64,000 nt of DNA from Eledone cirrhosa (lineage: Eukaryota), in NCBI GenBank assembly GCA_964016885.1, contig OZ024763.1:10168001-10232000 (forward strand). The letters are read 5' to 3'. Shown here one piece after another: positions 1-64,000 of this stretch. The position numbers and the translations under genes are program-made. Under the pieces are notes generated by a model. The model was not told the DNA's origin and did not search any database. It saw nothing but the letters and a program-made list of their open reading frames with translations. How positions within the stretch are numbered: position 1 is the stretch's first letter; every line of letters begins with the position of its first letter.

Positions 1-699
1 ACGAATTTCTTTTTATACCCAGTGAATTTCGCTGCAACGGCATTTCACTGTATACATATATATAAATGTGTAACAGATACATATACATACATAAATACAT
101 ACATACATACACACACAATGATAGGAAGAGCTGCAATGATGAGATGAGGTCAGCTGGTGTTATTAAAGAGGAAGCTGACCAGATGACCAATATATTGCAA
201 TGGAGAAGGAATGCCTGATATAAGGGAGGCAGGAGGCGATGGCAGTACTGCAAGGCATCGGCCTCTTATGTGATAAGGTCGGTCGCAGGTCGATTTGCTT
301 GAAACAACAGCCAAATCTATCTTCAAATCATATCCTACCGTGTTTAATTAAAGAAGCACACATTAAATAATAGACCCGGCGAAAAACACTGTTCTGAACG
401 GAAACTATAAAAGATACGAAGCTTGGATGGTCATGGCTAGAATATTGTTAATTGATATTTGGTGAGATCGATCAAGGTTGATCTGGGGTTAAACAATAAC
501 GAAAGAGACAAAATGTGAAGTTGACAGATTTGTTGTAGTGGTTGCTGGGACTAGACAGACGTTTAAAGATATCGAAGTAAGCCACGTTGATATGGAGATA
601 AAGATATATGTATATTTAAAGAGAGGTGTTGATAGAGAGACATATATATATATATAGAGAGAGAGAGAGGTGTAGATAGACGTATGTGTGTGTATATAC

Positions 700-730
<31 letters not shown>

Positions 731-862
731 CATATATATATACATATTTATATATATACATATATATACACATATATACACACATATATACACATATATA
801 CACACATATATACACACATATACACACACATATACACACACATATACACATATATATATACA

Positions 863-1282
863 TATATTAATAAGAGGAATTCCAACTTTGTCTGATTTAC
901 TCGTTTTATTTACAATCCTTTAAAATTTATAATGGTATTATATTGAAATAGTATGATAGAATATTAAATGTTAAGTGTTAATTGAACAAGTACTTTCATG
1001 CTTTCGCAATCTTCAGGTTCATAATGTGTGGTGACAGTCAAGTTGCAATTTTCAACTGGATAGTTTAACTAATATCAATCACACACAGTTGAAAATTGCA
1101 AACTTGACTGTCACCACACATTATGAACCTGAAGATTGCGAAAGCATGAAAGTACTTGTTCAATTAACACTTAACATTTAATATTCTATCATACTATTTC
1201 ATTATAATACCATTATAAATTTTAAAGGATTGTAAATAAAACGAGTAAATCAGACAAAGTTGGAATTCCTCTTATTAATATA
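863..1282. mobile_element. Fold-back inverted repeat (arms ~863-1058 / ~1086-1282), Penelope-like terminal-repeat remnant
   Basis: Arms are near-perfect reverse complements (atattaataagaggaattcc... / ...ggaattcctcttattaatat); each carries a hammerhead motif; sits among (TA)n tracts. Confidence 0.8.
1124..1162 (+). ncRNA. Minimal type I hammerhead ribozyme motif (mirror copy at 983-1021 on -)
   Basis: tgaac-CTGAAGA-t tgc gaaa gca t-GAAA-gtac-TT-gttca: stem I tgaac/gttca, conserved core, palindromic stem III. Confidence 0.75.
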
Positions 1283-1490
1283 ATCTTCTATACACAATCA
1301 TACACACCCGTGTATATTTATCTATCTCTCTATATATATACATATATATATTACATAACTATATATATATATACACACATATATATATATATATACACAC
1401 ATATATATATATATATACACACATATATATATATATATACACACACACATATATATATATATACACACACACATATATATATATATATAT

Positions 1491-1531
<41 letters not shown>

Positions 1532-1684
1532 TATATATATATATATACACACACACACATATATATATATATACACACACACACATATATATATATATAT
1601 ACACACACACACATATATATATATATATACACACACACACATATATATATATATATACACACACACACATATATATATATATAT

Positions 1685-1751
<67 letters not shown>

Positions 1752-1907
1752 TATATATATATACACACACATATATATATATATATATACACACATATAT
1801 ATATATATATATACACATATATATATATATATATACACATATATATATATACACATATATATATATATATATATATACATATAATCACACACACATATAT
1901 ATATATA

Positions 1908-1942
<35 letters not shown>

Positions 1943-2086
1943 TCACACACACATATATATATATACACACACATATATATATACACACATATATATACAC
2001 ACACACATATATACACACACACACATATATATACACACACACACACACACACATATATACACACACACACACATATATACACACAC

Positions 2087-2131
<45 letters not shown>

Positions 2132-2186
2132 TATACAATGTGTGTACGTTCAAGGACAAACGGATAAATGTTAAGGAGGAACTTAC

Positions 2187-2308
2187 CCAGCAAGGCCACC
2201 GAAAAGAAACTTGATGGCATTTGGGATGGGTCTAGAGGCTTTAGGTGCGGCCGGAGGGGGTGGTGGGACGGCAGGTGGATTTGGTGGTGCGGAGCTGGAG
2301 TCAGACAT
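2187..2308 (-). CDS. SLC25A11: Mitochondrial 2-oxoglutarate/malate carrier, first coding exon
   Basis: Translates [41 protein letters not shown] then GG|GTAAGT donor; KFLFGGLAG is the recognisable OGC N-terminal motif. No further exons recognised in the window. Confidence 0.85.
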
Positions 2309-2398
2309 GGTCCTGTTGTGATTGATATTAGTTAAACTATCCTAGATCCGCCGACCTTACTCTAATTTACTTTCTCCATTCACTGAAGAAAACAGCAA

Positions 2399-2408
2399 GT
2401 CACGTGAC
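2399..2408. promoter_or_regulatory. Palindromic E-box (CLEAR/USF type) GTCACGTGAC
   Basis: Exact 10-bp palindrome about 90 bp upstream of the SLC25A11 ATG. Confidence 0.4.
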
Positions 2409-3109
2409 GAGACACATATGGAATATCTCCTCCTCCCATTCCCCCTCCCCATCCAGTAATACGGCAGCAGTTGGTGGTGGTAGTAGTAGTAGAAGTTGTA
2501 GTGGTGGTGCTTGTAGCAGGCGCACTTATATTTGACGTACATATATATGTATGTATGTATATATATACATTATTCTTTGAGAGAGCCATACTGCCAATAA
2601 AAACACTAGTACCACCTAATAGTTACTTTAGTTTTATTATTAGTCAGGTATCTACTCCTTTCCTCAGTTAGTATAGTAATTGGATGGCTGTTTAAACATC
2701 AAAGCTCTTTTGTCACACATCCTGTGACCTCCTCACAGACCATCCTTGCTCCTTTTTGTTTACCTCTTTTGATTTTGTTTTATTTACTCCATTTTTTCTT
2801 CCTATAGCTAGATGAAGTGACGAAGCTAAAACTCCGCAGTCACTGCCACTTTTCCACAAATATCATTATTTTTATGTTTACTTTTCCATGCCGGCATGGG
2901 TTGGACAGGACATTTTAAGGCAATGTTTTACTGCTGGATGTCCTTCCTAACATCAACCCTTTTAGTTGCTTTTTACAACATACAGGGATACAGTGTAACT
3001 ATTCCAAACAGGATACACACACATATACGCATGCAGAGACCGAGAGGGAGTGCTTGGAAACTGAAATGTCTTCATGTAGCTCACAGCCTTCTACAAATTG
3101 GGCAGTACG

Positions 3110-3880
3110 ATTAGTGGAAACTCCGCCTTGGCGTCCTATAGAGGGTTAGTGGGGGATAAAAGCGATGCCGTTCTTGGGAAAACTCTGGGCATCAACGAAA
3201 ATCAACTAGCCACATTTTGCAGGAGGACTTTCGCTCCAGGGCCCATGGATTATTTCCAGAAATCCCCGACCTGGTAGAACTAGGGGGAACATTTGCCAGT
3301 TTAGGATAAACTCTACAGGCATGGAAGTGCCATCAGCGGGGCCTTTCCGAGATGTGTGCAGGGCAATAAAACCTTCCTGTACCTACTTGTACAGTGTCCA
3401 AGCATAGTGGGTTTATGTCGAACACCTGCAGTCGCATGTAGGACGAACCCGGCTATCAACTGAGTCCATTGCCCTAATGCCTTCCTTTAGGAAGGGCAGG
3501 CAGTTTTTATATGTCTAGTGGCCATGGCGAAAGAGGTTGTACAGTGGACACATTTGAAAGGGTTTCAGGCCAGCACTTTGCTCTTTAGCAAAGTTCTGAT
3601 GAATTTTTACAGGTTTAACTTGAAAAGGAAAACGGGGTTGAGAGGAAAGTGCTGCCTTCCAAGCAGTTTGTTGTAACGTGGGTGAGCATGGCCTGAGTGG
3701 ATAGGCCTGCTCTGAGTGTGCACCTGTAGATTAGACGAGGACAACTGGGATATGGTTCTAGATATCAGGGCAGCTGTGGTTTTATGTTTTTTCTTCTTCT
3801 ATGAGCAGCTCTCAAACGTCTCCTCCCTATTGAGGAATTCCCATTGTTAACATTTTTTAATTGTTACCTTTGTTAATTGT
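3110..3880 (+). mobile_element. Degenerate L1/Tx1-like LINE 3' end
   Basis: Frameshifted remnants resembling LP.RDKLYRHGS plus a Cys/His motif, followed by a T-rich 3' UTR; similar in style to 31200-31790. Confidence 0.45.
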
Positions 3881-6800
3881 AACACCATGTCAAACAAAAG
3901 GACTGAAGTAAGGTTACTAACACCATGTCCAACAAAAGGTCTACAGTAAGGTTACTAACACCATGTCCAACAAAAGGTCTACAGTAAGGTTACTAACACC
4001 ATGTCCAACAAAAGGACTGCAGTAAGGTTACTAACACCATGTCCAACAAAAGGTCTACAGTAAGGTTACTAACACCATGTCCAACAAAAGGACTGGAGTA
4101 AGGTTACTAACACCATGTCCAACAAAAGGTCTACAGTAAGGTTACTAACACCATGTCCAACAAAAGGTCTACAGTAAGGTTACTAACACCATGTCCAACA
4201 AAAGGTCTACAGTAAGGTTACTAACACCATGTCCAACAAAAGGTCTACAGTAAGGTTACTAACACCATGTCCAACACAAGGACTGCAGTAAGGTTACTAA
4301 CACCATGTCCAACAAAAGGACTGGAGTAAGGTTACTAACACCATGTCCAAGAAAAGGTCTACAGTAAGGTTACTAACACCATGTCCAACAAAAGGACTAC
4401 AGTAAGGTTACTAACACCATGTCCAACAAAAGGACTGCAGTAAGGTTACTAACACCATGTCCAACAAAAGGACTGCAGTAAGGTTACTAACACCATGTCC
4501 AACAAAAGGACTGCAGTAAGGTTACTAGCACCATGTCCAACAAAAGGACTGGAGTACGGTTACTAACACCATGTCCAACAAAAGGACTGCAGTAAGGTTA
4601 CTAACACCATGTCCAACAAAAGGACTACAGTAAGGTTACTAACACCATGTCCAACAAAAGGTCTACAGTAAGGTTACTAACACCATGTCCAACAAAAGGT
4701 CTACAGTAAGGTTACTAACACCATGTCCAAGAAAAGGTCTACAGTAAGGTTACTAGCACCATGTCCAACAAAAGGTCTACAGTAAGGTTACTAACACCAT
4801 GTCCAACAAAAGGACTACAGTAAGGTTACTAATACCATGTCCAACAAAAGGTCTACAGTAAGGTTACTAACACCATGTCCAACAAAAGGACTGGTGTAAG
4901 GTTACTAACACCATGTCTAACAAAAGGACTGGAGTAAGGTTACTAACACCATGTCCAACAAAAGGACTGGAGTAAGGTTACTAACACCATGTCCAACAAA
5001 AGGACTGGAGTAAGGTTACTAACACCATGTCCAACAAAAGGACTGGAGTAAGGTTACTAACACCATGTCCAACAAAAGGACTACAGTAAGGTTACTAACA
5101 CCATGTCCAACAAAAGGACTACAGTAAGGTTACTAATACCATGTCCAACAAAAGGTCTACAGTAAGGTTACTAGCACCATGTCCAACAAAAGGACTACAG
5201 TAAGGTTACTAACACCATGTCCAACAAAAGGTCTACAGTAAGGTTACTAACACCATGTCCAACAAAAGGTCTACAGTAAGGTTACTAACACCATGTCCAA
5301 CAAAAGGACTGGAGTAAGGTTACTAGCACCATGTCCAACAAAAGGACTGGAGTAAGGTTACTAACACCATGTCCAACAAAAGGACTACAGAAAGGTTACT
5401 AACACCATGTCCAACAAAAGGACTGGAGTAAGGTTACTAACACCATGTCCAACAAAAGGTCTACAGTAAGGTTACTAACACCATGTCCAACAAAAGGACT
5501 GGAGTAAGGTTACTAACACCATGTCCAACAAAAGGTCTACAGTAAGGTTACTAACACCATGTCCAACAAAAGGACTGGAGTAAGGTTACTAACACCATGT
5601 CCAACAAAAGGACTGGAGTAAGGTTACTAACACCATGTCCAACAAAAGGTCTACAGTAAGGTTACTAACACCATGTCCAACAAAAGGACTGGAGTAAGGT
5701 TACTAACACCATGTCCAACAAAAGGTCTACAGTAAGGTTACTAACACCATGTCCAACAAAAGGACTGGAGTAAGGTTACTAACACCATGTCCAACAAAAG
5801 GTCTACAGTAAGGTTACTAACACCATGTCCAACAAAAGGACTGGAGTAAGGTTACTAGCACCATGTCCAACAAAAGGTCTACAGTAAGGTTACTAACACC
5901 ATGTCCAACAAAAGGACTGGAGTAAGGTTACTAACACCATGTCCAACAAAAGGACTGGAGTAAGGTTACTAACACCATGTCCAACAAAAGGACTGCAGTA
6001 AGGTTACTAACACCATGTCCAACAAAAGGTCTACAGTAAGGTTACTAACACCATGTCCAACAAAAGGACTGGAGTAAGGTTACTAACACCATGTCCAACA
6101 AAAGGACTGGAGTAAGGTTACTAACACCATGTCCAACAAAAGGACTGGAGTAAGGTTACTAACACCATGTCCAACAAAAGGACTGGAGTAAGGTTACTAA
6201 CACCATGTCCAACAAAAGAACTGGAGTAAGGTTACTAACACCATGTCCAACAAAAGGACTGGAGTAAGGTTACTAACACCATGTCCAACAAAAGGACTGG
6301 AGCAAGGTTACTAACACCATGTCCAACAAAAGGTCTACAGTAAGGTTACTAACACCATGTCCAACAAAAGGACTGGAGTAAGGTTACTAACACCATGTCC
6401 AACAAAAGGACTGGAGTAAGGTTACTAACACCATGTCCAACAAAAGGACTGGAGTAAGGTTACTAACACCATGTCCAACAAAAGGTCTACAGTAAGGTTA
6501 CTAACACCATGTCCAAGAAAAGGTCTACAGTAAGGTTACTAACACCATGTCCAACAAAAGGACTGCAGTAAGGTTACTAACACCATGTCCAACAAAAGGT
6601 CTACAGTAAGGTTACTAGCACCATGTCCAACAAAAGGACTGGAGTAAGGTTACTAACACCATGTCCAACAAAAGGACTGCAGTAAGGTTACTAACACCAT
6701 GTCCAACAAAAGGACTGGAGTAAGGTTACTAACACCATGTCCAACAAAAGGACTACAGTAAGGTTACTAACACCATGTCCAAGAAAAGGTCTACAGTAAG

Positions 6801-8078
6801 GTTACTAACACCATGTCCAACAAAAGGACTGGAGTAAGGTTACTAACACCATGTCCAACAAAAGGACTACAGTAAGGTTACTAACACCATGTCCAACAAA
6901 AGGACTACAGTAAGGTTACTAACACCATGTCCAAGAAAAGGTCTACAGTAAGGTTACTAACACCATGTCCAACAAAAGGACTGGAGTAAGGTTACTAACA
7001 CCATGTCCAAGAAAAGGTCTACAGTAAGGTTACTAACACCATGTCCAACAAAAGGACTACAGTAAGGTTACTAACACCATGTCCAACAAAAGGACTGGAG
7101 TAAGGTTACTAACACCATGTCCAAGAAAAGGTCTACAGTAAGGTTACTAACACCATGTCCAACAAAAGGTCTACAGTAAGGTTACTAACACCATGTCCAA
7201 CAAAAGGACTACAGTAAGGTTACTAACACCATGTCCAACAAAAGGACTACAGTAAGGTTACTAACACCATGTCCAACAAAAGGACTGGAGTAAGGTTACT
7301 AACACCATGTCCAAGAAAAGGTCAACAGTAAGGTTACTAACACCATGTCAAACAAAAGGTCTACAGTAAGGTTACTAACACCATGTCAAACAAAAGGACT
7401 GCAGTAAGGTTACTAACACCATGTCCAACAAAAGGTCTACAGTAAGGTTACTAACACCATGTCCAACAAAAGGTCTACAGTAAGGTTACTAACACCATGT
7501 CCAACAAAAGGACTGGAGCAAGGTTACTAACACCATGTCCAACAAAAGGTCTACAGTAAGGTTACTAGCACCATGTCCAACAAAAGGTCTGGAGTAAGGT
7601 TACTAACACCATGTCCAACAAAAGGACTGGAGCAAGGTTACTAACACCATGTCCAACAAAAGGTCTACAGTAAGGTTACTAGCACCATGTCCAACAAAAG
7701 GACTGGAGTACGGTTACTAACACCATGTCCAACAAAAGGACTGGAGCAAGGTTACTAACACCATGTCCAACAAAAGGACTACAGTAAGGTTACTAGCACC
7801 ATGTCCAACAAAAGGTCTACAGTAAGGTTACTAGCACCATGTCCAACAAAAGGACTGGAGTACGGTTACTAACACCATGTCCAACAAAAGGACTGGAGCA
7901 AGGTTACTAACACCATGTCCAACAAAAGGACTGGAGCAAGGTTACTAACACCATGTCCAACAAAAGGACTACAGTAAGGTTACTAGCACCATGTCCAACA
8001 AAAGGTCTACAGTAAGGTTACTAACACCATGTCCAACAAATGGACTGGAGTAAGGTTACTAACACCATGTCCAACAAA
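3881..8078. repeat. 38-bp minisatellite, about 110 copies
   Basis: Unit aacaccatgtccaacaaaaggactggagtaaggttact; variants gtctaca/gactaca/gactgca. Confidence 0.98.
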
Positions 8079-8577
8079 ATATAAAATATGAAGAGTTTCT
8101 TACCTTTCTCTGAAATCACAAACTCAGGGGAAAAATAGTACCTTGAAAAATAAAATACCTCGTAGCAAAATAAAATACTTAGCAACGAATGATGCTTGGG
8201 GACAGTGAGAAAGTAGTATCTGTATCCCTTATATATAGATAAATACAGACACACACAAACACACATAGTCACGCACGCACACATACATACACACACACAA
8301 ACTTGTGTGTGTGTGCGTGTCTATGTATCTATCTCTCTATATATATATAAATGAAAGGTATAGAAAACATTGTCGCAAGAAGCCAACAGTATTCCATAAT
8401 ATATATCTATGTGTATATATATATACGGGATACAAATACTACTTTTTCACTGTCCCCAAGCATCATTCGTTGCTAAGTATTTTATTTTGCTACGAGGTAT
8501 TTTATTTTTCAAGGTACTATTTTTCCCCTGAGTTTGTGATTTCAGAGAAAGGTAAGAAATTCTTCATATTTTATATC
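8079..8577. repeat. Inverted repeat (~150-bp arms 8079-8228 / 8428-8577) with microsatellite spacer
   Basis: The same peptide PKHHSLLSILFCYEVFYFSRYYFSPEF appears in ORFs on opposite strands. Confidence 0.9.
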
Positions 8578-8759
8578 TTTTGTATTTTGACTTTACAGTT
8601 TGAATTGTAGAATTGTTTATCCTATCACAATATTACAACCGCTAACAGTGAAATATAGAATTTAAAAAAAAGAAGCTTTTTCGACTGAAATCAAGTCTTT
8701 GAGAACATTCACGTCTATTTTTCAAAAATATATAATTTGAAATAGTTTGCTTTTGTTTT

Positions 8760-10100
8760 GGATTGAAACTTTTTTTGTATTTAATTCGTACGGGTATTTT
8801 TTAAAGATCATTCTAACATAACTTGATTTGGCCCATTACGTGCACTGCGGCATTCATATTTTTTAACTTATTATAACTAAGTCTGTACAACAAGCTTTAC
8901 TTATCAAAAATGTTCTAGGTTGCGTGAATGAATTGCGGAAACTATATAGTACATCAGGAAAATTTAAGCAAGCGTATTTATCACAACATGATGAAGAAAA
9001 TGGAGTATCGTCACCACGCTCCTTAACACCTGTGTGCCCCACTCGATGGCTAACACGACTTTCTGCAGTCAAAGCCTTTCTTGACAATTATTCAGATATC
9101 CCTATTTCTTTACAAGAGGCAACAAATGAGTTTGGTACCAACATTGCATCCAGAGCTAATGTTATTCTTACGTGTCACTCTCCGGGCCAATGTGTCCTTG
9201 GATTGCACGTTGTAGTTAGATTACTTCAATTCCTTGAATGATTGAACAAATATTTTCAAAGTACCACCTTCAATCTAGGTAGCATGTTGCATAGTGTCAA
9301 ACTGGTGCAGGAGGAGCTAAAAAAATATACGCAGTGAAGAAAAATTTCAGGAGCTGTTCAATACAGCAGAAAAAATGATTTATCAACTCGATATTTCTCC
9401 TTTGGAGCTACCCAGGCAATGAAAAGTTCCTAAAAGATACCAGGAATGGAAATGTTTGTGCTGAAATGATCACACAGTATCCAGAGCTTGATGAATTTTC
9501 TTTAAGGAACGAAATACTTTTTTATAGAAATCATCATAGTGGATCATCTCTCGAGGATCATCGTAAAATATTCTGTGAAATGCAACCAGAAGTCCGTCGC
9601 ATGTTTCTAAATGATGTGCGATTGTTCAGGCTACTTTTAATGTTTCCAACCAGTTCTTGTGAAGCTGAAAGATCTTTTAGCGCTCAAAACTTGGTTGCGA
9701 TCGACCATGACTCAGCAAAGGTTGAATCATATTCTAATATGAGACTTTCATAGAGATGTTTTGAAAAAGATTAGTTGTGAAGAAGTTGTTAAATTATTTA
9801 TTGACAGCAATGATGCGAGATATGATACATTTGGAAAGTTCTAAAAGACAATAAATTTACTTTATATGATTTTTATTCAAACGTCTATGTTTTATTTTTT
9901 GTTTATTTGATATAATAAATACTTTTTAAGCTTATTTATTTTTTATATCTGAACTTCATTTGAATATATAAAATTTAATTAGCGTAAAGAAATTTTTACT
10001 TGTGTGATAGGGTTCAGGAAAGACACCATAAGTAATACTAAAATGCTCCAACAAATGTTGGTTTGTCCCCCTCACATTTTTAAGGCAAACGAGGCCCCTG
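8760..10100 (+). mobile_element. hAT transposase pseudogene (3' part) with probable right TIR
   Basis: CPTRW motif; C-terminal dimerisation motif SSCEAERSFS; stops and frameshifts; end ...gaggcccctg reads CAGGGG on the - strand. Confidence 0.85.
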
Positions 10101-10839
10101 GAAAAGAGCAACATTATTCACTGACCAGTTCATCACCGTGATCGGCTTGACCTCGATACTCAGCTCATTCTTACTAACATTCGGTTTGCTTGACGCCATC
10201 TTATTTTCATTGCATTTCCACATCATTTATTCTATAACTAGGTTGTTGCTATTCCTATATAAACTGACTGTTTATATATACTACGATCAAGTCTTGTTAT
10301 AGCCTTGGGTTTAAGGAAATGCTTTTGTAGTCTTCAACAGTCATCCATTATAATTGCAGCACCATTACAAGAATATCACAGTAATGCATTAAGTTAAGGG
10401 TGATAAGTTGAGTAACTCTGACTAATAAGATGTCTTAACTTAGTATTATCGCGTCTTATCACTACGTGCTTAATTGATGAATTCCATTTCAAAATAGCAC
10501 ATTACTAGTCATTCATGCATTAAGTTCTCTTGAATTCGTTACCTCGTTGATCCTTTATTGAGTTTGCCACCTTAATTCCCTCAAGCTAAGTTATTACTAT
10601 TCCTACATGAAAGACTGGTTAATCTTCATATATAACTTGTCTCGACTTGGTTAATTAATGACAGTATTTATCTTTTTCATTGCAGTTTTGTTTATTACAA
10701 AGTGTTATTCCAGAACATTACTTGAAACTTTATCATACTGGAACAGGACTCATTATAGTAAGTTCCTTATACATAATTTTATAGGCTTATATAGGCAAAT
10801 CTTTGCGTAACTTAACCAAACACATTCGCTAAACAGAAA

Positions 10840-11650
10840 ATGACCTCAGCAATGAAGAAAAAATGCAGGCAGTACAGCGTTGATTACTTACGGTTCGGAT
10901 TCATCCCAACCACCTGTCACCCATGTGTTTAATTTGCAAGGAGTCCTTTTCGAATTAGGCGATGAAGCCATCGCGTTTGAGTAGACACCTGGAGGTGAGG
11001 CACCCCGATAAGAGATATAAAGATTTAGCATACTTTCAGTCTCTTAGGGACCAACAAAAGGACTGGAGTAAAGTTACTAACACCATGTCCAACAAAAGGA
11101 CTGGAGCAAGGTTACTAACACCATGTCCAACAAAAGGACTGGAGTAAGGTTACTAGCACCATGTCCAACAAAAGGACTGGAGTAAGGTTACTAACACCAT
11201 GTCCAACAAAAGGACTGCAGTAAAGTTACTAACACCATGTCCAACAAAAGGACTGGAGTAAAGTTACTAACACCATGTCCAACAAAAGGACTGGAGTAAG
11301 GTTACTAACACCATGTCCAACAAAAGGACTGGAGTAAGGTTACTAACACCATGTCCAACAAAAGGTCTACAGTAAGGTTACTAACACCATGTCCAACAAA
11401 AGGACTGGAGTAAAGTTACTAACACCATGTCCAACAAAAGGACTGGAGTAAGGTTACTAACACCATGTCCAACAAAAGGACTGGAGTAAGGTTACTAACA
11501 CCATGTCCAACAAAAGGACTGGAGTAAGGTTACTAACACCATGTCCATCAAAAGGACTGGAGTAAGGTTACTAACACCATGTCCATCAAAAGGACTGCAG
11601 TAAAGTTACTAACACAATGTCCAACAAAAGCAATATGAAATAGCACAATA
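10840..11650 (+). mobile_element. hAT (Charlie/Buster-like) transposase N-terminus interrupted by 38-bp repeat array
   Basis: KKKCRQYSVDYLRFGFIP...CLICKESFSN*AMKPSRLSRHLEVRHPDK..KDLAYFQSLR is a BED-finger signature. Confidence 0.85.
11051..11630. repeat. Second array of the 38-bp minisatellite, about 15 copies
   Basis: Same unit as 3881-8078. Confidence 0.97.
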
Positions 11651-11715
11651 CTGGAAACAGCTCTACAGAAAATGTTAGATATGAAATCCCCAGGGGGAGA
11701 CCTCATACCAGATTA

Positions 11716-12885
11716 CACTGTGTAACATGATTTTGTCCTTGGATAGCAACTATTATTTTCTATTTGCTTATGCCTAGAAAGTAAGAAAAATGGTGAATAC
11801 TTTGCTTTTATGGCTATCATATCATCATCACAGTTTTACGTCCATTTTCCACACTAGCATGGGTTAGACGAGTTGTCCTGTTGTGAACAATGTTAGGTCA
11901 GCTGACCATGTCTTGATCATGCAGAACTGATTTGGGGTTGGTTTCTACAGCTGGATGCTCTTCCTACCGCCAACCTCATTTACAATATGGGCTGGGTGCT
12001 TTTTGTTGTGACGGCTGCATAACCACTTTACAGTGTGGGCTGGGTCCTTTTTGTTGTGACACCTACACAACCGCTGTACATGATAATGATATTTCTAGAT
12101 TTACCTAATCCCACTGGGAAGACTACCAAATGTGAACATTCTCGTTCAAGCAAAGCTGGAATAGAATGACATATGATTCAAAACGTAGCATTTATTTATT
12201 CTAGAATTATACAAAAAAACTTAGAAATGAGTGGGTTTTGGGGATTTTCGCTTAAGCTGCAAATTTCTTTCACGAATCAGCTCCCATATCCTTGGTAGCA
12301 ACGTTCAAAGTCAAGTATACCCTGGTGGAAGTGCTCACCTTGCTTTTCAGAGTATGCTACCATGTTACCCTTGAATTTATCAAGATGAGTGTCAAGTGTA
12401 TGTACTTTGAGGGACATCCTCCAATCCATTTTGCCGAAGTTCTTCACCAGGGTCTCGACAAACTCCACAAGATTTTCGGCCTTGTGATTCCCCAGGAAGT
12501 CCTGAACAACTGCAACAAAACTGTTCCACGCTGCCTCCTCTGTAATAGTGAGCTTCTTTTGGGGAATTCCTTGCACTCCATGATCTTCCTTATTTGTGGT
12601 CCGATGAAGATACCGGCTTTCACTTTTACCTCAGACAGCTTAGAGAAGAAGTCTCGAAGGTACTTGAAGGCTGCCAACTCCTTATCTAGAGCTGTGACAA
12701 ACTGTTTCATAAGGCTGAATTTTAAGTGAAGTGGTGGGAACAATAGCTTCCGGGGATCAACCAGTGGCAGTCCGAGTCACAAAAGCAAAGTTAGAGGAGA
12801 ATGATAGTCTTTTCTTGGGTTTTCTAAGCAGAAAATAGCACTTATTGACCAAAGAGAAAAAAAGTAAAATGTTTCTAACATAGTG
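11716..12885 (-). mobile_element. Internally deleted Chapaev3-like DNA transposon, with a SINE tail fragment inserted at ~11815-12080
   Basis: PPLHLKFSLMKQFVTALDK...GIFIGPQI...MSLKVHTLDTH...QGEHFHQ transposase motifs; termini CACTGTGTAAC / ...CATAGTG. Confidence 0.7.
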
Positions 12886-12954
12886 TAATCAATTGCTGAG
12901 ATCGGTAGATTTACTTTGTTTCTTTACACATATACACTTATATATGTACATGTG

Positions 12955-12989
<35 letters not shown>

Positions 12990-13398
12990 GCATATGTATA
13001 TCTGCGTATGTATAATATTGATGAGTATAATAGATATGCTTGAATACATTATTGATGAATATAATTACGTATATATGACTACAATGTACATTAAATCGAT
13101 ATGCACATCAACATCAATATATAATATATATACACATGTATATATATGTATATATGTGTGTGTGTATGTCTGTGTACATATATATATATGTAATTATATA
13201 TATATAATTACATATATATATATATATATACAATTATATATATATATATATAAAACCAAAGATTAATATGGTTTGTTGATTACTCAACAAGTATAGTTTT
13301 ACAATAGATTAGAAGCACTCAACAAAAAGGTTTTCCTGGAGTTTTTAATATTATTCAAAATGTTAACAAATTAAAAATATTCGCATAATCAAAATATA

Positions 13399-13465
13399 TA
13401 CTTTATTATATATATTTCAAAGGTACTGTGCTTTTTTTTTCAGTACGTCCTCATCAGACAAAATA
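13399..13465 (-). ncRNA. Hammerhead ribozyme motif, inverted and upstream of a Penelope-like fragment
   Basis: - strand: tattttgt-CTGATGA-ggac gtactg..cagtac cttt-GAAA-tatata-TA-ataaagta. Confidence 0.7.
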
Positions 13466-13619
13466 TATGATTTGATATATGACATACCGCTATGGTCTTG
13501 GTTATTCAATTCCCGTATTGGCAGTGATTTATTTCATCAAATCTCAACATTTATATACCACGAATAATATGATAAACTTAAAGAAGAAAAGGACGTAGAG
13601 CAAATATCTCTTTTAAAAT

Positions 13620-15023
13620 TATCAATCAACACCGCTACCACAACATAATCAACAAAAACACCATCAAACTCTTCTACAGCACCACACCTAACTTCGCACA
13701 AAACATTGTCTCCTCAAACAACAAAAAACTCAACCCCCATGGAAGAAATAACCTAGACATCAGTGGAGAACCGACCAGGAGGTGTAATTGCCCTGATATA
13801 TCTACGTGCCCCCTCAACAACTAATGCCGAGAACATAACGTAATCTACCAGTGCAACGTGAGGACGGACACCTCCAACAAAGCTTGTATAGGATTAACGG
13901 CGTGTGACTTCAAGACCCGGCTCTACCAACACCGACATACTTTCCGAAACCCGGTCTGGCGACATGCCACTACACTTTCGGGCCACATCTGGGACCTCCA
14001 AGATAATAATATAACCTACAATCTCACTTGGGGCTTACTGTCCAAAGCTAACTCTTACACGGGAGCATGCTGTCCGTCTAACTTATGCTCGGAGGAAACA
14101 TTACAAATGCTGTTTTCGAAGGACCAACTTCTAAACAAGAAAGAGGAACTAGTAACCACATGCAAACACAGATTGCGTAGGACTTACCTCGCCCTCAAAC
14201 CCCATAACGACCCAGGTGGGTAGACAAGGGCTGGTACCCCCCTACTTGCCGAATAAGTTAGGGGAAACCCCAGCTTACTTAGGTAGATGTATCTCTTTTC
14301 TTTTCTTTTCCTCTTTGTCTTCTTCTTCCCCCTGTCTCATCCTATCACTTCTTTCCACCCCCTATTTTCTTCCTCGTCTGCTTTTCCCCTTCGCCTACTC
14401 CGATGTAGCCCATCAGGCCTCTGTAGCATCAATTACCCCACTCCTGTAATTTTAAGATAGAATTGGCCAAATACGTTTTACTAACTACTTATAGCAGACG
14501 TGTTAAACCCCTTTAATTCTGTATCAGTTCTGGTACTACAAGTTTTTTCTACAAGTTTTTTCTATTCTCAACTTATTAACCTGTAATTGTAAGATAGCAT
14601 TGTGATTTTTTTTATTCATTTCTCACTATCTAATTTTATATATTTTTTTTATTTCTTTCTATTATCTTTTTTGTCTCCTACTCTCATTCGATTTACCTAT
14701 TCTATAACCTCCCTCTTCCACTTCATACACTAGCCTTAGAATCTGCTGTATACATATCACTTTCAACACTTGACCGCTCCACTCACTCCCCTATTGTTCT
14801 ACAGGCAAGTTCAGGCACCCCCCTACCTCCCACCAAATGCCATGATAGATGTATTTGTGTTTACAACAAATTTTAACCAATCCTCTTGACAACTACAATC
14901 TTCCCATATAAGGAATTACCCCTTGAAAAGTTCGGCTATTTATTCACCAGGCTAAAAATTCTAATTTAGTTCAGAAATAGCCGTCGAAACGGCTTGAGCT
15001 CTGCCGTCGGGGTCATACTTTTT

Positions 15024-15025
<2 letters not shown>
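13620..15025 (+). mobile_element. Penelope-like element 3' part: RT tail, GIY-YIG endonuclease and 3' terminal repeat
   Basis: NKNTIKLFYS...CNCPD..CPLNN*C..NVIYQC..CIGLT..FKTRLYQH..TTLSGHIWDL; ends in (TA)n. Confidence 0.85.
14918..15013 (+). ncRNA. Hammerhead ribozyme variant with U3-A8 core
   Basis: acccc-TTGAAAA-..cggctattt..aaatagccg..-GAAA-cggc ttgagctct gccg-TC-ggggt. Confidence 0.7.
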
Positions 15026-15088
<63 letters not shown>

Positions 15089-15104
15089 ATATATATATAT
15101 ATAT

Positions 15105-15700
15105 ATACATTATTATTCCTCCGCTTTTTGAATTTGATATTCATAATCATCTTCAGTAAGTCCTGTTCAAAGGCATCCAGTTGAGGGTTGGTAGGTGGGT
15201 TCTTACACGATTTGAAGCCGTATGTTTCCTTGTTATATTCCACGGTGTGACCATTACGTCCTTTGTCGAAATGGAAAGTTTTCCATCTAACTCGGCGTAT
15301 AAACTCGTTTGTTCGCTGTATCATCCCGAGGGTATAATCCTTTCTCAAAGGTATAGGAATGTTCTTTAGGGAAATACCTATGTAATGCTTTTCCATAGTA
15401 GTACCGTATGTTTAGGTGGTTGCTCGACTGATAAGGAGCCTGTAGTTAGGGAAGCAGAAAATTGCTTATTGTGATCCAGTTCGTGGTTAAGAAAGCCAGT
15501 TTCATGGACGGTTTCAACGTATGGTTAGGGGTAACTCCACAAGTTTGTAAGAATTCCGTTCAATCTTGGAGTATAAAGTATAAAAGAGAAAACACAGGTA
15601 AGCATTAAGAAAAGGATTTTATCCAGGTATTTACGACCGTTTCATTGGTAAGTGCAACCTTATATTGTTATACTGCAAATAGCAGCCACTCAATTATAAT
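15105..15700 (-). mobile_element. Penelope-like element 5' end / ORF N-terminus
   Basis: SLKNIPIP..DY....FIRRVRWK.F...ETYGFKS..PP....L..FE.DL..MI.NIKF matches the PLE N-terminus as recalled; truncated at (TA)n. Confidence 0.7.
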
Positions 15701-15962
15701 TGTTGTTCACGTCCAAATTTTCAAAATAGTGAGTAAGATACTCTTGAAATAGTTCTTAATATATAGAGAAAAATATTTTTTGGGAATTGTATTTACTAGT
15801 ATAGAGAGAGAGGAAGAGGAATTAGAAGGTGAGGGGACAAACGGAATAGTATAGAGAGAGAGAGAGGAAGGGAGAGAAGAGTTAGGAAGTAGAGTGACAA
15901 ACTGAGATGGAGGGAGGGGTAGAGGTGGAAGAATTCCTTGATCAGTTTTGATATATATATAT

Positions 15963-16300
15963 GTGGAGCCACATGGCTTAGTGGTTCGAGCATTAGGCTT
16001 GCAATCGAAAGGTTGTGAGTTCAATTCTCAGACCGTGTGATGTGTTGTTTCCTTGAGCAAGACACTTTATTTCACATTGCTCCAGTTTACTCAGCTGTAG
16101 AAATGAGATGATAGGACTGGGTTCCCTATCATTCCACTGTAAAGTGGTCGTGGAGGTACTACGGCAAAAAAGCACCCAGCACTCACTGTAAATGAGGTTG
16201 GTATTAGGAAGGGCATCCAGCTGTAGAAATCAAGCCAGAATCAGTTCCCGTCCCACCCTTGCAAGCAGGGAAAAGCGGACGTAAAATGATGATGATGATG
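15963..16300 (+). mobile_element. tRNA-derived SINE with RTE-derived 3' tail
   Basis: A box tggcttagtggt, B box gagttcaattc, central ccttgagcaagacactt, tail identical to the RTE end at 17712-17770. Related - strand copies at ~11815-12080, 20840-21080, 52885-53150 and 55990-56215. Confidence 0.8.
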
Positions 16301-16367
16301 ATATATATATATGTATAAATATTACTCAATGTAAAATGTAATGCATGAAAAATTGGAAAACATTATT

Positions 16368-16555
16368 GGATTGGCAGTATCGGTAGAGGGTCGGACACCA
16401 TGCTTTGACGCATAGAGTTACGGCCCTTGCCATTCTGAGTTCAAATCCCGCCAAGGTTAACTTTGCCTTTCATCCTTTCGGGGTCGATAAAATAAAGTAC
16501 CAGTAATACACTGGGTAATTGCTGGCCTTGTGCCAAAAGTAGAAACAATTATTTT
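16368..16555 (+). mobile_element. tRNA-derived Nin-domain-type SINE
   Basis: A/B boxes (tggcagtatcggt, gagttcaaatcc), core ctttgcctttcatcc..ggggtcgataaaataaagtacc, (att)n tail. Confidence 0.85.
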
Positions 16556-16919
16556 TTGTAATATATCAAATCAAAACTACATTAAATCTTATTCTTATTT
16601 TGTTTCTTGTAAATAATTTTTTTCAAAATATCAATTCAAAACTTTTGTGAATAGGCATCATATCTTGTCATTTACTTATGGTTTAACTTTCATATAAATC
16701 GAAGGGAAACATCTTTCAGCAGGGGTTTGTTCCCCCGGGGAACCCTTTGGTTAAAATGAAATATACTTATCCAAGTACCCTGGGCAATGTAGTTTCAGAG
16801 TATATAGGGTTATGGGGGGTCTATCTCCAAAACCATAGGAGGAATTGGTGAACAAACAAACAAACAGACAAGAACTACAACTTTATATATATAAGTATAT
16901 TTATTAAAATAACAGATTA

Positions 16920-17770
16920 AAGTTTAAGCAAAGAATGGCCATGTTCGATATGCAGAAAAGGAACTGGCATAAATTCTATAAAATGCACACAATGCAGGTC
17001 CTGGGTACACAAGAGATGTAGCGGGATAGCAGGCAAACTAACAGGTAGGGAGAAATATGTATGCAGTAGATGTACAGGGAAATTAGACAGTAGAAGTCGC
17101 ACTGATAGACACATTTTTCAAATGCGAGAGGGCGCTATAGAAGTGGTGGATAGCTTCCGGTACCTTGGAGATCAGATTAGCATGGGAGGAGGGTGTTCCG
17201 AGGCCATAGTATCTAGAATAAGGACGGGTTGGAAGAAGTTTAGGGAGCTGCTTCCTCTGTTGACGAAGAAGGGTTTCTCCCTGCGTACGAAAGGCCGGTT
17301 GTATGATGCCTGTGTGAGGAGCGCGATGCTGCATGGTAGTGAGACATGGGCAGCAACCGCAGAAGATATGCGACGGCTGGAGAGAAATGAGGCAAGCATG
17401 CTCCGTTGGATGTGCAGTGTAAATGTGCGTGAACGACCCAGCATAAATGTGTTGAGAGAGAAACTGTGTCTGAGAGGGATAGAATGTAGTGTACGGGAGA
17501 GGAGACTGAGGTGGTATGGACATGTGATGCGCATGGAGGATGACCGATGGGTGAAGAAGTGCCAGGAAATGCCAGTTGAAGGAAGACGTGGTAGAGGTAG
17601 ACCACGAAAAACATGGGCGGAGGTGGTGAGAACAGACCTCAGATCATTGAAGCTCACGGTGGAGATGACGAGGGACCGTGACGAGTGGAGAGATGCTGTG
17701 CTGAATAAGACCCGTCCCACCCTTGCAAGCAGGGAAAAGCGGACGTAAAATGATGATGATGATGATGATG
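16920..17770 (+). mobile_element. 5'-truncated RTE-clade LINE
   Basis: EVVDSFRYLG...LHGSETW...[11 protein letters not shown]...GRGRPRKTW; upstream Cys-rich WPCSIC..WVHKRC..C insert; (gat)n tail. Confidence 0.95.
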
Positions 17771-18039
17771 ATATACACACACACATATAGATAGGTATGT
17801 GTGTAGATCAATGTATATTTAGCGTGAACATGTTATTGATGTATATAATAGAAATATAAGTACCATTGATTATAATAATTATGAATATATTACATGTACA
17901 TACATGTAACTTTGTATACATGTGTGTGTGTGTATATATATGTGTGTGTGTCTGTCTGTGTGTACAATAAAGATCATAGAACAGGATACCAGATTAACAA
18001 GTGGAAAATGAGCAATGAATATCATCAATATATATACAC

Positions 18040-18044
18040 ACGTA

Positions 18045-18104
<60 letters not shown>

Positions 18105-18128
18105 TATATGTATATATATATATCTATA

Positions 18129-18168
<40 letters not shown>

Positions 18169-18192
18169 TATATGTATATATATATATATATA

Positions 18193-18232
<40 letters not shown>

Positions 18233-18250
18233 TATATGTATATATATATA

Positions 18251-18296
<46 letters not shown>

Positions 18297-18316
18297 TATA
18301 TGTATATATATATATA

Positions 18317-18356
<40 letters not shown>

Positions 18357-18378
18357 TATATGTATATATATATATATA

Positions 18379-18414
<36 letters not shown>

Positions 18415-18442
18415 TATATGTATATATATATAAATATATATG

Positions 18443-18482
<40 letters not shown>

Positions 18483-18494
18483 TATCTATATATA

Positions 18495-18584
<90 letters not shown>

Positions 18585-18640
18585 TATATGTATATATATA
18601 TATATATATCTATATATATATAGATATATATATATATATA
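18040..18640. repeat. Compound (TA)n microsatellite with ~60-64 bp higher-order period
   Basis: Recurring aaatatatatgta and tcta interruptions. Confidence 0.9.
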
Positions 18641-18644
18641 TTCC

Positions 18645-19985
18645 CTAGATAGGGGAAACTATAGAGGCATTAAATTAATTGACCAGGTCATGAAGGTCAC
18701 AGAAAAAGTAATAGCGCAACTAATCAGAGAGCGAATTGATCTAGACGAAATGCAGTTCGGGTTTGTGTCAGGTAAAAGTACAGCAGACGCTCTTTTCATT
18801 GTACGACAACTACAGGAGAAGTACCTAGCTAAAAGTAAACCCCTATATTTAGCTTTTGTTGACTTGGAGAAAGCCTTTGACAGAGTACCCCGCTCGATTA
18901 TTTGGTGGTCCCTTAGAAAACTAGGTGTTGATGAATGGCTTGTGAGAGCTATACAAGCCATGTATAAAGAAACAGTCAGCAAGGTTAGAATTAACAACGA
19001 ATATAGTGAAGAGTTTAGCGTAAAAGTTGGTGTTCATCAGGGCTCTGTCCTTAGCCCCCTACTATTTATTATTGCCCTTCAGGCTATAACAGAGGAGTTC
19101 AAGACCGGCTGCCCATGGGAACTCCTATATGCAGATGATCTAACGCTCATAGCTGAATCAATGGCTGAACTAGAGAAGAAATTCCAAACATGGAAGCATG
19201 GTCTAGAATCAAAAGGCCTTAAAGTTAACTTGTCTGAGACTAAAGTTCTAGTTTGTAGGAAGGAAAATAGGGCACCGGTCCCATCTGCTCAGTGTGTAGG
19301 AAAGGAGTAGGGAGAAACTCCATTTTATGTCCCAAATGCAAAGTATGGGTACATAAAAGATGTAGTGGGATCACAGGTAAGCTAACTAAGAATATAGATT
19401 TTATATGTGGCCGGTGCTCTGGTGCAATAAGTAGCAGCAAGTGCCCACAGAATACTAACTCATTCCATTGCACAGATGGTTCTATAGAAATAGTGGACAG
19501 CTTCCGTTACCTGGGTGACAAAATCAGCAGTGGGGGAGGGTGCTCTGAAAGTACAGCTACTAGAGTCAGAACGGGATGGAAAAAGTTCCGAGAGCTTATA
19601 CCATTATTGGCCGCTAAAGGGTTCTCTCTAAAAATGAAAGGCAGGCTGTATGATGCCTGTATACGAACAGCAATGTTACATGGCAGTGAGACCTGGGATT
19701 GTGTGCAGAGGATATACACAGACTGGAGAGAAACGAAGCTTGCATGCTCCGCTGGATGTGTAATAGTAATATACGTGAACGGCAAAGCATAAACGAACTA
19801 AGGGAGAAATTAGAAATAAGAGGGATCAGATGTTGTTTACTTGAGAGAAGACTACGTTGGTATGGTCACGTGATGCGCATGAAAGACGACAGCTGTATAA
19901 AAAAGTGCAGGGCAATAAAAATAGACGGTAGCCACGGAGTAGGCAGACCCAGAAAAACGATGATGATGATGATGATGATGATGAT
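18645..19985 (+). mobile_element. RTE-clade LINE reverse transcriptase fragment
   Basis: NYRGI, QFGF, FVDLEKAFD, GVHQGSVLSP, LYADD; frameshifts; (gat)n tail. Confidence 0.95.
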
Positions 19986-20000
19986 ATATATGTGTATATG

Positions 20001-20087
<87 letters not shown>

Positions 20088-20129
20088 ATATATATATATA
20101 TATGTGTGTGTATATATATATGTATATAT

Positions 20130-20585
20130 GTAGGAGGTGAGTTTTATTGTAGTACAATAAAGCAATGCAGATATCGGATAAGAAGCACTCTACAGTTTGT
20201 AGGACTGGAGTATACATAATATATAAGATCAAAAGATGGTTAAAAGAGTTCCATGTATTTTATTATGCGCATTTCAAAAACAAATATCATCATGCAATAA
20301 TATTTGTGTTTTCATCACATAAAATAGGAAGACATGATATGAAGGTTAAAAAACACTTGTGAATAGTGCAGTTTTAAATCAACATATCAGTTTTAAATCA
20401 ACATATCATGATATGTTGATTTAAAACTGCACTATTCACAAGTGTTTTTTAACCTTCATATCATGTCTTCCTATTTTATCTGATGAAAACACAAATATTA
20501 TTGCATGATGATATTTGTTTTTGAAATGCGCATAATAAAATACATGGAACTCTTTTAACCATCTTTTGATCTTATATATTATATA
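20130..20585. mobile_element. Fold-back element (arms ~20215-20408 / 20409-20585) with hammerhead motif at 20472-20542 (+)
   Basis: tattttat-CTGATGA-long stem II-GAAA-tgcgca-TA-ataaaata; the mirror arm core is mutated to GTGATGA; same family as 50495-50850. Confidence 0.8.
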
Positions 20586-20599
20586 TGTATATATATATG

Positions 20600-20630
<31 letters not shown>

Positions 20631-20644
20631 GTATATATATATAC

Positions 20645-20676
<32 letters not shown>

Positions 20677-21710
20677 GTATATATATACATATATATATAT
20701 GTATATATATATATATGTATATATATACATATATATATATATGTATATATATATATGTATATATGTATATATATATATATAGTAATAATAATAAGCAGCG
20801 ATTCTTTGCTTAAACTTTAATCTGTTATTTAATAAATATGTATCATCATCATCATCATTTAACGTCCATATTCCATGCTTGCATGGGTTTGGACGGGAGT
20901 TTTCCCACTTGAGGCAAGAGTGGTTGTCTTGCTCGTATAGGACTGTGTGGTAGGTTTTCTACGGCTGGATGCCCTTCCTAACACCAACAACATTTACAGT
21001 GTGGAACTGGGAGGTTTTTACCGTGTTACCTACACGGCCACATATAGCGTGGACTGTGTGTTTTTTTTGTCGTGACACCTACACATGTATATATATATAT
21101 ATATATATGTATATATAACATTAAGGATACTATTTATAGTTATGTATATTTTAAACCCTAAACAGGGAAGGTCAGTAATTTGTTACTACCTTATTACCAG
21201 TAAGATAAATAGCTCAATGTAATAACATCAGTTGTTCTACAGAGCAGTTATATAGAATTCACAAGAATCAAAGCTATGTTCAAAGCATTTATTCACTTAC
21301 AATTGTTTCATCCAAACCTAGGCTTGGAGTCTTCGGAGCATTTTTCAATGTTTGTACATATAATTGTCCTCCTTTCCAACGCAAGAGACATACAGATACA
21401 TATATATATATTGATGTACAGTGGAGTGACATATATTATACTATACTATATTTGTACAGCAATTCAAAATCAAAATCAAAATTAAAATACATTCGGCAGA
21501 TAACACAGATAATGCAAGAAGATAGTTCTGACTATCAAACTATCAACCGTCAGGGTCCTGAATCTTTTCATTCATATATATATATATATATATATATATA
21601 CTTATATATATATATTAATTATATATAGTAATAATAATAAATGTGAAAACTAAAATCCAAAGAGGGCTCGATAAGGATAAATGTATATCAACTATATAAG
21701 AACCCTAGAG

Positions 21711-21745
<35 letters not shown>

Positions 21746-21852
21746 AGTAAGTATGTTTTGAAACAGCGAGCAAGTTTGAAATCACTGTATTTTTTGACTA
21801 AAGAAATTTTAGCCTGCTAGTGGGGTTTAGAACCCTCAGAGAAATGGAAAAA

Positions 21853-21912
21853 GATGAGTATTGAACTCACATCTTTGGTTATCCAGACCACTGTGCTACC
21901 ATTACACCAACA
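21853..21912 (-). other. tRNA-like Pol III head (SINE head or tRNA pseudogene)
   Basis: - strand tggtgtaatggtagcac...gtgagttcaatactc (A and B boxes); no complete cloverleaf; lies between ~75-100 bp direct repeats. Confidence 0.45.
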
Positions 21913-22042
21913 CATCACCTATCTCCTTCCATTCAAATTAGAAGCTACATTCTTAGCAAGTATGATGGATAGTAAGTATGTTTTGAAACAGCGAGCAAGT
22001 TTGAAATTAGAAAAGAAATTTTAGCCTGATAGTGGGGTTTAG

Positions 22043-22080
<38 letters not shown>

Positions 22081-22253
22081 GTGAGTCTGTGTGTGTATAT
22101 ATATATATATATATCTGTACAGAATTAGCCGTCGAAACGGCTTGAGCTCAGCCGTCGGGGGTCTTACTTACTCCTATTACCCACTCTACTACCCTAAGTA
22201 TTGAGTACTTTGGTGCGTTATGGTCCACCTGGTTCCTTACCACTTTTCCCTCG

Positions 22254-22294
<41 letters not shown>

Positions 22295-22859
22295 CACTCT
22301 CTCTCACATACACACCACGAAATGAAAAAGAAATTATTCATACACATATTTTCCATAAATAACCCCTCTCCAAATTTCTGATTGAAAGCCATGACTAATA
22401 CTATACTCTGTATTTTTAATTATCTACCACAAAAATACCTGTGACACACACACACTCACTCTCTCTCTCTCTCTCTCTCACACACACCACTACAAAAACA
22501 AACAAATATATATCTATAATCATAAAACATGTCTATAGGATCACCAGATAAAATATATACCGTTTCCTCTCCCAATTAGCATAATTAAGCATATTATGCT
22601 AATTTGGGTCACTTTCTGTCCTCACTAACTGATACAACTGAATTTTTTCGTTGTCGCTTGTGTGGTTGAAATCTTGTAATCTGTGACTAGGAATCTCATA
22701 AATACAACACACCAAAATACAGGGTCAGGACGAGAAAAAGGGAAACGAAAACGACCATCAATTCACCACTTAATGCGACGGCCACACATCGAAATAATCT
22801 TCTCCCCCCCCCCCTTTTTTTTTTCTTTCTGACCATGTATTTTGGTGTGTTGTGGTTGT

Positions 22860-23150
22860 AAAATTATGTTACAAATGAATTCAATCTTGGTTTGAATTTT
22901 CTGATAAAGAGTTTCTTTTTATTAATTCGATCTTGTTCTGTGATTTCATAACTACGTTGGTACAATGGGAAACTATAGAAGTTTGGAAGCGTTTTGTATG
23001 TGTATATACTTGGCGGGGCAATAAAATCTTTAGAATAGTAGGCTGCGTGCCGTATATAGCAGTAAATGTAGTTAATATTAGTTGGAATTTGAACTTTGTT
23101 GTACACGTGTGATATTCTGTATGAATGCTGTATTTTGTCACAGGCCCATG
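22860..23150 (-). mobile_element. Degenerate GIY-YIG C-terminus (Penelope-like)
   Basis: NYIYC...FYSFPLYQ...RINKKKLFIRKFKPRLN resembles the R..E..FI..FKP.LN end of PLE endonucleases. Confidence 0.5.
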
Positions 23151-23198
23151 CATAATTATTTTGTTGTCATTCTTGTGAGTTTATAATACACGCATCGA

Positions 23199-23715
23199 AT
23201 GGATTTAAGTCAAGATTTTAGAGCATATGTTTTCATTGAATGGAAACGAGGCAAATCAGCAACAAATATTATTGCACAGTTGAATAAGGATGGAACTAAC
23301 AATATTCCAGTAAATTCAACCATTTATCATTGGTTGAAACAATTTAAAGATGGCAGTAGATCATCACTTATTGATGCTCCTCGTTCTGGCCATCCTTGCA
23401 CAACCACTATTCGTGCAAACGTTCAACTCATTCAAAGTATCATTGATACAGAACCAAAACAATCATTGTGTTGCATTGCACATCTTACTGGAATAAACAA
23501 AGAAACGGAACAAACAAAGAAATGTGAATCGTTGCACAGGTTTCGACAATTGCCAAAAGAACAGTTCCAGAAAGAGTTAAATGCTTTACATAAGCACTGT
23601 AAAGATGTTATTGCATTCAATAGAGATAATGTTTTGCAAAATAAATAAATTTTAGTTTCAATGTGCGTTTTCATTTAAAGGGTTACTCTAAATACTTTAT
23701 TGTCACGACAAGTAT
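23199..23715 (+). mobile_element. Internally deleted mariner/Tc1 transposase
   Basis: HTH region FRAYVFIEWKRGKSA..STIYHWLKQFKDG..DAPRSGHP joined directly to the C-terminus; no DDD domain. Confidence 0.8.
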
Positions 23716-23869
23716 ATATATAGTATAAAGTAATATGTTTTCGATAATGTCTTATTTAATTCTGATGAGTTCTAAAATTGAGTTTTAGTATTGAGGAAAC
23801 GCACGTAACTTAAAATATGATTAGAGTGTTTGGCTTATTTTTCAATGAGTATGTGTGTATATATATATA

Positions 23870-24775
23870 TATGGTCAGGTCACCAGTTGGTGCTACTGGT
23901 AACATGTATTCCAGTACAACCTGTCCCATGGTCGGGTCGTTGGCGACTAAACTGGCAACCCCACTAAGGTTTCTTGATGAGGAGGGTGACTTTGGACATC
24001 CTGCAGGACTAAAAACAAAACCTGTCAAAGGGCAAACGACTCTTAAGAGTCAATGGCCATCCAAAATTACCGGGAGAGATGACCCCTTAGCCTTTGTCAA
24101 GGCAGAATTCTAGGAGAAGGAAAACTCTGATATAACACCTGGAACCCTGATGGTATCCAATGATGTTGACTTGTTCTTCTTTTTGGTAAATATCATGTTG
24201 GTTAAGAGAGTGGGACTGGCTTTGTGCAGTGCCTTTGCTCACTATAAAAGCTTCACGGCAGACATTGCTTTATATCTGGAGATCTCTCTGCACTTGTCGT
24301 CACAGGGTACAATGGGCCTAGCACTATGGGTCAATAATTGTCACAAGTGTAGTGTTTGTACCAGAGTTTTCAAGTCGCTGGCTGGACTAAAGTCACATTC
24401 GTTCAGCGCATCGGTAGGAGTTCTCCTACATGGATATAAAGTAGTGGCCATACTCGAAAACGAGTTGGCAGCCACCATATATATATATATATATATATAT
24501 ATGCAACTTTGTTTGCATCAAATGATGTAGATCAGTTTTACTTTTTGGGTAAATGCATTTGATGTTCAGAGAGTGGGATTGGCCCTGTGCAAAGCCTTTC
24601 CTCACTTAAAAAAGCTTCAAGCAGAGGCATCGCTTGGTATGTGACATTTTTTGCGATGCATAGTATTGCTGGTCATAGGCAAGTCCCTAGCAGGACTGAA
24701 AAGCCATGTCAATGATGTTCATGCTTAAGTATCAAGCGATGGCATTATTCGAAACCGAGTTGCAGCCATTATGGT
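23870..24775 (+). mobile_element. Non-autonomous RTE-related retroposon plus a diverged partial second copy
   Basis: CSVCTRVFKSLAGLKSH zinc finger, then ...gaaaacgagttggcagcca; partial repeat at 24570-24770. Confidence 0.5.
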
Positions 24776-25165
24776 GGATTGGCAGTATCGGTAGAGGGTC
24801 AGATGCCATGCTTTGACACATAGAGTTACGGCCCTTGCCATTCTGAGTTTGAATCTCGCCGAGGTTAACTTTGCCTTTCATCCTTACGGGGTCGATAAAA
24901 TAAAGTACCAGTAATGCACTGGGTAATTGCTGGCCTTGTGCCAAAAGTAGAAACAATTATATATTTATATATATATAATTGATTCTACTTTTGGCACAAG
25001 GCCAGCAATTATCCCAGTATATTACTGGTACTTTATTTTATCGACCCCGTAAGAAATGAAAGGCAAAGTTAACCTCAGCGGGATTTGAACTCAGACCGTA
25101 AAGGGACATAACTCTGTGGTGGAAAGTATGGCGTCCGAACCTCTACCGATACTGCCAATCCACCG
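24776..25165. mobile_element. Two Nin-type SINEs tail-to-tail
   Basis: + copy 24776-24960 and - copy 24980-25165. Confidence 0.85.
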
Positions 25166-25407
25166 ATATATTGATAAGTAGAATCGAGGTGGCAGAGTAT
25201 TATCATTAAGTTTATTCGGTACATTAACCTCTTTCTATATATATGTATGTGTGCTTGTGTGTGTATATATGTATATATGTATATATATATGTATATACTA
25301 TACACACGTGTGTAGGTGTCTATATTATAATCTTAATTACAATAACTAAGAAACATTAAAGATCATCAATAATTCAGTGAGACGTGCAAACAAATGCAAA
25401 TGTACAC

Positions 25408-25453
<46 letters not shown>

Positions 25454-25607
25454 GTGTGTGTTTGTATATATATATATATACACAAAACGCCACCACCAAA
25501 AGTTTTGCAAGAGATGTCAACATGAATGGACCTGTTATTTTTATCTAAAGACATTTTTTCCAATTCCATCCCGCCCGTCTCCTCAATCTATTTTATTTCT
25601 CATTCTT

Positions 25608-25643
25608 TCTTCTGATGAAGGACTAGCCTCCGAAACGTTAAGA
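25608..25643 (+). ncRNA. Minimal hammerhead ribozyme motif
   Basis: tctt-CTGATGA-a gga ctagcc tcc-GAAA-cg-TT-aaga. Confidence 0.6.
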
Positions 25644-25728
25644 CCCTCTTCCTGCAATATCAAGCGTTAACTTAATATATACCTTCCATATACTGTACCG
25701 ATTGTGTTGTTATTTCTGTTTACCTTTT

Positions 25729-25799
<71 letters not shown>

Positions 25800-25805
25800 T
25801 ATATA

Positions 25806-26782
25806 TACAAAGTGTTAAAACAATCAAATCTTAGTTTAATACATTTATTTGCTGACAATTGTTTCTTCCAGAGGATTGTCTGAAATCATCAGAGCATAGG
25901 GAATGTCTAAACAGATGATTAAAATCCTAGTCTTCAGAACATTTAGGTAGATACATAACTGTTGTTAGTGTCCTAGACATCATGTAGAGAATCGGGAGTT
26001 AAAAGAATGTTATGCTTCAGAGAACAATGGTGAAAAATGCAAAAGATAGGAATGGATAGTATAATATACTTACTATAGCAGCATGGACTATAAACTATAC
26101 ACATCTAAAAAAAATTACATCTCAAACTAAGAAAATTCCATGGTTAATACATCTGAATTACACCCAACGTATACATCTATATACGAGCTCCAGTATAAAC
26201 ATTCTTGAATGAAATTTACCTACCCAATTCAATCACGTGCTTTGCATTACATCTCCCATAACCTGTTTTATCACCACATGTCTCCCTACCATATAGCACG
26301 CCATTAAAAAAAATTAAAACATTTCTAACACTTATAAAATGCTTTTACATTCTACACGAAATATGCTTATTTCAGCTGTAATATAACTCTTTCCTCATAC
26401 ATGCCTTATTGGTTGTATTGACTCTTGCATTATATACCCTTAACATTACCTGATCTCCAATGCTATGATATCTTATGTCTATCCTATCTTACATTTTTCC
26501 ATGCTTTTAACTTTTTTTGCTTGTACCTTTTGCACTTTTCACCAGTGCTCCTTGTAATTGAGTTCTCTGAAGCATAACATTCTTTTAACTCCCGATTCTC
26601 TACATGATGTCTAGGACACTAACAACAGTTATGTATCTACCTAAATGTTCTGAAGACTAGGATTTTAACCACCTGTTTAGACATTCCCTATGCTCCGATG
26701 ATTCCAGACAATCCTCTGGAAGAAACAATTGTCAGCAAATAAATGTATTAAACTAAGATTTGATTGTTTTAACACTTTGTAT
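25806..26782. mobile_element. Fold-back element (arms ~25806-26025 / 26562-26782) with hammerhead motif at 25850-25896 (-)
   Basis: - strand tgct-CTGATGA-tttcaga..tctggaa-GAAA-caattg-TC-agca; the + copy at 26691-26737 has CCGATGA. Confidence 0.8.
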
Positions 26783-26861
26783 CTCGGCTCTGTAAAACAC
26801 TTGATAATTTGCATTGAGCCTTTTATCATACCGGTAACCGGCTAAAATATTATTATTATTG

Positions 26862-27042
26862 AATTGGCAGTATCGGTAGAGGGTCGGACATGCTGTCCAG
26901 CGTAGTTACGTCCCTTTACGATCTGAGTTCAAATCCCGCCAAGGTTAACTTTGCCTTTCATCCTTACGGGGTCGATAAAATAAAGTACCAGTAACGTACT
27001 GGGTAATTGCTGGCCTTGTGCCAAAAGTAGAAACAATTATTA
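26862..27042 (+). mobile_element. Nin-type SINE copy
   Basis: Same family as 16368-16555. Further partial copies at 29197-29312, 34610-34725, 43530-43636, 48082-48140 and 56378-56560. Confidence 0.85.
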
Positions 27043-27583
27043 CTATATATATATATATATATATGTATACGTACATACATATATGTATACAGACGCATAG
27101 TAGTATGTATATATATACATACATGCACACATACATATATGCACGTATCGGTTTACCGAACATTTATTATAATGCTCGGTTTATTTGTTTGTAAACAAAC
27201 AAACAGCCCGAATTACGCGGTACAGTGTTTAGGCAACCACGTCACCTTTTTGCTCAACACTGACACAGGAACGATGTACTAGTTTCAAGCTTATTAGCTA
27301 TCGTCAGCATCGTATACCTTCCTGCCAGATGGTTGAACGTCATATATGTATGTACGTATACATACATACTTACATTTAAGTAAGTGCCGTACTAAGAGTG
27401 AGAAATGAAATTTTGTTTCATTCTATTCCATTTATATATATATATATATATATAAGTAAGTTATTCCGGGTTGAATCGGAGGTAACCACAGTAAGTAAGG
27501 TACTCAATACATAGCAGAGTATAAAAGTTTTAATATAGATGAAATTCTACAGGACTAGAACTGTTTATTTCTTTAGAAAATAA

Positions 27584-28395
27584 ACCACCACCACCACCAC
27601 ACCACTACACCACCAGCACCACCACCACTACACCACCAGCACTACACCACCACCACCACCACTACACCATCACTACCACTACACCACCACCACCACCCAT
27701 ACACCACCACTACACCACCACCACCCATACACCACCACTACACCACTACAGCACACCACCACTACCACTACCACTACACCACCACACCGCTACTACCACA
27801 CCACCACTACCACACCACCACCACTACACCACCACCACCACACCACCACATCTACACCACCACCACCACATCACCACTACTACACCACCACCACTACACC
27901 ACCACCCCTACACCACCACCACCACACCACCACCACTACACCACCACCAGCACATCACCACCACCACCACACCACCACACCACCACCTCTACACCACCAC
28001 CACCACATCACCCCCACACCACCCCCACACCGGCCCCACCACTACACCACCACCACCACACCACCACCACCTCTACACCACCACCACTACACCCCCACCA
28101 CCACTACTACCCCACCACCACTACACCACCAGCACTACACCACTACCACTACACCACCACCACTTCACCCCCACCACTACACCACTACACCACCACCACT
28201 ACACCACCACCACCACACCACCACCTCTACACCACCACCACTACACCCCCACCACCCCATCACCCCCACCACTACACCCCCACCACTCCATCACCACCAC
28301 ACCACCACCACCACTACATCCCCACCACCACCACACCACCACTACACCACCACACCACCAGCTCCACCCCCAGCCTCCGCCCTCACCACCACCCT
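27584..28395. repeat. Degenerate (ACC)n/(ACACC)n simple repeat
   Basis: C/A-rich repeat that does not keep triplet phase. Confidence 0.9.
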
Positions 28396-28816
28396 CCATT
28401 GTTCATACAGCAGCCTGTGTCCAGTCAAGCATGTCTGTCTTAGTATATATATATATTGTGTTAGAGTATATATCTTATATATTGTTATTGGACAGTTGTG
28501 GTGAACAGTGCTGGTTGTAGTGGTCAACACTGGCTTCAGTGAGCATTGTCGTGGTCAGTTCTGGCTTTAGTGGACATTGGTGGTAACTTAGAGCAGTGGA
28601 TATTGGTGGCAGCAGTGGACATAGGGAGTCATATGTGACCAGAGTGACCAGCCTGTTATCATTTTAATCCTTCTCCAGTATCTCTTCCAAGTCTGTCTTG
28701 GTCACCATCCTTATAACACCCTCTTCTCACTCTCCGCTCACTGCCCTCGCAGGGTAGCCCAGGATATTACGCTTTCCCCCTCCTGTCTAGTCCCAGTTGT
28801 GGTACCGGTGGTCAAT

Positions 28817-29159
28817 ATGAAGCTGTTACTCCTATTCTACCACCCTCCACTTCTACTTCTGACCATCACAGTCATCTTCCCCTCAACATCATCATCATCG
28901 TCGGGGTCAGAGGGGCCGATCTATAAGGAAGCCTATTACAAATATCTGGGTAGCAGCTATTCCTACATCCACCTTTTGAAGACATCTGACGACCTCATTC
29001 AGGACGCCTCTCTTGTCAAGTGTACGGCCATTTCTTTAGAGAGACAAACAGAATTCTTCAGTTACAACCAAGTCCAACAAATTTGTAAGATATATTCACC
29101 AAAGAATATAATGACAGTCACCAGTGGACAGAACACTAACGAGATGCCATATTATAGAA
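28817..29159 (+). CDS. Exon 1 of a secreted uncharacterised protein (signal peptide plus degenerate PAN/apple-like segment)
   Basis: MKLLLLFYHPPLLLLTITVIF...KCTAIS..FFSYNQVQQICKIY...YYR; donor A|GTAAGT, phase 1. Confidence 0.85.
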
Positions 29160-29309
29160 GTAAGTTACCTTTATTATTATTATTATTATTATTATTCTGA
29201 GTTCAAATCCCGCCGAGGTTGACTTTGCCTTTCATCCTTACGGGGTCCATAAAATAAAGTACCAGTAATGCACTGGGTAATTGCTGGCCTTGTGCCTAAA
29301 GTAGAAACA

Positions 29310-29345
<36 letters not shown>

Positions 29346-29399
29346 GTTCTTTGAGTCTCAGTCATTGATGTTATTTAACTGGAAAGTTTGTTGAAATGA

Positions 29400-30535
29400 A
29401 TATCAAGCCACTACCTGCAGCCTCAGATATTCAGGACGTATCTGAGGGTTCTTGCTGTTCCCAGCAAGCATGCCTTTTGAAGTGTTCCAAAAAATGGGGC
29501 TGGACTAATCTTCTTTAACCATCCTTGGAAACTCTTTGAGATAGTACTTAGTGCACCTATGACAATCGGGACGACCTTGATTTCATGGCAGTTCCAAATC
29601 CTTTTTAACTCCCACTTTAAATCCTGGTATCGGTTAATTTTCTCCCTCTCCTTTTCTTGCACTCTCATGTCAAATGGGCAGGCTACATCTATAATCAGGC
29701 ACAATCTTTTTTCCTTGTCCAAAACCACCATGTCAGGCCTATTGTGTTCTAATTTCTTGTCCGTCTGCATCCTAAAATCCCATAGCACCTTCACCTGATC
29801 GTTTCCTATCACCGACTCTGGCTTATGCTCATACCACTTCTCAGAATGTGGTAAATTGTTTACTTTGCATAGATGCCAGTGGATCACCCTGCCTATCACA
29901 TCATGTCTCCAGCTTTTATAGTGAGTCTGGGCTAGGTGTTTACACTCGGATACAATGTGAGCCACAGTCTCCTCTCTCTCTCTCCACAGATCCTACACAG
30001 TAAGCTAGCCTCCTTCTTGTCAATATGGTGTTTCACCCACTTCGTTCTGATGGCTTGCTCTTGCGCAGCCATTAGCATTCCTGCTGTAGTTTTTTTAAGG
30101 TCTCCTCTTTTTAACCAGTTCCATGTCTGAGGATCTCTGAATTCTATTTTCTTAAAGAAGGTGCTATGAAGGGATTTTTCATGAAGGTTGCTCTTCCTCC
30201 TTGTTGCTATTTCCTCCTTGGACATCCCCTGGTCTATTGTCTTCTCCCTCAGTACAATTTTGAGCATTGGCTCCCTACTGTCAGACACATATTTGTGCAA
30301 ACTGTTTTTCTCCATCTGAACACAGTCCTCCAAGCTGATAAGACCTCTTCCACCTTCAAATCTCTTTACGTAGAGTCTATCAACATCACTCCTCTTGTGG
30401 AACATGCTGTAGGTAGTCATTAGCTTCCTAGTCTTCCTATCCATTTCTTTTTGTTCAGTAACATTCAGTTTCAGAATTCCCGCACTGTTCCTAATAATAG
30501 ACACAGCTCAGAAATTTACTGCACTTATGACATAT
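29400..30535 (-). mobile_element. R4/Dong-like non-LTR retrotransposon 3' fragment (restriction-like endonuclease), in intron 1
   Basis: RLYVKRFEGGRGL; CRIC...HIVSEC; RHD; LWDF..QTD..HNRPD..IIDV. Confidence 0.85.
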
Positions 30536-30543
30536 TATTATTA

Positions 30544-31195
30544 GGATTGGCAGTATCAGTAGAGGGTCGGGCGCCATGCTTTGAAGCATAGAGTTACCTC
30601 CCTTTATGATCTGAGTTCAAATCCCGCCGAGGTTAACTTTGCCTTTTATCCTTACGGGGTCGATAAAATAAAGTACCAGTAATGCACTGGGTAATTGCTG
30701 GCCTTGTGCCAAACGTAGAAACAATTATTATTATTATTATATTTAAGGTTAACTTTTCCTTTCATCCTTACGGGGTCGATAAAATAAAGTACCAGTAATG
30801 CTCTGGGTAATTGCTGGCCTTGTGCCAAACGTAGAAACAATTATTATTATTATTATATTTAAGGTTAACTTTTCCTTTCATCCTTACGGGGTCGATAAAA
30901 TAAAGTACCAGTAATGCTCTGGGTAATTGCTGGCCTTGTGCCAAACGTAGAAACAATTATTATTATTATTATATTTAAGGTTAACTTTTCCTTTCATCCT
31001 TACGGGGTCGATAAAATAAAGTACCAGTAATGCTCTGGGTAATTGCTGGCCTTGTGCCAAACGTAGAAACAATTATTATTATTATTATATTTAAGGTTAA
31101 CTTTGCCTTTCATCCTTACGGGGTGGATAAAATAAAGTACCAGTAATACACTAGGTAATTGCTGGCCTTGTGCCAAAAGTAGAAACAATTATTAT
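30544..31195 (+). repeat. Nin-type SINE whose 3' 116 bp is tandemly amplified about 5 times
   Basis: Near-identical ORFs at 116-bp spacing (30652, 30768, 30884, 31000). Confidence 0.92.
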
Positions 31196-31199
31196 TATA

Positions 31200-31790
31200 T
31201 TTAACTTTTATTTCGCCTCATGTGCAATTACTACCGAGTATCAAGCAGATTCTGGGTTATTATAACCTGGTCCACCACACAACCTCTTTGGCTAACGCCA
31301 CAAGCCAGTTTTCCTGTCTGGTAGCGTTAGCGAAAGAGGTTGTGTGGTGGGCTAGGTCTAAAGGACTCAACACAGACACTTTTCTCCTCGACTAATCCCT
31401 CATCAACTTTTTCAACCTTCACTTGGAAAGGAATGTGAGGAAGGTGAAAGAAGGGCTACCCCCGTACATTTATCTTGGGTGAATATGGCGAGAATGGCCC
31501 GTGTGAATGGGCCTACTCTGAGCATGAGCCTGTAGGCTGGTTAACTTGAGGAGGAGAGGGTACTCTTCCAAGGTGCCCTCAAACATTCAGATGGTTCAGG
31601 ATTGGTGGGGTACCTGAGTTGCCCCTGGGTGATTAATCTCACTATTGGGGAGTCTGTTTTTTATATTTTTATATATATTTTATATTTTTTTATTGTGTAT
31701 TTTCACTCAATTTTATTGTAAACCCCTTACTGTCCCTTTGTTTGTATTGTCCCCTACATGTTGGCCCGAGTGGCCAATAAATGAAATCAT
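31200..31790 (+). mobile_element. L1/Tx1-like LINE 3' end remnant
   Basis: 3' tail ...ccccttactgtccctttgtttgtattgtcccct..ggccaataa; related - strand ends at 44405-44470 and 48150-48330. Confidence 0.45.
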
Positions 31791-31810
31791 TATTATTATT
31801 ATTATTTCAG

Positions 31811-31989
31811 GAAATGGATGGATTAAGGTGTATGCTTTATCGATGGGAGCAGCGTCGTTAGTCTATAATTCAATAATTAATCAAGGAAGTCCGTCAACTT
31901 GGAAAGTAGAAGAATGTGTTGGAAATTTCTGTCCAAATTTTTTTCGACATCCAATTCTGGATATTTGGAAGGAGCTTCCAATTGATGAG
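31811..31989 (+). CDS. Exon 2 of the secreted protein gene
   Basis: tttcag| phase 1; NGWIKVYALSMG...CVGNFCPNFFRHPILDIWKELPIDE; |gtaggt phase 0. Confidence 0.9.
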
Positions 31990-32482
31990 GTAGGTTCTGT
32001 ACACACACACACACTACACACACACATATATATATATATATATTCTGTTATGTACACATGCACACATACATACATATAAACACAGAAATACATACATATA
32101 TTTATTTATAAACATACCATATTTCTTTAGAAATACAAAATTCAAGTACATATCTGTATACAACTATGTTTGAAGCTAAATTCTAATTCTATTATAAGTT
32201 GAGCCAACTTATACAGCTTCATATGCAAATGAGATTAATCATCTCATTTACACAGACGAAAAAACTATATATTTTCGTCTATTCTCAAAGTCCAGCACTG
32301 GCAAGAGCGGAAGAGATCGTCCTGACAAGAACCAGTTGAGTTCGAAATGCATCGACGATTGTCTCCCTTGCTGGGTGACGTTAGCTGCCAGTGTTTTTCA
32401 TAGCTAAGGCTTTCTAAATGTTTATTTATAAACATATCGTATTTCTTTAGAAATACGAAATTCAAACACACACACACACACG

Positions 32483-32582
<100 letters not shown>

Positions 32583-32875
32583 AATATATATATATATATA
32601 ATACAGAGATTGAAAAATCATTGAGCTTTTGAGTTACTGATTGACCTAGGATTAGCATTGAGCTTCTATAATCTTTACCAAGATATATATTGGAGTTTAC
32701 CAAACCTAACACGACCCCCCCCCCCCCACATATATATATAATGTATAATAAACAATACAATATAATTGCCTCATTACCAGAGGTTTCCTGAATAAGACGG
32801 ATACAAGAAATTACAAGTAATTATATTGTATTGTTTATTATATATATATAATTATATTGTAATTATATTGTATTG

Positions 32876-32923
<48 letters not shown>

Positions 32924-32964
32924 ATTAAGTCAAATATGTAAAATTTAGCTTCGTTTATTATAAA

Positions 32965-33248
32965 TTATAGATACACTGCTATATATATTTCGGTGACAAC
33001 CATCATTGGCTGTGACCTCTTCAGGCCGTCTGAATTGGTGTGGGAAAGACAGGTACACAAAACATATGATTCCAGTTCCTCAGAGAAATAACAACACAAC
33101 CAGGAGCTGGACATATCGATGTATTGATGGAGTAAAACCCACTTCAACAACATGTGTACCTGTCTTTCCCACACCAATTCGGACTGCCTGAAGAGGTCAC
33201 AGCCAATGATGGCTGTCACCGAAATATATATAGCAGTATATCTATAAT
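32965..33248. mobile_element. Fold-back element with hammerhead motif at 33183-33237 (+) and mirror at 32975-33029 (-)
   Basis: actgc-CTGAAGA-ggtcacagcca atga tggctgtcacc-GAAA-tatata-TA-gcagt; nested in an outer inverted repeat ~32920-32963 / ~33717-33762. Confidence 0.85.
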
Positions 33249-33859
33249 CTAAACTATAATAAAGAGAGGAGCGCGGGACTGCGTACGGTTTATAATTTTT
33301 TATCTCATTAGTAAAATAAGTTGGATTACTTTGAATAAATAACTGAATATTACATAATTTATCTACTAAATTTTGTAGCTGTTGATTAAATATATTTTGT
33401 TTATTTAAAGATTCACTTCTTTAAAATTTCTGAAATGTCAACACTTCCGGTTGGCGATCGCTTAAATAAACATACTAATTTTCTGTCACTAATGTTCTCC
33501 TAATATCGCCTTTTTTTAATGTATCATAGTGTAACGTAGTCTTCGCTCAATTTCTATGTATTATATATTATCAATTACGATTTTATTTGATGTATCATAT
33601 CTACATGTGTATATACTTGCGTATAATATCAAGATACACACTACACATGCTAGCTGATTTGGCTTCGTTTATTATAAACTAGCAGAAAACCACCTGAAGA
33701 GTGGTTTTCTGGTAGTTTATAATAAACGAAGCCAAATTTTACATATTTGACTTAATTATTTTACATTATTCCGGAGTAAACAAAACGAACGTGCATACTT
33801 CGTTGAGTGCTCCAATCTGCATACTGAGGTGTCGGTAAACAACCAACATATACTCAAAA

Positions 33860-33945
<86 letters not shown>

Positions 33946-34421
33946 CTTTGGGAGGGTCATGTTGCCAATAAAAACACACGCACCAGTTGGTTTTCACTTC
34001 AATTTATTATAAATTTCCGGTTGTTTGGTTGGTTGGTTCAATAACCAGAAGGTTGTTTATATATTGTCAAAGCTCTTTCGACACACATTCTGTGACCTCC
34101 TCAGTGACTAGGTTTTTATTTTGTGTGCCTCTCCTTTGTTCTGTCCTACACCATCTTGTTTTTGTGTGTTGTGTGTTGTGTGCTTAGTTTGCGCATGCGT
34201 TACATTCGGGTGTGTGTGTATTTTTATTTATTTATCTATGTGTTTATTCACTTGTCACTAGTTGGTTGTTTGTTTTATCTGTGTGTGTCTGGTTTGTTTT
34301 GTTAGTTTGGTTCTCATGTCTCTGTATGTCTTTATCTTGTCCTTAATTACTAGTTGTAATGTTGCTATTCCACTCATGTTTTCTGTTTAATTTTATATAA
34401 ACATACCATATTCTTCTTCAG

Positions 34422-34582
34422 GTAAAGCTGGTTATTTACAAGAACCAAACAGATGTTGTCACTATGGTATTTAACGGCAGGAATGAATCTATAACCAGCT
34501 GGTTTAATAAAACCAATGTAAAGAGTACAACCCCATGGACAGACTTTGGAACATTTAGCCATTTTTCTATGGTTGGAATTGA
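34422..34582 (+). CDS. Exon 3 of the secreted protein gene
   Basis: ttcttcttcag| VKLVIYKNQTDVVTMVFNGRNESITSWFNKTNVKSTTPWTDFGTFSHFSMVGI GA|gtaagt, phase 2. Confidence 0.9.
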
Positions 34583-34746
34583 GTAAGTCATAATTATTAT
34601 TATTATCATTGAGTTTAAATCCCGCCGAGGTTAGCTTTGTCTTTCATCCTTATTGGGTCGCTAAAATAAAGTACCTGTAACGTACTGGGGTCGGTTTAAT
34701 CGACTTTTCCCTCCCCTAAATAATTCTTATTATTATTATACACACG

Positions 34747-34778
<32 letters not shown>

Positions 34779-34779
34779 A

Positions 34780-35760
34780 AATGTATAATAAACAATACAA
34801 TATAATTACCTCATTACCAGAGGTTTCCCGAATAAGACGAATACAAGAAACGTCCTCATTGGTTCGTCAGCTTCATAAATTACAGCTGGTGTGTTAAAAC
34901 CAATGTAGGCAAAAAATTTCTAGCCCTCTTAGATAGACATTTTCCCATAGGTCATAAATACTGCTCCATCTTTAACCGACACAAAGTAAAACTAGGATAC
35001 TCCTGCGCTAAGAACATGAAGGCCCACATCACCAGCAGCCCTAGGAGCAACACCCCACCAGGGTGCTCTTGCCGTAAGCCCAAAGCTTGCTCCCTTCAAC
35101 AGCAATGCAACACACCCGCTGTAATTTATGAAGCTGTGGTCACTTCCAACTGACCAAACCAACCACAGGAGGTCAAATCCTATGTGGGCATGGCGGAGGG
35201 CCAATTTAAGGAACGTTTCCTGAACCACCAGTCGACCTTTAGGTACCCGGACAGACGTTCATCCACGAAACTCACGAGCCACGTATGGTCCCTCAAGGAC
35301 TCAGGTATAGACTACTCCATTCAATGGAAAGCCATCACTAAGTCCAAGCCATACGCAAGGGGAAATCCGTCGTGTGGACTGTGTATTGATGAACGAATAA
35401 ATATTCTAAAGAGATTATACAATAGTGATTGCCTAAACACAGAAATTAATTTTTCACACGTTGTCCACACGTCTCGAAACACCTCTTGCATAACTACAAA
35501 GCTCCGGATTGAATGAATTATTGTAACAACATCAATATTTTTTCTTATCAACTAAAAACTTTTCGGACTTTCGCAGTTATTTCCCTTACACCTCTCGCAT
35601 GCATTTTAGCATTGCCTGTGTGAAGTGACCAGTTTCTGCGCATGCGCGTTCGTACGGTTGTCCTTCCTGTTCCGTATAACCATGCCCATTACGAGCTGAG
35701 GATGCGCTAAGGTGAAACAATTGTTCTCGGTATGGTGAACTAACTGTTGTGTAACCACTT
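34780..35760 (+). mobile_element. 5'-truncated Penelope-like element: inverted terminal fragment, GIY-YIG endonuclease, 3' repeat
   Basis: KTNVGKKFLALLDRHFP...YVGMAEGQFKERFLNH..SSTKLTSHVWSLK..CGLCIDE; hammerhead cores at 34808-34870 (-) and 35692-35729 (+). Confidence 0.88.
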
Positions 35761-35774
35761 CTCTCTCTCTCTCT

Positions 35775-35816
<42 letters not shown>

Positions 35817-35818
<2 letters not shown>

Positions 35819-36525
35819 GTGGGAAAGTAAGAAATCGGAGAATAGACCGTTAAAACATGTTTATTTAAAACAGCACCTACGTACGTTTCGCCCAGTTGGG
35901 CTTCTCAAGGGCATAAATAATCAAAAGTGTTCCTTACATTGCTCGGAAAGAGTTTTGGGGGTTAAATCCACGTCAAGGTTCATTGCTCGCAAAAATAGCT
36001 TGTTTTGATTTTGCAGCAGGTCAAGGGAGGTAACTCTGGCCGGTGTTAGGGCAGTCTTTCCCGGACAAATTTTTTTATCTGCTACGAGATGAGGTTGCAA
36101 CCTTACCATTGTCGATACGCATGCAATCAACGCTTATTTTGAGAGTTTTTTTGCCGCATCTGTTTGTCTGAGTCGTTTGAGGCTAGGTCTGGTATGCAAG
36201 GAAAGTTTCCTGGGTGTTATTTTGCAGCGCCTGCCCGCCGAGGTGTAAAGACTTGTTGCAGGGAGATCCGGGGCACGGTTTCACTCCTCATCCTTAACCC
36301 ATCTGAAGAAGGATATTTTTAAGCGATGTGTAAAACTTATCGCTGTTTCAGCTCTGCTGTTGATGAGCTCGTGGAGTGCAGTTATGATGTGGTAGAGCTC
36401 CATGAGGCAAAGATCGCATTTCCTCTTGAAGTTGTACGGTGCAGCCCTGCCGAAACGTACGTAGGTGCTGTTTTAAATAAACATGTTTTAACGGTCTATT
36501 CTCCGATTTCTTACTTTCCCACGTG
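35817..36525. mobile_element. Inverted repeat (~75-bp arms) with U3-A8 hammerhead variant at 35873-35912 (-)
   Basis: Arms 35817-35890 / 36450-36523; - strand gccc-TTGAGAA-gccca ac tgggc-GAAA-cgtacg-TA-ggtgc. Confidence 0.7.
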
Positions 36526-36739
36526 CTTACGCTCTGCTAACTCTCTAGCCCACTAAATATTAACACTTCGAATATTTAATACTGCCGGCACTAGTATCGA
36601 GCACCTTTGGCATACGCTACTTGGCAAATAACTATATGTATCACCTATCCTCCCCTTTTTCTCTCTCTCGATACGGAAATACTGTATATATATATATATA
36701 TTTATATATGTATATTTATATATGTATATATATTCATGT

Positions 36740-38492
36740 GCACAATACGAAATCTGGCTCCCTCACGTCTTCTCTGAAGCAACAGTTCCAACTGTTTGAG
36801 TCCACCCCAACCACTTCTCACTCCAGTTTGACATTGAGCTCGGTGCCTACCAACAGGCAACCAATAAACCTTAAGCATGCTGTTAATGTGAAATTCAGCG
36901 AATTTGACATTAAAGGGGCTGTCCGTCTCCTCTCTTCTCTGTCCTTCGTGTAACTCTTGAGCGACTGAAAGAGATGCACCCATCGGCCAGACGATCAATT
37001 ACGCTGGCCCGAACCACCCGAATACTCGAGACCGGTCTACACCACTGATAATATCAGAAAGGCGATTACATCCTTCCCCGCTTTTTCAGCTGTGGTAATT
37101 GACGGTCTCAAGGATGGTATATCCTTATCGGGCGTTGATGCCAAACTCGAGCTCTTGGAGAGTCTGACTCAGTTTGTGAAACGGTTCTCTTCAATGAACA
37201 TTCTCCCTTATATCTGCCCACTGTTCTTCGGTGCAAAATTATTCGGTCTCACTAAACCCAATGGAGACCTGCGCCCCATTGCAGTTGGTTGTACCCTTCG
37301 CCGTCTCATTGCAAAGGTGTGTTTGCTATCGGTCTCTGACTCTCTGTCGGAAGAATTTTCCCCTATCCAGCTAGGGGTGGGTACCAAGCTGGGATGTGAG
37401 GCTGCTGCCCACGCTACAAGAGCCGTTACCAACTTGCCTTTCATGTCCCCCAGGGTCATCCTCAAACTTGACCTCAAAAACGCTTTTAACTCCGTCAACC
37501 GCGATGTCGTCCTCAGCTGAGTAAGAGAGAGGGTCCCACAACTCCTTTCTTGGCAGGTTTATCGGGAACCCTCCTACCACTCTTTTGGTGACTAAATCCT
37601 CATCTCTCCCCCAGGAGTTCAACAGGGTGACCCACTCGGGCCCGCTCTGTTTGCACTGGCATTGATGACATCACCAAGACAGGGGTTGGGTTGGACCTCA
37701 ACGTCTGGTATATAGATGGCGCTTGTTCTTTCTTTTGGGGGGGGGGGGGGGTGACTTCCAGATAGGATTCTCGCCACTGCAAACAAAAGGACTGAGGAGC
37801 TTGGCCGTCGGGGTCTCCAAGTCAATAGCTCCAAATGTGAACTCTGGATCTTCAACCACCGGCTTCTCAACATCAACAGACAATTGACCTGTTTGTCGAG
37901 TCCTTCCCTTCAATTACGGTCCCTTCCCCATCGGCTTGGTGTTCCTTAGGAGCCCCAGTTACTGACCTTGCCTTCGAGTCAGTCTTCCAATCGAAGATAC
38001 CTTGAACAATTGTTGAAGAATATTGAAGCAATTGAACCCCATCAAGGTTTTTTCATACTCAGAATCTACCTTTTGATTCCTAAGCTTTTGTATCTGCTCA
38101 GAGTCAGCCCATCTCACAGATTTTTGTCATGCCTCCAATGCTTCGATGACCTAATCTTCGAGAGACTCAAGTGCTTGGTCAATGTCAGAGTCTTGCAATC
38201 AGGCTGCGTTGCCCAAACGATTTGGGGGTCATGGTATTCGTAAGTGTTTGTCCTTCTCTCTCCCTTTCTTCCTTTCCTTCACCCATGCTTGCTCCACCCT
38301 GGTGAGCAACATCCTCTCCTCTCCAACATGGACTAGTTCCTTCAGAGAGTTGGATGAAGCTCTACTACAATGGAGTGAGTTGGGCTTGTCTATTCCTGAC
38401 AACGTGGAGGACAGACAAAGTCAGAGAGCTTGGGACAGCATACATTCGAGGGCCACCTTTGACTCTCTCTTCAACCAGAAGTACCTGGCCTG
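36740..38492 (+). mobile_element. CRE-clade non-LTR retrotransposon RT pseudogene, in intron 3
   Basis: KPNGDLRPIAVGCTLRRL..QLGVG..GCEAAAHA..KLDLKNAFNS..QQGDPLGP..WYID; QAALPKRFGGHGI. Confidence 0.85.
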
Positions 38493-38919
38493 ACAGTGTT
38501 ACCAGGGAGTATTGCTAGTTCGAAATAAAGTTGACAGGCATGTTTAGTGAGTTGGTCCCAGGGTTACTTACTCCAGTAAGTACCACCGGATCCCAACTAC
38601 TAAATTTTAATAGAAAGAAGATATAGAAGAACTTTCATACAATTTCTTTTTTGTGAGAATTATCTCTCTGTACATTCAACTATCGCACACATGGTAGTAC
38701 CATGAATAGCTGAAGTAAAAATATAGCACCGAGCAAGTAAGATGGCGACTTCAAAAAAACGAAAGCTTGGTTGAACCGAAAAACACCAGGGACAAATTTT
38801 TTTTTTTCATTTTGGTGAGGTATCACGCTGTCAACATGGCGATTTGCTTCTTCAATTTTTTTATTTTTCTGCCCCACACGAACCGACTAAATCAGAAACC
38901 ATTATTTCCCTATTTACAG

Positions 38920-39083
38920 AGGTGCACGCCGTTTCTATGTGTCCAACATGCATAATGGTTGTCCAGGAGATAAGGGATGGTTAACTATTAATGAAAGATT
39001 CCTATCTTGTAATTGGGAGAAATCTAATTTTTTTCCGACCATCTTATACTCCAATTTAGCCACCAAAGTCACATGGAGTAAAG
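38920..39083 (+). CDS. Exon 4 of the secreted protein gene
   Basis: tttacag| (E)GARRFYVSNMHNGCPGDKGWLTINERFLSCNWEKSNFFPTILYSNLATKVTWSK G|gtaatt, phase 1. Confidence 0.9.
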
Positions 39084-39116
39084 GTAATTATCAATATATC
39101 TTCTTCTTTTTCTTAT

Positions 39117-42100
39117 TTTAACCACCCTAGACTAGCTCTACAATATGTACCTGGGTATTTAACACCCTAGGCTAGCTCTACAATATGTACCTGGGTATTT
39201 AACACCCTAGGCTAGCTCTACAATATGTACCTGGGTATTTACCACCCTAGGCTAGCTCTACAATATGTACCTGGGTATTTAACACCCACAGGTAGCTCTA
39301 CAATATGTACCTGGGTATTTAGCACCCTAGGCTAGTTCTACAATATGTATCTGGGTATTTAACACCCACACGTAGCTCTACAATGTCTACCTGGGTATTT
39401 AGCACCCTAGGCAAGCTCTACAATATGTACCTGGGTATTTAGCACCCTAGGCTAGCTCTACAATATGTACCTGGGTATTTAACACCCTAGGCTAGCTCTA
39501 CAATATGTACCTGGGTATTTACCACCCACAGCTAGCACTTCAATATGTACCTGGGTATTTAACACCCTAGGCTAGCTCTACAATATGTACCTGGGTATTT
39601 AGCACCCTAGGCTAGCTCTACAATATGTACCTGGGTATTTAGCACCCTAAGCTCCCTCTAAAATATGTACCTGGGTATTTAGCACTCTAGGCTAGCTTTA
39701 CAACATGTACCTGGGTATTTAACACCCTAGGTAAGCCCTACAATATAAGCTGGGTATTTAACACACTACACTAGCTCTACAATATCTACCTGGGTATTTA
39801 CCACCCACAGCTAGCACTTCAATATGTACCTGGGTATTTAACACCCTAGGCTAGCTCTACAATATGTACCTGGGTATTTAGCACCCTAGGCTAGCTCTAC
39901 AATATGTACCTGGGTATTTAGCACCCTAAGCTCCCTCTAAAATATGTACCTGGGTATTTAGCACTCTAGGCTAGCTTTACAACATGTACCTGGGTATTTA
40001 ACACCCTAGGTAAGCCCTACAATATAAGCTGGGTATTTAACACACTACACTAGCTCTACAATATCTACCTGGGTATTTACCACCCACAGCTAGCACTTCA
40101 ATATGTACCTGGGTATTTACCACTCTAGGCTACCTCTGCAATATGTACCTGGGTATTTACCACCCTAGGTAAACTCTACAATATGTACCTGGGTATTTAA
40201 CACCCTAGGCTACATCTCCAATATGTCCCTGGGTATTTACCACCCTAGGCTAGCTCTACAATATGTACCTGGGTATTTAGCACCCTAGGCTAGCTTTACA
40301 ATATGTACCTGGGTATTTACCTCCCTAAGTAAGCTCTACAATATATACCTGGGTATTTAACACTCTAGGCTACCTCTCCAATATGTACCTGGGTATTTAC
40401 CACCCTAGGCTAGCTTTATAATATGTACCGGGTTATTTTGTACCCTAGGTTAGCTCTACAATGGGTACCTGGCTATTTAACACCCTAGGCTACCTCTACA
40501 AAATGTACCTGGGCATCTAGCACTCTACAATATGTACCTGGGTATTTACCGCCCTACGCTAGCTCTACAATATGTACCTGGCGATTTACCACCCTACGGT
40601 AGTTCTACAGTATGTACTTGGGTGTTTAGCGCCCTAGGCTAGCTCAGCAATATGTACCTGGGTATTTAGCACTCTAAGCTACCTCTGCAATATGTACCTG
40701 GGTATATAGTACCCTAGGCTAGCCCTACAATATGTACGTGGGTATTTACCACCCTAGGCTAGCTCTACAATATCTACCTGGGTATTTACCACCCTAGGCT
40801 AGCTCTCCTATATGTACCTGGGTATTTAGCACCTTATGCTAGCTCTACAATGAGTACCTGGATATGTAACACCCTAGGCTAGCTCTACAATATGTACCTG
40901 GCTATTTACCACCCTAGTCTAGCTCTACAATATGTACGTGGGTATTTAGCACCATAGTCTAGCTCTACAATATGTACCTCGGTATTTACCACCCTAGGCT
41001 AGCTCTACAATATGTACGTGGGTATTTAGCACCCTAGTCTAGCTCTACAATATGTACCTGGGTATTTACCACCCTAGGCTAGCTCTACAATATGTACGTG
41101 GGTATTTAGCACCATAGTCTAGCTCTACAATATGTACCTGGGTATTTACCACCCTAGGCTAGCTCTACAATATGTACCTCAGTATTTAGCACCCTAGTCT
41201 AGCTCTACAATATGTACGTGGGTATTTAGCACCATAGTCTAGCTCTACAATATGTACCTGGGTATTTAGCACTCTAGGCTACCTCTGCAATATGTACCTG
41301 GGTATATAGTACCCTAGTCTAGCTCTACAATATGTACCTGGGTATTTAGCACCATAGTCTAGCTCTACAATATCTACCTGGGTATTTACCACCCTAGGCT
41401 AGCTCTCCTATATGTACCTGGGTATTTAGCACCTTATGCTAGCTCTACAATGAGTACCTGGATATGTAACACCCTAGGCTAGCTCTACAATATGTACCTG
41501 GCTATTTACCACCCTAGTCTAGCTCTACAATATGTACGTGGGTATTTAGCACCATAGTCTAGCTCTACAATATGTACCTCGGTATTTACCACCCTAGGCT
41601 AGCTCTACAATATGTACGTGGGTATTTAGCACCCTAGTCTAGCTCTACAATATGTACCTGGGTATTTACCACCCTAGGCTAGCTCTACAATATGTACGTG
41701 GGTATTTAGCACCATAGTCTAGCTCTACAATATGTACCTGGGTATTTACCACCCTAGGCTAGCTCTACAATATGTACCTCAGTATTTAGCACCCTAGTCT
41801 AGCTCTACAATATGTACGTGGGTATTTAGCACCATAGTCTAGCTCTACAATATGTACCTGGGTATTTAGCACTCTAGGCTACCTCTGCAATATGTACCTG
41901 GGTATATAGTACCCTAGTCTAGCTCTACAATATGTACCTGGGTATTTAGCACTCTAGGCTACCTCTACAATATGTACCTGGGTATTTACCACCCTAGTCT
42001 AGCTCTACAATATGTACCTCAGTATTTAGCACCCTAGTCTAGCTCTACAATATGTACCTCGGTATTTACCACCCTAGTCTAGCTCTACAATATGTACCTG

Positions 42101-42140
42101 GGTATTTAGCACCCTAGTCTAGCTCTACAATATCTACCTC
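39117..42140. repeat. 40-bp minisatellite, about 75 copies, filling intron 4
   Basis: Unit caccctaggctagctctacaatatgtacctgggtatttaa. Confidence 0.97.
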
Positions 42141-42181
42141 CAATGTGTATCTAATTGTTGTGTTACTGTTGTTCTTTCCAG

Positions 42182-42234
42182 GTCATGGTATAGCTGATGC
42201 TATGGCCATATATATACGCCTAATCCCACAGTAA
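42182..42234 (+). CDS. Terminal exon 5 of the secreted protein gene
   Basis: ctttccag| (G)HGIADAMAIYIRLIPQ*; AATAAA at 42306; total CDS 900 nt in frame. Confidence 0.88.
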
Positions 42235-42399
42235 CCAAACACATGATCAACATCGTTGTTGTTGGGGTGCATCGTTACCATAGTGATCACCATCTCTGAC
42301 CAATCAATAAAACAATTCACAAGAAATCCAATCTCGTGTTAGTCTCTTTCTTTTTAGCGGTGGGCAGATTTGGACGAACCCCGCCCCTCCTACCTTGTC

Positions 42400-43150
42400 A
42401 TTTCTTTTTGTTCAGTAACATTGCATTTCAGAATTCCCGCACTGTACCTAATAATTGTTTCTACTTTTAGCACAAGGCCAGCAATTACCCAGTGCATTAC
42501 TGGTACTTTATTTTATCGACCCCCCCGTAAGGGTGAAAGGCAAAGTCAATTTCGGCGGGATTAATGTACCTAATAATAGACACAGCTTGGGAATTTACTG
42601 CACTTATGACATTCCTATTATTTAGATGTGATTTTAGCAGTTGGTATTGTTGTTGTTGTTGTTAATACTTCCACTGCTGCTGCTGTTCTTGATTTCCGTG
42701 GCGTGGGTATGGGTGCCACGGACCTATCCTTCCTGCTTGCCGCCTGTCCTGTTGCTGGTAGCAGTGGAGCCGGTTTCGGATGGAGGGGTGTTTTCTCCTT
42801 TCTCAGGGTTTTCTCATTTCAGAAGGCCCTGAGGTGAGTCTTTGACCCACAGCGAAAGCATTTCGGGCGTTTGCCCTCAACACTTATCGAAGTGCCGTTA
42901 TCGAAGTCTATCACATCCGGGATAGCTTCGATACACTCCTGGTCGGTTTGAATTAACATCTCAATGGAGGCGCCGACCCAATCTTCTTGTACTTTTTTCT
43001 GTACTTGCTGCCATTTTCCATGGGGTTACTCTTCGGGTAACATTTCATGACAGTTCTATTCAATTCTTTCGTCCAGTTGGTTCTTGTCCCTTTCCTTCTT
43101 CCTCCAACACCAGCAGTATTTGGATGATAGCCAGGTCCCTGCTGCTGTTT
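42400..43150 (-). mobile_element. Mosaic of R4/Dong-like fragments, a Nin SINE with 13-bp TSD and a gag-like zinc-knuckle fragment
   Basis: 42400-42615 matches 30445-30535; TSD tgtacctaataat at 42443 and 42565; - strand RPKCFRCGSKTHL; RTNWTKELNRTVMKCY. Confidence 0.7.
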
Positions 43151-43156
43151 CATTCT

Positions 43157-43214
<58 letters not shown>

Positions 43215-43322
43215 TTTATATACATATATATCATCATCATCATCATTTGACATCCTCAGCTTTTATTGTTTTATCCTTGCTCTGTAAAGTTAAGAGAGGG
43301 CAAGAGAGCAGTGTGTGTGTCA

Positions 43323-43358
<36 letters not shown>

Positions 43359-43660
43359 TTATCTCAGCTGAGTGAGTCAGTCAGGGGAAAGCAAGGAATA
43401 TGTTTTGTTGTTTCAGAGAACAGGGTTATTATGGTGGTGGTGGTGGTGGTGGTGGTGTCGGTGATGGTGTGTGTGTGTGTGGGGGGGGGGGAGATTCAGC
43501 ATGGGTCTGATATATATATATATATATAATTGTTTCTACTTTAGGCACAAGGCCAGCAACTACCCAGTACATTACTGGTACTTTATTTTATCGACCCCGT
43601 AAGGATGAAAGGCAAAGTCAACCTCGGCGGGATTTAATGTATAATAAACAATAAACTTCA

Positions 43661-43699
<39 letters not shown>

Positions 43700-43765
43700 T
43701 TAAAACAATGAAATAAAAAATCAAGTCATTAGAGGTATACTTCACTGCTTTACGATCGTTTCTAA

Positions 43766-43916
<151 letters not shown>

Positions 43917-44054
43917 TAACAGGTCCATTCATGTCGCCATCTCTAGGAAAATTATATATATATATATATAACGAAGGAAATGTGGTAAGGAACCAGATGG
44001 ACCATAACGCACCAAAGTACTCAATACTTAGGGTAGTAGAGTGGGTAATAGGTA

Positions 44055-44090
<36 letters not shown>

Positions 44091-44699
44091 GTGGATAGAT
44101 AAGAAGGTAAAGAGAAAGTGAAAATGGTAGAATATGTTGTTGGTGGTGATGGTGGTGGTGGAGGTGGTGATGGTGGTGGTGGTGGAGATGGTGGTGATAG
44201 TGGAGATGGTGGTGGTGGTGATGATGGTGATGGTGGTGGTGGTGGTGATGGTAGAGATGGTGGTGGTGGTGGTGATGGCTATATTAATTCAGTGAGTGTT
44301 TAGAGAGAGAGAGCGAGACAGATGCTACGGGGAGAAACCGTATTTAGCGAGATAAATAGATAGGTAGGTAGATAAATAGGCAGGTAGATAGATAGATAGA
44401 TATGTTTCTTTATTAGCCACAGGGGCACAAAAGAAGGGGACAAATACAAAGGGGGAAGTTTACATACAATAAAAATAGATAGATAGGCAGGTAGATAGAT
44501 AGATAGAGAGTATTAGAGAGAGTGTGGTATCTGTATGAGGAGGAGAGTGTATGGTGGGGAGGTAAGTATAGTCTAGATGAGGTAGCAAGGGGAGAAGGAG
44601 GAGGAGCTATGTTTAGCCAGGATTTCCCTCGTGACTCACAACAGATTGTAATGTGGTCGTTTTATCTACGTTTGGAACGGGAATTTTGTCAACGAACAC

Positions 44700-44962
44700 T
44701 TGAGTAGGAGGGAGAGAGATACAGAGAGGGGGTGAAGGTGGTATATATATATAGAGAGAGAGATACAGAGAGGGGGTGAAGGTGGTATATATATATATAT
44801 AGAGAGAGAGATACAGAGAGGGGGTGAAGGTGGTATATATATAGAGAGAGAGGGGTGAAGGTGGTATATATATAGAGAGAGATACAGAGAGGGGGTGAAG
44901 GTGGTATATATATATATATATAGAGAGAGAGAGGGAGGGAGATACAGAGAGGGGGTGAAGGT

Positions 44963-45005
<43 letters not shown>

Positions 45006-45179
45006 GTTTAATCTTTAATCGAGGGGTACCACAGTAAGGTACTCAATACGTAATAGAGTATATACAATATACTTTCCTGGTGATTTCATTCGAATGAAAC
45101 AGTTCTAGTCCTGTAGAAGCCATTTCTTTATTAAATATTATATATATATATATCATCATCATATATATATCATCATATA

Positions 45180-45218
<39 letters not shown>

Positions 45219-45550
45219 AGAGGGAGGGGGGATTGAAGGAGTGAGATAAATACAGAGAGAGAGAGAGGTGGAGTGAAGATGAGACATAGAAGGGGGAGTA
45301 AGGGAGATAAGTAAAGAGAAAGGCAGGGAAGGAGGGAGGAAAATGGAGCTGGATAAATAGAGAGAGAGAGCTAGGTAAATAGAGAGATGGAGTTAGGTAA
45401 ATAAAGCGAGAGAGGGGGCCAGGTAAATAGAGAGAGAGATGGAGCTAGGTAAATAGAGAGAGAGATATGGAGCTAGGTAAATAGAGAGAGGGGGGGGCTA
45501 GGTAAATAGAGAAAGAGAGGGTGTGTGAGAGTACCAGGTAAATAAAGAGA
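44700..45550. repeat. GA-rich minisatellites (gatacagagagggggtgaaggtgg(ta)n; gctaggtaaatagagag)
   Basis: Visible tandem units at 44700-45005 and 45345-45550. Confidence 0.85.
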
Positions 45551-46440
45551 GAAAGAGAGGGAGGAAGAGGGGTTTTGTTGGTAAAAGGAATATAATTTGT
45601 AAGAAGAAGAAAGAAGGTAAGAGAGGGAGAGAAATGTTTATTTGAACAAGAATAACATCAACAAGCTCGTCACATCTCTGTCATCACAACCAATCAACAC
45701 ACACACGTTCATCACCAACCACCTTTAGTTGTCTCTGCTACATCTCTCGTCTCTCATCACATTATATATCAACACACACACACACACACGTTCATCGTTT
45801 CTCACCAAACAACTACCTTTAGTCGTCCCTGTTACATCTAGACACGGTATAGTCTTGCAGTTTTCTTTACCCACTCTATACACCATGTTTTCTTCTATCT
45901 ATTGTCATTGTGTCTCTGACAACACAACAACAACATCACCGTCGTCACATTGTCCATCTTCTATCATCACACAGCCACCTCACTTCTATCTATTGTCATC
46001 GTCTCTCTGACAACACAATAACATCATATCGTCCATCTTCTATTATCACACAACCACCTACAGTCTTCTCTGCTACATCTAGACATATTTTAGTCTTGCT
46101 ATACATATTATTATCTCCTTCTCTACAACATAGCCCCACAACATGTCCTCCCTTCTTCTGTCTCTAATAACATACACACGTTCACCATTGACGAACTCCA
46201 GTTTTCTCTACAACACCTACACATGTTTTCTGCTAGTGTAGTCTATACAACTACTGTACTCTATACAACATGTTCTCCTCATGTAGGTGCCATACCTGTC
46301 TTGTCTTTGTCGTGGTTCTCTGTCTGACAACACCTACTCTATCCTATGTTATATACCCTGGTTGACCACACACTCTTTCTGTGTCTGTCTGTCCCCAACC
46401 ACACACACACACACATACACACACACAACAGTATAAAATA

Positions 46441-46916
46441 ATGTGTGCAGCTCTGGTGGACAGACAGTTGCCAAGCCAGCACCAGCACCACCATCACCAT
46501 CACCAGCACCAGCACGACGACAGGTCGGCCAGTCGGATGGGAATAGATATATGTAGTAGTACTAACAGTAACAGCAGCAACAACAACAAACAACAACAAC
46601 GTGACAGTGTCCACCCCCAACAACGAAGAAGGAGTGGCGGAGGTTCACTACAGATAGATCCTTGTTTTCGTTGTCTAAAAAGGGTGTACCCTCTGGAGAG
46701 GATCGACGTAGGAGACTCTTTCATAGGGGTTGTTTCCGATGTCGCGTGTGTAATCTACAGTTAACTTTAAGGAGCTACCAGTGGGACCAGTACAACGATC
46801 CTGATGTTTATTGTGTCAAACATGTGCCAAAACTTGTGGGAACCATCGACAACGAAGCGATGGGAATTAAAAGTGCTGTCAATGCTCCACGGGGTAAAAA
46901 CAACATCAACCAACAG
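46441..46916 (+). CDS. Hillarin-like LIM-domain protein, N-terminal exon, with a 1-nt frameshift near 46714
   Basis: CFRCLKRVYPLERIDVG / LFHRGCFRCRVCNLQLTLRSY..DVYCVKHVPK..GIKSAVNAPR matches the hillarin LIM and following motif as recalled; donor CAG|GTAAGT. Confidence 0.8.
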
Positions 46917-47149
46917 GTAAGTCAAGTCCTTCCTCGCACTGTTTTGTCCATACCTGAACTTCATACCTGATCACACTTACCTGGCTTGTTTGTTTGTGTG
47001 TGTGTGTATTATTTTTGAAAATATTACCTTCTCCATTTATTGTTGTGTGTGTGTGTGTGTGTATAAGCAGAAGGGATATTCAATTTGTTGGTAATTCAAC
47101 AAATATAAATGTTTATAACTGATTCAGAGCACTCGACAGTTTAAATATT

Positions 47150-47309
47150 CAATGATATTAAATAAATGGAAACTATATTTATAAAACCATATTTATTCTA
47201 TTATATATATTTCAAGGGTACCAAAAACGTACCAAAGTTTTGGTACCCTTGAAATATATATAATAGAATATATATGGTTTTATAAATATAGTTTCCATTT
47301 ATTTAATAT

Positions 47310-47314
<5 letters not shown>
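47150..47314. repeat. AT-rich palindrome (~75-bp arms) holding only the 3' half of a hammerhead motif
   Basis: ...atatttcaagggtaccaaaa / ttttggtacccttGAAAtatataTA...; related to 13270-13465. Confidence 0.75.
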
Positions 47315-47349
<35 letters not shown>

Positions 47350-47442
47350 TACCTGGAGTTGCGACCGATATATAGTGTTAGCAATTGGAAAGACCAATGG
47401 AAACATTGTTTCCTCGGTCCGATTTGACGAAAGTCGATCGTT

Positions 47443-47503
<61 letters not shown>

Positions 47504-47580
47504 CCACTCTCAAAAGCGTGAACCTAATAAACTACCATTTATACTGTCTCTCTGTTTTTTGTTCCTGTCTAATATTTAAC

Positions 47581-47640
<60 letters not shown>

Positions 47641-47727
47641 AACGATCGACATATATATATATATAGTCTGATTCTCAGATTATTAAAATAACCGAAGTTA
47701 TCTCAATTACATCTGACTAGATTCGTT

Positions 47728-47771
<44 letters not shown>

Positions 47772-47880
47772 TAAAGTACGGTTCATTTTCATGGGCACGA
47801 CACAGGTTGAACAAGTCGGTCCTCAGGGCTAACCAAACGTACCTGGTTTGGTGCTGTTGTAGTAACTGGGTTTATGAGTC

Positions 47881-47925
<45 letters not shown>

Positions 47926-48022
47926 TGAAGAAAAAAATCTTATTCACCCACATGTATTGAGTGTTCATAAGGTAATGTTTGAGCATTTTAAGTATAATTC
48001 TACATAAAACACACCCTCTACA

Positions 48023-48074
<52 letters not shown>

Positions 48075-48757
48075 ATAATAATTGTTTCTACGTTAGGCAC
48101 AAGGTCAGCAAATACACAGTGTATTACTGGTACTTTATTTTATATAATAACGATTTCTTTATTATTGGCCACCATGGCCGAACATAGAGGACAATACAAA
48201 GACGGGGACAGTAGGGGGTTTACAATAATATCGAGTAAAAAAATTAAGAGAACAATTAACAAAAAATATCAACAACAGAATTCCCCAATAAGGGAGGATA
48301 TCAGCCAGAGGTGAGGTTAGGAAACCCACAAATGGCAACCCACCCTAATAATAGGTATAAATGGAAGTGGCAGTGGCAGTATGGCAGATACCAATGAAAT
48401 TGTTGATCTTTCAGTATTTTATGTCCACTTGATATGTTTGTTATTGTTCTATCAATAAGTACACACACACATACACACACACACACACACACATCTTTAC
48501 TTAATTGGCTCCCCCCACCCAAGGTCTTGTGAGCGATGTGTGTGTGTCAGCTGTGTGTGTGTGTGTGTGTGTGTGTGCACTTATTGATATTATAACAATA
48601 ACAAACACATCAAATGATCATAAAATACTGAAATGATGAAAGATCAACAAGATATATTTAATATATATATATATGTATGTATGTATGTGTATATATATAT
48701 ATATATTATGTATATATATATATATATATATTATGTATATATATATATATGTATATC

Positions 48758-48816
<59 letters not shown>

Positions 48817-48839
48817 TATGTATATATATATATATTATG

Positions 48840-48872
<33 letters not shown>

Positions 48873-49021
48873 TATGTATATATATATATATTATGTGTAT
48901 ATATATATATATTATGTGTATATATATATATATTATGTGTATATATATATATTATGTATATATATATATATTATGTATATATATATATTATGTATATATA
49001 TATATATTATGTATTTATATA

Positions 49022-49067
<46 letters not shown>

Positions 49068-49202
49068 GTATATATATTATGTATATCTATATATATATAT
49101 ATATACACACAGTATCTATATATATATATACACACTATATACATTATATAAAAATATGGTGTATATATGTTCATTTGATATATGTATGTATTTATATATA
49201 TA

Positions 49203-49244
<42 letters not shown>

Positions 49245-50494
49245 GTTATATATATATATATATATGTATATATGTTATATATATATATAAATCTGTAGTG
49301 CTGAGACCACTAATCATGGGAGTACTCGATACATGGGGGAATGCAGATTAGGTATAGAGATACGTAAAATCCCGTGCCGTAATCGGGATTTCACATCTCT
49401 CTCTCTCTCTCTCCTTATGTATATATATATAAGGTTGTTACAATTTATTTGTGCCATCAGCTGGGATTTTTAGTTTTAGGATGGATAGAATTTTTGTATT
49501 TAATACCTGTATATATATATAACGTTTCAAATCCAATTACTTGCGCCAAGCTAACTTTGATATGTAAAATTGTGTGTGGGAGTGTGTGTGCTGTGTATTC
49601 CATTTGTTTGTGTATATGCGTGAAGTCCCCCGGGGACCCCAATGTCTAGTTCTAAACCTGGTGACTTTCGCAAACTGTGTAATTTTACTCCCAGTTTCAA
49701 TGACATATCTCTTGTATGAGGTTAAAGTTTTTCCATATTTCTTTGTATTGTTTATATATTAAACATTGAATGTTCCACTTTATATTACTAGTCAGCCATT
49801 ACATGCGTATCTCTCGATATGTATATATACATGTATGCACCTCACCGGTTCATTTCTATATTGGCGGGAATTCCACATTTTGAATTCACCCACCATAACG
49901 TGGTTTTTCTCATAAAACGGTTTTCCTCTATTTTTAGAGGTCACATGTCACGATACCGTCACACTGCTAGAGGTCACATGTCACGATAGCGTAGCACTGC
50001 TAGAGGTCACATGTCACGATAACGTCGCTGTACACGCTAGTATGCACTCACTGAACACCTATGTGTTGAGTTGGGTGATGACCGATGACCTGATGAGGAT
50101 GTGCAATTGCTCGATTGCGTAATATCTGCTGATGATGCGCAATTTCTGTACACTGCCGTTTTAATAACTGTTGTTGGGCAGAATATTGCACAGAGACAGA
50201 ATCCGTCCAGGAGCTAGATACATTAGGAATCTTTACCTAAACACAGCCACTGCACTCACTATATAAATATCATGTGTGCACTCTGAACATCGAGATGCAG
50301 TTTCACAACTGCAACCTTATTGTCTCACTGAATTAATGATTCATGGCTGGAGATCGCTGAAATAACATCAGTAACATTCGTAAACTATATATATATATAT
50401 ATATATATTACCCACTCTACTAACCTAAGTATTGAGTACTCTCGTGCGTTATGGTCCACTTGGTATCTTACCACACCCTCTTTGTTCTATATAT

Positions 50495-50850
50495 ATATAA
50501 TATAAAATCAAAAGATGGTTAAAAGAGTTCCATGTATTTTATTATGCACATTTCAAAAACAAATATCATCATGGGATGATATTTGCGTTCTCATCAAATA
50601 AAATAGGGAGACATGATATGAAGCTTAAAAAACACTTGCTTCATATCATGTCTCCCTATTTTACCTGATGAGAACGCAAATATCATCCCATGATATTTGT
50701 TTTTGAAATGCGCATAATAAAATACATGGAACTCTTTTAACCATCTTTTGATTTTATATTATTTATACTCCAGTCTCCTATAAACTGTTGAGTGCTACTT
50801 ATCCGATATTTGCATTGCTTTATTGTGCTACAATAAAACTCACCTCCTAT
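50495..50850. mobile_element. Second copy of the 20130-20585 fold-back family, hammerhead motif at 50657-50724 (+)
   Basis: tattttac-CTGATGA-gaacgcaaatatcat ccc atgatatttgttttt-GAAA-tgcgca-TA-ataaaata. Confidence 0.8.
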
Positions 50851-50900
50851 ATTATATATATATATATATATGTACATATATTTATATATATATGTATATA

Positions 50901-50945
<45 letters not shown>

Positions 50946-51077
50946 TTATATATATGTGTGTGTGTGTGTATGTATATATATATATATATACACAGGTCAG
51001 CGAGTACGTTGCTCTGAAGAACACCAACAGTGTGAAACAGGTCTGTCATATGGATGCACATGGCTTAGTGGTTGGAG

Positions 51078-52830
51078 CACCACCACCACCTCCATTACCT
51101 CCATTACCAATATCACAACCACCGCTATCAATAACACCATCAGACAACCAACACCACCAATAACAACAACACCACCAACAACACCACCACCACCAATAAC
51201 AACACCACCACCAACACCACTAATAACAACAACACCACCAACAACACCAATAACAACACCACCACCAACACCACCAATAACAACAACACCACCACAACCA
51301 ATAACAACACCACCACCACCACTAATAACAACAACACCAACAACACCAATAACAACACCACCACCAACACCACCCATAACAAGAACACCAACACCACCGC
51401 CACCACCAATAACAACAACACCACCACCACCACCAATAACAACACCACCACCACCACCAATAACAACACCACCACCACCACCAATAACAACACCACCAAC
51501 AACACCAATAACAACACCACCACCAACACCACCAATAACAACAACACCACCACCACCACTAATAACAACACCACCACCAATAACACCAACACCACCACCA
51601 CCACCAATAACAACACCACCAATGACAACACCACCACCACCAATAACAACACCACCACCACCACCAATAACAACACCACCACCACCACCAATAACAACAC
51701 CCCCACCACCAATAACAACACCCCCACCACCACCAACAACACCACCATCACCACCAACAACACCACCATCACCACCAACAACACTACCAACACCACCACC
51801 ACCACCAATAACAACACCACCAATAACAACACCACCAATAACAACACCACCACCAACACCACCAATAACACCAACACCACCACCACCACCAATAACAACA
51901 CCACCACCACCAATAACAACACCACCACCACCAATAACAACACCACCACCACCACCAATAACAACACTACCAACACCACCAACAACACCCCCACCACCAC
52001 CAACAACACCACCATCACCACCAACAACACTACCAACACCACCAACAACACCACCATCACCACCAACAACACTACCAACACCACCACCACCACCAACAAC
52101 ACTACCAACAACACCACCATCACCACCAACAACACTACCAACACCACCATCACCACCAACAACACTACCAACACCACCATCACCACCAACAACACTACCA
52201 ACACCACCAACAACACCCCCACCACCACCAACAACACCACCATCACCACCAACAACACTACCAACACCACCAACAACACCACCATCACCACCAACAACAC
52301 TACCAACACCACCACCACCACCAACAACACTACCAACAACACCACCAACACCACCAACACCACCAACAACACCACCATCACCACCAACACCACCAACAAC
52401 ACCACCAACACCACCAACAACACCACCATCACCACCAACAACACTACCAACACCACCAACAACACCACCATCACCACCAACAACACTACCAACACCACCA
52501 CCATCACCACCAATAACAACACCCCCACCATCACCACCAATAACAACACCACCACCACCACCACCAATAACACCACCACCAACAATAATACCAACACCAC
52601 CAGCACTAACAACACCAACAACACCACCACTGTCAGCACCATCACCAACACCACAATCATTACCACCACCACCACCAACACCACTACCATTACCATACCC
52701 ACAAACACCATCACTACCATCACAATCACCACAAACACCATTACATCTACCACCATTGCTACCACTACCAACACTACCACTACTACAACCACTACCACCA
52801 CCATTACACCCACCACCACCACCATCATAT
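51078..52830 (+). repeat. Phase-preserving (CCA/ACA/ATA/TCA/CTA)n triplet repeat; open Pro/Thr-rich frame
   Basis: The 723-aa ORF is almost entirely NNA codons; coding status unproven. Confidence 0.85.
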
Positions 52831-52854
52831 CAACATATGTCATCCTCAGTCTCC

Positions 52855-52885
<31 letters not shown>

Positions 52886-53199
52886 CATCATCATCATCAT
52901 CATTTTATGTCCGCTTTTCCCTGCTTGCAAGGGTGGGACGGGAACTGATTCTGGCTTGATTTCTACAGCTGGATGCCCTTCCTAACACCAACGTCATTTA
53001 CAGTGAGTGCTGGGTGCTTTTTTTCTGTAGCGCCTCCACGACCACTTTGCAGTGGAATGATATGGACCCCAGTCCCTCCACGACCACTTTGCAGTGGAAT
53101 GATAGGGACCCCAGTCCCTATCATCTCATTTCTACAGCTGAGTAAACTGTATCACTGTTATGTTCATGATGTTCATCTGATACACATATAAGACTTTCA

Positions 53200-53605
53200 T
53201 CTTACAGTGAAGGTAATTCTGTGTAAACGGCGACTGGTTCTTCATCTGAGGACGAATTGCTGAATCCAGATTTGGATAACTTATTTTCTGTCAAGTTTTC
53301 TTGCTATAACCAGAAGTCTTTGTGAGACAAAAGTAGCAATCTTCTGCATGGTTTATTGGCTTTCGCCATACCATAGAAATGCCAAATGCTAGTTGTTTCC
53401 TTGTGCTCTTTGTCCATTGATTTTCAACAAATGGTTTACATACATTGTGTGGACCCCACAATTTATTCTGATCACCAAGTTTAAGCTTAAAGTAAGCCAA
53501 GTATGTTCTTTTCACAAATTCAGTAATGTTCATTCTTTGAGTACCGCATATATAGCAAAAAAAGTTAGGGGAATGCAAAACATTTTCTTTGTAATGAAGC
53601 CATGC
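53200..53605 (-). mobile_element. Chapaev3-like transposase N-terminal Cys/His domain fragment
   Basis: SPNFFCYICG..AYFKLKLGDQNKLWGPHNVC..MVWRKPINHAEDCYFC. Confidence 0.8.
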
Positions 53606-55930
53606 TACTGAACACTTTTTTATACAACTGTCATACTTCATGCACATCACATGTCCATACCACTGCAGTCTTCCCTCCTGCACACAACATTTGATCATTC
53701 TTATGCCCAGTTTCATTCTCAATACATTTACACTTTGCCATTCACGCACACTACTGTTACACACCCATCTGATCATGCAGGCTTTGTTTCTTTCCAATCT
53801 TTGTAGATCCTTGGGATGCAGAGCCCATGTTTTGCTTCCATGTAACATTGCTGAGTGCACACAGGCATCGTACAGCTTGCTTTTTGTAGCTAGCAACGGC
53901 AGTAGCTCCCTGAACTTTTTCCATCCCATTCTTGCTCTGGCAACTGTACTTTCTGTGCAACCACTTCCGATGCGGATTTGGTCACTCAGATAGCAGAAAC
54001 TGTCAACTATTTCTATGGGGTTCTTCTCTGCAATTGAAGGAGCTTCCTTCCTGAGGGTTTTTGATTACTACCTCTGTGTAGGATCCACATATGAAGTCTG
54101 TGTTTTTTGCTAGCCTATCTGTTTTCCAATTACATCTCTTGTGGACCTACAGTTTACATTTAGGACACCGGATTGAGTTTCTGCCTACTCCTTTCCTGCA
54201 TACCAAGCAGGGCCATTTCCAGAAGGGGATCAGAACCTTGTTTTCTTTTCTGCTCACTAGAATTTTGGTATTTGCCAGGTTGACTTTAAGGCCTTTTATT
54301 TCCAAATTGTGCGTCCATGCCTGAAATTTCTTATCTAATTCTTTCATAGAATCAAGTCATCGGCATATAGTAGTTCCCATGGGCAACCAGTCTTAAATTC
54401 CACTGATATAGCCTGTAGGACAGTAATGAAGAGGAGGGAGCTAAGGACGGGACCCTGGTGAACTCCCGTCTGTGCACTGAATTCCTCAATGTACTCATTG
54501 TTGATTTTAACTTTGCTGGTGTCCCCTCCTGTACATGGCTTGTACTGCTCTCATGAACCACTCATCTACCCATGTTTTCTGAGGGTCCACCAGATTATGG
54601 GTCAAGGGACTCCGTCAAAAGCTTTCTCTAGGTTCATGAATGCTAAGTAGAGTGGCTTGCTTTTTGTCAAATACTTCTCTTGTAATTGCTTCACAAGGAA
54701 GAGGGCCTCAGTGGTGCTTTTATCTGACAAATCCAAACTGCATCTAGGTGTATACAATCTTTAATTAGTTGTGTGATGACTTTCATGACCTGGTCAATCA
54801 GCTTGAGGCCTCTGTAGTTACTTCTTTCTAGGGCATCTCCTTTTTCCTTGTAACAGTTGACAATGATGCTGCTATGCCAGTCATTGGGAATGACACCATT
54901 CTTTATTAATAGGTTTACAACAAGGGTGGTTAGAGTGCGTCCTACTGTCCCAGATACTTTCAACATCTCAGCAACTATTCCCAATGGTCTGGCTGCTTTA
55001 CCCATCTTCATGTTCTTAATTGTTTTACTTACTTGGCTGCTGCTTACCTGTGCAGCTGGACCTTCTGTTGGGTGAGCTTGGAATAGGCTGTTTACCTCAT
55101 GCATTTTCCTTGTTCATCAGCCTTTCATAGTGGCATTTCCAAGCAGATTTCTTTTTAGCATTGGTGAGGGCAATTGCCATTGTCTTTACATATGCATTTC
55201 TACTCGATAACACCATGGTTTTCCCTGACACATTTCCTTGCAAATCTGAAAACCTTTCGTTTTTTGGTCTTTTTGGTCCTCACATTTTAATACATGCTTA
55301 AACTTTTCATTTACTGTTTCACTCCTTGCCAAGTATACTTGTCGTCTAGCTGCTCTCCTAGTTTAAGGGTGCCTGCTACATCCATTTTCCATTTTTTCCA
55401 TGCCCATCTTTTGGCTTTAATTGCTGCATCTACCTTGCTATTCCACCACCAGGTGGCTCTACTACTCTTCCCTGGAGCTTTGCTCCATCTGCAGATCACA
55501 TCACTTTCAGTAGGTTATCTCTCAAGAACCCCCACTACTCCTCTATATTCTAAGTCTTTATTTCTTCTTCCTTGCTTATCAAAAGCATCAAGTAAGAATT
55601 TTCTGAATTTGTTACGAGCTGGGGCTCCTTCAGGTTCCATATCTTTCTGATTCTGTCATTTATTCTATTTACTGTGATTACCTTGTCCAACCATTTTTCT
55701 GCTAGCCAAGCCTGCGTCGTTACCTTTCCAGAAAAATTAGAAACAGTGTTTTCTGCTTACTAGGAGCCTGGAAGATTCTCCTCTCTGTCTCTTGTAATAC
55801 TTCAACTTTCTTATGCTCAACGATCTCCCCAATCTCACCTGACCTACCTTTCAGCATCCCTATGTTGATGGTTGCAGCTCTAAAGTCTCGGTTAGGAGGG
55901 GTCCTGTGTGCCTGGTGGTGGTAGATGATG
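53606..55930 (-). mobile_element. Degenerate RTE-clade LINE
   Basis: TWWWN, KMGKAA..GIVAEMLK, NYRGLKL, WPCLVCRKGVGRNSI, LHGSKTW; many frameshifts. Confidence 0.92.
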
Positions 55931-55942
55931 GCTTAGTGTTGT

Positions 55943-55984
<42 letters not shown>

Positions 55985-57697
55985 TATATCATCATCATCA
56001 TCATCACTGTTTTACGTCCATTCTTTGATGCTAGCATGGGTTAGACGGGTTGTCCTGTTGTGGGCAGTGTCCAGTCATCTGACCTTGTCTTGCTCATATG
56101 GGAACTGATTCTGGCTTGATTTCCACAGCTGGATGCCCTTCTTAACACCAACCTCATTTACAGTGATTGCTGGGTGCTTTTTTCCGTGGCGCCTACACGA
56201 CCACTTTGCAGTGGGAGGCTGTGGGGGCATATTGTCTATATGCTTCAGCTTCAGCTTGTACCCCTGGGGGGTCGGGTTAAACCCATAGAAGGAATATTTA
56301 TTATTAACACAAATTAAAAGTTTAAGCAAACAATTTCTGCTTTCATTAGCTTAAACTTTTAATCTTTGCTAATAATTGATTCTACTTTTGGCACAAGGCC
56401 AGCTATTATCCCAGTGTATTACTGGTACTTTATTTTATCGACCCCGTAAGGATGAAAGGCAAAGTTAACCTCGGCGGGATTTGAACTCAGACCGTAAAGG
56501 GACGTAACTTTATGCTGTAAAGCATGGTGTCTGACTCTCTACCGATACTGCCAATTCACTTGCTAATAATAAATAAATTGTGGTCGTATGCCGCACTGAC
56601 CCCTACAAAATGGAATCATTACAACATCTCTACAACCTTGTCTCACCCTACTCCTCTCTACCAGCAACACATTTCTTCCACTTCACTTAAACGTATCCCT
56701 TCCTCACTCCCTAACCCCAAACCCCACCTTATTGCCCCACACCCTGCACCTCTACCATATACTTCCTCCCCCAAATCCATATTAAGTCCCTCAATACTCT
56801 CATCCTCCGTGTTGACAGCCTCTTGGCCCTCTAACCTCATCACCTCAACCGTCCATCTCCACCCTTATCTGCCTGGCCAAACTGGTCCTCACCCTCAACT
56901 GTTTCTCTTTCTTGGGTGAGATGTAGTAGACAATGGGGGTACACATGGACGTTACATTGACAACTGTATCAGTGCCACGTCACACACCTGACTACAGCTT
57001 CGCTCCTTCCACCCCACCCTTGACTCCACCACTTCCTCTCTTTCTATCAACTACTCCAATCCCTCCCTCATCACGCCAGCTTCCCACTCACTCCCATGCG
57101 TAACTCATCCCCACCAAACATCCCCTACACCCAGTTCCTTCATCTCTGCCATCTGTGCAGTTAAATCCATGACTTTCAGACACAGGGTCATTCCATGGCC
57201 AGACAGTTCACCTGGTAAGGATGCTCCCCACCCTGATACAAGCCACCCTCATCAGTGGCCAAGGAATCAACTGCACCTCTTTCCTTACACTATAGCACTG
57301 CCCCCTTCACCAACCACCTTGTCCCCCCAGAAGATGATCCTTTGCCTCTTCCGCTGCCTCCAGTTGGATCCCTCCACCCCCCCCCTCTTTTAAACATACA
57401 TGTAACATTAGAACCTCCTCATCGACAGTTCCCTCCCTCCTTTCAACTCCTCCTGGGTCCCATTCCTGATCGCAACCCCACACATGCAGCTTCATCAACT
57501 GCACCACCACCCTCGTTGAACCTGATGGCTGTATCTTTCATGTTAAGGACCCTTTCAGCTGCACATCCACAATCCTCTTCTAAGGGCTCCGATACACGCT
57601 ATGCAAAGCCATATTCATTGGCCAGAGTAGTGGACTGATGTGCTGAACATCTGCAGGACATCCAGGTCAGCAACCTGTCTTCTGTGGCCCAACATTT

Positions 57698-59626
57698 CCA
57701 CACTACTGGTCATCTCCACACTACTGGTCATCTCCACACTACTGGTCATCTCCACACTACTGGTCATCTCCACACTACTGGTCGTCTCCACACTACTGGT
57801 CATTCCACACTACTGGTCATCTCCACACTGCTGGTCATCTCCACACTACTGGTCATCTCCACACTACTGGTCATCTCCACACTACCAGTCATTCCACACT
57901 ACTGGTCATCTCCACACTACCAGTCATTCCACACTACTGGTCATCTCCACATTACCAGTCATTCCACACTACTGGTCATCTCCACACTACTGGTCATCTC
58001 CACACTACTGGTCATCTCCACACTACCAGTCATCTCCACACTACTGGTCATCTCCACACTACTGGTCATCTCCACACTACTGGTCATCTCCACACTACTG
58101 GTCATCTCCACACTACTGGTCATCTCCACACTACTGGTCATCTCCACACTACCGGTCATCTCCACACTACTGGTCATCTCCACATTACCAGTCATTCCAC
58201 ACTACTGGTCATCTCCACACTACTGGTCATCTCCACACTACTGGTCATCTCCACACTACCAGTCATTCCACACTACTGGTCATTTCCACACTACTGGTCA
58301 TCTCCACACTACCAGTCATTCCACACTACTGGTCATCTCCACACTACTGGTCATCTCCACACTACCAGTCATTCCACACTACTGGTCATCTCCACACTAC
58401 TGGTCATCTCCACACTACCAGTCATTCCACACTACTGGTCATCTCCACACTACTGGTCATCTCCACACTACTGGTCATCTCCACACTACCGGTCATCTCC
58501 ACACTACTGGTCATCTCCACACTACTGGTCATCTCCACACTACCAGTCATTCCACACTACTGGTCATCTCCACACTACTGGTCATCTCCACACTACCAGT
58601 CATTCCACACTACTGGTCATCTCCACATTACCAGTCATTCCACACTACTGGTCATCTCCACATTAACAGTCATTCCACACTACTGGTCATCTCCACACTA
58701 CTGGTCATCTCCACACTACTGGTCATCTCCACACTACTGGTCATCTCCACACTACCAGTCATTCCACACTACTGGTAATCTCCACACTACTGGTCATCTC
58801 CACACTACCAGTCATTCCACACTACTGGTCATCTCCACACTACTGGTCATCTCCACACTACTGGTCATCTCCACACTACTGGTCATCTCCACACTACCAG
58901 TCATTCCACACTACTGGTCATCTCCACACTACTGGTCATCTCCACACTACTGGTCATCTCCACACTACCAGTCATTCCACACTACTGGTCATCTCCACAC
59001 TACTGGTCATCTCCACACTACTGGTCATCTCCACATTACTGGTCATCTCCACACTACTGGTCATCTCCACACTACCAGTCATTCCACACTACTGGTCATC
59101 TCCACACTACCAGTCATTCCACACTACTGGTCATCTCCACACTACTGGTCATCTCCACACTACTGGTCATCTCCACACTACTGGTCATCTCCACACTACT
59201 GGTCATCTCCACACTACCAGTCATTCCACACTACTGGTCATCTCCACACTACTGGTCATCTCCACACTACTGGTCATCTCCACACTACCAGTCATCTCCA
59301 CACTACTGGTCATCTCCACACTACTGGTCATCTCCACACTACTGGTCATCTCCACACTACTGGTCATCTCCACACTACTGGTCATCTCCACACTACCGGT
59401 CATCTCCACACTACTGGTCATCTCCACACTACTGGTCATCTCCACACTACCGGTCATCTCCACACTACTGGTCATCTCCACACTACTGGTCATCTCCACA
59501 CTACTGGTCATCTCCACACTACTGGTCATCTCCACACTACTGGTCATCTCCACACTACCGGTCATCTCCACACTACTGGTCATCTCCACACTACTGGTCA
59601 TCTCCACACTACTGGTCATCTCCACA
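57698..59626. repeat. 18-bp minisatellite with 17-bp variant, about 108 copies
   Basis: ccacactactggtcatct / ccacactaccagtcatt. Confidence 0.98.
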
Positions 59627-59773
59627 TGTCAGGTGTTTGGTCTCCTTGCACCGGAGCCCCAGACACGCACACCACCAGAAAAAACATCAACTTATTGTTT
59701 TTCTAACTACACCTAAACACACACACGGCCTTAATACTCCACCCCTCTTCCTCTGATCTGCTCTCCCCCCCCG

Positions 59774-60343
59774 TCCATGCACACCCTCACACATCCAATA
59801 CCCCCCCTCTCATCCATGTACACCCTCACACATCCAATACCCCCCCTCTCATCCATGTACACCCTCACACATCCAATACCCCCCCCTCTCATCCATGTAC
59901 ACCCTCACACATCCAATACCCCCCCTCTCATCCATGTACACCCTCACACATCCAATACCCCCCCTCTCATCCATGTACACCCTCACACATCCAATACCCC
60001 CCCCTCTCATCCATGTACACCCTCACACATCCAATACCCCCCCTCTCATCCATGTACACCCTCACACATCCAATACCCCCCCTCTCATCCATGTACACCC
60101 TCACACATCCAATACCCCCCCCTCTCATCCATGTACACCCTCACACATCCAATACCCCCCCTCTCATCCATGTACACCCTCACACATCCAATACCCCCCC
60201 TCTCATCCATGTACACCCTCACACATCCAATACCCCCCCTCTCATCCATGTACACCCTCACACATCCAATACCCCCCCTCTCATCCATGTACACCCTCAC
60301 ACATCCAATACCCCCCCTCTCATCCATGTACACCCTCACACAT
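59774..60343. repeat. 39-bp minisatellite, about 14 copies
   Basis: catccatgtacaccctcacacatccaatacccccc(c)tct. Confidence 0.97.
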
Positions 60344-60480
60344 GCAACATTGCACTGGAATTCTCACTTACACGTAGATACGTGATACAAACAACAAAAC
60401 TTGAACACTTATTTTCTGGAAAACTATTTTTTTTTTATAACAAAAGCTGTAAAAGCCGAAAATAAGTGTAAAATTACACA

Positions 60481-62312
60481 CACATGTAGACACAGAGGAA
60501 CCAAACTCCCACTGTCATCACTTCCGTCTCCCTCGCCCTCCCCACCACAATGTAGACCAGGTCCGGACACAGAGGAACCAAACTCCCATTGTCATCACTT
60601 CCGTCTCCCTCGCCCTCCCCACCACAATGTAGACCAGGTCCGGACACAGAGGAACCAAACTCCCACTGTCATCACTTCCGTCTCCCTCGCCCTCCCCACC
60701 ACAATGTAGACCAGGTCCGGACACAGAGGAACCAAACTCCCACTGTCATCACTTCCGTCTCTGTCGCCCTCCCCACCACAATGTAGACCAGGTCCAGACA
60801 CAGAGGAACCAAACTCCCACTGTCATCACTTCCGTCTCTGTCGCCCTCCCCACCACAATGTAGACCAGGTCCAGACACAGAGGAACCAAACTCCCACTGT
60901 CATCACTTCCGTCTCCCTCGCCCTCCCCACCACAATGTAGACCAGGTCCAGACACAGAGGAACCAAACTCCCACTGTCATCACTTCCGTCTCCCTCGCCC
61001 TCCCCACCACACATGTAGACCAGGTCCGGACACAGAGGAACCAAACTCCTACTGTCATCACTTCCGTCTCTGTCGCCCTCCCCACCACAATGTAGACCAG
61101 GTCCAGACACAGAGGAACCAAACTCCCACTGTCATCACTTCCGTCTCTCTCGCCCTCCCCACCACAATGTAGACCAGGTCCAGACACAGAGGAACCAAAC
61201 TCCCACTGTCATCACTTCCGTCTCCCTCGCCCTCCCCACCACACATGTAGACCAGGTCCGGACACAGAGGAACCAAACTCCTACTGTCATCACTTCCGTC
61301 TCTGTCGCCCTCCCCACCACAATGTAGACCAGGTCCAGACACAGAGGAACCAAACTCCCACTGTCATCACTTCCGTCTCTCTCGCCCTCCCCACCACAAT
61401 GTAGACCAGGTCCAGACACAGAGGAACCAAACTCCCACTGTCATCACTTCCGTCTCCCTCGCCCTCCCCACCACACATGTAGACCAGGTCCGGACACAGA
61501 GGAACCAAACTCCTACTGTCATCACTTCCGTCTCTGTCGCCCTCCCCACCACAATGTAGACCAGGTCCAGACACAGAGGAACCAAACTCCCACTGTCATC
61601 ACTTCCGTCTCTCTCGCCCTCCCCACCACAATGTAGACCAGGTCCAGACACAGAGGAACCAAACTCCCACTGTCATCACTTCCGTCTCCCTCGCCCTCCC
61701 CACCACACATGTAGACCAGGTCCGGACACAGAGGAACCAAACTCCTACTGTCATCACTTCCGTCTCTGTCGCCCTCCCCACCACAATGTAGACCAGGTCC
61801 AGACACAGAGGAACCAAACTCCCACTGTCATCACTTCCGTCTCTCTCGCCCTCCCCACCACACATGTAGACCAGGTCCAGACACAGAGGAACCAAACTCC
61901 CACTGTCATCACTTCCGTCTCTGTCGCCCTCCCCACCACACATGTAGACCAGGTCCAGACACAGAGGAACCAAACTCCCACTGTCATCACTTCCGTCTCT
62001 GTCGCCCTCCCCACCACACATGTAGACCAGGTCCAGACACAGAGGAACCAAACTCCCACTGTCATCACTTCCGTCTCTGTCGCCCTCCCCACCACAATGT
62101 AGACCAGGTCCAGACACAGAGGAACCAAACTCCCACTGTCATCACTTCCGTCTCTGTCGCCCTCCCCACCACACATGTAGACCAGGTCCAGACACAGAGG
62201 AACCAAACTCCCACTGTCATCACTTCCGTCTCTCTCGCCCTCCCCACCACACATGTAGACCAGGTCCGGACACAGAGGAACCAAACTCCCACTGTCATCA
62301 CTTCCGTCTCTC
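60481..62312. repeat. 77/78-bp minisatellite, about 24 copies, with 232-bp trimer periodicity
   Basis: gtagaccaggtccagacacagaggaaccaaactcccactgtcatcacttccgtctc..; ORFs recur every 232 bp. Confidence 0.97.
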
Positions 62313-62765
62313 TTACCGAGGTGTCAGGGGATGCCTGTGAGGATGCCAGGTTATATCAGTCCCTTAGCCTCGCCATCACCTCACCTTACCGAGGTGTCAG
62401 GGCATGTCTATGAGGGTGCCAGGTTATTTCAGCCCCTTAGCCTCGCCATCACCCGTGGTAGTGCCGCCAGTGTATTGGCTTGTCTCAAAGTGTTTAGTTA
62501 ACTCTTATGATGGGATATGCGGCTGATTGTCGCAATTGCTGGTGAGTTGATGGTCGTGTTTGTTTTTGTTTCCCCCTTTTTCTTTTTTTTCTCTCTTTTA
62601 TGTGTTTATATTTGTATTTATCGAACTACATTATAGTTGTAATGTTCTTCTGAACGAATTGCGACCAAGTTATAATGTTATTTATTCATTTATATATATA
62701 TATATATAAATGAAGTATTTCTGTTGGAAAGGTACAGGAAAAAATTTAATAAAAACACTATGTTA

Positions 62766-62823
62766 TTCATTCTGATGACTGAAGACAGACACATCTGCCT
62801 TCAAGAAACCACTGGTAAATGAA
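62766..62823 (+). ncRNA. Hammerhead ribozyme motif
   Basis: ttcatt-CTGATGA-c tgaag acaga caca tctg c cttca a-GAAA-cca c tgg-TA-aatgaa, within a ~140-bp insert between (TA)n runs. Confidence 0.75.
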
Positions 62824-62853
62824 ATAATTATCTTATGCTGTTTATTACATAAT

Positions 62854-62937
<84 letters not shown>

Positions 62938-63067
62938 TATACTCGAGTCTTCTTAAATTTATATTATTATTTACGTATTTGTAATGTTATTTATACAACT
63001 GTGAATAAAAGATATACTGAATGAAAGTATTATCATAATGCTTTGGAAAACTGCCTCAAAACTCAAT

Positions 63068-64000
63068 ATCATCATCATCATCATTTTACGACTGCTCTTC
63101 CATGCTTACATAGGTTGGACTGGACCTTCTCAGTACTTGTCGTGTTTCTTTGTCATCTCTGCGAGCTTCAGCAATTTGAGATCAGCTCTGACCACTTCTA
63201 TCCAGATCTTCCTTGGTCTTCCTCTACTGTGGCTTCCTTCTACTGGGATTACTTGGCATTTCTTCACCCAGCAATCATAGTTTCCTCACCTGCACACTAC
63301 ATCTGATTCTTCTTAGACCTAGTTTCTCTCTCAATTCATCCACATTAATATTGCACATCTACTGAAACAAGTTTGCTTCATTTCTCTCCAACCTCCATAT
63401 ATCCTCTACATTCACTACCTTGTCTCACTATCATCCAGCATCACACTTCACACACAGGTGTCATATAGCAGCTCTCTAAACTTCTTCCCTCCTATTCTTA
63501 TTCTGGCTATTATGCTCTCAGAAAGAACATCCTCCTCCACTGCTAATTATATCACCTAGATAGCAGAAGCTATCAACCACTTCTATGGATTCTTCCTGAG
63601 ATTGGAAAAGGTTTATGTTTTATTTTATTATTAGCACCCTTACTATCAATTATTTCTTCTTCCCCCTTTCCTGTAAGTCTGCCTGTTATCCCACTACACC
63701 TTCTATGTACCCAATATTTGTATTGTGTGCATCATATAAAGTTTATGCCTACTCCTTTTCTACATATTGAGCAAGGCCACTTCTCTGATGAGATCAGTGC
63801 CTTATCTTCTTTCCTATCTACTGACATTTTGGCTTTTGCTAACTTTACTCTAAGCCTTTTTTATTCTGTTTCCACAGTCAGAATTTATTCTCTAGTTCTT
63901 TCACAGATTCAGCTATGAGGACCAGATCATCAACATACAGAAGTTCCCATGGGCAACCAGTCTTAAACTCCTCTCTATTAGCCTGGAGGACGAGGATAAA
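63068..64000 (-). mobile_element. Degenerate RTE-clade LINE 3' part
   Basis: (cat)n tail at ~63070; - strand EEFKTGCPWELLY, EVVDSFCYLG and GRPRKIW remnants. Confidence 0.9.

Follow-up and report, generated by a model that had tools for sequence, protein, structure and literature searches.

The 26-nt match between the centre of an intronic palindrome and the DNA next to the SLC25A11 start codon belongs to a set of about a dozen cases detected in the Eledone cirrhosa genome in which a head-to-head insertion of a Penelope-like element (PLE) carries a short copy of nearby host sequence at its centre. The spacer probably represents a scar of integration with a local template, formed as two cDNA ends were joined. 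The interesting part is the pattern in the family and not the SLC25A11 locus. The origin of the head-to-head inverted ends of PLEs is undefined in the available literature, in which in vitro work stops after first-strand priming, and fillers copied from the insertion's own flanks show that assembly of the palindrome centre takes place at the target site.

Palindrome anatomy and Penelope-like identity

The following features were identified in the first part of the window, which is the whole stretch of 64,000 nt that was analysed.

863–1058, − strand: short arm, an inverted pseudo-LTR without a 3′ tail, ending in (TA)n (in longer copies, the RT/GIY-YIG ORF is followed by this sequence)
1085–1282, + strand: long arm, the pseudo-LTR core, beginning at the usual 5′ end of the family (arm alignment, sibling copies)
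1283–1325, + strand: 3′ tail of about 45 nt, on the long arm only, end approximate (sibling comparison)
851–866, no strand: weak candidate for a 16-nt target-site duplication with 1331–1346, the word being present six times in 1–3000 (repeat count)
1331–2110, no strand: (TA)/(CA) microsatellite target region to the right of the insertion, with a similar tract on the left (sequence reading)
1058–1083, + strand: 26-nt inverted copy of 2317–2342 that fills the junction, spacer proper 1059–1084 (exact match, unique in the genome, own-flank test)
2317–2342, − strand: source of the spacer copy, at −34 to −9 relative to the ATG of SLC25A11 (exact match, genome-wide pattern search)
2187–2308, − strand: first coding exon of SLC25A11 (2-oxoglutarate/malate carrier), with the element inside intron 1 of about 7.35 kb (exon stretches, domain and homologue matches)

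Judged by its sequence, the palindrome is a pair of inverted pseudo-LTRs of a Penelope-like element in intron 1 of SLC25A11. The two arms (863–1058 and 1086–1282) gave a 197-nt alignment with one mismatch and one 1-nt indel, each arm finishing in (TA)n, and a 28-nt arm pattern had 1,419 exact matches in the genome. Fragments located directly upstream of the same pseudo-LTR at loci L063 and L065 matched RVT_1 and GIY-YIG above the Pfam cut-offs (three of the four fragments scanned). ORFs of the parent element in longer copies were broken and encoded RT followed by a C-terminal GIY-YIG, and 115 homologues were found, many with the same domains. At L063:3030-6909, a 3.7-kb element with RT/GIY-YIG fragments between inverted 436-nt ends represented a larger form of the palindrome structure. 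As in EN+ PLEs, the parent element had RT plus a GIY-YIG at the C terminus, the pseudo-LTRs had an inverted copy at the 5′ end, and a tail of 30–45 nt was present at one end only. A CX4CXXC motif precedes GIY-YIG in the longer copies and may correspond to the Neptune/Nematis linker of PMC8557442, which is a lead only.

Described PLEs (PMC8557442, PMC3846280, PMC2377424) share the RT with C-terminal GIY-YIG, the hammerhead-like pseudo-LTR, the head-to-head inverted copy, the tail at one end and the (TA)n targets. In the available text of these papers the inverted structure is of undefined origin or proposed to be self-primed, whereas here short fillers were traced to the insertion's own flanks. 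Host DNA captured between PLE pseudo-LTRs has been described in the same papers, with spacers of 0.9–1.5 kb and a whole gene (larger captures in PMC3846280). No description of own-flank fillers at an inverted PLE junction was found in the literature searched, which was mostly open text without supplements and lay outside much of the early Penelope work; supplements may contain L1 template distances or PLE junction lists. The available text of PMC9977147 and 10.64898/2026.07.22.740005 held nothing on junctions.

Six further SLC25A11 exon stretches were found in the neighbouring 30 kb. The three exon stretches tested matched the mitochondrial carrier family, one of them above the curated cut-off. 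The last exon showed 91% identity to octopus 2-oxoglutarate/malate carriers; exon 1 alone gave no match as a homologue query. The ATG at 2308 agrees with the N-termini of the annotated octopus carriers.

Spacer donors at this and other loci

The reverse complement of 2317–2342 is exactly 1058–1083, and the exact match extends on neither side. The donor lies 9–34 nt upstream of the ATG at 2308, as the earlier note had stated, and about 1.25 kb from the palindrome centre. The bounds given there for the spacer were corrected to 1059–1084, as base 1058 is shared with the left arm and 1085 is the first base of the right one. A pattern search of the whole 3.0-Gb genome returned two matches to the 26-mer, namely these two sites, and none to the reversed control, so the 26-mer is neither a dispersed repeat nor present in any other element copy; a dispersed repeat, or presence in all copies, would have spoken against local copying. 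The donor is still in place, and the sequence was therefore copied and not moved.

A chance match or an assembly artefact has a negligible probability. Palindromes and microsatellites are hard to assemble, and the spacer had zero coverage in the contigs of three other runs, a result uninformative for or against the junction. On the other side, about 6e-11 matches of 26 nt are expected by chance per 10-kb neighbourhood, the pattern recurs at independent loci, and raw reads covered the junction. In a RAD-seq run from another sample and study under the same species label, the depth was 1.6–2 over 1045–1077, as would result from two reads spanning the left-arm/spacer junction, which may stem from a single molecule. 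The raw-read check proposed earlier thus gave support at a depth of about 2 in this one run and nothing from the contigs of the three others.

The spacers of other copies were also compared with their own flanks, as the earlier note had proposed. Centres that looked foreign were picked by eye with 10 kb around each, and 28 of 29 were parsed (L076 was left out). A centre passed when its own flanks (within 5 kb) contained an exact match of at least 15 nt and none of 48 other loci gave one as long. Sorting the spacers automatically into element and foreign was not sound, loose settings calling this locus element and strict settings calling stutters foreign; for this reason the own-flank versus control match was the only measure reported. 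Thirteen of the 28 centres passed, including this locus, with donors 0.35–4.2 kb away. Nine of these were clear (a match of 20 nt or more that exceeded the best control by 8 nt or more), and at this locus the 26-nt match compared with a best control of 12 nt, none of the 48 controls being as long. The other four (L055, L067, L069 and L074) were marginal, with 15–20 nt near the control maximum or of low complexity. The lengths and distances of the own-flank matches were as follows.

This locus: 26 nt, 1.25 kb
L052: 23 nt, 0.47 kb
L054: 31 nt, 2.6 kb
L055: 16 nt, 0.85 kb
L057: 20 nt, 4.2 kb
L058: 85 nt, 1.06 kb
L060: 83 nt, 0.53 kb
L061: 29 nt plus mosaic, 1.07 kb
L062: 39 nt, 0.35 kb
L067: 15 nt, 1.05 kb
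L069: 20 nt, 3.7 kb
L074: 17 nt, 1.07 kb
L078: 38 nt exact (59 nt at 98%), 0.48 kb

For the remaining 15 of the 28 centres no local donor passed, among them L059, L068, L073, L077 and L056 (13 nt only). Without selection, 9 of 57 spacers of 24–160 nt passed within 2.5 kb against 56 controls (10 with L054, at 2.6 kb), and all nine were already in the eye-picked set. These 57 were taken from 66 sites with spacers of this length, the other nine looking like (TA)n or element sequence from their ends. Among the 13 passes, the donor had the same orientation in eight, was inverted in four and had both in one; it lay on the tail side in four, on the other side in eight and without an assignable side in one. 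Four of ten donors examined were in repeats common to other loci, and for these an identical copy elsewhere is a possible source. All donors were colinear with genomic DNA, and the ten examined for features had no evident coding feature or splice junction. The spacers are site-specific and taken from their own neighbourhood, without preference for gene leaders. Together with the unique 26-mer, these other loci support local host sequence as the template of the spacer, copied while the element integrated.

A pattern search with both inner 12-mers intact, which favours full-length ends, found about 975 head-to-head centres in the genome, a count in which nested matches can enter one site twice. 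Gaps of 0–17, 18–23, 24–45 and 46–160 nt were found at 868, 41, 42 and 24 centres, respectively. Most centres joined the two ends directly at a microhomology or repeated the element's own end in stuttered form. Stuttering of the 5′ end prevailed among the longer centres, a few of which were (TA)n. An identical direct join was present in 35 of the first 50 short centres listed, and its sequence suggests a 2-nt microhomology between two alike ends.

Some centres were of other kinds. The 127-nt spacer of L059 (G000:C3:320744814-320744964) begins with a piece of the arm and consists of drifting 6-nt units; within 15 kb no donor turned up, and the spacer resembles the product of repeated slippage synthesis with a telomerase-like pattern. 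At L077 (G000:C1:240333217-240334053), two tailed arms surround about 370 nt of single-copy sequence. Being single-copy, this centre is no duplicate, and the locus may consist of two insertions or contain inverted host DNA. The spacer of L079 has 60 genomic copies and is part of the element ORF region, and the centre of L080 matched repeats in other loci.

Proposed junction formation during integration

The 26-nt loop copies host DNA from 1.25 kb away, and we consider it probably a neutral filler made during integration of the element. Among 63 palindromes with two complete arms, one tail was present in 52, none in 11 (strict pattern) and two in none; 15 palindromes with an incomplete arm are left out of this count. 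Both arms had the full 5′ end in 39 of 58 long-spacer palindromes, the next base being variable on each side and rarely the genomic one. The arms differed by a median of 2 changes within a locus versus 9 between loci (55 loci). Since no palindrome had two tails and the full 5′ end was often present on both arms, priming from both DNA ends is favoured. Throughout the family, variable bases precede the conserved arm start (AC, TG, CG and CC as well as the genomic TT), a pattern that untemplated or cap-templated additions at a fixed transcript start would produce.

We infer that integration would proceed in the following way. The element endonuclease would cut both strands in a (TA)n tract, and each DNA end would prime reverse transcription of the same short pseudo-LTR RNA, one at the tail site and the other at an internal site. 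Both cDNAs would reach the RNA 5′ end, making their 3′ ends alike and not complementary, and these ends would be joined via 1–2 nt of microhomology, often after aborted rounds of synthesis. At a few per cent of sites, one end would first prime on host sequence within a few kb and copy 15–90 nt. At this locus, the tail-arm cDNA would have primed on four matching bases beside the donor, copied 26 nt and joined via one base pair. No empty site or fresh insertion was seen.

Work with purified protein bears on the first of these steps. A purified anole Penelope-like protein cleaved and extended both strands, favouring AT-rich DNA, and started at two RNA sites bounding the tail, the later steps being termed unvalidated in the available text (PMC11167929). 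The open question of the inverted ends becomes directly testable in this existing system. It is possible, though we hold it only tentatively, that both ends at a double-strand cut serve PLEs as primers, each for a different one of the two known start sites, and that the element's own RT then bridges the alike cDNA ends by reaching over as much as about 4 kb to host DNA or nascent RNA. If so, the missing integration step would have left its fossil record in the roughly 1,000 palindrome centres of this genome.

A single cDNA started at the tail could also take up the filler, fold back into the second arm and join the other flank at a TA microhomology. Such a snap-back would equally yield one tail and near-identical arms. 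Snap-back of a cDNA on itself or on nearby DNA is known for R2 insertions (PMC11371274), and self-priming on an antisense template has been proposed for PLEs, Penelope palindromes included (PMC3846280). We regard it as unlikely here, as in most cases the two arms reach an identical full 5′ end and the base that comes next varies independently on each. A weak argument in the same direction is that, among six direct joins examined, five had the full end on the short arm and not on the tail arm, four of these being nested in longer spacers. The R2 junctions show the same extra synthesis primed by the cDNA 3′ end before joining, but from a single cDNA, in an engineered system and without a fixed inverted terminal structure (PMC11371274). 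L1 twin priming, like the two-end priming preferred here, starts from two ends on one RNA and joins by microcomplementarity to give an inversion. Its second primer is internal and its arms barely overlap, whereas the present arms are both copies of one 200-nt stretch up to an identical 5′ end and form a near-perfect palindrome.

Concerning the filler itself, the donor at this locus continues with four bases that equal the tail-arm start (1-nt offset, right end) and has one base in common with the short arm (left end), and this difference suggests the tail-arm cDNA as the copier. At other loci the microhomology at the filler ends was 0–5 nt, and the priming end deduced from it was ambiguous at most loci. 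As in locally templated junction insertions generally, a match beyond chance to a retained nearby sequence was found together with short microhomology at the filler ends. The copying enzyme could be the element RT or a host repair polymerase, with local DNA as the likelier template. The donor distances are far beyond the 30–50 bp of Pol theta (PMC7165422) and the 15 bp of L1 (10.1101/2024.08.27.596794) and leave both enzymes as candidates.

Fillers from flanking DNA are known at LINE 5′ junctions (PMC4760211), and L1 templated insertions have been described with templates typically within 15 bp of the site (10.1101/2024.08.27.596794; also PMC11702581, 10.1101/2024.12.14.628481). These extra nucleotides resemble the present spacers in that flank or element sequence is copied into the junction with 1–2 nt of microhomology (PMC4760211; 10.1101/2024.08.27.596794; PMC11702581). 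The LINE and L1 fillers join cDNA to genomic DNA, whereas here two cDNA ends are joined and the donors lie 0.35–4.2 kb from the centre. Pol theta insertions share the repeated aborted synthesis at microhomology-poor ends and the stuttered end copies; their template is defined as lying within 50 bp, and their tracts rarely exceed 10 nt (PMC7165422). The donor at this locus, about 1 kb from the insertion edge, falls outside that definition. The stuttered element-end spacers at other loci would fall within it, but the single tracts of 20–85 nt copied over kilobases do not.

The same scar would result if the element RT had jumped onto the nascent SLC25A11 transcript. The strand copied is likely the sense strand of the gene, which fits RNA as well as DNA. 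The longer microhomology at the tail-arm end makes this minus strand the template, the donor is near the gene start, and templated insertions at breaks in human cells favour transcribed, promoter-proximal donors (10.1101/2022.09.30.509517). Resection on that side would leave the same strand single-stranded, and the donors at all loci, irrespective of side and orientation, were colinear with genomic DNA and had no coding feature or splice junction. An RNA template is accordingly unlikely, and copying from local DNA remains our preferred reading.

Long perfect palindromes are fragile at the centre. A spacer-less palindrome could have broken there after insertion and been repaired with a local templated patch. 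In human cells break-induced insertions come from 0–2 kb and beyond, and insertions from 0–2 kb around the break are common, with donors enriched within 2 kb (10.1101/2022.09.30.509517). The common direct join has one full end and the long-spacer sites have two in 39 of 58 cases, which is more than later breakage would leave. We consider later repair very unlikely, and filling during integration is retained.

Predicted RNA structures and the putative SLC25A11 leader

Two further features lie in the arms.

1124–1162, + strand: minimal type I hammerhead-like motif in the long arm (motif scan; stems I and II predicted, z = 0.15)
983–1021, − strand: short-arm copy of this motif, within the predicted stem and sense with respect to the pre-mRNA (motif scan, fold prediction)

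A minimal type I hammerhead is defined by CUGANGA and GAAA cores, stems I and II and an NUH site. The motif was kept in 84 of 130 distinct element copies. Its predicted fold was no better than those of shuffled sequences, and no hammerhead was returned by an Rfam gathering scan of the window. Folding of the minus-strand RNA predicted a 197-bp hairpin with −311 kcal/mol, in agreement with the hairpin of about 195 bp expected earlier in the intron 1 pre-mRNA. Long duplex RNA is often A-to-I edited, and this hairpin could well be edited without the loop mattering.

The earlier note had also suggested a link of the loop to the gene leader, with a possible role in splicing or editing. A loop selected as an antisense element that pairs with its own leader, and so regulates splicing, editing or ribozyme cleavage, would draw on the long predicted hairpin and on a leader–loop duplex predicted at −44.5 kcal/mol in isolation. 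A full 26-bp duplex within a stem-closed loop of 26 nt is sterically unlikely. The insertion is young, with two arm differences as is typical of the family, and an exact match needs no selection. The equivalent spacers elsewhere copy arbitrary flanks (repeats, microsatellites and noncoding-looking sequence, irrespective of side and orientation). A like hairpin is expected from the hundreds of sibling palindromes and from any copy of this family in an intron.

The donor may, moreover, be intronic. Ahead of the ATG, at 2312–2370 of the window (− strand), the sequence contains donor-like splice sites at −62 and −52 together with an acceptor-like site at −4. From their positions, these sites could define a 5′-UTR intron of 48–58 nt, in which case 2317–2342 would be its end and would lie outside the mature leader. 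A role of the spacer as a regulator of SLC25A11 is unsupported, and we consider such an antisense element highly improbable. The position of the donor beside the start codon looks like mere proximity, and a scar without consequence for the gene, the neutral option of the earlier note, is most likely, donor choice elsewhere looking arbitrary.

Upstream of the SLC25A11 start, a GTCACGTGAC box was observed near −100 of the ATG, as was a minisatellite with a 38-bp unit and at least 50 copies from window position 3880 to about 6000 and beyond. Further CTGANGA...GAAA motifs resembling hammerheads of other families were present in the window at 25612 (+), 33188 (+), 33024 (−), 34104 (−) and 13457 (−), of which those at 33024 and 33188 are divergent near-identical copies, perhaps a second head-to-head pair. 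A weak tRNA-like Rfam match (33.5 bits, several stem positions unpaired) at 21846–21916 (−) is probably a tRNA-derived repeat.
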